This document shows positions 1 through 64,000 of a stretch of 64,000 nt of DNA, piece by piece. The position numbers and the translations under genes were made by a program. The notes under the pieces were generated by a model. It was not told the origin of the DNA. It made no database searches and saw only the letters and a program-made list of their open reading frames with translations. The DNA lies in the NCBI GenBank assembly GCA_965202585.1, contig OZ241826.1, positions 44,268,001-44,332,000 of the forward strand. The letters are read 5' to 3'. The DNA comes from Thalia democratica. Lineage: Eukaryota. Position 1 is the stretch's first letter; each line of letters starts with the position of its first letter.

Positions 1-3000
1 TGAAATATAAATCTTTTTATTTAAAGAACGATAGCATTGAAAACAGTTATTGAAAACTTTTATCAAGTATTTTTATCTGAGTTGGTAAATAAAAGCTTAC
101 AGAAATATAAAAACGACTCTTTATAACTATAAAATCTTTGTTTTTTGTATTAGATATAAATAAATAAGCTGCTAAACTCATGTACTTAAGCACGCTCGAT
201 TTGACTTATACAGTGATTAATCGTGACCATGTTAGCCTAATGAGTCCTAAAGAGACCGAAATCAGTTTGCTGACCATCATATCGAAATTTAAATCCCATA
301 TATCTTTATAAATTTTCTGTTTAATAATTTTTAAGATGACTTTGATGCATCTTTTATTGGTGCTCCTTTCTAGACTTATAGTTTTTATATTAAACAGTTT
401 TTATTACCTACAATTAGTTTACTTCTACACCAAGATTTTGTATTGTAAGGTTGCTAAATTCTATGAACTCTGTCAAGCACAAACATTCTGCCCGCTATTT
501 ACTTTTACTTAAAAAATCTTAAAGCCATCACATTAGCCAAAGCAGGCTAATTATTGCAGAGTTTTTCATAAAATAAAGATTGACAAACTTCGGTCGGCGG
601 GTTACCTTCGAAATTTGTTTCATTTTAATTATAGCAATTTTGTATTTAAAAAGTTATATTGCTTCTAATCTTCAAAATTTACTTTATCCTACGAAGCACT
701 TTTTCTTAGAAATTTCGACCCAAAATTGTTTTTTTAAATAATGTTATATTATGGTCATTTTTAGAGTTTGCCCACTTTTTTATAGAGTATAAACTCAAGG
801 CAGAAAATAGCAATATATCAAAAAATGTAACGTGATATATATTAATTTGTTTTACTCAACTTAAGTTTTTAGTTTTTATTAGTTACCTGTAATAACTTAA
901 AGCTTAAAATTAGCAAAAAAAAAACTTATAAAATATAATCGGTTTTAATAAGATGTGAAAACAACTTTGATTGTCACAAAGTATCTACCTTGCCTTATAA
1001 TAATACAAAGCTGAACACAATAAGTTTACAAATTTTAATGAAAAATTTTTAAATTGGTGTTTGATGTACACAACTTTGTAGTTTCCAAGTGGCAACATTT
1101 TTTGAGTACACCTTATAATTTTTAAGTTAATTTGAATATTTTTAAGTTGGTACTAAATACTGGCTGATGGCTTTTAAAGTTAGTAAGTAAATTTAAACAA
1201 AAATTAAAATGAAAAGAAACTTTAGGGCCAAGATAAAAGAGTAAGGTATTTGAAAGAACTAATATACAATTAGAACTAGACACACCTTTGTAACAAAGGT
1301 ATACAAAGCTTGGACTATAAAAACTTAAAATAAAGCCATTCTAGGTAACAAATATAAGTAAAAGATGTACTTTAGAAGAAAAAAGTTAAATACAGGAATT
1401 TTTATGCTAAATGGTAAACACCTTTTTAAGTTGTACATATACAAAATAACTATATAGTATAACTATTATAACTAAAAACTACCATAAAACAGATTTTGAG
1501 TGTATTATGATAATAAAAACTTTTGTAGCGATCTTATTTTATTTCTACAAACATTTAAAAAGTTGGCTATTTAAAAAACTAGGTAGGTTTAGCTAATTAA
1601 TTTAATCAGAAAAACAGTTATTATCAGTAGTTTAAAAGAGCAAAAGGTGTATTGAAACTTTAACTTATAAAATAAATTATCAAAAACTTTTAAATTTCGA
1701 AGTTTCAAACATAACATATAAATAAAATTTCAAGCTCATTAATTCTTTGTATAGATTTTATATATATAACTAATACCAATTTTAATAGTTAAGATTATGA
1801 TATTGAAGTTGTTGTTTCCAAAAATATATTCTGAAAACTGTAAAACTTTATACTAATAAACGGTAAAATTTCTCAAAATAAAAAGTATACTAAGATATAA
1901 AACACTAAAATGAAAAAAATAAAAAGCCTGTACGTGCAATAGCTTTTTACTGTAGTAGTTTTTTTTTTAATTTTTAACGACCGTTTATATATTAAAATGC
2001 ACAAGGTCTCTGATGAATTAACTTTTACGTATACTAGCTTAAAAATATTTTCAGTCGCTGTATAGTCGTATTTAAAACTTTTATTAATTTAAAACATAAA
2101 ACAATGAGTATTACCAGCATTTCGACAGCTAGTGTTGTTCTTAAAAACAACTTAAGTTTAATTAAAATTTATTTTCGCAAACCATATCCCCAGGCATATT
2201 TTTTGAGTCGAGCGAATGAAAATGTTTAATGATGAAACTCAAAGAATACTAAACGCAATTTGAAATTTAAAAAATTTGAAGACAAGTTTTCAATACAATT
2301 AAAACAAAAAATATGGTCATAAGTTGTTTATCTACCTTGTTTTGTGCTAAAAAATATAGTTTAAAAATATACTCTTATTAAATTAAGACTATAAAGAATT
2401 TGCTTAGACTCTGTTTTACTAAAATTAAAAGTTTTTTAGTTTAATTCTAAATGTTCTATTTAACAAACGAAAGTATAAGCTGAAGTACTGAAAGGAATAA
2501 GCTCTCACCACAGTATGGTTCGATTGCGGGCTACATGTTTTTATATCTGTTAGGTTTCTCTCCATTTAAAAAATGGTTACACGCTTTAAATTTTTTGTTA
2601 AAAAATCAAATGTTGCTTGGTGTAAACGTTTGTGAACATTAAGAAAGCAGTGAGTTTCTAAAATAGTAATTAATCAATTTGTATCACAACTTGACTAAAT
2701 CTTTTACATACATGTAACTACTTTTCAAAGTTAATTAGCAAGCTTTATGGTTTTATTTAAAATACAAGTGTTAAGTAATCCACTGTTATTCTCAGTTTCT
2801 AGAACAATGACTAACTTAAATTATCTAGCTTTAGAATAAAAGAACAATTTTTGAAAAATATAAAAATTTTCATTAATTTTTAAATCCAAAATTAACATAA
2901 AAAAAGATGATATGCCATAAAACTAAATTTTAAGTGTGTTTTTGTTAAATTCCACAAGAGCTTTTAACTGTATTATAATTATAAAACGTTTGTAACGATC

Positions 3001-6000
3001 TTGTTTATTACTAAGTAAAAAAAAAATAGTTATTTAGTCTAACTGTGTACTTTTTTCTGTATTTTTGAATACTTAAGTTTTTTTTATTTTTCCAATAAAA
3101 AAAAATCTAACGCGCTAAGTGTCCATTTGTAATAATTTTTGTAAAGTTTAATTTTTAAAAACACGATAACTGTATTAAAACTTTTACTCAGTTTTGTAGA
3201 TTAACAATAATGAATCCTTATTTCTAAATGGTTGTAAAAATACGACTTTACTAAAAATAGCCTGTTTATTCGTTTCTATTAAAAAGTCAAAAAAAGTGCT
3301 GAACTTTCAACGCAAAACAATATTTAATTTCAGAATCAAATCAAGCATTCACCTTTTGGACAGACTTCAGCAAAACATCAAAACATCTTGCAACAACTCA
3401 ACACACACAAAATCTCACGTTTCGAGCAACCCTCACTAATCAAGCGTGAAACTTTCGAGTCTCGAATGTTTCGCAGACTTTCATCACACGGTAAGCCCAG
3501 CTGACAAAAAGCCGTTTGTGCAAATATTGAATCGGTAACTCGATGCTAAACCAATCACAGGCTACAGTGCATTTTCGAATGGTTTGGTTTCCTTTCGAAA
3601 CTCTGTGACCTTAAAAGGATAAATAAGAATCAGTTTACGAAACTTGTTTTGTTCAATTAGCTTCGTTCAGATATAGTGTATTTTGATAAGAAGTTTATCA
3701 ATTTTACAAACAACTTAAAGTTAAACAGTTTTCAACTTTTTTTTGATTTTAATACTATATTTGCATAAACCTTCTTGAGTTAATCAATTACAAAAAACAT
3801 ATGTTATCACTATACTATAATTTTGAAGTATTCAAAACTTTTCAAACAACTATTTAATTTTGTTTATGAATTGGTAGAAATTTTTTAAGTGTCTTAAGTG
3901 CAATTAGAACAAATTTACAAAATTACTTATATTAAATAAAACATAACTAAAACTTAGCTAATTAAGTTCAACATTTAAAAATTCTAATTAATATGTATAA
4001 TATTCTGTGAGTTTATTTAATTAGGTAAGTTTTTATGTTTATGAGTTGTGTTATCTAATGTAATATATTTTGAATTTCAATATAAGAATTATCAAAGAAA
4101 AATTGAAGCTACAGTATGCTTTGTATATTTAATAAAACTTTTAGCTCAGAGTTAAATTTGTTTATTTTAGCTAAACTAAGTGTTTGAGTTGCAAAAACTA
4201 AAGGTTTTTTTGATAACAAATAAGATAGGCAGATTACTATTTTATTTATTACTTCACAGCTTTTACTAAAAAATTACTTCATCCTAAACTATAAATTTAA
4301 GTAGGTTTTAACGATGTGAATATTACTAACAAGTATTTAACTAAAGCTTTACTAAGGCCTAAATGCAAGCATTATATTCTAAAATTGTTATAAAGCTTTT
4401 TTTAGTAAAAATCACTACTTAAAATTTTCAGAGTTAGTAACTGTAATAAACAAATTGTTGTTCGTTTTTAATCTTTGTTTGAACAAATACTTAAAAAAAA
4501 GTAAAAAAAAAACTAGCTTTGTAGACCAGTTGATATAAAAAATAAACTATTTTTCAGCTAGTATTTTATAAACAAGTTGGTACGCTATTTTTAAACATCT
4601 TTTTATAAGTTATTAGTTGTTTAGAATTCGACTTATTTAATAAACTATGATAACCAACTATAACTGCATTAAAAATGACCTGTCTCATGTAAAAAATAGT
4701 TATTCATTGATGTATAAGGCATTACTATTTTTTTTTAATCTACTTCAAAAACAAATTACGTACAAAACTAAACATCAAAGTTAAACACATAGAAGTAATG
4801 CTCTAATAAGTAATTTATGAAGTTTTAGTTTTACGTTTAATAAGGTTGAAGATTTTTTTACTGAGTTATTTTTTTTTCGGAATTTCGACTTTGTAAAATA
4901 TCTTTCAAAGCCAACTAAAATTTAAATTCAGTTAATTTTTAAATTAAGTTAAAATTTTTAGAAAAAATTGTGTTATTAGATAGACAAAATTTTAGCTAAT
5001 TTTTTGTAATCTTTTGAAGAAAAATTTGTTTAATATTAAATACAAAACTACTTTTCTACAATAAATTTGTAAATTCAGTGATTAATTATCTAGCGAATTA
5101 AATTTTAGTAGCCCTGAGGGTTACAAGTTAAACAACGGATCTAATTCATTATAGTTTGTACAAAAATATAAAATATAATTTTGAAATCAACTATTAAATT
5201 ATACAAACTAACGTTGAAGTAGCAACATATTTCAAGAGCTTACTAGAAAAAACAACCTAAATACTGTACAGTGTTATAAACGTTTTCACATTCTATAATT
5301 CGGTTTAATAACTTTTTCATGTCTCGAAAGTGGTTAAGTTATATCTGCACGCTAAATGACTTGGTGTTTACACAGATGCTCTGAGTGTGATTTGATTAGA
5401 CGATATCCTTAGCAAACAAAGTTTGCATTTTGAAGAATCGTTTTACACACTAGTTCGTTTTTTTTTTGCTGTCACAGTGTTCACAGTCTCAAAAAAATAA
5501 AAATTAAAAATATTAAAGCATATTTTTATGTCAAAAGTTTACTTTATCATTATTAATAATGGTTAAGTGCAGCTTAAACTGCCTTGAATTTAAAGCAATT
5601 CTATAAATGAGATTTATTGTTTTTAGAAATTATGAAACATTTTTTCTTGTGAAACAGCGTTTCGAACAAAAATAAAAAATTGGCTCTAACTATTATTTAA
5701 GTCTAATATATTAGCAAAATTGAATACAGATTTTTAAAATGTTGCTTATTTATTTGTAATATTTAGTTTTTAGTGGTGCCAGCTAGACCATGCGTACGTG
5801 ACTTTAAATTTTAGTTGAAAAAGCATCAAGGCGATAACAACCCGTGCTAACTCTTTAACTAAAACCAGTCATGCGATAACAACCTATCAGATAGTCCTTG
5901 ACTCTTTTTACTTTATGCTTGATCGGTTTTCAAGCGTATTGGTATCGTTTAGTTTTTTTTTTAATATAATATACCTAAAAGTAAGCCGAAAGTTAGCTTT

Positions 6001-9000
6001 ATCTTTAAATTTAAACTGATGCGTAAAACTGTTTTAAAAAATACAGCTTTTGTTTTTACATAACTGTTTTTTCAACCCTTGAAAATTTTAAAATATAATG
6101 TTGTAGACTACTTCTACTTGATACTTATTTTTTATTTGTTTAAAAATTAGTTTAAAGCTGCTTTTAAAAATTTATTAACTTGTTCTAAGTAAACTTTAGT
6201 TTCATATTTTTCTATTGACAATTTTTTGAGACATTTATTATTAGTAGATAAGTTTGTTTTAACAAGGGTTTACAAGCTCTCTAAGTTTTCTTAAACTTGT
6301 TCGATAACAAATACGAATTTTTGAAGAAACTATAGTTTTTATTATATATGAAAAACTTCTTTTCTAAGCAAAACTTTAGTAATTTTAGACATGTAAACTT
6401 ATGAGCAAATGACGAACGAAAATATGTTTTTAATAACCACTAACATCCGTGCAAAACCTTTCAAAAAAAAAAAAAAACAACCGATTGCCGACCGCTTTGT
6501 TCTCAAAAAACCCTCAGCATTCAAAAAGGAGTCTTGAGAGTTTCAAGCTGCGATGCTCGGCTCGATAAGAGTTTACGCGAGTTTGCTGGTCTGGGCAAGG
6601 CAGACAAGATTATCATCGTGAGTCATTATTTGCTGTTCAGCAATATTTTGGTTTGCTGCTGAGTCGACTAGACTTAATTAATCAGCGTAATGCATCTCAC
6701 TTGCAATCGCCTTCGGCCAACAACTTGTTAGAGGCTTTCAATTTGAAAAATTATGCGGTTTTCAACTAACATCTTCGCGTGATTAAATGTCATTTTTCAC
6801 TTTGAAAAATTTTTCTCTGAATCATACATAGTTGTGATCAAAAAATTTTAGTATTTCTTTTAAAGTCGAATTTTCAAAATAGTTTCTCGAAAGCTGTGGT
6901 GTCGTAATATTGAAAAACGGACATTTTCTAGTTCTGATGTTAAAGATTGTTTTAAGAAAAATGTTTGACCACAAAAATGTACTTTAGCTGAAAATATCTT
7001 AAAAAGGACATAAATTTTATATTAACTCTTACACCATCATAATTTTTATTACAAAAAAATATTTACTTAAGTTTTAGTCATAGCTTAGTGGTTTCATAAC
7101 TATCTATCACTAGTTAAAACTTTACTTGAGTTTTTTTATTTGAACTTAATATCGCTAACGGGTGCATAACTATTCAAAATTGTAAAATTAAAGTCAAATC
7201 AAATTTAAATAGTTCTGTGTTTTTGTTCATATCTCTTTTATTGAATTGAAAAAAAAATATCATAATCTTATTAATTATATCTACATGCGTATTTTTTAAA
7301 ATATAGACCAGTTTTTGAGACATGGATAAAAGAAGTTTTAAAACAAACTAGTTTTAGTTGTTCTAACAGTTCTCTTTTATATTTTTATTTATTTATACTT
7401 GTTGACTATCATAAGTCTATTAATTACACCTACAAGAGCTTTTTTATTAAAAAAAAGTTTACTGTTTTTTTGATGTAACCCGTTTAATATTTTTTTAAGA
7501 ACTTGAATTGTGATGTAACTGCTTAGAACAATTTCATATACCTTATAAACGGATTAAATCATCTTTAAAATACCTAAAACTGTGTAACATATATTTTTTT
7601 GTGTTTAACTCAAACTTTTTAGTAATACAAATAAGTAAACATTGAACTATAGACTTATTGATTTTTTGTGTATTTTACTACTTTTATTTAGCGAAAATAA
7701 AAGCAAGGAAATAAATGTTAATCATCAAAGTATACTTTTCCTTTTAAAATATTTACTTTTTGGCTTCATATAATAATAGTTTAGTTAATTTAAAAAATTA
7801 GATATGTTATTAAAAATTAATTTAGTAATTACTAAACACTCTTAAAACATCAACGCAGTTTGCAAACTAAAAATAAATACTTTTTTATCTAGAACTCAAA
7901 TTTTAATAACACTTTGTTATTAGTCTAACGTCTTTTTTTAACTTTATAGTCGAAATGTACTTTGAAATAATTCAAAGTGATATGATTGTTTTCAAAATAG
8001 TTTAAATATTCGTACAGCGTTTCGAACAAAGTAAGTAACACTAAAGCTGATAAAGTTGAAATTGATACTTTTTACAGTGAAGAACAGTTAGTTTGCATGT
8101 ATAAAAATAGACCCTACTTACTTTTTTCCACACTGTTGACTCATATTTCACTGGTGTACAGCTGCTTAGCTGGCGTCACGCATTTTTGAATCGCTTCCCT
8201 TTCCTGTATACTCTATTTCACTTTAGCAGTTTAGAACTGTGTTGAAAAAGTTATTTAAAACATTTAGTTAAACTTTTTTTTATCTCTAATTGTTATATAA
8301 AACACTCCATTTGTTGATTCCAACGGCATTATTATAACAGGATTATGCACTCACCGTTATCTAGTACTAATAAAAACTTTATTAAAAATATAAATATTAT
8401 TTATGTAACTTTCATAATTAGTTATCGTTTTGATTATTTCCAATTGAAAACGACCTGATAAAATTAGTTAATTGTAAATCAATTTGTTCTAATCATGCTT
8501 TAAGTTATACTGAACTTACTTAATAAGAATTAATTTGTTGTTTTCTGTTAAAGTACACTTTTACAACCTATTAGAAAATCATACTAAAATGAATCATTGA
8601 TAATTTATGTTATGTTTTTATTTTTTAAGCAATAAGTACTTTAAGTTGCTAAAAAAAATACTACCAGCTTTTAAAACAAACAGTTGATTAATTACTCGAG
8701 TGTATTCTATACTTATTTAAAATTTATATTCTTTTTTATAATGCTAGTCATAAGTAGTATGATTTTTAAGGATTAGTAACAGCTAAACTCGCTATTTTGT
8801 TCTTTAAACAACAAGTAAACTCTGAGTTCGAATAAAAAGTCAGATAAGGCCAGTGGCAGTTACTTCTTGTTACGTTGACTTAGTTTAGCACAAAATCGTA
8901 TTACCGACGGCTGTTGTTACCCAAAACACAACTCAATAATCTTGTGTGTTGAAAACAGGGTGGCTCGCAGACAAATCGGCTCGACTTCTTGCTTTAAAAG

Positions 9001-10569
9001 AGACTCAAACGTCGCTCTAACGAAGATTTATCTTGCCCTCGAGCTAGAAGTCTGCGAGACGTTTCTGTTTTCGCAGGTGCCCACCTCGTACTTTGCGGCT
9101 TGGTATTAAAATTTGAAGTGAAGCAAAACTGCGATTATTTTGAGATCTTGTAGTCCGTAAACTGATTTTTTAGGAGTTCTGGTATTTGTGATCGGTTTGT
9201 AAAAAAAAATTAAAAAATAATTTTTTTTGGGAAAAGAGCAGGGAATCTAACTTCTACAAACTGAATTATCTTTGTAAGAGTTTTTAAATTTTTTTTTTTC
9301 AAAATGAATACAATCTCAAGTAAACTTTGGTAAGTTGAAAATATATTTTAATAAAATAACTACAAATAATGTAGAAATTTTTTGAAACTTGATTAATCTT
9401 GATATAGTTTTTTTCTAAATGTGTCTTTTGTTCGGTCTTTACAGCTTGATAACACTCTAAACTTTTATTTATCTTTGAATAAGTTGTTTATTAGTTTTTT
9501 CATCTACAAGTTTCACTAAAATATTAGGTACTAATGGTAATTTTTTGTTATCTTACTTTAATATACTTTAGTTACTCGTAAAGTTGTAACAATATTTACT
9601 TGGATATTTTTTAATAAAAAATAAAATAAATACATGAATCAACACTTTATACTTTTTTACGAACCAAATTTATAAGTTCTTTATTTGTAATTTGGATGAA
9701 AGGTTTAATATTTACCTAGAAAACCAATTTTAAGTAATAGAATTAAAGTTTTAACAAGTTACAACTAAATTTTATAACTTTTTATATTGGGGAAGCAGTT
9801 AGGAAATACAAAGAGTCTCAACTGAGAATTCTAAAGAGAATGAAAAATCAACGCAATATTTTTCACTCAAAGACAATTAGCAATTTTTTGCTTTTCTAGC
9901 AGATTCTAGAACTCTACGTGGAAGCATTGATGCGTGAAAAATTTTAATAACGAGAGATTTACTTTTTTTGTTGCGTCTAGTCTACAGAGTCTCCGCTGTT
10001 CGGTTGTTTATTGGCCCCAAGGGTGCTTTACAAGTGGCTGGCTCGTGAGTTTGAATTTTACAAAAGTTGTTTTAATATTTTAAGATTAATATTTTATAAG
10101 AGGTTTGGATAGACTGACTAAAGGATAAAATTCTATTATAAGTAAATTTTTTTTAAGTTAATTTAATTTTAATTTAAAAGTTAATTATTACATACAGATG
10201 ATATTTAATTTTATATTATATATAGTTGAGAATTAATGTTTAGTTTTAAGTAGTTTTAAAACAAATAGTAGTACTTCTTTTAATTTTATTATGCAGCTCG
10301 TTATTTTACAACTATTTCAAAAAAATAAAAAGGTAGGTTAAAAAGTATATTTTCAATTTTTAGAAAAATAAATCAAAACAGTTTGTAAGTTTTGTGGCTA
10401 CTAGAAAATATTTTTTGTTAGTAAACTGACCAATGATAGGTTCAAATAGTTTTTTCAAACTATAAATACAGTTTGAACGCCTTTCGACAGACATATAAAG
10501 CTAAAATACTGTACGATAAGTTTTGAGCTATTAGCAAAAACTAATCATAAGTTGTTCATATAACTTACT

Positions 10570-10665
10570 GTTTATTGAACGATGAAAAAGCGCTCAAAAA
10601 GTTTGGTCTAAGGACCCTGTGTACGAAAAAAACCTTTCGGTTATCGAGTCGCACACCACATATAA
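10570..10665 (+). repeat. Dispersed repeat family copy A (SINE or LINE-tail-like)
   Basis: gtttggtcta..gacc.gtgtacgaaaaaaacctttcggttatc..gtcgcacaccacat is shared with 63181-63240. Confidence 0.65.
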
Positions 10666-11599
10666 CATGCTTTTATTTGTCTAAGTTTGCTACTAGATAG
10701 TATGTTTTTTATTTAATTAAGTATTCTATGACAAAAAAGTTTATAAATAGTTCAATTTTAAGTTATCATACATAATTTTTAAAAGTTTTCGTTTATTATA
10801 ATTTGATGCAGTTATACATTTATAGTTTATTTTTTGTATCTAAAATTTGTTTGAATATTCAAACTTGTCATAATTATTTAACTTTATCTACTTAAAGTTC
10901 TTACTTTTTTATACTTTTAAGTTTAGGGGAGTGTACGTGACCAAATTCTTGCATAAAATAAATTTATTTAAGAACATAAAACCATGCTTAAAATATTAAG
11001 CTATACATTACAAGCTTAGTTTTAAACTTTTAACTGAGTCAGCAATTTTGTTTTCTGCTCTAAATTTTATAATGTTTAATTGCTTTTTGAATTTTTTTTT
11101 TCAAAATTTAACAGCCATTGTTGAGTTGCATGTTTATTAAAAAAAACCAAAAAAGAACAGACTGACAGAATAACTCTCTAATACAAATTTTTACCACGGT
11201 TTAAAATTTTTACAAACATTCTAAAAACTTAGTTATTAAGTTTCGCAATAACCTCATACAACGCGTATCGCCGATTTAAATATGGCTGACAGTTGTGTAT
11301 TCACGTGATTGGCTCTCAGCAAGAGCTTCTTGTAAAAATCGCCTCATATTTTAATACGCTTTTGTTGTTTTAACTCGAATGTTTTTTAGCGGCGTTGTTT
11401 ATATATTTATTGTATAACAGTCTCAGTTTGTACCCGAACAAAAATAAAACATATGCAAGTTTTTTAGTAGGTTTTAACATTTTTTATTAACGTAGTAAAA
11501 GTATTTTAATATACTTAAAAGCCTTTTTTATACGCTTCAAGCTTAAAATAATGTGTAAAATTATAATTCTTTTTACAACTGCAACTGAATTTTATAAAT

Positions 11600-12315
11600 G
11601 AGTGTGAAGTTAGCTTGAATAAAATCTCAAAAAATGTCTAAACTTTGGATTTAATTATTTTCCTTATCTTAATAGCTAATAATTTTTTTTTATTCTAGAG
11701 TACGGTCCTTTGTATAAAAACTAAAAAATATCCTAGGATTGGGGTTTCGTTTTTTGAGTGGGGTCCCTTAGAAAAAATTTGGTTAAAAAGGGGAGTAAAA
11801 AAGAAATTGATAATAAATTTTATTTTTTCAACCTTCTTAATAATACATGTATAAACGGCTATAATTTTTTTTTTACTAACTGTCAATATTTTGTACAATT
11901 TGGCCTTAATTGGTTTTTTTTTTATGATTTTTTTATTTTATGAGTTTGAGTTCATAATTCATGGAATTCATAAATCCAATTAAGGCCAAATTGTATAAAA
12001 TATTGACAGTTAGTAAAAAAATAAATACAGCCGTTTATACACATAACATTAAAAAGGTTTAAAAAGAATAAATTATTATTAATATTTTTTTTTACTCAAA
12101 CTTAAAAAACAAAAAAAATAAAAATAAAAATCCAATTTTTTCTAAGGAGCCCAAAAAACGAAACCCTAATCCATAGGATATTTTTATAGTTGATAGACAA
12201 AGGACCGTTCTTTAGAATAAAAAAAAAGTTTTTAATTAGCTATTAAGATAAGGAAAATAATTAGATTTAAGTCTGGAATTTTAAAAAAAAAATTATTCAA
12301 GCTAACTTCACACTC
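11600..12315. mobile_element. Foldback / long-TIR non-autonomous DNA element (about 716 bp)
   Basis: Left arm (about 11600-11915) and right arm (about 11968-12315) are imperfect reverse complements along their length. Examples: GAGTGTGAAGTTAGCTTGAATA vs TATTCAAGCTAACTTCACACTC; CGGTCCTTTGT vs ACAAAGGACCG; AATTTGGCCTTAATTGG vs CCAATTAAGGCCAAATT. No clean TSD. Confidence 0.8.
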
Positions 12316-14719
12316 GTATTTTATAAGTAATTGCTAGAAATTGGTAAAACTAAATAGGTACATAACCTAAATGGAAATCTGCAATTAGTTGTAATTATTA
12401 GCTTTCAAAATAGGACCAGGAACTCATTTTATGTTTTACAAGACAAATTGTCTATATTTAGTTTATTATCATTAAAACATATGTTTATTTAAACTAAACA
12501 AGTTCATAAATATTTTGTATATTTACTGTATAAGTAAAAAAGATCAGTGATAACATTTTCTGCTAAAAAAATTAAATGCATAAGGTATTTAATTTTAGTA
12601 AAAACGGTTTCCACGGAATTCAAACTTATTTTAAGCTGTAAAAAATATTTAAGACTTTTAGCGGTGGCAGTAAGTATTTATAGTTGAAAGTTTTCTTTTT
12701 TTTTTATTATATAATTTGTTATAGTCATTGTAAATTCTAAAAAGTATCCGCTAGAGTGTAACAGTCAGTTTTATACATTAATCTTTTTAAAAGAGCTTAC
12801 TTACATTTACTCTATCGATAGAAGCTTTGAATACTTTATTTAAAAATGTGAAAAACTACAAGTAGCTTCGAGCTTAAAATTGTTTTTTTTTTTAAATAAA
12901 ATGCCAAATTTATATCAAGACAAGTTGTATTAAGTACGAATAATACATGTACGGGTAATTTAATTTTTGAATTAAGAAAAAAAATAACAGTCTATATAAG
13001 TCGTTTTGTTAAAAAGTTTCTTAAAAAATACGTTCTGTACTGAAAGTGATATACATTAATTTCTTAAATATATTTTACACTATAATCTAAGTAGAGAAAA
13101 AAATGATTAATTAAATTTCGATGCTGGTTTTTTAATTTTAAAAAATGTTAAAGCATTTAAAATTAAGTAACATGAAGTCTATTCAGGTTTTTAATCTCAG
13201 TTGTGATATAATCCTTATGTTTTAGTTTGAAAAACTTTAATTTTTGAAAACGAAATCTCAGTTTTAAAATTCTAAGCTTGTTAAATATTGTACAAAGCTA
13301 ACATTTTTTTTTTATTAACTGTAAAACCTAAAAGAAATGAAAAATAACTTATGCAAAAAACATTTGATAATCAACAAGTAGTTCTTATTAGCACACTTCT
13401 TTCAAAAAACTATATTGTACTTATGTTATATTATTTTAGAAAATTTTATGAAACCATTTTTTATCCAATAATTAGTGAACGAGTTAAAACATAAATATAT
13501 TCAAATAAAAGTTTTAAAACATTTACATTATATTTTAGCTGATTATATGTTGTTGAAGGGGTTTAAGTATAAAATAATAAGTAAGGGTAAAACTACTCAG
13601 TTTTAATTATTTTGTTTTTTTTCTGCTTTTGTTTAACTTTTATAAATTTATGAGCATTAGATATAATAATAAATTCTAATAATGTATACGTTATGTAAAA
13701 TGGAAACAAAAAATAACCATTTACTTAATAATATTTCTTTAGTCTTCATTAGAAAAAACAGCTTGTTAATTATAAAAATCCGTGAAGTTTAATTTGTACA
13801 AAGTTTTATTAAACATTCAAATAAATAAAATAAACATATTAAGACTATAACAATATAAAAAAAATGATAATGCTCATTTTAGCTAAGAATTAACAACAAA
13901 AAGTATTTAGTTTATGTTATATAAAACAGAGAAAGAAAACAAATTAAACTATTTATTTTTATATTTGATGAAAAAAATAAATGTACACTAATTTACACAT
14001 ATGCACACTTTAATTAGCAATAAACTCGTATGGCTCCTAAAATTTCAAGTGTGACACTCCACCTAGCGTATAAAAAACTTGGCACTCCATAAGAATTAAT
14101 TGACCACTTATAATTTTAACGTGCTGCAGAGCTATAAAATAAACTGAGATTCTTGCGGTTAATATTTTCGTTTTTAACAATAAACACAATTACGATCCGT
14201 TACACAAGGTTAAACTTTTGCCAGACTTTTTCTAACCTCAACTTTGTAATAATTTTGTGTTTGCTCAGATCAGTTAAAGTAAAGTTTTTACATTTGCTCA
14301 TTCAGCTTTATTCAAGTTTGAAACGATTATTGAATTTTAATGTTTTTTAGTTAGAAGATATACTATTGAATGTGTTTGACAATTTTTATACTCTGTAATT
14401 TAATAACTTTTAACAAGTAATTCATTTTTGAAAAATTTATACTTTTTTTAGTCAGAGATTTAGATATTTATGACAATTTTTGATAAACGATGTTTGGGAC
14501 ATGTATTGCATTTAAGGTGAATTATTATAAAGTAGATACAAAAAGTTGAAAAACTAAAAAATACTTATTTTAAAAAATAATTTTACAACAAATTTCGTTT
14601 TATTTAACATTGTCTTACTTAAATAAGATCTGACTTTTTATGATTCTTAGACCATTTTTTTAAAACAGATAAAACTACTTTTCAAAATCTATTTTATTTC
14701 TAATTAAAAATTCAAAAAA

Positions 14720-14900
14720 CTGGTCAGAAGTCCGGCAGTCTTGGTCACGTGACTTCACAGCGAGAATTCATTAGCGCGAGCGTCAAGTTCAAATTTAATT
14801 CGAGAGAGGCGAATTGCCGAAACGAGAGAAGTCAGAAGAAAAAAAGTCAGCTGAGCGTGTCGGCTTGTTTTAAGCACTAGCGTGTTATGATTCGATCAAA
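14720..14900 (+). promoter_or_regulatory. CpG-rich promoter-like island upstream of the ZF gene with perfect GTCACGTGAC (CLEAR/USF-type E-box) at 14744-14753
   Basis: Local GC/CpG enrichment 500-700 bp upstream of the acceptor at 15416 and a 10-bp palindromic E-box. The TSS is not determinable from sequence. Confidence 0.5.
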
Positions 14901-15428
14901 TTTAGGGAAACAAATTTTAACGCTTACGTTATTAATTGACATTTAGCTAAAAATAGTTTTTTTATTAATAGAAAAATAAATTCGAGTTTTTTTTTGTTTG
15001 TTCTTCTTAATAGTACTCGTTTTATTGTTTATAAGTAAATTAGAGATATTTTAAATGAATTTAAATAGTGTTAGAAGAGTGTAAATAGTTGAGAAAGTCT
15101 AAAAAACTTTTGAGCTTTTTTTGATGTGTTTAAGTTCGAAACTTACGGTATATTTTTGCTTATAGTAAAATCCTAAATACAATAAATCGTAGAAAGAATT
15201 ATATTTAGTTGTTTTTTTAAGTAAATGTATAGTATATTTGTCACTCTTTTAGATGTAACATAAGTATATACTGAGTTTTAACAATCAAAAAGATTTTTTT
15301 GTGTATGACATATATCTATAATTCACGTTTTTTAAAACGTTGATCTTAAAATACATTGAGCTTTAAAGCAATTTCATTTTTAATGCATTCTAACTAACAA
15401 ACTCGCAACTTTTCAGACATTTAAATAC

Positions 15429-16173
15429 ATGCTAGAAAATTTCAGTTCTAACATCAACATACTGGACAACATACTGGACATGAACGGCGTCAACGTATTC
15501 GGCGAGAACCGACACGGCATCGGGGGGAACAACCAGCAGAACAATTTCGTGCCCAACGGGGGAGCGGGACCGTTCAACCTGGGAGGAATCTCGGGGGACG
15601 GCATGAACGGGGGACAGCGCAACAACAACGGCCAGGGTCAGAACCACTTCAGCCACGGCGGCGTCTACGTGAACGACATCCTGTGCTGGCTGTCCAACTA
15701 CCACAACCGGTACAACAGCCAGACCCTTTGCCGGCAGATCATGGAGACGTACTCGTCCAACGACATCCTGCAGGCGTGCACCACCCTGAAGGAGATCGCC
15801 ACCACCAACAACACCACCTTCTCCGACAGCTCCGTCTTCTTCAACGACCAGATGTCGCTGGAGGAGAAGACGGTGCGGTGCATGCTGTACATATTCAAGC
15901 TGAACAAGACCGAGCGCAACGTGCTGCCCAGGTTCGTGTCGCAGGGCCTGCACCTGCCCAAGGTGCAGCACTACACGCACGTGGAGCTGCAGGAGCCGCT
16001 GCAGGACCTGAGGGACCACATCACGGAGCAGGTCATGCTGATCAGGAACGAGATGACGAGCATGAAGAGGATGATCACGGCCAAGAGCACGGAGGAGAGC
16101 AACAACATGAACAAGATCATGCAGAACCTGCTGAAGTTCAACAACCAAAACTTTAAAAACTTCAACACGAACA
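15429..16173 (+). CDS. Coding exon 1: G/N-rich N-terminus then LINE ORF1p-like domain (about aa 79-216) with coiled coil
   Basis: Acceptor tttcAG at 15415-15416 with ctaac branch-like motif near 15390, ATG at 15429, donor GTAAGT at 16174. Motifs VNDILCWLSN, TYSSNDILQA..L, LPRFVSQGLHLPKV and a heptad-like L..LRD.I..QV..IRNEM resemble the recalled ORF1 consensus of CR1/L2-group elements (often annotated 'mutant cadherin'). Confidence 0.85.
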
Positions 16174-19100
16174 GTAAGTGTATATTCTAAACTTTTCACC
16201 TTTAATAATTTATTGTTTATAATATTTTTTTTTGTGACACGTTACCAAAAATAATCATTTTTTACAGACTTCTCAAGCACAAACAGTCAGCCTGGGAGCA
16301 AGCTCAACTCGATAAGGGACCAGCTGATTTTGAAGCAGGCCATGAACCAGAAGCAGCAGCAGTTGCAGAACCACCTCAACAAAACAAACAATGTTGTTAA
16401 CTTTGGTGCGACGACTTCCGCCGGCAATTTCGGATTGAACTCGGCAAGCTCCAGCGGAATGGACCTCGGAAGTTTGTTCGGCAGGTCTGGCAATAACTCA
16501 GCGACTTTCCAGCTGGCTGAAACTTCTGATGGCAACAATCAGAATAATGGAAGTGAGTTGAACTTTTCTTAGGCAGAACTTATACTTACGACTATATATG
16601 AGTATTATTTCGACTTAAGGAGATAAAGTTAGCAACTAAGTCACGAAGAGAGAGTTTTGATAACTAATAACTAAACTATTTAAACACGACTCAGCTTATT
16701 TAAAAGTCAAAAATCTGAATCGTTTTAGTATAAATAATGTACATAACTAATTTTACGAATAGTAAAAAGACTTGCTGCAAAACCAGCAATTATTACGTCA
16801 CAACGCGAATCGAATCGTTACTCCATTTTGTTAAGTGTGCTTTTAAGGTTCAATCAGTTGATCGTAAAAAGTATATATGACTGAACAAGTAAAGATTTTA
16901 ATGTTTATATGAAATTAAGTTTAAAAAAAAGCTTATAGTTTATGCTTTGCAACTTTATAACCATTGTAAAGTATGATTTTTCAATTTAAACCGTACTTAA
17001 AAGTTTTCAAAAAATTAACAACTAAAAGTTTTTATGGAAAGCTGAACATGATTTTTATTTATTGTTTATTTTGCAGCAGATAATGAAGAAAACAAAAGTG
17101 AAATTAGCGCAATGGAGATAAATCAGACAGTAAGTTTTGTTTTTTGTTTTAATTCGCATTAAATTTAAAACAAAACGAATATATTAGACAACTAGTCACA
17201 AGTTAAATATTAGTAATGTTATTAATTATGACTATTTTTCCTCAACGTAATTTAAAAAAAGCCAATAAGTTAATTTACTCATATAAATTCAAAGATTACA
17301 ATATTTTTAAAGTCGTTTTAAGTTTAATGCTTTTTTATTATATCACTTAAACAGAGCTGTTGAAACTTTTAGTTACTGTTTTTTGCAGAATTTACAAACA
17401 CATAACAATAGTTTCAAAACTCACAAAAGTTGTTAAATTAACACAAGTGTGATACAATTTGTATTTTTACTTAAAAGTATAATTAGTCGTTAGTTTAGTA
17501 TTTATGACTAAAGCTCAAATGTATTTTGTCAAAGAAAAGATGAAAAAAATTGATAAAACTCGATTCGATCAGCGGTTAAAAAACAGCATTAAGTGCAATT
17601 GAAAACAATAACTCATTTTATAAACACCACCCACGCACCACCATACGCTTGCTCACAAAATAAACAAAAATCACACAGCTCATTCAAAATAAGCTTCGAA
17701 TGGCTTTAATGAAAGTTTAAGTTTCAATTCTCTGATCTTCTTTTCACCTTAGCGAAGCAGATTGTGACGTCACTTGCAGCAAATTCACGTGACGTCATAA
17801 AGTTTAACGCATGCTTTTTATCTGCTCTAACGCGGTGCTAAACTTATGTGACTCGAAAACTGATATAACTAATTTTGAATTTTTTGCTTTATAACTGTTT
17901 ATTTTATTTTATCAAGTATCTTAGAACGACAAAATTAAGTTAGAAATTTTTTTAACCTATACTTTAAGTCCGATTTTTCACAACAAAGTTAAACACCACT
18001 TTTTTTTCACCAGCAAAACGACGACGCTTCGCAGCACTCCGACCAGCGCAGCACGGCCACTCCGAACCAGCAGCCGAAGCAGGCGGAAGTGACGATGCGG
18101 TCGTTCGACCTGTCCTCGAGACCGAACCTCTTCTCGTCCACCATAAACGGGATGAGCGTGTCCGCACTCAACGAGGTCATCAAGAAGTTCTCCTCGGGAA
18201 ACCTGTCATCGCTGGCGGCCGGGGCGGCGAACATGGCGTCCAACAACATCGGCCCGTCCTCGTCGTCAACACCCAACAAGGACGAATCGGTCATGGGTGC
18301 GTTTTTAAACTTTGTAAAAAGCGCATAAAAGTAACTCGTTTAAGTTAAAAAGTTTTAGTTTATAACGATGGTTGCTTATAAAAGATAAAAACGCAATGAG
18401 TCCGTTGAAATATAAAATTGTAAAGTACTCATTTTGTTAAAACTAACGACGTTCTGTGCTCTAGTTACAGCGTAAAGAAACGCCGTCTGTTTCCAGTAAA
18501 CTTAGTAGTTATTAAGACATGTTTAGCTCAATATGTGTCAACAAAAACTAAACATTTTTGATTCATATTAATTTGATTGATAAAATTGAAGGAAACAACG
18601 GACTGTCCAACGGAATGATATTATCCCAAGCAAAAAACGGGTTGATGGCGGCTTCTACCAGCCCACCGGGAACTTACACTTTGAAGCTGGACGAAAATCC
18701 ACTGACCATTACTACTGAGGATCAGGAACTACCGACCATGGTTGTGGTGAGTAACTATAAAATGTTTTCTGATGTATTTCAATGTTTTAGTTGAAAATTC
18801 TTACTTTGAATGACAATTAAATGAGTAAAATAAAATTTTGTTTAGTTCTTTTTCCACTGAATACAACTTTGAAAGTATCAATTTAGAGAAAGCAAAAGTA
18901 AAACTTTAAGGATTCATGCATTTTAGCAATCACAAGATGAACTTGCTTGTCATGAGTTTATAAACTTTTATATTTTGTTTCATATTTTAAAATTGTTTTC
19001 TTAAATTTAAAGCGGTTAAACTTTATATAAAAAACACATGATCAAAAATATCAAGTTGTTCACAGCTTTATCACAAAATTAACTATAGCAATTCTGCATA

Positions 19101-22100
19101 TTATGTGTTTTTTAACGTAAAGTTGTTTTGATAGACTTACTCATGCTTTTTGAACAACTTTAAGTTGTTTACTCATTTAATACATTTAATAGCTTTCAAC
19201 TACTTAATTAACTACTCTTAAAACAGTTTTGTTTATGACTTTTTTTCATACAGCTATGAAAAAACTATTAAGTACTGTATTTTATAAATAAAATATTTAA
19301 TGTCATCATACTCACATTTAATTAAGATAAAATAAGCGCTAAATTAGTTATTCTTTCATATGTTGCTTTATAAAATCTTTAAACTTTTTACTTAGCTGTA
19401 TTTATAGACTACTATATATTTACTAGTTTAATAACAAAAAAAAAAATTAAGCTTAACTTTAGATAAATATTTTTTAGTCTTACCAAAACAAACGCAATCG
19501 TTTAACACATAAATATAAGTTCACCAACTACTTGCTAAAATTTTATTTTAAGCCTTTGCATTAAAGCATTTCGCTTCTAAAGTGACCAAACGTCGATCAA
19601 ATACCCCAATTACATTACATTGAGCACCGTTCTCCTCAAAACTTTCGCTTCGACTCACCGTTGCTCGATTGCGCTTCACCGGCTCAATAGAAAAAGCAGC
19701 AGGAAGTTAATTCGAGCAACTTACATTCAATCACATACACACAAGTCGCGTTTCGAACGCAGCGGCAGCAAAGGGATTTCAGCTCTCAACTCAAAGTCGA
19801 GCGCGGCGATCGCAACTGAAACAATGCAATTTGTTTACAATGCAAATGCGAAAGGCTCGCATTGAACTTTACTCAGCTCACGATCGCCATTCCGATTTAT
19901 CGCGAAGAGAGTTTTTTTCATCGAGCGAAACAAGAAATCTAGATACGAAGCTTCGTGATGTACGCTGAAGCGCCGAGATTACTTTCTTGGATTAATGCAG
20001 GCTGGTTTCGCCGTCTTGTTCTCTTTTTTTGGTGCTTCGGCCTCCTCTGATATCTTGTTCTGCTGGTACCTTGTCTTTCAGCATCAGTAAGTTCTATTGT
20101 GAGGCCTAATGCAAAGTTTTGTTTTGATTTAAACAATTTTAATGGATGGCCCGTACCTCGGTCGCAGTGGTTAGTAGAGGATACAAAGTGAAATTGCCGA
20201 ACAAAAATGTTTCATTTGCTATCGTAAAAACCGCTTTTTTAGTTAAATCTTATTTTTAACCAACTTTCTTATTAAAAACTAATGTTGTTACAATTTTTTA
20301 AGAGTTTACACAAATGTACTGTAAAAAAGTATAAAAATGTTTAAAAAATCAATACACTTTTTACCTGCTCAATTCTCTTAAGTACAGATTCAAATACGAG
20401 CTGAACTATTCGCATTTTAGAAAAATTAAGTTGTTAACGCCTGCAAAGTTCTCATCGCTTTTGCAACGTTAACTCCTAACTTTAACTAGAAAGTCAGCTA
20501 CAAAGTACAAAACTGCAGTTTTTTCCATACAACTGTCAAGTAAGGAGGAAGTGAAACACAAAAACGTGTTGTTTGCGAGTGAGTCTTCGATAGAAGTTTT
20601 ACATGACAAAAAATCACAAGCCTAAAAATAGACGTTGTTAGAATTAAAGCAGCTAGTGATCAAAAGATAAGGAAAACCACAAAAATGCGAAGCTAAAACG
20701 CACTTAAAACGGTTGAGTTTTTCAATATTTCCTTTTGATTTTTTCTCATTAGTAAGATTTTGATAACAGAGTGCTTAATAAAGTTTTCTCATGAAACATT
20801 ACCCAAAAATTTTTGTTTACCTATTTACTTTACACTTTTATAAAAAAGTTAATTCTGCTTCTCTTTTTTTCAAAATAGAAAGTCCACTAATTTAATTTCG
20901 ACATACTCAGTCTTAAAAAGCACCAGTGTTTAGTTTCTTTTGAAACCCGATATCGAAGCTTTAAGCAGTTGTTATCATTTAACATCCAGCCGTCTTTGAT
21001 TGAACCTGTGCAAAATTTTTCCACCACGGTAATATTCTTTCAATGAATCATTTTGTTGATGTTTTTTTCACGGCAAAGTGCGTGCGCACTTGAAACTGCG
21101 GTCGCCAAAATATGATGTTTCCTTTCTGCGGCTTGCAGCGAAACGCAAAAATTAAACTCTTTAATTGAGTGTTACAAGTATATTTTTTTGTTTACAGACG
21201 TTTTTGTTTGCGGTTAAAACAGCGACCAAAAACTTCAAGCAGTATGTAGGTTACACCGAGTTTCAAAACTTCAACGAAAAAGGTAGGAAGGGTTTTTGCT
21301 GTTGTTTTGCTTGCCACTAAGCAAATAGAGCGGCGGCAAAGCAAACGACTCGGCGAACCGGGGTGACACTCAAATATATAGGCCATTCGAAGGCACTTGA
21401 AAACGGCCATCGATTCAATTAAAGCGGCGTCCATATGCATTTATATATATATATAGGTGAAGCGGCTTTGAACCCGGAAAACCTTTCAACGACAATAGCC
21501 GCTGCGCTGAAATTTCTTGAAACCGAAGCGCCGAGTCTATTTTTATGGCGTTCCTTCGCAGAAAAAACTAACATCGTTGCGCGCCTTGAGTCTTTCTCAT
21601 TGTGCGGCCGCACCCTCGGCGTGTTTTTGTTGCCTCCATTGTTCGCCCCACTTCATTGTTCGGCCACTCACGCGGCTCGCCAGCAAACGAGATTCTATTC
21701 ATGTGAAGTCTCCGGTATGCCGCTCTGCCTTTGTTGGCTTTTTTACATGCGAGCTTTATGTGAGCAGAACGAAACAAGTCGTGATTTCGTGAAAATATTG
21801 ATAAGAATGTTTTCAAGAGAAGTCTTACCCGGTTTTTACTTTGTTTTGGAGTTAAGCGTTGTTTTTCTTCTCCTTCAAAAAAAGTAGTTTGTTCAACACT
21901 TTCAGCTTAGTTTTGGTATTAAATGTAGGAAACTAGAGCTATTTTTTGAAAAATTGTTCCATGTTTTGATATATGTAGTTATTTTCTAATAGCATAAAAA
22001 ATATTATTAAAACTTGAGCTACTCAGTTTTATTTCGCTAAAACAGTGGTGAAACAAAATTCTCGAAACTTTTAAAGCATTTTTACAACTAAAATTCGTCA

Positions 22101-23363
22101 TTTATCAAATTATAATTGTATAGAAAAACTATCCAAATAATGAGTACAAATTATAATGTCTTTTAAGCAGATCGGATACTTTATCTTGGTGTCTATTTAT
22201 CACTTATTTATTTCAATCACCACGTATAAAAAATAATAAATATTAAAACTAACATCCGTTGCAAATGCAATTAAACATTTAAGATTAAAAAAATGTTTTC
22301 ACTTTTTAAAGTTTTTGTAAAATGGAAATGCAGTTTTTAAAACATGCACCATATTTACACATCTAAAATTAACAAAAAAATCTTAAACCTAAAAAACAAT
22401 TGTTCACAGAAAAACAACAACTACAAGATGTACAACACCCCGATCAGCCTCAACAGCCGCCGCAGAAACAACCCCCTCTCCCAGATCAACCGGCCCCGCG
22501 TCGTCAACAACAACGGCCAGGTTGCCAACGGCTTCAACGCCACCGCCAACAACCGCCAGTTTTACCAGCAGCGGCACAACGGCAGGGGCGGCACGGGAAG
22601 GAGGAACGCCAAGCAGCACTCGTGCGAGATCTGCGGGTACACGTCCACGCTGACCGACGTGACCAAGCACAAGCGCACCCACACCGGGGAAAAACCCTAC
22701 TCGTGCCCCATCTGCAAGAAGTGCTTCAGCTTGAACAGCAACATGCTCAGGCACTACAGGAAGCACAAGCCGCACGAGCACGAGGCCCTGCAGAAGCGCA
22801 AGGAAGAGGAGGCTGCAGCCGCCGCAGCCAGCACCGCTAAAAACGGGACTGCGCCCGTGGCCGTGCCCCAGGTCACCGACGTGACCGAAGCCCTGCCCAA
22901 GTTCAAGGTCACCAACAACGTCACGGGGCCCAACTCCATACCGGCCTCGGCAATGAAGCTGCCGTTCAGCGCCCAGGTTGAGAGCTCCGTCAACTTTGCC
23001 CGGCCCCTCGTGCTAGTTCAGTCGGCCAACTCTGCAAGTAACAGCTTGCCTGCCGCCATAGCAACGGCCGTCATAACGACGAGCGCTGTAAGCAACAGCC
23101 CCGTCACTTCGCCTGCTGTCTCCATTGCCTCGCCCGGTTCGTCCGCGTCCCAGAACGCCGACTTACCCGTCGTCAAGCAGCAAGCTGCGTCTCCATGCCA
23201 ACCGGTGACCAAGATGGAAGTGAAAGAGGAGGAAGAAGAATGCAAGCCGCCGATGGACCTCTCGGAAAAATCCCCGTCCTCCAACGACGGGTCCTCTGTG
23301 GAGGAGAAGCAAAGTGAAGCCGCTCAAGTTGCTGAGAGACCAAATACCACGAATGCGATTTAA
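15429..23363 (+). CDS. 6-exon gene, 824 aa: N-terminal LINE-ORF1-like domain plus coiled coil, N/Q/S/G low-complexity middle, two C2H2 zinc fingers, C-terminal PxDLS (CtBP) motif; putative transcriptional repressor
   Basis: Exons 15429-16173, 16268-16552, 17077-17129, 18014-18296, 18592-18746, 22410-23363. All introns are GT-AG and the phases chain 1/1/0/1/0. Total 2475 nt = 825 codons with no internal stop. The frames agree with ORF-track entries 15429, 16330, 18089, 18558 and 22344. Exons are GC3-rich against AT-rich introns. The acceptor at 18590-18591 (aattgaAG) is weak, and the exon 5 to exon 6 join is inferred from phase only. Confidence 0.8.
17765..17797. promoter_or_regulatory. Intronic CRE + E-box/CRE cluster
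   Basis: TGACGTCA at 17765-17772 and overlapping TCACGTGA/TGACGTCA at 17785-17797, in intron 3 of the ZF gene. Confidence 0.55.
21442..21455. repeat. Short (TA)n tract inside an intronic GC-rich island (possible TATA element)
   Basis: tatatatatatata in the island 21200-21800. Confidence 0.4.
22410..23363 (+). CDS. Terminal coding exon: two C2H2 zinc fingers (22623-22766) with TGEKPY linker, Ala/Ser/Pro-rich region, VKEE SUMO motif, PMDLS CtBP motif (23250-23264)
   Basis: ORF-track 22344..23363: CEICGYTSTLTDVTKHKRTH-TGEKPY-SCPICKKCFSLNSNMLRHYRKH. Acceptor ttcacAG at 22408-22409, stop TAA at 23361-23363. Confidence 0.93.
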   Translation, partial: KNNNYKMYNTPISLNSRRRNNPLSQINRPRVVNNNGQVANGFNATANNRQFYQQRHNGRGGTGRRNAKQHSCEICGYTSTLTDVTKHKRTHTGEKPYSCPICKKCFSLNSNMLRHYRKHKPHEHEALQKRKEEEAAAAAASTAKNGTAPVAVPQVTDVTEALPKFKVTNNVTGPNSIPASAMKLPFSAQVESSVNFARPLVLVQSANSASNSLPAAIATAVITTSAVSNSPVTSPAVSIASPGSSASQNADLPVVKQQAASPCQPVTKMEVKEEEEECKPPMDLSEKSPSSNDGSSVEEKQSEAAQVAERPNTTNAI

Positions 23364-26300
23364 AAACTATATTAATTACGGTTTTTGAGTATTAAAACTA
23401 AACTATTATTTTTTCATAATTTGTCGTAGCTCTACACTAACAAGTTTTACTCGTCTATAGATGTGTTGTTTTAGACACAACTAACACTTTTTTGCTATAT
23501 GAGTTTACGAAGATAGCTACTTGTTAAAAGCTTTGATTTCATCGCAAAGTAGTTTCGTTTTTTGCTTATTCGTGAAATTTCCTCGCAGCGTTTGGAGGTC
23601 TTATATAACATGTTTTTTCGGTTTGTCAGCATTTTCTATTTTAAAACACAAAAGATAAAAGGCTTTGTTTACTTTTTGAGTCTTCAGCAAGTTGAAAAGC
23701 TTTTAAACCTATAAACAAAACCTAAGTTATTTTGAAGTAATTATAAACTTTAAAAATCAAAGTAAATATCAAATAAAAAGTATAAATGCTTTTTAAACGT
23801 TTTTTTGTGTGTCTGCGTTTGATTAGGTTTTTTTTTTCTTTAACTTCTAGGAAATGAATCGTTTGCCTATCATACGAATTTTTCTTTAAGCTTTCTTTCA
23901 AAGGTTGGTTTATTTTTGTTCGGAATTAGTGATTTGGTCGATTCACTGTATTCAATGCGAACCGAAATCCGAACCTAACCGAAAAGTAGCTTTGTAATAC
24001 TATAAAGTGTATTTAAAGCTTTAATGACGCAAAAAAACTTGCGATTTATAGCTTTATTAAAACAACTACCAAAAACTTATGCATTTTTGGGGTCTTACAG
24101 TTTTAAATCACTACCGTTTAAGAAATCTTCGGTTCTATAAAGGGTCTTTCAAGATATGACAAATGTTATAGGAAATTTTGAACAACATATCAAATTGTAT
24201 GGTGTTAGACATCTTAGACGTAAAACGCCCCTTCTACCCTCGAAAAATATTTTTGTGCTCATATACTTTTTTTCTTAGGTTTATGTCTAACCAAAAACAG
24301 TTTTTTTGTGTATTTGTTTAAGAAATTTAAGTGGCTCAATGTTGTTTTTCAGACTAGGCTTTTGTAAATATTGTAACAAAAAACTAGTTTGGAAATGGAA
24401 AAAAAGTTTAATATAATGTCTCAATAGAAAGGACAATCCGATATGTATAAAATATTAGTTTCTGTCGAATTAAAAATGTTTGAAATCTTTGCTTTCTGAT
24501 TGTGTTTTTAAAACGTTTTGTTTTCTTTTTCTTCGTTTACAAAATTTTTGATTGTTTATATCATTATTGTATACTGTCTTATTAATTTTCGGTTGCTAGT
24601 TCTACATAAATTTTAAGTATCAAAATTGTTACAAAGTCTTAAACATAAGCGAAAAGCAATTACATTCAAAATCTCGGTTTCTCAAAATATTGTCACAGTA
24701 TACCAGTATTTCAAAATACTTTCTTTATTTCATTCTTATTATTGAGACCTTTCACCACTCAATAGGCTTACAGCGCGCTCTTCTTATTTTTTCTTTCATT
24801 TGTCATCAGCTCAAGTCAGTCGACCAAGATCTTGTTCTTGATCACAGCGAAAGAGTCCCAAGCTCGCTTTCTTAAACGCGACCGGACGAGCTTTGATTGA
24901 CTGGAAGCGGGCCAACAAAGCTCCTTGATTTGTTAATCCAGCTCAATTATGCTCGCCGCTTGACCGGTGCTCAAACATATTAATAGAATGACGTTCGATC
25001 TTCGAACTTGCTTGACTTCTTCGAGCGAGCTTATGTTTAAAAGCCCATTTGTTTACGCTGGCGCGCGAGTCTGAACCGGCTCGTTTTGCACTTACTTGAT
25101 GAAATGTAAACAGACACCACTTTCGTTTGTTTCTACTTTATTTCGTTTCGTTGTTTTTTTTTCGTGTATGTCATCCTAACATGGCCTTTTCATCGCGATG
25201 TCTTTCAGTTGATACCCAAGCGCTTATTTGCTTTAACTATTTTGTAGTAACCTCTCTATCTTTCTTTTATGCATACAGCTTTTTTACAGACAAGCTTTTG
25301 GCCTATATAACATTTCGTGTGCTTCTAATCGAATGTCTTAAGTTTCTTTTTTTTTTTTTGGTAGCTTTCACAATAATGCTTCAACGTATAAACATATATG
25401 CTTAAACCGTTTGTTTTAACTTTAGTTGCCTTTGAGTTTTGTTTTAAGACTGTTTTAAATCTTTTTTAAATAAAACCAAAGTACAAATCGTTTAGCATAT
25501 ATTTAGTTTAAACATGTTGCCTCGCAAAACTCTACTTTCTAATTAATATTCTTGCTCTTAATTTTTTGAATTTGAATAAACGGTTGCAAAAATATTTGTA
25601 TAATGTTTTCTAATCACATAGTTATAACTTTAGTTGTATAGAAAAGGTTACTTTTATAATATAAACCAATTTTTATATCAATTTAAAGTAAGTATATAAA
25701 TAGTTTTGATTGAGTCCACTAAAAATTGTTAATAGATACCTGTAATTGTAAAAAAGAATTACAAAAATATATTTCAAATAAGTTTTTAACCTTTTAAGTT
25801 TTATAAACAAGTTTTTTAGTTTCAAAAAATGTATTATTTTCAAAATTTAACAATCTGTTGTAATAACCTTTAAAAAAAATTAAAAAGCTTCAAAAGCTTG
25901 AAAGTAGTTTAAAAAAAAAAAAAATCAAATTAAAAGTAGTTTAAAGAACTTAAAAATTAATAAACTAATATTCGGGTATTGCAAAGATATTAGCTTTATA
26001 ATTTTAACAATCTAATACAACAACCTTTAAAACAAAATCAAAAAGTTTCAAGAGTACAAAAGTACAAACAGTTTGAAGCTGCAAGAACGTATCGGGCAGT
26101 TTTCGAGAGAATACAGCTATACGCTGTACACAGTCAGCTACAAACTCGCTTGTAATACGTAGCCGACATCGCTGAAAGCTTGTATTCATATTCAGTACAA
26201 CGCTGATGCACACTGAAGCGCTCGAAAACTCCGCGCAACTCTCTTTTCGTTTTCTCCCACTCTCCCAGCTCGCTCTCGTGCCGAAGAGAGTTTTCTAGCA

Positions 26301-28719
26301 TGCTTCGTACGTGTGGATGAATTTCAACCACCGATGTGAAAAGCGCACAGCCCGAAGCTCACGCGATACGATCAGTACGATGGCTGCAGCTTGTAACTCA
26401 CATCAATGTCACATTGCACGGTCGCACTTGCGTATTCATGCATTCGACGTCGATATATGTGTGTGGATGTAATTCGGTTTTTTTCCCGGCATCCAGCTGC
26501 GGTCGATGATGATATGGGGAAACCGAAATTTTGTCGGATTCTGAACGCAGGCTTCGTGCCGCGCAAATTAGATTAAAGTCGCGCGTCTGAAAGTGTGTCA
26601 AGCCGATGTTAAAACGGCTTGTATTTTTTAAAGCGGTTCAGAATTAAATTGCAAAGTTGAACACTTATGAAATACTTTTGAAGTATATTAAAGAATTGTA
26701 AGTATAAAAAAATAGTAATTAGTGTCAATATTATTAAAAAAATAACAACAAGTAAATATTTTTAATTATAACTTTAAAACGATAAAATCTATTCAAATAT
26801 CAATTCTTCGTAACATTTTGCTAACCAAGTCTTTTTAATAGTTAAATTTCAAACTTTAATTGATCAGCAAAAATTTATAAATAAATTTTAATTTTTAAAG
26901 ATTATTGATATTGTTTCTGCAATCGCTTTACATAGATCAAAACGTGCGTAAAGAATACGATAAAACTATGCAAAGAACTCAAACAAGTATAAGTAAGCTA
27001 ACAAAAATGTCACTGTAAATTTTTATTAAAGGTATAGATCATAAAATGTAAGTTAGAACATTTTTAATTTGTAGCATAGACATTAGTTTTAAAGAAAAAA
27101 AAGCTTAACAAAATGTACAAAGGTATGCTTAATAAAAATATGTTTAAGTTTTAATTAGAATAAAGAAGTAAAAAAAGTATAATGAAACTTATTTACTTAA
27201 ATATTATAGATAAAAACTTAAAAATTTTTTTTGGCATGAAGCAGTTATAAAAAGCTGAATATAATTCTAGCAGGATGTTAAGTGTTCCAGCATATAGGTG
27301 AGGCTCATGTGATTACTTTAAATTTCTGTCAAGATTCGCGATACAGGCTAATTAAAGTTCCTACAACTTGAACTTTAAAACTTTCAAGTATTACCTCAGA
27401 AATTCGTTTTTCTTTAATTGCTACCGCTAAAAGATATACACTAACTTGTATTAGAGTTATTATGAAATAAAGATTTGTTTTATGATAATTAGGAAAACTT
27501 CAAAGCAAACTATTGTAAAGTTTAGGTCTAAGAATTTGGCTCTGTTGTTCTTTTTGCAGTACTTTTTAAATTGAGCTTTTTATTGTTTCAGAACTCTGAT
27601 TTAAAAAGTAAACTATAAAATAACATAAGTTAATATATCAATCTAAAAATATTAATTTTATGAAACTTATTTTAAATTTTCAAGCTTTTTGTATATACCA
27701 TCATACATATGAACAAAACTGTTTTTTATAAACTAAATAATATTGCGATAAAAACTAGTTGAAAAAGTTATAATAAAAGTTTAAAGAGTCTGTAAAATAT
27801 ATTTTATTTGAATAAAAACTTACAAAAAAATCAAAGATAATATTTACAACAACAAATAATTTAACGTACAACTTTATTTTAAATATTAATTTTATATAAA
27901 CTAATAAAGTTGTTTATAAATCACATGACAGCGCCTTTTATAAATCGAATATAAACTTAAGCTCATATGATGTAGCAAAAGTTTCCAAATAGTATGATAG
28001 TTATAAACAAAACACAATAAGTGTTTGTTAAAGTCTGTTGTTATTTTCACAAGTAAAGATTAAAGTACAAAACATCAAATGCTAACTAAGTTCAATTGAT
28101 TTGTTTTTTCCAATATTCAAGTCTATGGCGACTAATTCAAAAACAAAAAGGTGTTTTTAATAAGTCTCGATACACTGTTGTTTCTTCAATGAAAAAATAA
28201 GTAGAACAATTTAATTATTGTTTAACAATCTTACACACGCCAAAGGTGTTGTTGCAGCAATTATAGCCAGCCTCACACATTTGATGCACTTTTTGTTGAG
28301 TTGCAGCGTTTTTTTTCGAGCAGCAAAAACGTGTTGTAATATGAAGTGAAAGAGGAAGTCAATGAAGGCTCACCGCTCATGGAAATAATATGAGTCACAT
28401 TGAAGAACCAGGAAGCAAAATTTGATGAGATTTTTGTGCATTCGAGTTGTAATTCAGCCCGCTTTTACCGCGAAAAACTAGCTTTGCAACGTAAAGTTTT
28501 GCGTTAAACGAAATTTTTGAAACTCTAGAAAATTTATATCTACGTATAAAACATTCACTGACTGAAAAATATAATGGAATAATAATAAAACTGTGTTTAA
28601 AAAGTAAATAAAAAATTAAAAAATATTCAAAAAAAAGATATAAATCTATTTTAGCATCATGAGAGAGTTAACAATAATCATTAAATTCGTATCAAAATAA
28701 ACCTGCTAAACAACCTCAA

Positions 28720-31560
28720 GCAGTTATTTTCTTTCGTTCTCGATCTACAAAATAACTCCTTTAATCTACTCGTACGAGGCAATTAAGCCGGCATCAGAGT
28801 TGAAACGAGTTCAAACCGCGCCATTCAACACACAAAAACTTTCAGCACAAAAACGTTTATTGTTTGAATCCTTTTGTCAAAATTTACGCTAGTGTGTGTG
28901 TGCGCGCAAAGGAAACAGAGAGGCGCTGCGCCCAACCGGTTTCGGATGGGAGATCTCGGCCAAACAAGTTCATCCCCTGCCATCCACACACCGGATCGAC
29001 GAGTTAAGGCAACGCGTCACGCTCCATCGCATGGGAATGTCATGAGCGCTGCAAAGGAAAGGCTCGCGTTACAGGGGGCAGGCCAGTGCAAACGCGCTGT
29101 AACGAAGCGCAGTTGCTTGGCAAACAAGTTTCGAGTGCTGCGCCGAACGCTACAAGGTTAAGCACTACATCAGCATCACAACAACAGTCGCCTCTCTCTC
29201 TCTGTGATGGCGTCACACTGTTGACCACTCTCGTTGTAACTCTATGTGGACAACGCCTCGCCTCTTTTCAAACGAACGCCACACAGAGCCTTTGTGACGT
29301 CATAATAACGTCGAGAGGCTTCTTCTCGGCAAACTTCCACTGCTGGCTGTAAATTAAAATTGTTGACCAATTTCGCAATAAAAAAAGTTCTAAACTTTAA
29401 TTTGTGAAGAAGTAAAAAAAGGCTTTCAGCAGCAGAAACACACCAAAGTATATTTTTTTACGGCGCTATCTCGGTGTGTGGGCACCAGATCTATATTAAT
29501 TTCAGACAATAAACTTGATGGTTGGATTACCATCGAGTTCGCAGCAAACAATTTGCTGATACGTGTTTAAAGCCTGCAGCTAAAAAGATCTTGTGCATTA
29601 CAGCCTAATTTGCATGTGCACAGCTCGTTTTATCGCGAGTGTCATTCGAGGTCGAAGCAATTTGATTTGGCGGGGGATCTTTCGCGCGGCGGGCCGGGTT
29701 TCCGGTGGTCGGCTTCGCTTCAGACTGCAGGTTCGATTCAAACAGTGCTCTGAAGCGTTATTTAAAAAAAATAAAATTGTGAGCGTTGAAATTGCGCGCG
29801 CACGGTTTTGCGGCAATTTGTTGCCGGGTTGCCGGTGCCGAAGTATGCAAAAAATTCCAGCAATCGCTAAAAGTTTTGTTTTAAAAAAAACTTTATATTT
29901 TCGATCAAAAAGTCAGCGAAAAGAATCGGTTTCGAAACGGCAGCAGCTTACGCTTTTTAATGGAAAAATCAAATCAAATGATTACAGCAGGCCGTCATAA
30001 TTCTTCAACGCGCTAAGCTTTAGCACCGCTGGCAACAGCAAATCGTTCGCACTGAAGTGAATGATGATAACCAGGCAGCTAAAGCCACGTATTTGCGCGC
30101 AAGCTGCAGCGAGAACTCGCATGATCTCTAAAGCCGGTTACTGGCCGCCCGCTAAATCACCCTTCGCCGTTCTTTGTGCTGCATGTGAAGAAGGCTTTAA
30201 AAGTTTGAAAGTTTTGTTGATGTCGTTTGCGGTGGTGAAGTTTCTCGCTGCTCGATCAGCTTCGACACGAACAGTTGCGGTGGCTGCGTATCATCAATAA
30301 AACCTTCGCCTTTCACTGCTCTTTTTTGTTTTTGTTTAAATCAAAACTCGAAACGCTTTGTGAACAATTAAACCAGTCCAGTGTACGTAGTTTTCCTGGG
30401 TGCTTATATTGAATTGTCAAACTTTGGGTTGCACTTTAAGTAATTTGTTTTTATAGCAACAAACGACTCTATGTTAAATCTAATTGCATACTTTTACTTT
30501 ATTAAAAATTTGTGGTCACAGACACGTTTGATTTAAATCGCTGATTGATGTTTAAAACTTCACGCCCCAACGACTTTCGAGCAAAACATGTAACGACTGT
30601 TGGTGCAAAAACAACCGAACTTGAACTTTCAAATTATCTCAGCGCATCATACCAATCAACTCCGCGCGAACGAGCTCTCAGAAATTATCCACGGCAGATA
30701 ATCTAATCTCAAAGTGGCTCGGCCCGACTAATCCGCGGCCATCAGACAGCAAATCGCAAGTAAACAGCTTGTTGTGTGCAAGATCGCGCCATGACTCAGC
30801 GATGCCATGACGAGACGAACCGAAAACGCCCGACCGCGGGTTTGAATTCGGATTTGAAGAAAAATAAAGTTGGGAAAAAAAAAACTGAGCACCTGCCGCC
30901 GACGCTATTTTCGGCTCGATCGCTCAAAATAACACAGCAACGGCAATGAAAAGGAAGCACAAGCAGAATTTGATTTGCGCTCTGCAAACCGCAGCGCTTT
31001 AAAACTTCCCACCGTCCGCCGCCCTTCTATCTTCGCCTTCTCCCTTCGACAGGCTCGCTCGTCGAGCAACTCGAAGATGGAAGCGCGCGGCTTGCCCGAT
31101 GGCGAATTTCGATGCGATGCTTCCACACACGGTGTTGAGCTGGACAAAAGAGCTCGCCCTTGCAAAACATACACAAACTCACTGGAGCGCGTCGGTTTCA
31201 GCGCTTGATTTTAATTTTTGTTTTAAATGAGGAAAAAAAAAATTGAACGCCGTTTACACAAAAACAGCACGAAAGTAAAACGGCGTTGTGTTTTATTTTA
31301 TAACTATAATTTTTCTGTACAGCCGTATCACTTTTGCGGTCTGAAAAAAAAGTGGTCATTCTAGAGTTTCGCGCTATGTGTCTATTCTCGGCGGATTTTA
31401 AACGCTGTGTGCTGTTCGATCGCGTCTCCCCGTTCGCTTATACATGTCTGCTCTAGTTGTAGAGCATTAGTCATCGTCGGTTTAACTCTCTCCGCTTCTT
31501 ATTGTGACGTAATAGTCGCAAATAGTTTTCGTTTGGATCTGCCAGCCAAGTTCAATGTTT
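28720..31560. promoter_or_regulatory. About 2.8-kb CpG-rich non-coding island (putative enhancer cluster or lncRNA locus)
   Basis: Visibly higher GC/CpG than the flanks. Only short overlapping ORFs without the GC3 codon bias of real exons. Contains CRE 29295, ARE/AP-1 30792 and TGACGTAA 31505. Confidence 0.5.
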
Positions 31561-34500
31561 GTGCTTGTTGTGTAAGCGTTTAACAGTAAATGATTATTCA
31601 ATTAATTTGATCAGCGTCAATTCTTGCAAGCTAAAATGATAGAAGTTTTTTTTTTCTCACACAAATTTTCATGAACTTCAAGCATGTTGAGCTAAACTCT
31701 AAACAAAATAATACTCGAAAATATGGTTTTAATTTTCATTAAAACTTCAATACTTATCTAACATTTACTAATGTATTAAACAGCGATGATAAAAAAATAC
31801 AAATAATAAAACACTTTTTATTAATGCATAAAAACCAAGCTTAAAAGTACTTTTTCTGCTTTAATGATCCAATAAATGCGTAGATAAAATACATCATTAT
31901 TAAAACTTTCATTAAGATTAAATTTCTACAATAACTTCGAGATTTGTTTAACTAGCAATTTTAATATACTTCAACACACTGCGTTATGAACGATAATCAA
32001 ATTAAAAGTATCGTGTAGTTTTCAATTTTTAATTTTTTTTTTTTTATTTGTTTTTGTAAGCTTTTTATGCTGTTACTAAAAAATTAAACATATTATAAAT
32101 TAACTTTGTTTGTAGTTAAAAGTATTTGTAAACCAGACATTTAAAAATATTTTTTTTAATCATGTATGTTTAGTAGTATAACTTTAAAAAAATATTTCTA
32201 ACGTAATAGTTTACTAATATATAAAAAAATATTCGGGCAAGTAAAATAAAAAATAAAAAACTTAAAAATAATTATTTAAAGGTATAGACTTTGTCTAAGT
32301 AAATAAGTTTTTATTAAATATTTAAAAATTCAATTTAACTTTGCAACAACTTATAAAACTTTTGAAAAAATTCTGCTTAATTTTTCTTTATTTTAATTGA
32401 TAATATTTTTACTACTTTATAGCTTTCAAAATTTCAATTATAACCATCGGTATTTTGCATCAAGTAAAATTTAAAAGTGTTATTTATTTACATTAAAATA
32501 ATCTAGATATGTTTTTGTATTTTTTGTTAGTTTAGAAATTAAAAAGTAGAAAACATTTATTTAAAATATAACAGATATTTCTTTAGTTATAAACAAAATA
32601 CTGAGTCTACTTAATAAAAATTTTGAATAAGTAAAAAAATTTAAACGAAATAACAAACTTAAGCTAAAAACATTTAATATGGATAGTAATTCAATGCAAA
32701 GTTACTTAACACATAGGTTGAGTATAAACGATGTGATTTGTAACGAAGGTATACTTTTGAAAATTTAAGTTATAACGTTTTTTTAATTGTAAAAAACTTG
32801 GCCTTATTTCTTTAAATTAAAAAACTTTTTTAAGAGGATTCAAATAATATAATATTTAAAAAGATATCTTTTAATATTTTAAAAGTTCTTTAACGCAATA
32901 AAAACATCGTGATTAGCTTAAAAATTATATATCAACTTGTTGTTGAATGTAAACGGTAGTTCAAATGTTATGTACATTTTATTAAATGTTACGTTTTTTT
33001 AGTTAGATATAACATTATTTTAGACTAATTATTTTTTGTTTAGTTAAAAATTTTATCTTAGACTAAACAGTAACTATTTAATAAATAAATTAAAACTTGT
33101 TAAACTACAAAAACATTACTAGAATAAATAAAATTTAGATTTTTCAATATAGAGTAGCTATAATTTTTTTGATGTAGCGAAAAGAATACATACTGAGATT
33201 TTTTTTTCGATTTGTTCCATAGAAAAATATTTCTTAAAAGATCTTAAATGTTTTTCAGTTTTGATTTCTTTAAATCCTCATAGAATTTTTTTGTTCTTGA
33301 TATAAGCAAATTAGAATGATTATGATTTAAAAACAAATTTGAAGGTTTATATTTCAAAAAATATGTTAAAAACAAATACGTAAATCTCTTTTCAAAAAAA
33401 TTTATAGTTATAACATTAATAAACATTCTTTATTTTCTTTTTAAGTTTTTTTTTTAACCTACATCTGTTTACATAAACTATCTCTATAAAAATTAACTTA
33501 AAATTAACTATATTTAAAATTTATAAGTAAATATTTTATAAAATTGCAGATCAACAGTAAAGTATTTAATCTAAAAAGTAGTTTATTCAATTTCTTGTTA
33601 CTTAAGCAACAAATCAAAAAAATAGTCAAGCTCAAACTTTTTCACTTTTAGATTATTATATAGATTTTAAAACAGTTTGCTTTTGACAATTACTGTTTAA
33701 GAGTATCATTAAAATACGTATTTATTTTTGAATTTCCTACGATACAAATGTTGTTTTGCTTATATATTTTTTCAATAAAAAAAAAGAAAAAAACTTTAGC
33801 TTTTAAGAGTATTAAGTTGCTCGATATCTTGATTCAGCTCCTAGATTTTTCATTATTTAAACTAAAACAATAAATTTCTTGCATTACTAAACAAAAGACT
33901 TTAAAGTTAATTGATGAATTTCAATTTACGAATGCAAGAATAAGATCCAATTATTAAAGTTCATAAATTTTAATAAACTTAAGAGGATGTTTAACATCTG
34001 TACAATTGTTAACCCAAAATTTAAGCTGTTTTAAAATCCGTGATACGGTAATTTAGACTCTCAATGGCTTAGTTAGCGCGTTTAAATTTTTCATTAAAGA
34101 ATCTCTGCTCTTTAATCCAGTATTTTAAGGATTTATCAAAATATTTGAACTAGTTCAGCTATACTTTCCATTTTAAACTTGTGTTTGAAATTACGATTTT
34201 GATGTATCTTAACATACTTTTTTTTTAATTTAAACCAGTAGAAACTAACAATCTATAGTAAATACTGTAAAAGATAGAACGGTTAAAACTTCTACTTACA
34301 CTGATCAAAAGAAAACAAAGCTTTGGTACAGTGCAGTTAGACAAAAGTGTTTTTGATTTTATCGACAAGTTATCATTTTTTGTTAATAATAATCTAAAAT
34401 GCCGGTACATTTTAGTTAGTTAAATAGTTAAGTTTTACAAGTTTTTGAGAAATCTTTGTATATTTTCATAGTTTAGAAGAATTACCAAGTTATTAAGTGT

Positions 34501-34809
34501 GTGTAATTAATTCTTATTCGGCCTAATTATTCTCCATTAAAGAGTTTTTAAATAATATACAACAATTTTAAATTTACACTATTAAATTTACAGTAATTTT
34601 TTTTAAAAAGAGCACAAAACTTAAAAGTATGTTTTTTAAATCCTTTTTTTTTAACGTAGCTCCAGATTTTAAATAATGCATTTGCAAGTTTTTATGAAAT
34701 TTAACCCCTTTGCTATGATAAAAGTATTAAACTTTTTTATACAGCTTCTATGTAATTTTAACTTTATGAAGTTTTTGTATATTAAAAGTTACTTCCCTCA
34801 TGTAGTAAT

Positions 34810-34885
34810 ACTATTGTTTATTAAACAAGAAAACGAAAACACTCATAAAGTTTGATCTAAGGACCTGGTGTGCAAAAAAAAACGT
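34810..34885 (+). repeat. Dispersed repeat family copy B (truncated)
   Basis: ctcataaagtttgatctaaggacctggtgtgcaaaaaaaaac matches the 5' part of copies A and C. Confidence 0.45.
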
Positions 34886-35127
34886 TCTTTAATTTACTTT
34901 AATTTACTAAGAGTAAAAACCACTAAAGCCTTGAAAAAAGTTATTTTTTCAGCCTAACATGTTTAATTTCTTTATCTTTGAAAACCTTTTAAACCTTTTT
35001 TTTTTTTGCTTTAAAAACATCATCAGTAAAGGCCGAGCGTCCCGACGGTGATGCAAATTCAAGTGTAACGACTGACGTGTTTGTGAAGTTTCGGGCGAGA
35101 GGCACGCTTCACTGTGTATTGCAACAT

Positions 35128-35147
35128 CACACACACACACCACACCC
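35128..35147. repeat. Short imperfect (CA)n microsatellite
   Basis: cacacacacacaccacaccc inside the CpG-rich island 34990-35300. Confidence 0.5.
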
Positions 35148-36429
35148 AAGCACAACTCTGCCGAGCAAATCTACATTCTCAACTTTTCGTGAAAAGTGGA
35201 ATTACAGCATTTCTTTCTCCTCTTGATCAGTGGTAACACACTGCAAACATTCGAGAAACTCGTTTGACCTCTTGCAGTGGTGTCCTTCCGTCGACTGAGC
35301 TTGAGTATAAAGTTTTGAACGATTTCTTCTAATTTTTTTGATTATTTACAATTTTTTAAATTTATTATTTCTTTAAAATTTCCGAGTTGGAAGGTTTATT
35401 TGAAAGGTATTGGGTTGAATGTACAATTGTTTTTATCTGGGGTCTAATTTAAACTACTTTTTAGTTTTTGATTTTATAAACAAAGGCTAGTAATTTGTTT
35501 CAAACTTTATTACTAATATACATAAACAAATAAAAAATAGGTAAAACCTAATGATAAAAGCAATATATTTTGTTTAACATGTAAAAAACATTGTTCGTAT
35601 TTTATCAGCTTAGGGATAAAAAATTTTTTGAAGTTCGCTGTAAAACAGAGAAACTATCTTTAGGTACAACTGATATTTTTGTTTATAAAGCTTTCTACCA
35701 AATAAAAATATTTTTAATAAATATCTATCATAATAGATTAGTGGTAAAACTGAAATTAAAATTTATTTTTCAAGGCCACTATGAGTTTTGACTTAAAATG
35801 ACTCGGGGTAATGTCATATTTAATCATCGTTAGTTTTTACGTTAAAAGTAGTATTTAACAACTTAAAGTTTTCGTTTGATATAAAAATTATCACATTAAA
35901 AAAAAAATTTAATACTTTATAGTTTTAATATTTTATTATGTTATTATCGGAATACTTGTTAAAATTGAAATTAAACTGCACAATTACTTGATTTTTTTAG
36001 AATCAAAAATATCTTGTTTTTGGCTTTATGTCTACCTTGCAAGTTTAAAACCTTATTTTTTATTTTTTTTATTACAAGATTTCACGTTGTCTCAAAACTA
36101 AATTTTTATTTATATTCAGAAAAATACTTTACATATAAATGATATAAAAATAAAATAATTGCATCCTAGTAAAAATAATTATTGTGACAGGTTTACATAC
36201 GTGTGTCATTCAAAATTACCTGCTACATTGAAACTTACATAATTATTTAAAGTTAAATAAAGGATAGTTTTTGTATGAACTTAATTACCGATTTATGTTA
36301 TGAAACCAGAACTATAAATCAGTGAATTGTTAATTAGTTTCAGTGATGTTTTCAGTTAACTTAAAAATTACAGAGAAATTACAATTGTACAGTGCAACAA
36401 TCTTTAAAGTATTTGCCTGAAAAAAAAAA

Positions 36430-37030
36430 TTGCAGGCTTCGATATTCCTGACAACGCAAAACGGAGCGGCAGACTTCATACTTGGTTACCGAGCCAAAAC
36501 AAAAACAACAAAGGACCTAGAAAAAAAGAAATTAAAAGCTCGAGCACGTTTAGAGGCAAAACACGAAAAATACCAGCAAGGGCAGCGGCCAAGCAACGAA
36601 GCGAATCTAAAAAAAATCACCAGCAACTTATTAGTCATCAGCAACTTTTGTTTATTACACAATAAGCGCAAGCTCGTCACCAGACCTGGCTAACTTCAAT
36701 TCATCTCTGTGACGTCACACGAGGCTAGAAAGCCTCGCGAGTCGGTCAGCATCCGCGTGCGGTGAGACGAAGTTGTTTGCCGAGAGCGGCGGAAGGAGCA
36801 AAGGAGAAGTTTCGGAGGCGATGCGCGGTCGAGCGTGTCTAAGGGGAAGCGTTGATCGTCATGGTTGAGCGAGCACGCGCTGATCTTCACTCTTGGCGTT
36901 TTCGCGTCGATTTGTTTTCGTTTCGGGGAAGTCGAAGGCCCGACCCTCGCACAACCTAGAGAAACCGGCTCGTTCTGGATCGACTCTTGGTTGGTGATTG
37001 CACGCTTTTTCCGCGTGATCGCCACACTTA
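36430..37030. promoter_or_regulatory. CpG-rich non-coding island with CRE (36710-36717) and adjacent hairpin (36720-36737)
   Basis: Among the most GC-rich non-coding stretches seen. TGACGTCA is followed by CGAGGCT-AGAA-AGCCTCG. Confidence 0.45.
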
Positions 37031-40000
37031 AGTCCATGATCGTATATTTTTAGCTACACAAGATATTTTTAGCCTTGAATCTTTCTGACAATCGTAGAAA
37101 ATGTGTTCAATGTCATCGTAAAGGTTGTAATAGTCGTATGCTTTTTACAGGATAAAGAATATAACAAGTTTAAAACTATATTGGTTTAATTAATACTTCA
37201 ATAGAATCTAAACACCAAGCCTTAGTATACTTTTTAATGTTTAATTAGAGCTTAAAAAAGTATAAAAAGTCACAACAAGTGAGTTACAGCAACTAAAATC
37301 TATGCATGTTGTTTAAAAAATAATATTATATATATATACATATTATTCATTTTATGTATTTAGATTATTGTTCTTAAAAGTATACAAATAATTTTCACGT
37401 GTTATTAAATGACTATTTGTAAAACTAAAAACTATACTACAGGTTGTAATTCTTTGTAGGTTACTTACTTTGTTTTGCAATACGACTAACAAAAAATGCT
37501 TGTTTGAAAGTTAAAGAAAAAATATTAAACTTTTTTGAACTTTAAATTGTATAGATTTTAAAGTTGCTTGAGAAACTTGTTTAAAATACTATTTGTAAAA
37601 CTTAAAAACAGTATATACAGACAAAGCTAAAAACATGATCACAGTTTTAATTTATTTATCAATACAATATTTATGTTTAGCAAAATCTAACAGTGTTTCA
37701 TTTATGGTACTATCAAACAAATAATTCATTAAAAAAATATTTAGCGAATTGTAAGTTTTTAAATCATTGAAATACAAACTTTGTTTGCATACATAACAAA
37801 AGCAAAGTGTATAACTTTAGCTTTTCGTTTAGTTTCTTATCATTAACGTATAACCACATAACACTTTATTTGTGCAACAATAACTATTTATTAAATTCAA
37901 GTTTGTACGTAAAAAAGTGTTCGTTTATATATTAATATACGCATCGCTAATAATATGTGCATACTCACAATTATGAGACAACTTAATCACTTTACAAATA
38001 CGAAAACTTTAAACTAGAAATATTTACTCAAAATAAATGCAAAACAGCCATTGGTGTACCTAACTTAAATTTTTTAAAACATTAGAAAATAAATATTTAG
38101 AATAATTAACAAAGTATGGTTAAGCGAAGTTAATTCCATGCAAGAATTTCAAATTAAAACAAGTTAGGTAAATGTAAGCTAATCGGTGCATATATATTTA
38201 ATCGAGATCTTGATTTGGTCAAAAATAAACATTATAAATAAAAAAAAAAGGTTTTGTTATGTAATTTTGTATGTTAAATGGCTATTTTGGAAATTTAAAA
38301 AAGAGCTATAAATGTGGGTTAGATATATGAACTTTAGTTGGTTGCACTTGAATTAGATTTGTTTATTTTATTAGTTAATGAGTTAAAATATCAGAAAATA
38401 TCAGACTTGATATGGAATTTTTATTTGAACACAACTTTATAACATTAGTTGTTGAAAACATTTAAACTTTTAAACGTTTAAAACAATTACAATAGAAAGC
38501 TTATAAATACCATTATATATTAACTGTTGGAATTTTTAAAAGAAAATGAACATATATTTCAGAACCTAAATCGACACAAGTAGTTTAGTTTGAAATAAAA
38601 ATTACGGACGCAAAACACAAACGTTCAAAGCATTAAAACATTTACTCAGCAAGCTTAAAAGACGGTCTACAAAAACGAAAAAAAAATTGAAAAAATTGAA
38701 CTTTTTAAACATTGACAAGCTGATTGAGCAAACAAACAAACACTGCTTGTTTGCTGTTGCTCTCCTTGTTCAAATAATTCGAGTCAACATTGTCCGCTTC
38801 TTTTGTGAATTTTCGTGGAAATTTTTTGCGCTTTCCAAATGGACTTTTGAAAAGAAATAATCTATATTTATTTCTTTTATAGGAAACAGTTTCGATTGAT
38901 TGGAATTGTAAATTGACGATAAAACTAATGGAATTTACTTTAGTTTAGCATGAACTAAACTAAATTAAGAACACAGTCGAAACTGAAATATCTAGTTGGA
39001 TGTTGTCTAATACTTTAAACTTAAACTTTAATTACCCTTTCGATTAAATAGTAAGTTGCTTTTGATCTTTAAAACAAAAAAAAAACTTTAAAATTTAACT
39101 TAAATAATATATTTGCTTTCTTGATGTTAAAACTACAACTCTTCTTTAATATATAAGTCAATTTGGTTTAGTTCTTAAAGTATATTCTATAATAACTTTT
39201 AATTATGGAAATTATTAATTTCAATAAGAATGAAGTATCAGATTTAGTAATAAAAAATAAAAACTCTAAAAATTGTTTCCACTAAAATGTACATAGTATA
39301 TAGTGTAAATAAAGTAGAAAAGTAAGTATAACAGCTTCAAGAAATAAAACTTAGTTAAATGTTGGTTTTTCAACACCTAAAACAAAAAATAAGCATTACA
39401 AGTTATAAAAATTTTAGTTAGTTAACTATTTTAGATTAATTTAGTTTAAGTTGCTTTTCTTTAAAAAATAGTTAAAAGTTTTATTTTTTTAGTTAATAGC
39501 AAGAACTATATTTCACTATTTAAAAACGGTATAGATACGGTTTAGTTTAAAAAGTTATTGAAATTTTTTTTAGAAAAAAACTATAGCTATTTTACTTAAT
39601 CAATTTAGTCGTTTAATCTAACTAATACTTAAACTGCTTTAATTATAAATCATTAAGTTTTTACCATTCAAAACTTAAGAAAACATAGTATACTATATCT
39701 TATAGGTTGTACATCGAGCATTTTTTGATTAACTATTTTTCTTGTTAATTAGACTTTAAAGTTAACTTATTTTATTAAAATTTTTTAACTAGGTTCCTTT
39801 ATTACAGACAGGGCCCATTAAAATAACCTTTGTAAGCTGTCTAAACTATAGTGTTTGTAATATTTGTTGTACACAAGTAGTTATAGATGTTTCGTAACGT
39901 AGTTTCAGTCATATTTTGTTTCTTAAATGTAGCTGATACAATATTAACTAAAAGAGAGGTAAAAACTCAAGCAACTGTAGATTCGGAAAAATTTAAAATG

Positions 40001-43000
40001 TTTCAAATTAAAACGTAGCCTCTTAGCCGTGGTGCATCTTATTTTCATTCCACTCTGCAACCTACTCTATTATTTATTAAGCGGAAAGTCATTACTCCCA
40101 GGAAAAAAGCTACAGAAAAGTGCATCATTTTCAACTCGTGACTTAACTGTAAAACTGGTGTCGTTTTTCGAACTTATTCACTTAAAAATATTATTTTGGA
40201 TACAAAACTTCTTTTTTTATATTATTTTTTTGTGTATACTTTTTGCAAATTTTATTATCAGGCTACATCCGCAAACTGTTTTTGTACTAACTTTAATAAC
40301 AAATGACTTTACAATTTAATTAGTTCTTAAACCTAAGTATAGAAAACGTTTCGATTGCGGGAAAGACGTATCAGCGAGTGAACTTGGGTGACAACTGAAA
40401 CTTGATGCAAGCCATGCCCGAATGTGACGTCACAATGGCCGAAGAATGCGAGCTGAGAGTTATTGATAGCTCGGCGATCGTATGCTTTTATGATTTTCGC
40501 AATGCATCATTAATTTCGGCCCAACCTTGGTTTTATCTGTTAAAGTAACTGCTCTTTCCTGTTTTGTTCGCAATAAAATGTTTTACAAAAGCGTTCTACT
40601 TCGAATCAGTTTCTTTTTCAGTTTCGAAATGATCAAAAGTATTAAATTAGTTGGTTCCCAACTCTAAGCTTAATGCTTAATTCTGCAATGAAAACTTGTT
40701 ACTTCTAAATTTGTGTAAGTCAATTAATCGTTGTTGAAGTTAAGCTTAGCAAGCCCAAACACAACGACGTGTTTGAAAAGTAACGCCAATAACGTTTGGT
40801 TAAAGATTCCATCAATAATTAATCTTAAAGTTGAAAGCTTTAACTTATTTCCTAGCTTTTTTTTGAATCAGCCAAGGTTGAAACCACTTAAGACCGTTCA
40901 ATGATTATCTTTTCTTTTAATCCTGGCTGTTAAAATTTTAAACGTAGAGTAAAAAAACTCAGCTACTCAAATACAACTAACTTGTGAAGTAGTCCAAAAT
41001 AACTTAAAAGAATGGATAAAAACTTAATCACAAATTTAATTTAATATTTATTAAGTTAAACTTTTATTTTTAATTTTGTTTTAAGTTTAATAAACTTAAG
41101 TGTACAGCATTTCTCTTAATACCCGTGTTTTACACTAGTCTACAAAAAAGGTTTTCTTAATTTAGTTATTTGCTCTAAAGTTTTATATCATTCTTAATTT
41201 TTCACCAAACATTATTTAATTTTTGTAAATAAGTACAAACTTTTGAAAAGGGGAGATATGAAATAATACTTGGATTTTTCAAACAGATGTAGTAAGTTTT
41301 TAAAAGTTTAATTTTTGTTTAATAATTTTATTAAAGTACAACAAAAAAGTTTTATTTCTTATGTTTAAGCTATACATAGAAATACAACAAATAATTTTGC
41401 GTTATTTTAGTGTAATGACTATAACATTTCAATGCTACGATACAGTGGTAAGTCATTTAACTTGCCTTTAAGTACATATACCAAGTTAGAGGTATATTTT
41501 ACAACTTAAAGTTAGTGCATTGCAGTTGCTTTAACAAAAAGCTAACCAACACCCTTAAAACCCTTACATTGTCGCCAACCAGTTGCTGGAATCTATATAG
41601 AGTGCAAAATTAAATTTATAAACCTTGAAAAGCTCTTATTTACTCTTTGAAGATAGCCTTTTGTTGTTGTAAGCGTGTTATCTCTTAGGCTGGCGTCCAA
41701 GCAAAGTTCCATTAACTACAAAGATTCTTGCAGCTCAAAACAGAAAAAGTACCTCTCCGTGTTTACCTTGCGGCAAACGGAGCGATAAAAACCTTAAAAT
41801 GACCACACCTTTGTTAAAAGCATCGCTGCAATGCAAACACAATCTCGAATCGATTTCGACGCTCAAGAGTTGGACTCTGCCGTTTTCGATTTGGCACGGC
41901 AATTGATGTGAAAACAAACCGACCCAGAGCACACCTTTTATCTGCGCATTGCCCACATAATTGACATTTTCTACATTTGAAGTGTTGCGAAGAAAGCACC
42001 GTGAAACGAATATTTATCTGAGCGTCTAGAAAAATTGAGTCTGCCTAAATCACTGGAACTAATGATAAACGTTTTTTTTTTGTTTTTACAAACAAATATT
42101 TTTACAACAGAAGTAATTATTTACTATCAAAATATAAATATTCCTCGCATAAACTGCAATTGAAATGTAACTAACGTCGCTGTAAATTGTGAACAAATAA
42201 AATTTTACGACCGATTCTTATAACGTAAAAACAACAAAATTTAAAGATAAAAATTTATTTTATAAAAATCTATTTAGAACAAAATTAACCATTATAAAAA
42301 TAAAAAATTGATGGTTAATGATGCCTGAGTAGTTTTTTAAATCGAATGAGATAAAAATTTGATAGAAATAGTGTTAGTAGTAGTTTTAGATATTTACCAG
42401 GAATCAATTAAAAAAAAAATAAAACAGATAAACTTTCAAATAAAAATAAATAACTGGCAATTTCATAAATCGCCATCGGTTTAAATTATTTCTTTTTTCG
42501 TTTTAAGGAAACATATGGTTTAGTTTGATGAAAAAATATTGCAGAGAGAAAGCACTTTTTTGATAATATATTTACGCCTTCTACATACTTTTACATAACA
42601 AGTGCACTAAAACCTACCACAAGCTTATAACTAATTAATAAATAACTTTATTTTATAAAGATTGTATAAAAAAAAACAAAAATAATAGTAATATGCCAAC
42701 AAAACATTGATATCGGTTAGAAAAGTAGAAAACTCGCTTAATCATACTTAATAATTTTACAACAAAATTTCTTAGAGCTAGTGGTTTAGTTTACAATTAA
42801 AACTTGATAGACACAAAAAACTGTTTACATAAAAGCTTTGGAACAATAGCTTACAATGTCTGAGGTATGAAACTGTAGTTTTACCGACAGAAATAAATCA
42901 CTGGCTCGGCATTGTTAAAACTAGTTTACCAGAACTTTGTTTTTTAAAGTTTAGAAACTTTAAAAATTATAATCAGAGACCTGGTTCCTTCGCCTTGCTT

Positions 43001-46000
43001 GGTCTTTAGAATAAAACTAGAAATCAATTTAAATAGCATTTTTTTATTAAATTTAAAATAACTTATACTTATTTTTTAGTTGTTTTCACATATTTAAAAA
43101 GAAATTATAGACAAATAAATCGTAATATAGCTTAAACAGTACTTTTTATTCAATTTAAAATAATTTGAACTTATTCTTTAGTAGTTTTTATATATTTGAA
43201 ATCATAGAAACCTTTATTTTATTTATATTTTTGTGCTTAAATCAAATTTGAACTACAAAATTTTAGTATTTGTTTTGTCTTTTTTACTAGTAATACAAGT
43301 AAATTGCACTGAAACCTTAGACAATAAAAAGTTTAAGCTGTCCAAAGTTTATAGTTACAATAAGAAGAAAGAATCATCTAAACAAAAGGATCTAGAAATT
43401 ATATAAGGTTGCCTTAAGTAATAAAAAAAATCTTTAGAAATTTTTCAAGTGTTTAGTTTGATGAAAAAGAATAAAACAAAACCGTGATTGATTGCTCCAT
43501 AACAATTACACTGATAAACAGATTCAATTTTTAATTGTCTTCGTGGAAGCAGAATACTTGAAAAACTGCTGAACTCTTTCAAAGAGTTAACATGTTTGTG
43601 AACTTGCACAGATGATTAATTTGTTTGAAATAATTCTCATGAAAAGTTTATCAGGTTTTCAAGAGTAGTTACATATAAAACGAATTCTCTTACAATAAAA
43701 TTTTACAAATATTTTTATAATTTTTCGTTTTTATCTAATTTCTTAAAGGTTTTGAAATACACGCACAGTACTTATTTGTAACTTAATTTTTTTAAGTAGT
43801 GTTGTTAAATAAAAGACTGGTTACATTCTGCTGATTTCTTCTATGGTTTTAGAATTTTGATACCGTTTAGTACTATACTGTTGAGCGTTTTAATGAACAA
43901 AAAAAGCATCTAGTAAAGTGAAAAATGTTATTAACAATCTGGTTTTCTTGATAAATTTTTTTTTATGAAAATGAATAACACAATAATATTAGTTAAAAAA
44001 GTGTTTTTTGTATTTTTCTATAATAGCTTACATTAAACGTTTTTTTAAACCAAGTTTTTTTAATTATTAAATCTAAATAAACTCAAACTTTATTCAAATA
44101 GATATAATTGTTCGTTTTTAACAACTTAATGCATATCAATCTTATTTTGTACACATAAAGATTTTATTGCGTTAAATATGTTTATTGAAAGTAATAAAAA
44201 CTTTTTTCAATGTTATTAACTGTAATTTGTGACAATTTTAATTTATTGCATCACTTTTTTTTGATGTTTTTAGACAACTTTGTTTTAATCTTTGTTTTAA
44301 GAAAACGTTATTATTATAATTATTATCTTAGATAAAAATTTAGCTTAAAAATACCATACTTTTTCCTACTAATAGTTTTAATAATATTAAGTATAAAACA
44401 ATATAAAAGGAAGGTCGTATTTCAATGATTGGTAGTTTAACTTAGTATTGTTTTTTTAATGAATTGAAGATATACTATTTTTGTACTAAACTGAGTCTGA
44501 AAGTTAACTTTTTATAACACATAATTAAAAGTAAATAAAAATTAATTCATAAAATAAAGTTTTAGATAAGATGAAAAAATAAATATTTTGTATCTTTCCT
44601 TTAAAAAAAAATGTATCCGATTATTGTTCTTGTTTTTTACAAACAATGTGTCAGTTGATTTTTTTAATTTTTTTTTTTTAGAAAGTCATCACTGTTTTGT
44701 CGACACGTTTTTTAAAATAAGGTTTTAGTTAAAAGTTTTGCTTAGTTCTTTTGTCTAAATACACCATGTAAATTTTCAAATGGTTTGTATCATTTTTTCT
44801 GGAATGAGCCATATTAGGATTGTTAAGCTAATTCAGGAAATCGTACAAATTTTATTGGAGTTTCTTTATACGACTTGTGAGTTCGATACAGGTAAAAATA
44901 ATTTTTTAAACTTATGTATCTTTTTTACGATTTTTAATTTAATGGGTAAGTAGAATTTTGTTTTTAAAGTATAGTTTAAAGAATTTAAAACAAATATCTG
45001 ATAAAAAATTTCCAAGTTTTTAAAGCTTAAGTAACCGTAAATTAACACGAATATTGTTTTAACAAACATACTTTTAGAATTCAAAAACTTCATTAAAAAG
45101 TTATTTATAATATTTTTGTAGCTAGGTTTTAAAATTTTACTTTATACTCAAAACATAATTAAAAGCACAATACTTAACTTATTAAAGACTGAAGTTACTT
45201 ATGTGCTTAGCATAATGTTTTTAATGCATGTTACATCAAACTAATAACCTAACAAATGAAACAACTTATAAACCGCTTGATTATCTTGATTAACGCATTT
45301 GCGCAGTTAAAGTTAACTCACTTAAGATTAAGTTTTTATTTTTTCTCTTGCGTCACCTAACGGTTGCTAAATTATTTCTGCTGTTTGAATCATTTAAACT
45401 GCTTAGGCTACGTATGAAAAAAACTGTTAGTTTATATAAAATTTAGAGGTGCAATGAGCTTAAAGACAACTTAAAAAGTAAGGACAGAATTTTTGAAGTT
45501 CTACGTAAATCCTTGTGATATAAACAGTTTTAAATACAATATATCATTTTTCTAAGCTAAAAAACAATTTTTAAAACTTAAATGTTTGTTAAACAAAGTA
45601 TTGGTAGTTAATTAAGCACCAACAACACTTTAGGAAAGTACGTTTTTGTTCTGTTTTAATCACGTTCAACTTTTTTCTGAACACTATTTTATAGGCTCGA
45701 TAAAAATTTTGTTGTAAAAAAATGGTGAAAAATATTTTTATTTTCAAGAACAAAAAACCTAAAAAAGTTAAATACTTAAAAAAAATTAAATTTTAAAGTT
45801 TTTTTTTTTTAGAAACAACATAGTTTACTGTGGGCAAGTTTCGTAAATATTTGTTTATAAGAAAACCCAAGAACATGTATGATAAAAGTATACAAACTTT
45901 GTTTTACATTGTTAGAGTAACAAGGTTTTCTTGTTTAATTCATGGAAAAATAAACAAAAAAACTATAAGTAACCTATACAACTACATTGCCTTGTTACAA

Positions 46001-46230
46001 CATTACGATAAAAAATTAATAACATAAAACAACTACTCACACTTAGTTAAGAGGATGCTTTTCACTAATGAAAAAAAATATTAGTTTCAATCCGTGTACA
46101 CCCCCGTTTTTATTTAAATACTAAACAAAAACAGCTAAAAAATTATTCTTCTACTTACAGTCTATAAACATGATTCAACTGCTTTTAGCTCAATACCAGA
46201 GTGAAAACAACTCGCGTGTTATCAGATAAG

Positions 46231-46236
46231 TTTATT
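46231..46236 (-). terminator. Polyadenylation signal of the protease gene
   Basis: AATAAA on the - strand about 22 nt after the stop codon at 46258. Confidence 0.65.
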
Positions 46237-46257
46237 GGCGAAACCATCACAAATATT

Positions 46258-47959
46258 TTACATATCGGCCGAGGTGGCGGTCTGTTGGATCCACGAGTAG
46301 ACGTGGGAGTTCTTGGACCAGGCGGACGGGTACCTGACGTTGCAGGTGCTTGAACCCCATGAGGTGTTGCCGACCAGGTACCAGGTTCCGTTGTCGTTCA
46401 CTGCGAGTGGACCACCTGAGTCTCCCTGAAAATTTTAAGTTATAAGCTTTCATTTTAGTAAATTTCAAAACTTACTGAGTATGGTGATTTTTTTATTTTT
46501 TTTTATTAAATGTTAAAGTAATTTTCTTAAAATATTATTACTTTGTTAATTTTCGAGGTATAACTTAAGTTTCAATCTATAAACTTTAAATCCAATACAA
46601 ACTGTATTAATGTTTACAAGAATTTCTATCAGTGTTTAAAAATTTAACTAATCTTTAAGTGTAAGCCACGTTTTTTAGACTTTATAATTTAAAAAAAAAT
46701 TTCTGTCGTAACTTGAAAGCAACAGCTTTTTTGTGAGCCAATTACCAGCTTTGCAATAACAAAATATACAAACAAAAACTTTTAAACCTTACAAACACTA
46801 AAAATGGTCTTCCTCTTTTTATTAAATTTTTTTAAATAATGTTTAATATGTATAACAAACGTTGCATCCGCTGTTGCTGGTTGAAGCTCCGGCGCACTGC
46901 ATGCGGTCAGTGATGACGATGACGCCGTCCCATGCGGCCTGGCAGGTCTCGACGCTGTCGAGGACGGTGTAGGCCATCTGAAGGTCGCGAGGGATGGAGC
47001 TGATGGCCCCGGTCTTGCCCCACCCGGTGATCAGGGCTTGGGTTCCGGCTGGGTACTCCTTGCTGGCCACTTTGATGTATTGGATCTGTTTGTAAAATTA
47101 TTTTGCAATAAAAAAATAGATGTAAGATATTAAAATTTTCTTGAAAATTACAGTGATTTAGTTTTTTCCAAAATTTTTAGTTAAATGATATTATTTTTCC
47201 GTAAAAAGCCAAATCTGAATATCAAAATAGTCTTACGTCGCTATCTTCAGCAACAGATTCTTCGAGAGTGATGACGGAATAATCCCAATCGATGACGCTC
47301 TCGTCGTAGTTGGGATGGCAGGTGAAATCTCCGGCGACAACTTTCTTTGGGTTGCGGTAGTCAGTGGTTCCCATGGCGACGTTGATGCGGCTAAATTCAG
47401 ACAAAGCTTAGACTTACGACATTTTTTTTAAGTTTTATAACATATCATTTTAAATAACTTTGGTTTTTCCATACATTAGTAACTACATAAAACTGAATAA
47501 AGAAGAAAAACAAACGGGTATTAAATATTGTATGCTTTGTTGTTTTGTATTTTTTATTAGGTTTTCAAAAAATTCTCACCCCAAGTTGCAGTGGCAGGCC
47601 GACATGACGTGTCTTGATCCGATGAGGGATCCTCCGCAGAAGTGGGATCCGGTGCGTTGGAGGGAAACTTGCCATGGTGCGACACTGGTATCCGGTGCGT
47701 CCTGACCGTTGACGATGCGGTTCTGCAACGTGGTCACGTGGTTGCGGCTTGGGTGGGCTAAAACGTACATTTTCGTTAAATTGTTAAATCTTTTAAATTA
47801 GTGTGATCATGAGTTGAATTTTTATTACTTTATTTCAATTAAAGTTTACAAGTTTTCTTTATTCGAAGTATTATAATAAAATGTTATACTTGATTGTTTA
47901 AATGTTTTTTTAAACGTACCTGCTGCAAGAGCAAACAGACAGACGAAAATGTACATCAT
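46258..47959 (-). CDS. S1A serine protease, chymotrypsin/elastase-like secreted zymogen, 254 aa, 5 exons
   Basis: Exons 47959-47920, 47757-47580, 47390-47237, 47085-46861, 46425-46258 (40+178+154+225+168 = 765 nt), all introns GT-AG and in phase. Signal peptide [14 protein letters not shown], activation site QNR|IVNG, CGGSL, catalytic His (SACHC), Asp (DWDYSV) and Ser (GDSGGP). Ser at the 189-equivalent position (SGCNGDSGG) indicates non-trypsin specificity. Confidence 0.95.
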
Positions 47960-48017
47960 TTTGATACGAATAAGTTGAAAACCTTCTCGTAAGTGCAGTG
48001 TGTAGTTTTAGCGTCGG

Positions 48018-48024
48018 TTATATA
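48018..48024 (-). promoter_or_regulatory. TATA box of the protease gene
   Basis: TATATAA on the - strand, about 60 nt upstream of the ATG at 47959. Confidence 0.55.
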
Positions 48025-48071
48025 CCGTAAAGTGTTTGCTTGTGGTGCATATGAACGTTGTTTGAAAACAA

Positions 48072-48088
48072 CATCTGTGCAGTTCCCA
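48072..48088. promoter_or_regulatory. PTF1-like composite element (E-box plus TC-box) upstream of the protease
   Basis: CATCTG-TGCA-GTTCCCA: an E-box and an RBPJ-type TTCCCA about one helical turn apart, about 50 bp upstream of the TATA box. Confidence 0.45.
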
Positions 48089-50249
48089 TTCAAAGTAATG
48101 CTTGCGTTAAGATCTTAAAAGCTTAAAAAAGCTGCAAACAGTTAGAAACAAAGTAAACAAACATTTACGAAGTTTCAATATTGTAAGCATTTAAAAATAT
48201 AGCTGTGTTATATAACTTATCGTGTTGAGTAAATACTTTTTGCTCGTTTGTTTTTTTAGTGCGACCCATACTATTTTAATTTAATAATATTTTTGTCGTA
48301 AACAAATTTTCAATATCACTCACTAAAATAATATTTTATCATCAAATTAGCAGAAAAACAACTTAGTCTTTAAATTTCTAACGTAATTTAAAAAAAAAAA
48401 TTTGAAAAATTAAAAAAAACTCTTTGCACTAACATGTATAGAAAAAAAATCTCAAAAACCAAAACAAACGACACGAGTCTGTGACGAAGGCGTGACGAGG
48501 CTCAATTATGAGGTCATTAAAACAATTGTGAGGTCAACTCGGAACTTCGCCTGTTCGGTTTCCATCGGCACGTTTGCGGCCACCCTGGTAGTTTCAAACT
48601 CAATTTGCGCTCGTGAAACTACAAAGCTTCGGAGAGTATTAGCTTTCGCAGCCCGATGACAAGTTTTCTGAATAAATCACTTTAGAGCTTGTGTTTGCTT
48701 CGGAGCTCTCTAAATTTCATATGCACACTTTCTGCAGTTGGGTAGATTATTCACAAAGTTAGTTTTTTAAAGTATTTTAAAACTTGAAACAAACTAAATT
48801 AAATACTTACTAAACATATTTACTAAATTCAATTAATCGTTTCGAACTTGTTTTAAAAGCTTTTTAAATCTAGAAAGTAAATTGCTTTGTAATAATAAAA
48901 AGTTTTAAAACTACTCTTGAAATATACTAAAAAGGTTTAGTTTAGTGTACATAATGTATAGTTTATTATCTAAAGTATTTGTGGAATCAGAACTAACAAG
49001 CTTACATTAAGCGCATTAGTCTCAATTACGCAAATTGAAATAGAAACAAAACTAAACAAACAAATTTATTAAAAGTTAGCTGATAAAAAAAAGTCAATAT
49101 TTTTTTTTAAGAAACCAAATGGTAAACAACCGTTGAAATTTGTTGTAATACAAATGTCATATATTTCTAAGTACACCAAAAGTTGAGCCTATATTGAGTT
49201 TTTATTCCTTTCTAGTATTTGTATGTAGCTTTATGAATAGCTAACTAAAATAGCTAGTTGTATAGAATATATATTTATTAGTTAAAAATCAAACAACTAA
49301 CTTTATATAAAAGTAGTAAACTCTTTTAAATATGCTACTAATACTTTATATAACAGTTAAAACACTACCATTAGGTGCCTATCTACAAGTAAATAACAGT
49401 CAAATTTTAGAATTATTTTTAAATCAATTTTTTTAATGCGTTTGAGCTTAATATTATTTTAAGCAGCTTTTTAAATAACAGTTCTTGTTAAGTAAATAAC
49501 TTAAATCTTGTTTAGTCTATATAAACAAAATGTTAAAAGCTGTAGTATGTAATCATTAGTAATATTATCATTAATCAACTCCAATAGAGTTTAGTCCTAT
49601 AAAAAACACGTTACAATATTGATATGTGGGTGATCATTTGGATACCAACTAATCTAAAGAGTATTTGTGTTAGAGTTTTAATAAAAACAGTAGATTAAAA
49701 AATAACACAATGTTTTTAAGTTAAACATATATATATATTTATATAAATATACGTACATAAACAAATTATTCTACAAATATTTGTAATTGAAAACACTAAA
49801 GTCTAATTTAATTTAAACTAACTTTAACAACACCTCTCAAATGATTTATGTTAGAATATAAACTATCAACTTAATTTTCAAAACTCGATTTTGTTTGGTC
49901 AAAATTTGCAAAAACTTGATATTAAGTAGACAAAATATTAAAGAATTATAGCAGAAGTTTTATTACTTTTGAAAAAGCCTGGCAAAATAAAAAAACTTGG
50001 GTCCAAGATATCTAGATTAAGTGACATAGATTTCATTCTATTTTAAGAGCTTAGTTACACAGTATGCTAAAAAAATATTATGTTTAAAAAATTAAAATTA
50101 CGCTTTTTAAACTATAAGACGATATTTTATTACAATTTTACATTTTAGTATGATACATATAAAATTTTGCTTTAAAAAAAAATTGAAAGTTTTTGTTGCA
50201 GAAAATCTTTAAAACATTAAATTTATTTTATGAATTTAATTACTATATC

Positions 50250-50650
50250 CAGTGGTCTCCAACTAAAAACAATCTATGGACATTAAACTCTGAATAAAAT
50301 TCTGTGCACCCCAAGTTGTAGTTTTGTGTGCCTCTAGTGGTGGAAAAATGTAAAAAAATTATTTGACACGTTTTGTTTGTTTTATATTTGTTTTTACAGG
50401 GACACTAAAATTGGTTTTACTTTTAGTTTATTTTATTTTTTCATGCAAGACCTTTATAAAATGAAGTTATAATTCATAATGTTTTCAATTAGCTAGTTCT
50501 GTTTCTAATAGACTTTTTAATATTTTAGTCTTATTTGAACAGTAATATTTAGTTAAAATCGTGTATGTAACGGTTCGGCAAACTTTGGCCCGTAAAATGC
50601 AAAAATAAAGGCCCGCAGACATGCAAATGTCGTCCACAAATCAAAAATAG
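50250..50650. mobile_element. Possible hAT/Charlie-like element remnant
   Basis: CAGTGGTCTCCAAC at 50250-50263 resembles Charlie-type termini, with ggcccg motifs at about 50587 and 50610. No matching right TIR or TSD found. Confidence 0.25.
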
Positions 50651-52610
50651 AACTTTACACTAGATACTCTGGGTTTTAAAGTGAAGGGCAAAGAGAAAAA
50701 AGGTCGTTGGTACATTTGACAGGAAAAATCGAAACTTACACTTAACATTTTGTTCTGTTATGGAGAAAAAACTAAATCAGCGGCTCGCGAATATTCTTAT
50801 TGACGGTCAACAACCATCAAATGCCTACTGACTTTTGATTTATGCACCCCTTTCAAAAAACTCCCTGCTTGTCTCCGTTTCCACACAAAAATTATTATTA
50901 TGCCACAATAGCTCACATCTACACAGTTACTTTAATTTAGTTATTTTTCATTTAAAAAGACTACTATTTTTGTTGAACAAAAATGTTGACACAAAGTAAA
51001 AGAAATTATAAAACGTCTCATCTGAAGGTTGAATGTCTGCTGGGGATGCTTGCAAACAACTTCTTCTTGCCGCGTTGAAGTGGAAAACATGTGTTATGAT
51101 GTGTCGTTGCTCGTTGCATATCCGGAATGTTAACTTTTACAATTTGTGCCTTTTGTTAAAAGATTAAATGTTTAAAAACCCTAATAATAAAGTTAAATTA
51201 GTTAAGTTTTCAACATCAATATTTAGTTACTTCAATAGATGAGTTAACTCTTAATGTTTATAAAATAAAAAATAAATAAATTATAAATATTTATAAATCA
51301 AAAAAAAATAAAACTTTTTCTACAGAACTATCCTGAGGTAAAGTAACATTATCAAAACTAGTTTGTTTTTTATTAAAAGTTCAAAAACATCTGAGTTTTT
51401 TTAAACTCTCAAACGTTAGTAGTTTGGGTAGTCAATTAACTTTGAATTCTAGATTTTGAGAATTTAATCAAAAAACTTGGAATTTTGAAAAATAATTACA
51501 TTATAGAAAACGAAATATAAAAAGTAGTTATCATATATTTAAAAAAAAAAGACATTATTTGAAATTTTATCTATTCATAAAAATAAAGAACATTACAGTA
51601 TCTTTTTAACAGTTTTATACTTTCATAAAAACTTTTTACCTTAAATTTAAATTCTACCATAGAAGGACAACAAAATAATAACAAGTAATACTTCCAAAAT
51701 GTTTGTGAAGAAGAGTATTAAGCTAATTTAAATAAACCAAAAGATAAAGAACTTATTCAAGTAACTTTGTTTAACATGTTACAACCTGTGGTCATAATTG
51801 TCAAAAATAGCTAGAATTTTTTTCTAATATTTTAATGAACAAACACAACTGCAAATCAAAATCAGTAGTTACAGCAACTACGCCTTTAATAAATTTAAAT
51901 AAGTATTTCTTCTGTAAAGGCATATTTTAATGCTTAGTAAAAAACTACTGAAATATTTTTTAAACTATTTGGTGTCTAAATATTTTTTTTTTTTAATGCA
52001 GACATACATAGCTCAAATAAATGAATTAAAACGAAACAAGTAAATTTTAAATTGATAAAGCTTTGAAAATTTTAAATTTTAATATTGTATTTAGGGCATT
52101 TTATTGTTATTAAAATTAAATCTGATCTGCAACACTTTAATGAATATTAGTGTCAGAAAAACTTTATGTAATCTTTACTTAAAATAGTTGGTTTGTAAAA
52201 TAGCTAGAATAGTTTTAGATATCTAATATTTTATCAAATTATATTAAATGATACTTTTAAAATACAATATATCATTAATCACGTACTAGAACACAATTAA
52301 TAGAATGCTATTTCACTCTGGTTATTTCTAAATCATAGAATAGCTATTAAAAACTTAAACACTCTGTTTCAGTCTTAATTGTAATTTAAACAGCTATTTA
52401 GTAGTTTTAGTTTCTGGAGTTGAAAACTAAAACTCAGATACAAACTTTTTTTTGTTCATTATTTGAAGCATTTCTGTGTAAAATCTTAATTTAAAAACAT
52501 TAAACTAGTTTTTTAATGAAACATGTTTAATTTAATTAATTTTTTGTTGTATGCTTCGCTAATAATTTTATTTTTTTCAGTTTTGACTAATAGTAAACAG
52601 TAGCTTAAAT

Positions 52611-54828
52611 ATGAGTGAAAAAAAGGAAAACAAGTCGCTTCTTCTGGATACTGACAACGTTTCTCTGATAAGTAGAAATTCAACTTCTAATAAGTCAACG
52701 ACATCATTTATAAACGTTAAAGGTACAGGTGGAAGGCCATTCCATACAGCAGTTTCATGCGGATCGAATAAGTTAGGCGAGCTGGGAAACCATTTAGCTG
52801 AAGTTAACGTTCTACAAGCGGCAGAGCAAAGAAGGGCTGCTGAAGATTTGTTGGTTGACAAGGTTCTGAACGGAGGCTTCCGACTCCAGCTTAAAGTGCT
52901 TGAAAAAGTTTTACCGTCACTGGCGAATGATATTACCTTGGAAAAGCTTTCGAGAGAGATGCAAATTATTTTGAATGTTAGCCAGTTGACAGAGCATCGT
53001 CCCAGTGGAAAGCAATGCAAGCTTGGAAAATTTTCAGTATCCGAGGAATCGTTAAGAAAAGTTTATGAAATTGAAGAATCGAACAAAAACACAAATTTAG
53101 GCAGGAATTCAATACTAGACAAGCTGGATTTTTTTTTAAACATTCTCAAGCTGTAAGTGTACATTTGAGAAAGCTTGCCGAACTTTCAAAAGTTGTACCA
53201 AGTTAAATAAAATTCTGCAAAAATGTTTTTGATAACCTCCAGACTATTGTAAGACGCCAAGCAGTTACTGACGAGCCCTTTGCTGCTTTAAATATCAGAA
53301 AGTTAACCCGTTTGAAGAGCTTCCTGCCCTTGCATCCTCTCAGAAATTACAAATGTGCCAAACTGATTCACGAGTTCGGAACGGGATTTTATGTGGATTT
53401 TATCTCAAGTTTCTTCTCAAATGACGAGTTTGCTCCTAGTTATGTTCTTAGTAGCCTGTTGTGGATCAACTTCGAGAACTTGCACGTTGGCTTGAACTGT
53501 ATATTCCACTTCTGATTAAACTTAGTGGATTTTTTTCGAAGTTAGATGGAACAACATCACCCGATGATTAGGAAGAACTCTATTGTCATTTTCTGAGTGA
53601 ACAGGAGAAAATGTTATCGGAATTTAAGTTTTCTGACCCGCCTTGTGAAAATGTAGATTTTGCCTTTCAATTGATTTATATAGTCAATACCAGTGGCGTA
53701 GCGTGGTATTTTGGTCAGGGGGTGCGCAAATTTTTTTCTCAAAAAATCCTCTAAATTAAAACTTTTGTAATAAGCTATAAAAAAACTTTTTATAAGTAAT
53801 ATAATTGAAATAAATTTATGAAATAAAATAAGTTCGTTAACTGTTTAAAATAATATTTATATATTACAAAATTAAACAATTAAATAAAAGTAAAAATTTC
53901 ATTAGAATTACTTATACTTGCAAAAATGTATACTTACTTAATAAAAATTGTTTTTATAACTTATAGTAAACTTTATATCTTTAAAAATTAATATATTCAA
54001 TAAGACGAAAGTATCGGTTTTATTTACGAAAAAAATATCAATCTCTTTTATATACAATACAACAGTGATAACAACACCTCATTGCACATAATTTTAATAA
54101 AGTTACACTGAAGTTAAAATAGACCAACTTTATAACTGTTATTACAGTTTATTACAACTTTGTAAAATAGTAAAAAGTATACTTTTTAAATTTAATTCAT
54201 TTGATTGTATTTGTTTAAAATAAAAATCACAAACAATGTTTATTTCTCATAGGCCGACACGCTTATCTTGTCGGTTTACAAAAATAAAGTTGAGAAAACT
54301 AGCAATAGTCTTAACAATGTAGCATAAAAAAAAATGTAAAATTGTTTAATTTTTCTTTAAGCGTGACGTATTTTTGTAAACTTTTTGTAGAAAAATAATT
54401 TGCCATAAGGTTATACTACAGCGGTGCGCTATATTAATTGCGTACTTTTTGAGTCTAAATTCTTATGAAATTAATGAACTTATAAATTTTATCTTTATGG
54501 AGTTTTTCATCAACATCGGTGCGTATTTGCAATTACGCACCGAATCAGTATATTGAGTAATAACATGTACTTTCCTAACTTGTCACTAATTGGTATTCAA
54601 AATTTCGTTTAACTTTTTGAATACTAGATAAACATAGTTAAAAAAAGGCAAATTAAGCAGAAAAAATAAACTATAAAGGATAGAAATATTACATTCTTTT
54701 TTTTTAATTTTTCTTTTTTTGGGTGGCACGCATGCGCCAGTGTCCCTCCCCACGCTACGCCCCTGGTCAATACCCTTATTGTGGATGTGAGTTCGGAAAT
54801 CGGAGATCGGGTGTCGAAAATTTGGTAA
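52611..54828 (+). pseudogene. Orphan-family copy 1, disrupted
   Basis: Homologous to the 60152 ORF. 1-nt frameshift in the T/A run near 53130 giving TAA at 53154-53156, a further in-frame TAA near 53204, another frameshift near 53440-53460, and a hAT MITE inserted close to the C-terminus. Homologous stop at 54826-54828. Confidence 0.8.
53691..54765. mobile_element. Non-autonomous hAT-superfamily element (MITE), 1075 bp
   Basis: 16-bp TIRs CAGTGGCGTAGCGTGG / CCACGCTACGCCCCTG (1 mismatch) and a perfect 8-bp TSD GTCAATAC at 53683-53690 and 54766-54773. No transposase ORF. Confidence 0.9.
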
Positions 54829-56817
54829 AGTCTACTTACAAAGATGCATGTCAACAACCTAAACTTATAATAGTTTTGCTTTTATTTGATTGGTTTTTTG
54901 TTATTATGTGAACAAATTTTTCAGTTTATTTTGTTGTAGTTATCAAAATGTGTTGCAAAATATTATAGTTATGTTTAATAAAATCAGTAAAAAAATTAAC
55001 AGTTGTATTTATGTAAATATAGTTAATAACTAAATATATAATTCAAATTATAAATCAAAGTTAAAATGTAAAATCTCTCTTAAATTAGTTGTAGGTTCCG
55101 GTATACAAAAATACACTAAGGTTTTATTTTAAGCAGCTGTCTTATTGTTATGTTTAACGTAACATCCATTAGACAGTTTATAAAGTAGAAAATAAATAAG
55201 TCAAAACTAAAATAAAATAAATCAACAAGTATAACATGACCTTGTGTTTAATCATCAGGTTTATCGTTAAAATAGGAACAAACTGCAAAAATGTTCCTTA
55301 ACTAACAAATGCACACATGTCTACGCTTGCATAAAATATTGAATACAATAAAGAATAAAATAATTATACATTAACAGGGAAATTTAAAATACGACTGTAC
55401 TTTTTGTTATGTGGAAAGATAGTTGAACTATTTTAAGATTTATTAAATCTAAACGGTCATTTGAAAACTCTTTATCTCTAATGTGTAGCAACCCTTCATC
55501 TTATTTTAAAAAATTTAACTTAATATTTGAATTTTATTAAGTTTTTAGTTAAAAAAAATTTTGTTTTAGTTATTAGTAACTGATAAATACTAATAAAAAA
55601 CGATTTCTATATTAGTTTAAAAACGTTAAATTTTTTGACTTTAATAAAGCTACATAAATCAAAAAAAAAAACAGTTGTTTAAAAACAACAAAAGATTGTA
55701 AGTACATCAAAACTAGTCTAAAGTTTCGATATGAATGTGTAAAGCATGATTTATTTCTATAAGTTCCTAACTAGCTTACATCGCCTGGAGTTTTTGATCA
55801 AGTTAAAAAAAAACAGTTACAAATAATATAACTATGATGTATTATTACTCGTAAAAATAAAGTTTATTTACGTTTGTTTAAAAATCTTAACTATAAAGAA
55901 TCCGTTCCAGTAACTTTGTTCATTTTGTTACAACCTGCAGTCAGTTGTCAACATTAGCCAGAAAATAAAACATATTTCCTAATCCTTATATTTACGAACA
56001 CAACTGCAAAAAAAACAACAGTTATGGCAACTATGCCTTGAACAAATTTAAGTTGTTTCAGTCTGTATGTGTCAATTTCTACTACCATTATTAACCTTTC
56101 ATTATATGTATAAACATTTGTTCTTTTGGGGCTTATTTCAATGCTTAGTAATAAACTACTGAAATATGTTTCAAATTAGCTTGGTGTCTAAATATTAATT
56201 ATGTTTTAAATGTAGACATACATTGCTCAAATAATTAAATTAAAACGAAAAAGGCTTTTAAATCAATAGAGCTTTAAAAGTTTAACAATTTAATGTTGTA
56301 TTTAGAGTATTTTTTATTTAAATTTAATCTAATGATCTGCATTACTTTGATTAGTATTAGTGTCAAAAAAATTGTGTAAAACTAAATCTTAATGCAGTTG
56401 GTTTGTTGTGATGGCTAAAGTAGTTTTCGATATCTAATATTTTATCAAAGTAGATTATACATTTCCTTTATTAAATAGTTTCAACACCATTAACAAACTA
56501 GAATATAGATAGTAAAAAGCTATTTCATTCTGGTTATATTCTAAAAATATAACATAGCTAAAAAAATTTAACACTCTTTTACAGTCTTGAATAATTGTTA
56601 TATAGCAATTAAGTAGTTTAATGTTTTAAGGATAAAAACCACAAATCAGATGAAAACTTTTTTGTACAAATCTACAAGCACTCTTGTATATAAACCTCAT
56701 TAAGAAACCTTAAAAAAAATTTTTAGCAAAATTGTTTAATGTAAATGAATATTTTCTTGTATGCTTAACAAACTATTTTTTTTTTCAGTTTTGAACAAAA
56801 GTAAACAGTAGCTAAGT

Positions 56818-57944
56818 ATGAGTGAAAAAAAGGAAAATGTGTCGCTTTATCTGGATACCGGCAACGTTTCTCTGATAAGTGGAAATATGAGTTACAAAAA
56901 ACAATTGGCGCCCTTCATCAACATCAAAGGTACAGGCGGTGGAAGGCCAGTCCCTACAGCAGTGCCGTTCGGATCGAACGAGGTAGGCGAGCTGGGAAAC
57001 CATTCAGCTGAAGTTGTTGCTCTACAAGCGGCAGAGAAAATAAGGGCTGCTGAAGATACGTTGGTTGACAAGGTTCTGAACGGAGGCCTCCGACTTAAAT
57101 TTAAAGTTATTGAAAATGTTTTTCCGTCTTTGGCGAATGAGATTACCTAGGAAAAGCTTTCAAGAGAAATGCAAATTATTTTGAATGAAAGTAAGTTGAC
57201 AAAGCAGCGTCCTAGTCGAACGCAAAGCAAGCTTGAAAAACTTTCGAAGTCCAAGGAGTTTTTTTAATAAAAGCTGAAATAATTGGAGTATCGGAAAAAA
57301 ATATAAAGTTAAGCAACAATTTAGTGCTAAAGCAGATGGATTTTTTTTTAAAGATGCTCCAGCTGTAAAAGTACTTTTGGGCAGGCTTGCTGACCTTGTT
57401 TAAGTTATAACAATTTTTCAAAATTCTGCAAAAATATGATAGTAAATCTGAGGATTATAGTCGAACGCCAACCTGTTACTGACAAGCCCTTTGAATTTAC
57501 TATTGCTTTAAATGGTAGACACTTGATTTGTTTTCATACATACTTGCCCGAACGTCTTATCAAATAATAAAAATATGCCGATTTTTTTCACTCGTTCAGC
57601 AAATTCTACGTGAAATATTTTGCGAAATTTTCCGTCAAGAAACATTTTTGTACGCCTGTTGTGGTTCACATTTTCAAGAACTTGCATGTTGGCTTCAACT
57701 GTACATTCCACTGCTGGTAGAACTCGGAATCTCGGTTTCCCACGTAAACGGAAGAACATCACCCGGTGATTGGCAAGAACTTTATCGTGATTTTCAGAGT
57801 GAGCAAGAAAATACGATTTCTGAATTTAAATTTATTGGCTAGCTTTTTCAAAATTTAGATTTCGCCTATCATTCGATTTGTATCGTCGATGCTTTTATTA
57901 AGAAAGTGAGTATAAAAATTGGAGATCGAATTTCGATAAAGTAG
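56818..57944 (+). pseudogene. Orphan-family copy 2, disrupted
   Basis: MSEKKENVSLYLDTGN start homologous to copies 1 and 3. TAG at 57148-57150 (TTG in copy 1), further stops near 57265-57280, and frameshifts. Homologous stop at 57942-57944. Confidence 0.8.
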
Positions 57945-60130
57945 TAAAAACTGCCAACGAAATTGTATGTCAAAAACCAAAACTTGTGGTAGTTTTCTTT
58001 ATATTTGATTGCTTCTTTGTAACTATGTAAATAAACAAACCTTTCAGTTGGTTTTTTTGTTCTTAAATATTTGTTGCAAATTATTATCGTTTTTTTTTAA
58101 TAAGTTCAGATAAAATAAATTAAGAACAGTTGTATTATAGTAGTTATATCTTATATTTGTATGTATTTTTAATTTTCGAAAAGAGTTGAAATATAAAGGC
58201 TCTAATAAATGAGTCGTAGTTTCCGGTAATAAATAATACATTACGGTTTTATCTGGAACAGTTGTTTAACTAGTCTGTATAACAACAGACCATCAGTCAG
58301 TTTATTTAGTAAATAACAAATAAGCCCAAATAAACATAATTAAGCAAAATTTAGTTATATACTTTTTTTTAACGAAAAGTTTTTTTAAGCTTTATATTTA
58401 ATCAAAAGGACAAGAATAATTAATTTTTCTGTAACTTTCACTAGTCAATAAACCTGCAATTAATTTACAGAAAACAATTGGCCATTCAGTTAAAGTTGGC
58501 CAACTCTTTTTGTAGAAACAGTTTCATGCCTTTCTCTACTCCTAATCTAGTTTTACTTCGGTAAAAGAAAAAGTGCAATAACTCCGTATTAGACAAGTTC
58601 TACTTATAATAATTAACTTATCTTATTTATTTGTTTTTTATGTAATAAAAAAATAGTTTTATGCTGATGATCTGAAATAAAAGTATCATGTTATTGTAAC
58701 TTCGTCAAGGTTTTTTGTTTTTAAATAGTAAGTAAACCAGTCTTAGTTGTTTTCAGTATATTAAGACAGAAGTCCTAACCATTGGAATAAAAAGTTCTGT
58801 TAGTATTTGGATATTGTAAGTAATTGATATTAGACTCATAAAATTACTCATACTAGAATTTTTTTTTGAAGATAAAGTTTTTTTAATTATTAGTAACTGA
58901 TAAATACTAATAAAAAACTATTGCTATATTAGTTTAAATACGTAAAATTTTTTGAATTTAATAAAGCTACATAAAACAAAAAAAAATTAAAACAGTTGTT
59001 TAAAAACAAAACAAAAGATTGTAAATACATCAAAACAAGTCTTAAAGTTTCGAAATGATTAGGTAAAGCATGGTTCCTAACTAGCTTATATCGCCTTGAG
59101 TTTTTAATCAAATTAAAAAAAACAGTTACAAACAATAACACTATTATGTATCATACTCGTAAAAATAAAATTTATATACGTTTATTTAAAAATCTTAACT
59201 ATAAAGAATTCGTTCAAGTAACTTTGTTTATTTTGTTACAACCTGTAGTCATAATTGTCAAAATCAGCCAGAAAAAAAACATATTTCCTAATCCTTATAT
59301 TTACGAACACAACTGCAAAAAAAATCAATAGTTATGGCAACTATGCCTTGAACAGATTTAAGTTTTTTCAGCCTTGTGTGTCAAGTTCTACTACCATTAT
59401 TAAACTTCCATTATATGTATAAACATTTGTTCTTTTAGGGCTTATTTTAATGTTTAGTAATAAAATACTGAAATATGTTTTAAATTAGCTTGGTGTCTAA
59501 ATATTAATTATGTTTTAAATGTAGACATACATTGCTCAAATAGTTAAATTAAAACGAAAAAGGCTTTTAAATCGATAGAGCTTTAAAAGTTTAACAAGTT
59601 AACATTGTATTTAGAGTATTGTTTTATGTTATTAAAATTAATTATGATCTGCAATACTTTGATTGAAATTGGTGTCAAAAAAAATGTAAAACTAAATCTT
59701 AGTGCAGTTGGTTTGTTGTGATGGCTGGAGTAATTTCGATATCTAATATTTTATCAAAATATATTATATATATTCTTTATAAAATAATTTCAACACCATT
59801 AACAAACTAAAATATAGGTAATAGAAAGCTATTTCATTCTTGTTATATTCTAAAAGTATAACATATCTGAAAAAAATTAAACACTTTTTTACAGTCTTGA
59901 TTTATAATTATTAAGCAATTAAGTAGTTTAATTTTTTAAGGATAAAAACTACAAATCAGATGAAAACTTTATTGTACAAATCTAGAAGCATTCTTGTGTA
60001 TAAACCTTAATAAGAAACATTAAAAAAAAGTTTTTAGCAAAAAGTGTTTAATGTAAATTAATATTTTCTTGTATGCTTAACAAGCTGAATTCTTTTTTTT
60101 TCAGCTTTGACAAAAAATAAACAGCTAAGT

Positions 60131-61234
60131 ATGAGTGAAAAAAAATAAAATGTGTCGCTTCATCTGGATACCGGCAACGTTTCTCTGATAAGTGGAAATT
60201 CAACTTCTAACAAGTCAACGACATCATTTATAAACGTTAAAGGTACAGGTGGAAGGCCATTCCATACAGCAGTTCCATGCGGATCGAATAAGTTAGGCGA
60301 GCTGGGAAACCATTTAGCTGAAGTTAACGTTCTACAAGCGGCAGAGCAAAGAAGGGCTGCTGAAGATTTGTTGGTTGACAAGGTTATGAACGGAGGCCTC
60401 CGACTTCAGCTTAAAGTTCTTGCAAAAGTTTCACCGTCAGTGAAGGAGACTACCTTTGCCAAGTTTTCCAAAGAGATGCAAATAATTTTGAATGAAAGCC
60501 AGCTGACAGAGTACCGTCCTAATGAAAAGCAATGCAAGCAAGGAAAAGTTTCAAAACCAAAGGAATTGTTAGTAGATGAATCAAACAAAAACACAAGGTT
60601 AAGCAAAAGTTTGTATTTTTTCATTAAAGACGCTCAAGCTGTAAGTTTACTTTGGAGCGGACTTGCCGATCTTTGTAAAGTTATAGCACTTTTTACAGGA
60701 TTCTGTAAAAATATTTTTGAAAATCTTAAGGATATTGTAGGACGCCTACCAGTTGCTGACGGGTTCTTTGAAATTGCTGCTTCGAACATTAGACAGTTGA
60801 TTCGTATGAAGACCTGTCTGCCCATGCATCTTCTCGGAAAATACAAATGTGCCAAACATTTTTACGAGTTCAGCACGGGATATTACGTGGATTATTTCTT
60901 GTATTTCTTCGTCTACGACGATGCTGACTATCATCTTCATAAGAAATTTGTAGAATATCTTCAAGAACTTGCAAGCTGGCTTGAGCTGTTCATTCCGCTG
61001 CTGGTAAGACTAGGAACGTCGGTTTTCCACTTTAACGGGAGAACGTCTCGCGATGATTGGGAAGAACTTTACCGTGATTATCAAAATGAGCAAGGAAAAA
61101 CGAACTCGGAATTTAAATTTACTGCCTTGCCTGATCAAAATTTTCATTTTGCCTATCTGTTGACTTCTATTGTCGACGCCTTTATTAAGGATGTAGGTTT
61201 GGAACTGAAAGTAATGTGGAAAATGGAAAGTTAG
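60131..61234 (+). pseudogene. Orphan-family copy 3: intronless, nonsense at codon 6 but otherwise open 360-codon frame; possibly expressed as a 282-aa form from ATG 60386
   Basis: ATG AGT GAA AAA AAA TAA (60131-60148), where copy 2 reads ATG AGT GAA AAA AAG GAA. The frame is then open from 60149 to 61234. No recognisable domain; the C-terminal part looks helical. Confidence 0.65.
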
Positions 61235-61792
61235 ATGTCAAAAGTCAAGACTTGTTGAAATATTTTTATTATTATAATGCCTTTTCGTTATAATGTTAAC
61301 AAACTATTTAGTTGTTTTTTCTAGTTAATTGAATGTGCTGCAACTTGTTTTTGTTTAATAAATTCAATAAAAACAATAGAACAGTCGTATTATTGTAGTT
61401 ATACCTTATCTTTATATATATTGTGTAACTTTAGATGAAATTTGAAATAAAAGGCTCTATTCAATGAGGTGTAAGTTGCGGTATACAATAATACATTACG
61501 GTTTAGTCTAAAACATTTGACCATCAAACAGTTTGTTAATATAGATAATAGATATCTCAAAATAAATATCAAATTAAAGTATGTGTATTTATAAAAAACT
61601 TTAATTATTTTTTTAATTTACAACAACGACAAGAAAAATTTGAAATTTAAAAATCTTAAAATGATAAAATACCTGTAATTAATATACAAAATATGAGTAG
61701 TCACCCTGTTATTCTAGGTCAACCCTTTTTGTAGAAACAGCGCATGCCTTACCTATTTTTAATCTAGTTTTACTTCATTTAAAAAAAAAACA

Positions 61793-62650
61793 GGTAGCTG
61801 TCAAATTTGCACGAGCGTACAATATTGCACGAAGATACTTTCACTGTTACCCCTAACCCTTACCCTCGGTCAATATTTTTTTAAACATTATCTTTTATTC
61901 TTTTTTCTGTTGGTTTTTCTTTATTGTTTACTCTCGTTCAAACTTTTTGTACACCCTAATTCATCACAGAAAGGGTGCTATAGCTGTACATGTTTGTGAA
62001 ACATACTAAATTTTTTTATTGCACCCGAAAAAAAAGTTTTTATGTTTTGTGTTCGTATTTTTGGGTTTCTCTTACAGTAAAATTTCATATAATAATTGTT
62101 TATAAGTTTTGTTGTTTGCAAATAAAGTTTAAGAGAAATAACGATTTATAAAACATCTTGATAAAACTAAGATAACATAGTTTTGCACTTTTTATTTTCT
62201 TTAAGAAGTCATTACTTAAAAAGAAAGCACAATTCACTTCCGGTTAAGTACGCACGTTAAATTGCTCAAACACAAAGTAAGTATCCGACTGGAAGTGCTT
62301 ACCGAAAAATTTTGGTCTAAATATTACGGATAGGTGTTTAATATGAACAATGGGACACTTTTGCACGCATAATTTCTTTTTTTGTTAATTTTAATTTAAT
62401 TATTTTTTAACTCCTAACCCTTGGTCTGTTTTTTTTTTCTCTTTTGTTCTTTTAAGTATTACCGTTACCCCTAACCATTACCCTTGGTCGGTAATTCTGT
62501 TTAAAAATAATTTCTTTTTTATTTAGTTTTACTTAAAAGCAAAAATGACCTTTCGTGCAAAAATGTCTTTGTGTAAAAGAGATCTTTGTGCGAAACTGTC
62601 TTCGTTCAAAAGTATGTTAGTGCAAAAATGTCCCTTCGTGCAAAAGTTTC
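61793..62650. mobile_element. Degenerate non-autonomous element with subterminal inverted TGCACGA repeats; superfamily unassigned
   Basis: TTTGCACGAG/ATTGCACGAAG at the left end. Six tandem 16-18-bp units of the inverse motif (ttcgtgcaaaa..gtc) at 62551-62650. Internal duplicated gttacccctaacc.ttaccc at about 61846 and 62464. Interrupts the end of tandem unit 3. Right terminus and TSD not found. Confidence 0.5.
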
Positions 62651-63139
62651 TTCTTTACGTGTATAATATTTGTAATGTTTTAGAAAAATAAACTCAATTT
62701 ACTTTCGTTATTAAGATCGTTTTTTATATTTTTTTATACAAAATGTATACAGAAAAAAATAATAAACTTTCTCTAAACTTTTGAAAAAAAAAAAAACTCA
62801 TTTAATGTCCAAATATACCTAAGATCAAAGTTTTCAAAATTCTAATAGTTGTTATGCCAGTTGAGCACTGAAGCGTATATACTTTTTTGTTCATAGTTAA
62901 CAATCTCACGCTCGAGTAAATAAAGCAATCCTTTTTCTCATGTTTACCCATTGCTTTCGATTGCTTTCTTGACTTATATGTTCAACTTACCTTTTATGAC
63001 CAAAATGAATAGAAATTAAAAAAGAAAAAACAAGTTTTTCTAAGCTGTGCGTTCTCAACTGCAAACGACTGAACTGCACGCCAGCAACCTTTTTAAAACT
63101 CCATGTGTTATAAATTTAAGAAATAAAAAGGTCGATAGT

Positions 63140-63240
63140 AATGTATTGTCTATTGAACGAAAAATAAAAAATCTCATAATGTTTGGTCTGAAGACCTGGT
63201 GCACGAAAAAACCTTTCGGTTATCATGTCGCACACCACAT
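63140..63240 (+). repeat. Dispersed repeat family copy C
   Basis: gtttggtctgaagacctggtgcacgaaaaaacctttcggttatcatgtcgcacaccacat matches 10601-10661. Confidence 0.65.
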
Positions 63241-64000
63241 GGATGCCTTTTAACGTCTTGTCTAGGACAAGTACAGTAGCATAACTGCCATTTGAAATTT
63301 TATTGACTTAAAAATTTCTAAAGCATAAAATTTTAAGTTAAGAACAAAATTTATTAAGTGTTCAATACTCGCTATTTCTTCCAATCCTGGTTGGCAGGGG
63401 CAGCTCTAAAATAGTTTTCTAACTCCTATACTACCCATATAATAAAGAAAAATGAAAGAAAAGCTTTTAAGGTAGAAACCTTACATGTTTTAACATTTTT
63501 ACTTGTGCTTTCTTAATAATTAGTTATGTGTCAAACTTACAAATGTAAAAACAAAATAAAAAGTAGCACAACAATGTTGGGACACTTTGTAATCAGATTT
63601 AACTAGTTTTAAACCATAAATAAATGTGATATAGTAAATTTATAACTCATGAAAATTTATTTGAAAAAAGTAACCCGTATTAATTAAAAATATTAGATGT
63701 TGAAAGTCTGTATCTATATGAAATAGGTCTGTTTATGTTTAAGTTTAACAATAACTTGTTACCAGATAACTTTACAAATTACTATAAGAGTGTCCATAAC
63801 TATCATACAAGGTCTTCAGAAACAAACTTTTTCTTACCTATATTCAACAGCTAAAATGGTCATAAATCGCTATCCTACCAAGGAAATAGGTTATGGATTA
63901 AGTAACCATTATATCTAAAAAATATAAGTCATTTTGGAAAGTTCCAGGATGAACTTAAAAGTTATCTTTAAATAGTGATTCTAAAGGTCATTAGTGATCA

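Follow-up and report, generated by a model that had tools for sequence, protein, structure and literature searches.

Gene structure and expression

The window, i.e., the whole stretch of 64,000 nucleotides that was analysed, contains on its forward strand a gene of six exons (15429-16173, 16268-16552, 17077-17129, 18014-18296, 18592-18746 and 22410-23363). GT/AG borders are found throughout and the chain stays in frame to give a product of 824 aa, as had been proposed by a sequence-only reading of this DNA, in which a LINE ORF1-like domain exon was linked to a C2H2 exon. From the N-terminus, the product consists of a low-complexity segment, a helical globular domain of ~100 aa with a long helix, an Asn/Gln/Ser-rich linker of ~320 aa between helix and fingers, two C2H2 fingers and an acidic tail bearing a PxDLS-type motif.

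Exon 1 (15429-16173, +) ends in a phase-1 donor (GTAAGT), has P0001 and P0002 as orthologous ORFs, and encodes an Asn/Gly/Gln-rich N-terminus followed by the ORF1-like domain and the long helix. The stretch 15663-16076 (+) corresponds to aa 79-216 of the ATG-initiated ORF 15429-16190, beginning with VYVNDILCWLSN and ending with IRNEM, and its translation is identical to the peptide quoted earlier. The globular part of the domain (~aa 79-180; 15663-15968, +) was delimited by the family alignment, the AF2 model, and the coverage of Foldseek and Atlas alignments (see below). It is predicted to fold as a strand, four helices and a strand, and contains conserved NDxLC, TYSSxDI, EEK and LPxFVSxGLHLPK motifs. 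A long amphipathic, coiled-coil-like helix is predicted behind it (15981-16172, +) from AF2 models, the coiled-coil matches of VIA-align and the hydrophobic pattern; it extends over residues 110-148 in the alignment-based AF2 model and 109-172 in the single-sequence model. The GC3 values of exons 1, 4 and 6 are 0.92, 0.87 and 0.81, respectively, and the domain exon thus has the codon bias common to the other large exons, in agreement with the host-type bias ascribed to it before. No match to endonuclease or reverse transcriptase (RT) families, among those tested, was given by the ORFs of at least 110 aa in the window, which agrees with the reported lack of an endonuclease/RT ORF2.

The middle of the gene is made up of exon 2 (16268-16552, +), which encodes a low-complexity linker, exon 3 (17077-17129, +) of 53 nt, exon 4 (18014-18296, +) and exon 5 (18592-18746, +). 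Exon 5 was aligned with P0041, the product of a divergent ortholog (see below), in which the motif LTITTEDQELPTMVV, encoded by the last 15 codons (18702-18746, +), is conserved. This motif is almost unchanged in P0041 within an otherwise unalignable linker, and may be a docking motif.

Splicing was analysed by comparison of Logan contigs of four runs (X1, X2, X4 and X6) with positions 16480-22479. GT..AG joints were present in the RNA contigs at 16552/17077, 17129/18014, 18295/18591 and 18745/22409, the last two becoming the proposed junctions 18296/18592 and 18746/22410 when the cut is placed one position rightward; four of the five proposed junctions were thereby reproduced. The junction behind exon 2 was seen in X1 and X6, those flanking exon 3 among X1, X2 and X6, and those of exon 4 among all four runs. 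In X6 the joint of exons 4 and 5 is 18294/18591 with one extra T, a single-base difference from the 18295/18591 of the other runs. X1, X2 and X4 are three marine metatranscriptome runs covering two samples of one study; the same spliced forms were observed in them, and the X4 contigs come from a relative with 90-95% identity. Matches in marine metatranscriptomes are in keeping with a planktonic animal as the source.

The fifth junction, 16173/16268, was approached from two sides. In a related species, exons 1 and 2 are joined directly: in the 1409-nt metatranscriptome contig L015, whose ORF has 80% identity in the domain, exon 1 is followed immediately by exons 2 and 3, and the sequence continues into intron 3. 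For the sequenced organism itself the junction is implied by the length and word share of the X6 material. Record 16 of X6 (2594 nt) derives from the sequenced organism, is essentially identical to the window and spans exon 2 to exon 6, with a further 937 nt ahead of position 16480 and 1094 nt past 22409. These flanks would take it past the stop codon and, provided that intron 1 is spliced out, to within ~20 nt of the ATG. Of the words sampled from 15429-16552 the run contains 0.84, the share to be expected with only intron 1 and the first bases missing, and of the exon-6 words 0.97. Judging from length and word share, the contig thus includes exon 1 and the stop codon. Altogether, the five introns are confirmed or implied by RNA contigs and spliced mRNA was found in three independent samples. 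Evidently, the gene is real, spliced, expressed and, as described below, conserved.

Exon 6 (22410-23363, +) encodes the two C2H2 fingers, an Ala/Ser-rich tail and PMDLS before the stop codon; it was established by Pfam, by the orthologs P0012 (98% identity) and P0013 (91% identity) and by RNA contigs entering from exon 5. Finger 1 (22617-22682, +) was read from the sequence as C-x2-C-x11-H-x3-H and has zf-H2C2_2 and zf-C2H2 matches, while finger 2 (22698-22766, +), located after a TGEKP linker, is canonical and corresponds to the Pfam zf-C2H2 match over exon-6 peptide residues 97-119. The zf-C2H2 model scored 28.9 bits on exon 6 against a cut-off of 25.2, with two stretches, and zf-H2C2_2 also matched. 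Tandem C2H2 fingers with a TGEKP linker are the hallmark by which the product is assigned to the C2H2 zinc-finger transcription factors. The two fingers are the most conserved part of the protein and have no close paralog in the genome, the next-best matches being generic C2H2 clusters at ~40% identity. The search with exon 6 likewise returned generic C2H2 matches only, with no orthology to a named factor, and the Pfam search gave no SCAN or KRAB match in the gene.

PMDLS, which the sequence-only reading had noted together with the two fingers, is located at nt 23250-23264 (+) and represents a putative CtBP-interaction motif of PxDLS type. It is kept as PMDLS in P0012 and P0013 and replaced by PLDLA in P0041 and by PMNLA in P0048, a further ortholog of the finger exon. 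The motif suggests that PMDLS may recruit CtBP; its length of only five residues and its variability among orthologs weigh against this assignment.

Conservation, selection and copy number

Among 1.84 billion representative proteins, phmmer recognised only eight relatives of the domain, and a profile search added two further members. The domain family comprises at least 12 distinct sequences, in which NDxLC, TYSS, EEK, LPxFVS and LP are invariant or near-invariant; such positions show that the domain is not a chance ORF. In a midpoint-rooted tree of 12 domain sequences, a clade of the zinc-finger gene (n = 9) is separated from a clade of a paralog (n = 3, see below).

The most informative relative is P0041, a 485-aa ORF on a 2632-nt mRNA contig (L054) of a divergent species, which was found by the exon 6 search. 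Its layout is that of the window gene: N-domain, helix, motif TITSEDQELPTMVV, two C2H2 fingers and PLDLA. The N-domain is 42% identical over 146 aa and the two fingers ~89%, and the same layout in so divergent a species indicates that the fusion of domain and fingers is old. The genomic contigs of distant orthologs (L011, L012, L055 and L056) are shorter than the span from domain exon to finger exon.

Comparison of the domain with L046 gave dN = 0.044, dS = 0.163 and dN/dS = 0.27, which indicates purifying selection, as would be expected of the domestication proposed earlier. With L015, dN is 0.108 and dS is saturated, so that dN/dS is not computable. The GC3 of the same gene varies with species, being 0.92 here, 0.86 in L046, 0.48 in L015 and 0.21 in L054, and this wide spread accounts for the saturation of dS.

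Protein and profile searches located the domain at two loci, plus duplicate contigs, in the 800-Mb assembly. Neither locus adjoins an ORF2. Thus, the many dispersed copies with ORF2, which would have spoken against domestication, were not encountered, and the gene shows none of the marks of a mobile or decayed LINE (dispersed copies, an adjacent EN/RT ORF2, lack of introns). Two paralogous loci and their duplicate contigs were found instead. This locus has a duplicate on the small unplaced contig C665, where C665:18105-18623 and C665:24979-25299 are 100% protein-level matches to exon 1 and exon 6, respectively; it is probably a haplotig or assembly duplicate and no second gene.

The paralog (C1:44226134-44226598, minus strand; locus L009:1504-2574, minus strand) lies 57 kb upstream of the gene, ~41 kb before the start of the window. 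It is a stand-alone single ORF of 357 aa with a Ser/Asn-rich N-terminal half and the domain at the C-terminus, without zinc-finger exons. Its stop position is conserved in P0007, its dN/dS against L047 is 0.33-0.36, and a near-identical duplicate is present on the unplaced contig C855. The attributes by which a domesticated sequence is recognized were all observed: the domain occurs in few copies, has orthologs in several species, is under purifying selection and is expressed.

Predicted fold and its relation to LINE-encoded proteins

Sequence comparison gave little on the ancestry of the domain. Pfam returned no match on exon 1 at E up to 1, PF02994 (Transposase_22) included, the PDB sequence search was empty, and the Atlas feature search of exon 1 yielded nothing usable. 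The phmmer, hmmsearch and profile searches recovered family members only and no LINE ORF1 at the sequence level; the link to LINEs is therefore structural only. The resemblance to LINE ORF1p which the sequence-only reading had proposed is seen in the predicted fold (Foldseek probability 1.00); phmmer and hmmsearch led to the host family alone.

In the alignment-based AF2 model (pLDDT 81), four helices are enclosed by two strands and followed by a helix of 40 residues; this model was used in place of the single-sequence model (pLDDT 60), which was set aside. It was compared by Foldseek with 2.3 million AFDB clusters and the best 30 matches were evaluated. All 30 have a probability of 1.00, with E from 6e-7 to 3e-2. 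Six of these best 30 are named as endonuclease/exonuclease/phosphatase (EEP)- or RT-domain proteins, and in five of the six the alignment begins at residue 1-3; eight are lepidopteran entries named 'Mutant cadherin', and the remainder are without EEP/RT or cadherin names. The 'mutant cadherin' mis-annotation had been predicted for this type of domain. An intact CR1 element is inserted in a pink-bollworm cadherin allele, as cited in PMC6522560 (reference 26, Fabrick 2011), and judging from this citation the insertion is the likely origin of the 'Mutant cadherin' label; it would also be a weak pointer to a CR1 origin of the domain.

Matches in the ESM Atlas gave TM by query of 0.60-0.63 and rmsd of 2.4-3.1 Å over 105-108 residues of the globular part; the matched clusters are unnamed, comprise 84-155 members and come from arthropods and chordates. 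The same model found no match in Swiss-Prot (550,129 entries; best probability 0.14) and no solved homologue in the PDB, from which it follows that the fold match is specific and the fold has no solved representative. With VIA-align against solved structures the best Z was 5.9, and nearly all rows placed the long helix on coiled coils. For instance, on the L1 ORF1p coiled coil (6fia) the helix alone aligns with Z = 5.2, like dozens of other coiled coils. According to these models, the predicted fold of the N-terminal module is one specifically shared with the N-terminal domain of LINE-encoded proteins, and homology rather than analogy is suggested.

LINEs of the same genome were compared with the family as well. 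At 30 loci with LINE endonuclease matches (L016-L045) the ORFs do not match the family HMM. These loci belong to a very abundant LINE family, which has many copies with open ORF2 frames of 982-992 aa and looks young; one inspected copy, L029 (ORF1 at L029:157-1073), has a coiled-coil ORF and then an RRM-like ORF. When JGI metagenome contigs were scanned with the family alignment, 124 pattern matches arose, none of which was confirmed. ORF1 proteins of the Jockey superfamily have been grouped into types with RRM, CCHC, PHD, esterase, coiled coil and CTD, plus 'unclassified' ones (PMC4120745), and the domain is absent from the named types of this 2014 survey. With a pI of 7.8 the globular domain is close to neutral, which is no indication of nucleic-acid binding by it. 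The homodimer prediction for domain and helix scored 0.01, with an uncertain predicted fold, and favours neither a dimer nor a monomer.

Origin of the domain and comparison with known systems

Taken together, these results are best explained by an expressed single-copy host gene for a sequence-specific transcription factor, whose N-terminal effector module originated as the N-terminal domain of a non-LTR (LINE) retrotransposon protein, and we assign to this reading a probability of about 0.6. A transfer in the opposite direction, by capture of a host domain into LINEs, or a common third source would produce the same homology. In its favour, CR1/L2 ORF1 regions have a modular make-up and exchange domains, PHD and esterase among them (PMC4120745); moreover, in the top AFDB matches, C3YBG5 and C3YY00, and in a BESS-domain protein, none of them with an EN/RT name, the fold lies at a distance from the N-terminus. 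However, the fold is located at the very N-terminus of several unrelated EN/RT-named entries, while the host family amounts to only ~12 sequences, with no named protein of an annotated genome, in a search of 1.8 billion proteins. The wide range of the mobile elements against the narrow range of the host gene favours, by parsimony, a transfer from LINE to host, and the capture or third-source origin appears unlikely.

It may further be argued that the N-domain is a lineage-specific invention unrelated to LINEs and the fold match an analogy. A small helical bundle with a long helix is a common arrangement, the TM-scores are moderate (0.45-0.63) with identities of 9-27%, both of the compared structures are predictions, and no LINE protein matched at the sequence level. 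On the other hand, the best 30 matches, all at probability 1.00, form one coherent set (EN/RT-linked, 'Mutant cadherin' and unnamed multi-copy entries) and no random helical mix, the same model is empty against Swiss-Prot and the PDB, and in the Atlas alignments 105-108 of the initial 110-130 residues superpose at 2.4-3.1 Å. That the 'mutant cadherin' label was foretold from sequence motifs before any search also argues against analogy, which we consider rather improbable. Exon 1 as a recently exonised TE fragment, or as part of a still-mobile element, finds nothing in its favour beyond the fold similarity itself, and it is contradicted by conservation and selection: only two loci exist in 800 Mb, the reading frame is preserved in orthologs of several species, where dN/dS is well below 1, the same fusion occurs in a species 42% identical in the domain, the codon bias is common to the other exons, and spliced mRNA is present in three independent samples. 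It was therefore rejected, its probability being very small.

If the module is of LINE origin and was domesticated as an interaction domain, a mode of action can be sketched. The C2H2 fingers would bind DNA, the PxDLS motif would recruit CtBP-type co-repressors, and the LINE-derived domain with its helix would mediate self-association or partner binding, so that this two-finger factor would act as a repressor. Oligomerisation, CtBP recruitment and repression are thus the putative functions. The arrangement would be parallel to the SCAN domain in vertebrate zinc-finger proteins, which derives from the capsid domain of a retroelement Gag. As in the SCAN-C2H2 proteins, a domain of a retroelement structural protein seems to be placed N-terminally on a C2H2 factor as a putative interaction or oligomerisation module. 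Unlike in them, the source would be a LINE-type protein and not an LTR Gag, Pfam gave neither a SCAN nor a KRAB match, only two fingers are present in a finger region without close paralog (i.e., without an expanded family), and the host is a marine invertebrate.

Repressors which recruit CtBP through a PxDLS motif include Kruppel, Knirps and ZEB. The gene resembles them in having C2H2 fingers and a C-terminal PxDLS-type motif of putative function, and differs in having no orthology to any named factor. The LINE N-termini themselves ('Mutant cadherin' of Lepidoptera and the EN/RT-preceding entries of AlphaFold DB) share with the domain the predicted order of strand, four helices, strand and long helix, at a Foldseek probability of 1.00 and with up to 27% identity over 105 residues, a similarity too low for phmmer or hmmsearch. 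In contrast to them, the domain here is present at two loci, is joined by splicing to zinc-finger exons and is not followed by RRM/CCHC or an EN/RT ORF2.

Very few host genes derive from a LINE first-ORF protein; those found were L1TD1 and other L1 ORF1-derived genes or exons (PMC12129022) and the EKA effector family of powdery mildew, derived from the ORF1 of a LINE (PMC4641428). L1TD1 is similar in being a host gene made from a LINE first-ORF-type protein, but its source is an L1-type ORF1 (coiled coil, RRM and CTD; Transposase_22), for which there is no match here and the fold differs. The EKA genes are likewise derived from LINE ORF1; they are fungal, multi-copy effectors without fusion to a DNA-binding domain, whereas here the module is fused to C2H2 fingers. 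All these examples come from other ORF1 types, and the present gene would use a different, uncharacterised LINE N-terminal domain. The logic of the SCAN-zinc-finger proteins would be repeated from a different class of retroelement in a conserved two-finger factor of a marine invertebrate. The gene would also provide a tractable single-copy protein for learning the role of a widespread LINE domain, e.g., in oligomerisation or partner binding.

A more speculative proposal is that the LINE-derived domain has remained able to recognise LINE proteins or RNPs, and that the zinc-finger factor and its paralog 57 kb away form a host defence pair. Such a pair would target or poison retrotransposon particles in a decoy-Gag-like manner instead of acting as an ordinary developmental repressor. 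It would, if true, also be the earliest description of a LINE first-ORF domain without name, Pfam model or solved structure being put to use by a host; we regard this proposal as a long shot.

Elsewhere in the window, three tandem paralogous ORFs are located at 52611-53156, 56818-57150 and 60152-61234 (+), the longest of which encodes 360 aa. None of them matched Pfam, and they have a common N-terminus, MSEKKEN..LDT.NVSLIS..INVKGTGGRP..LGELGNH.AEV..LQAAE.
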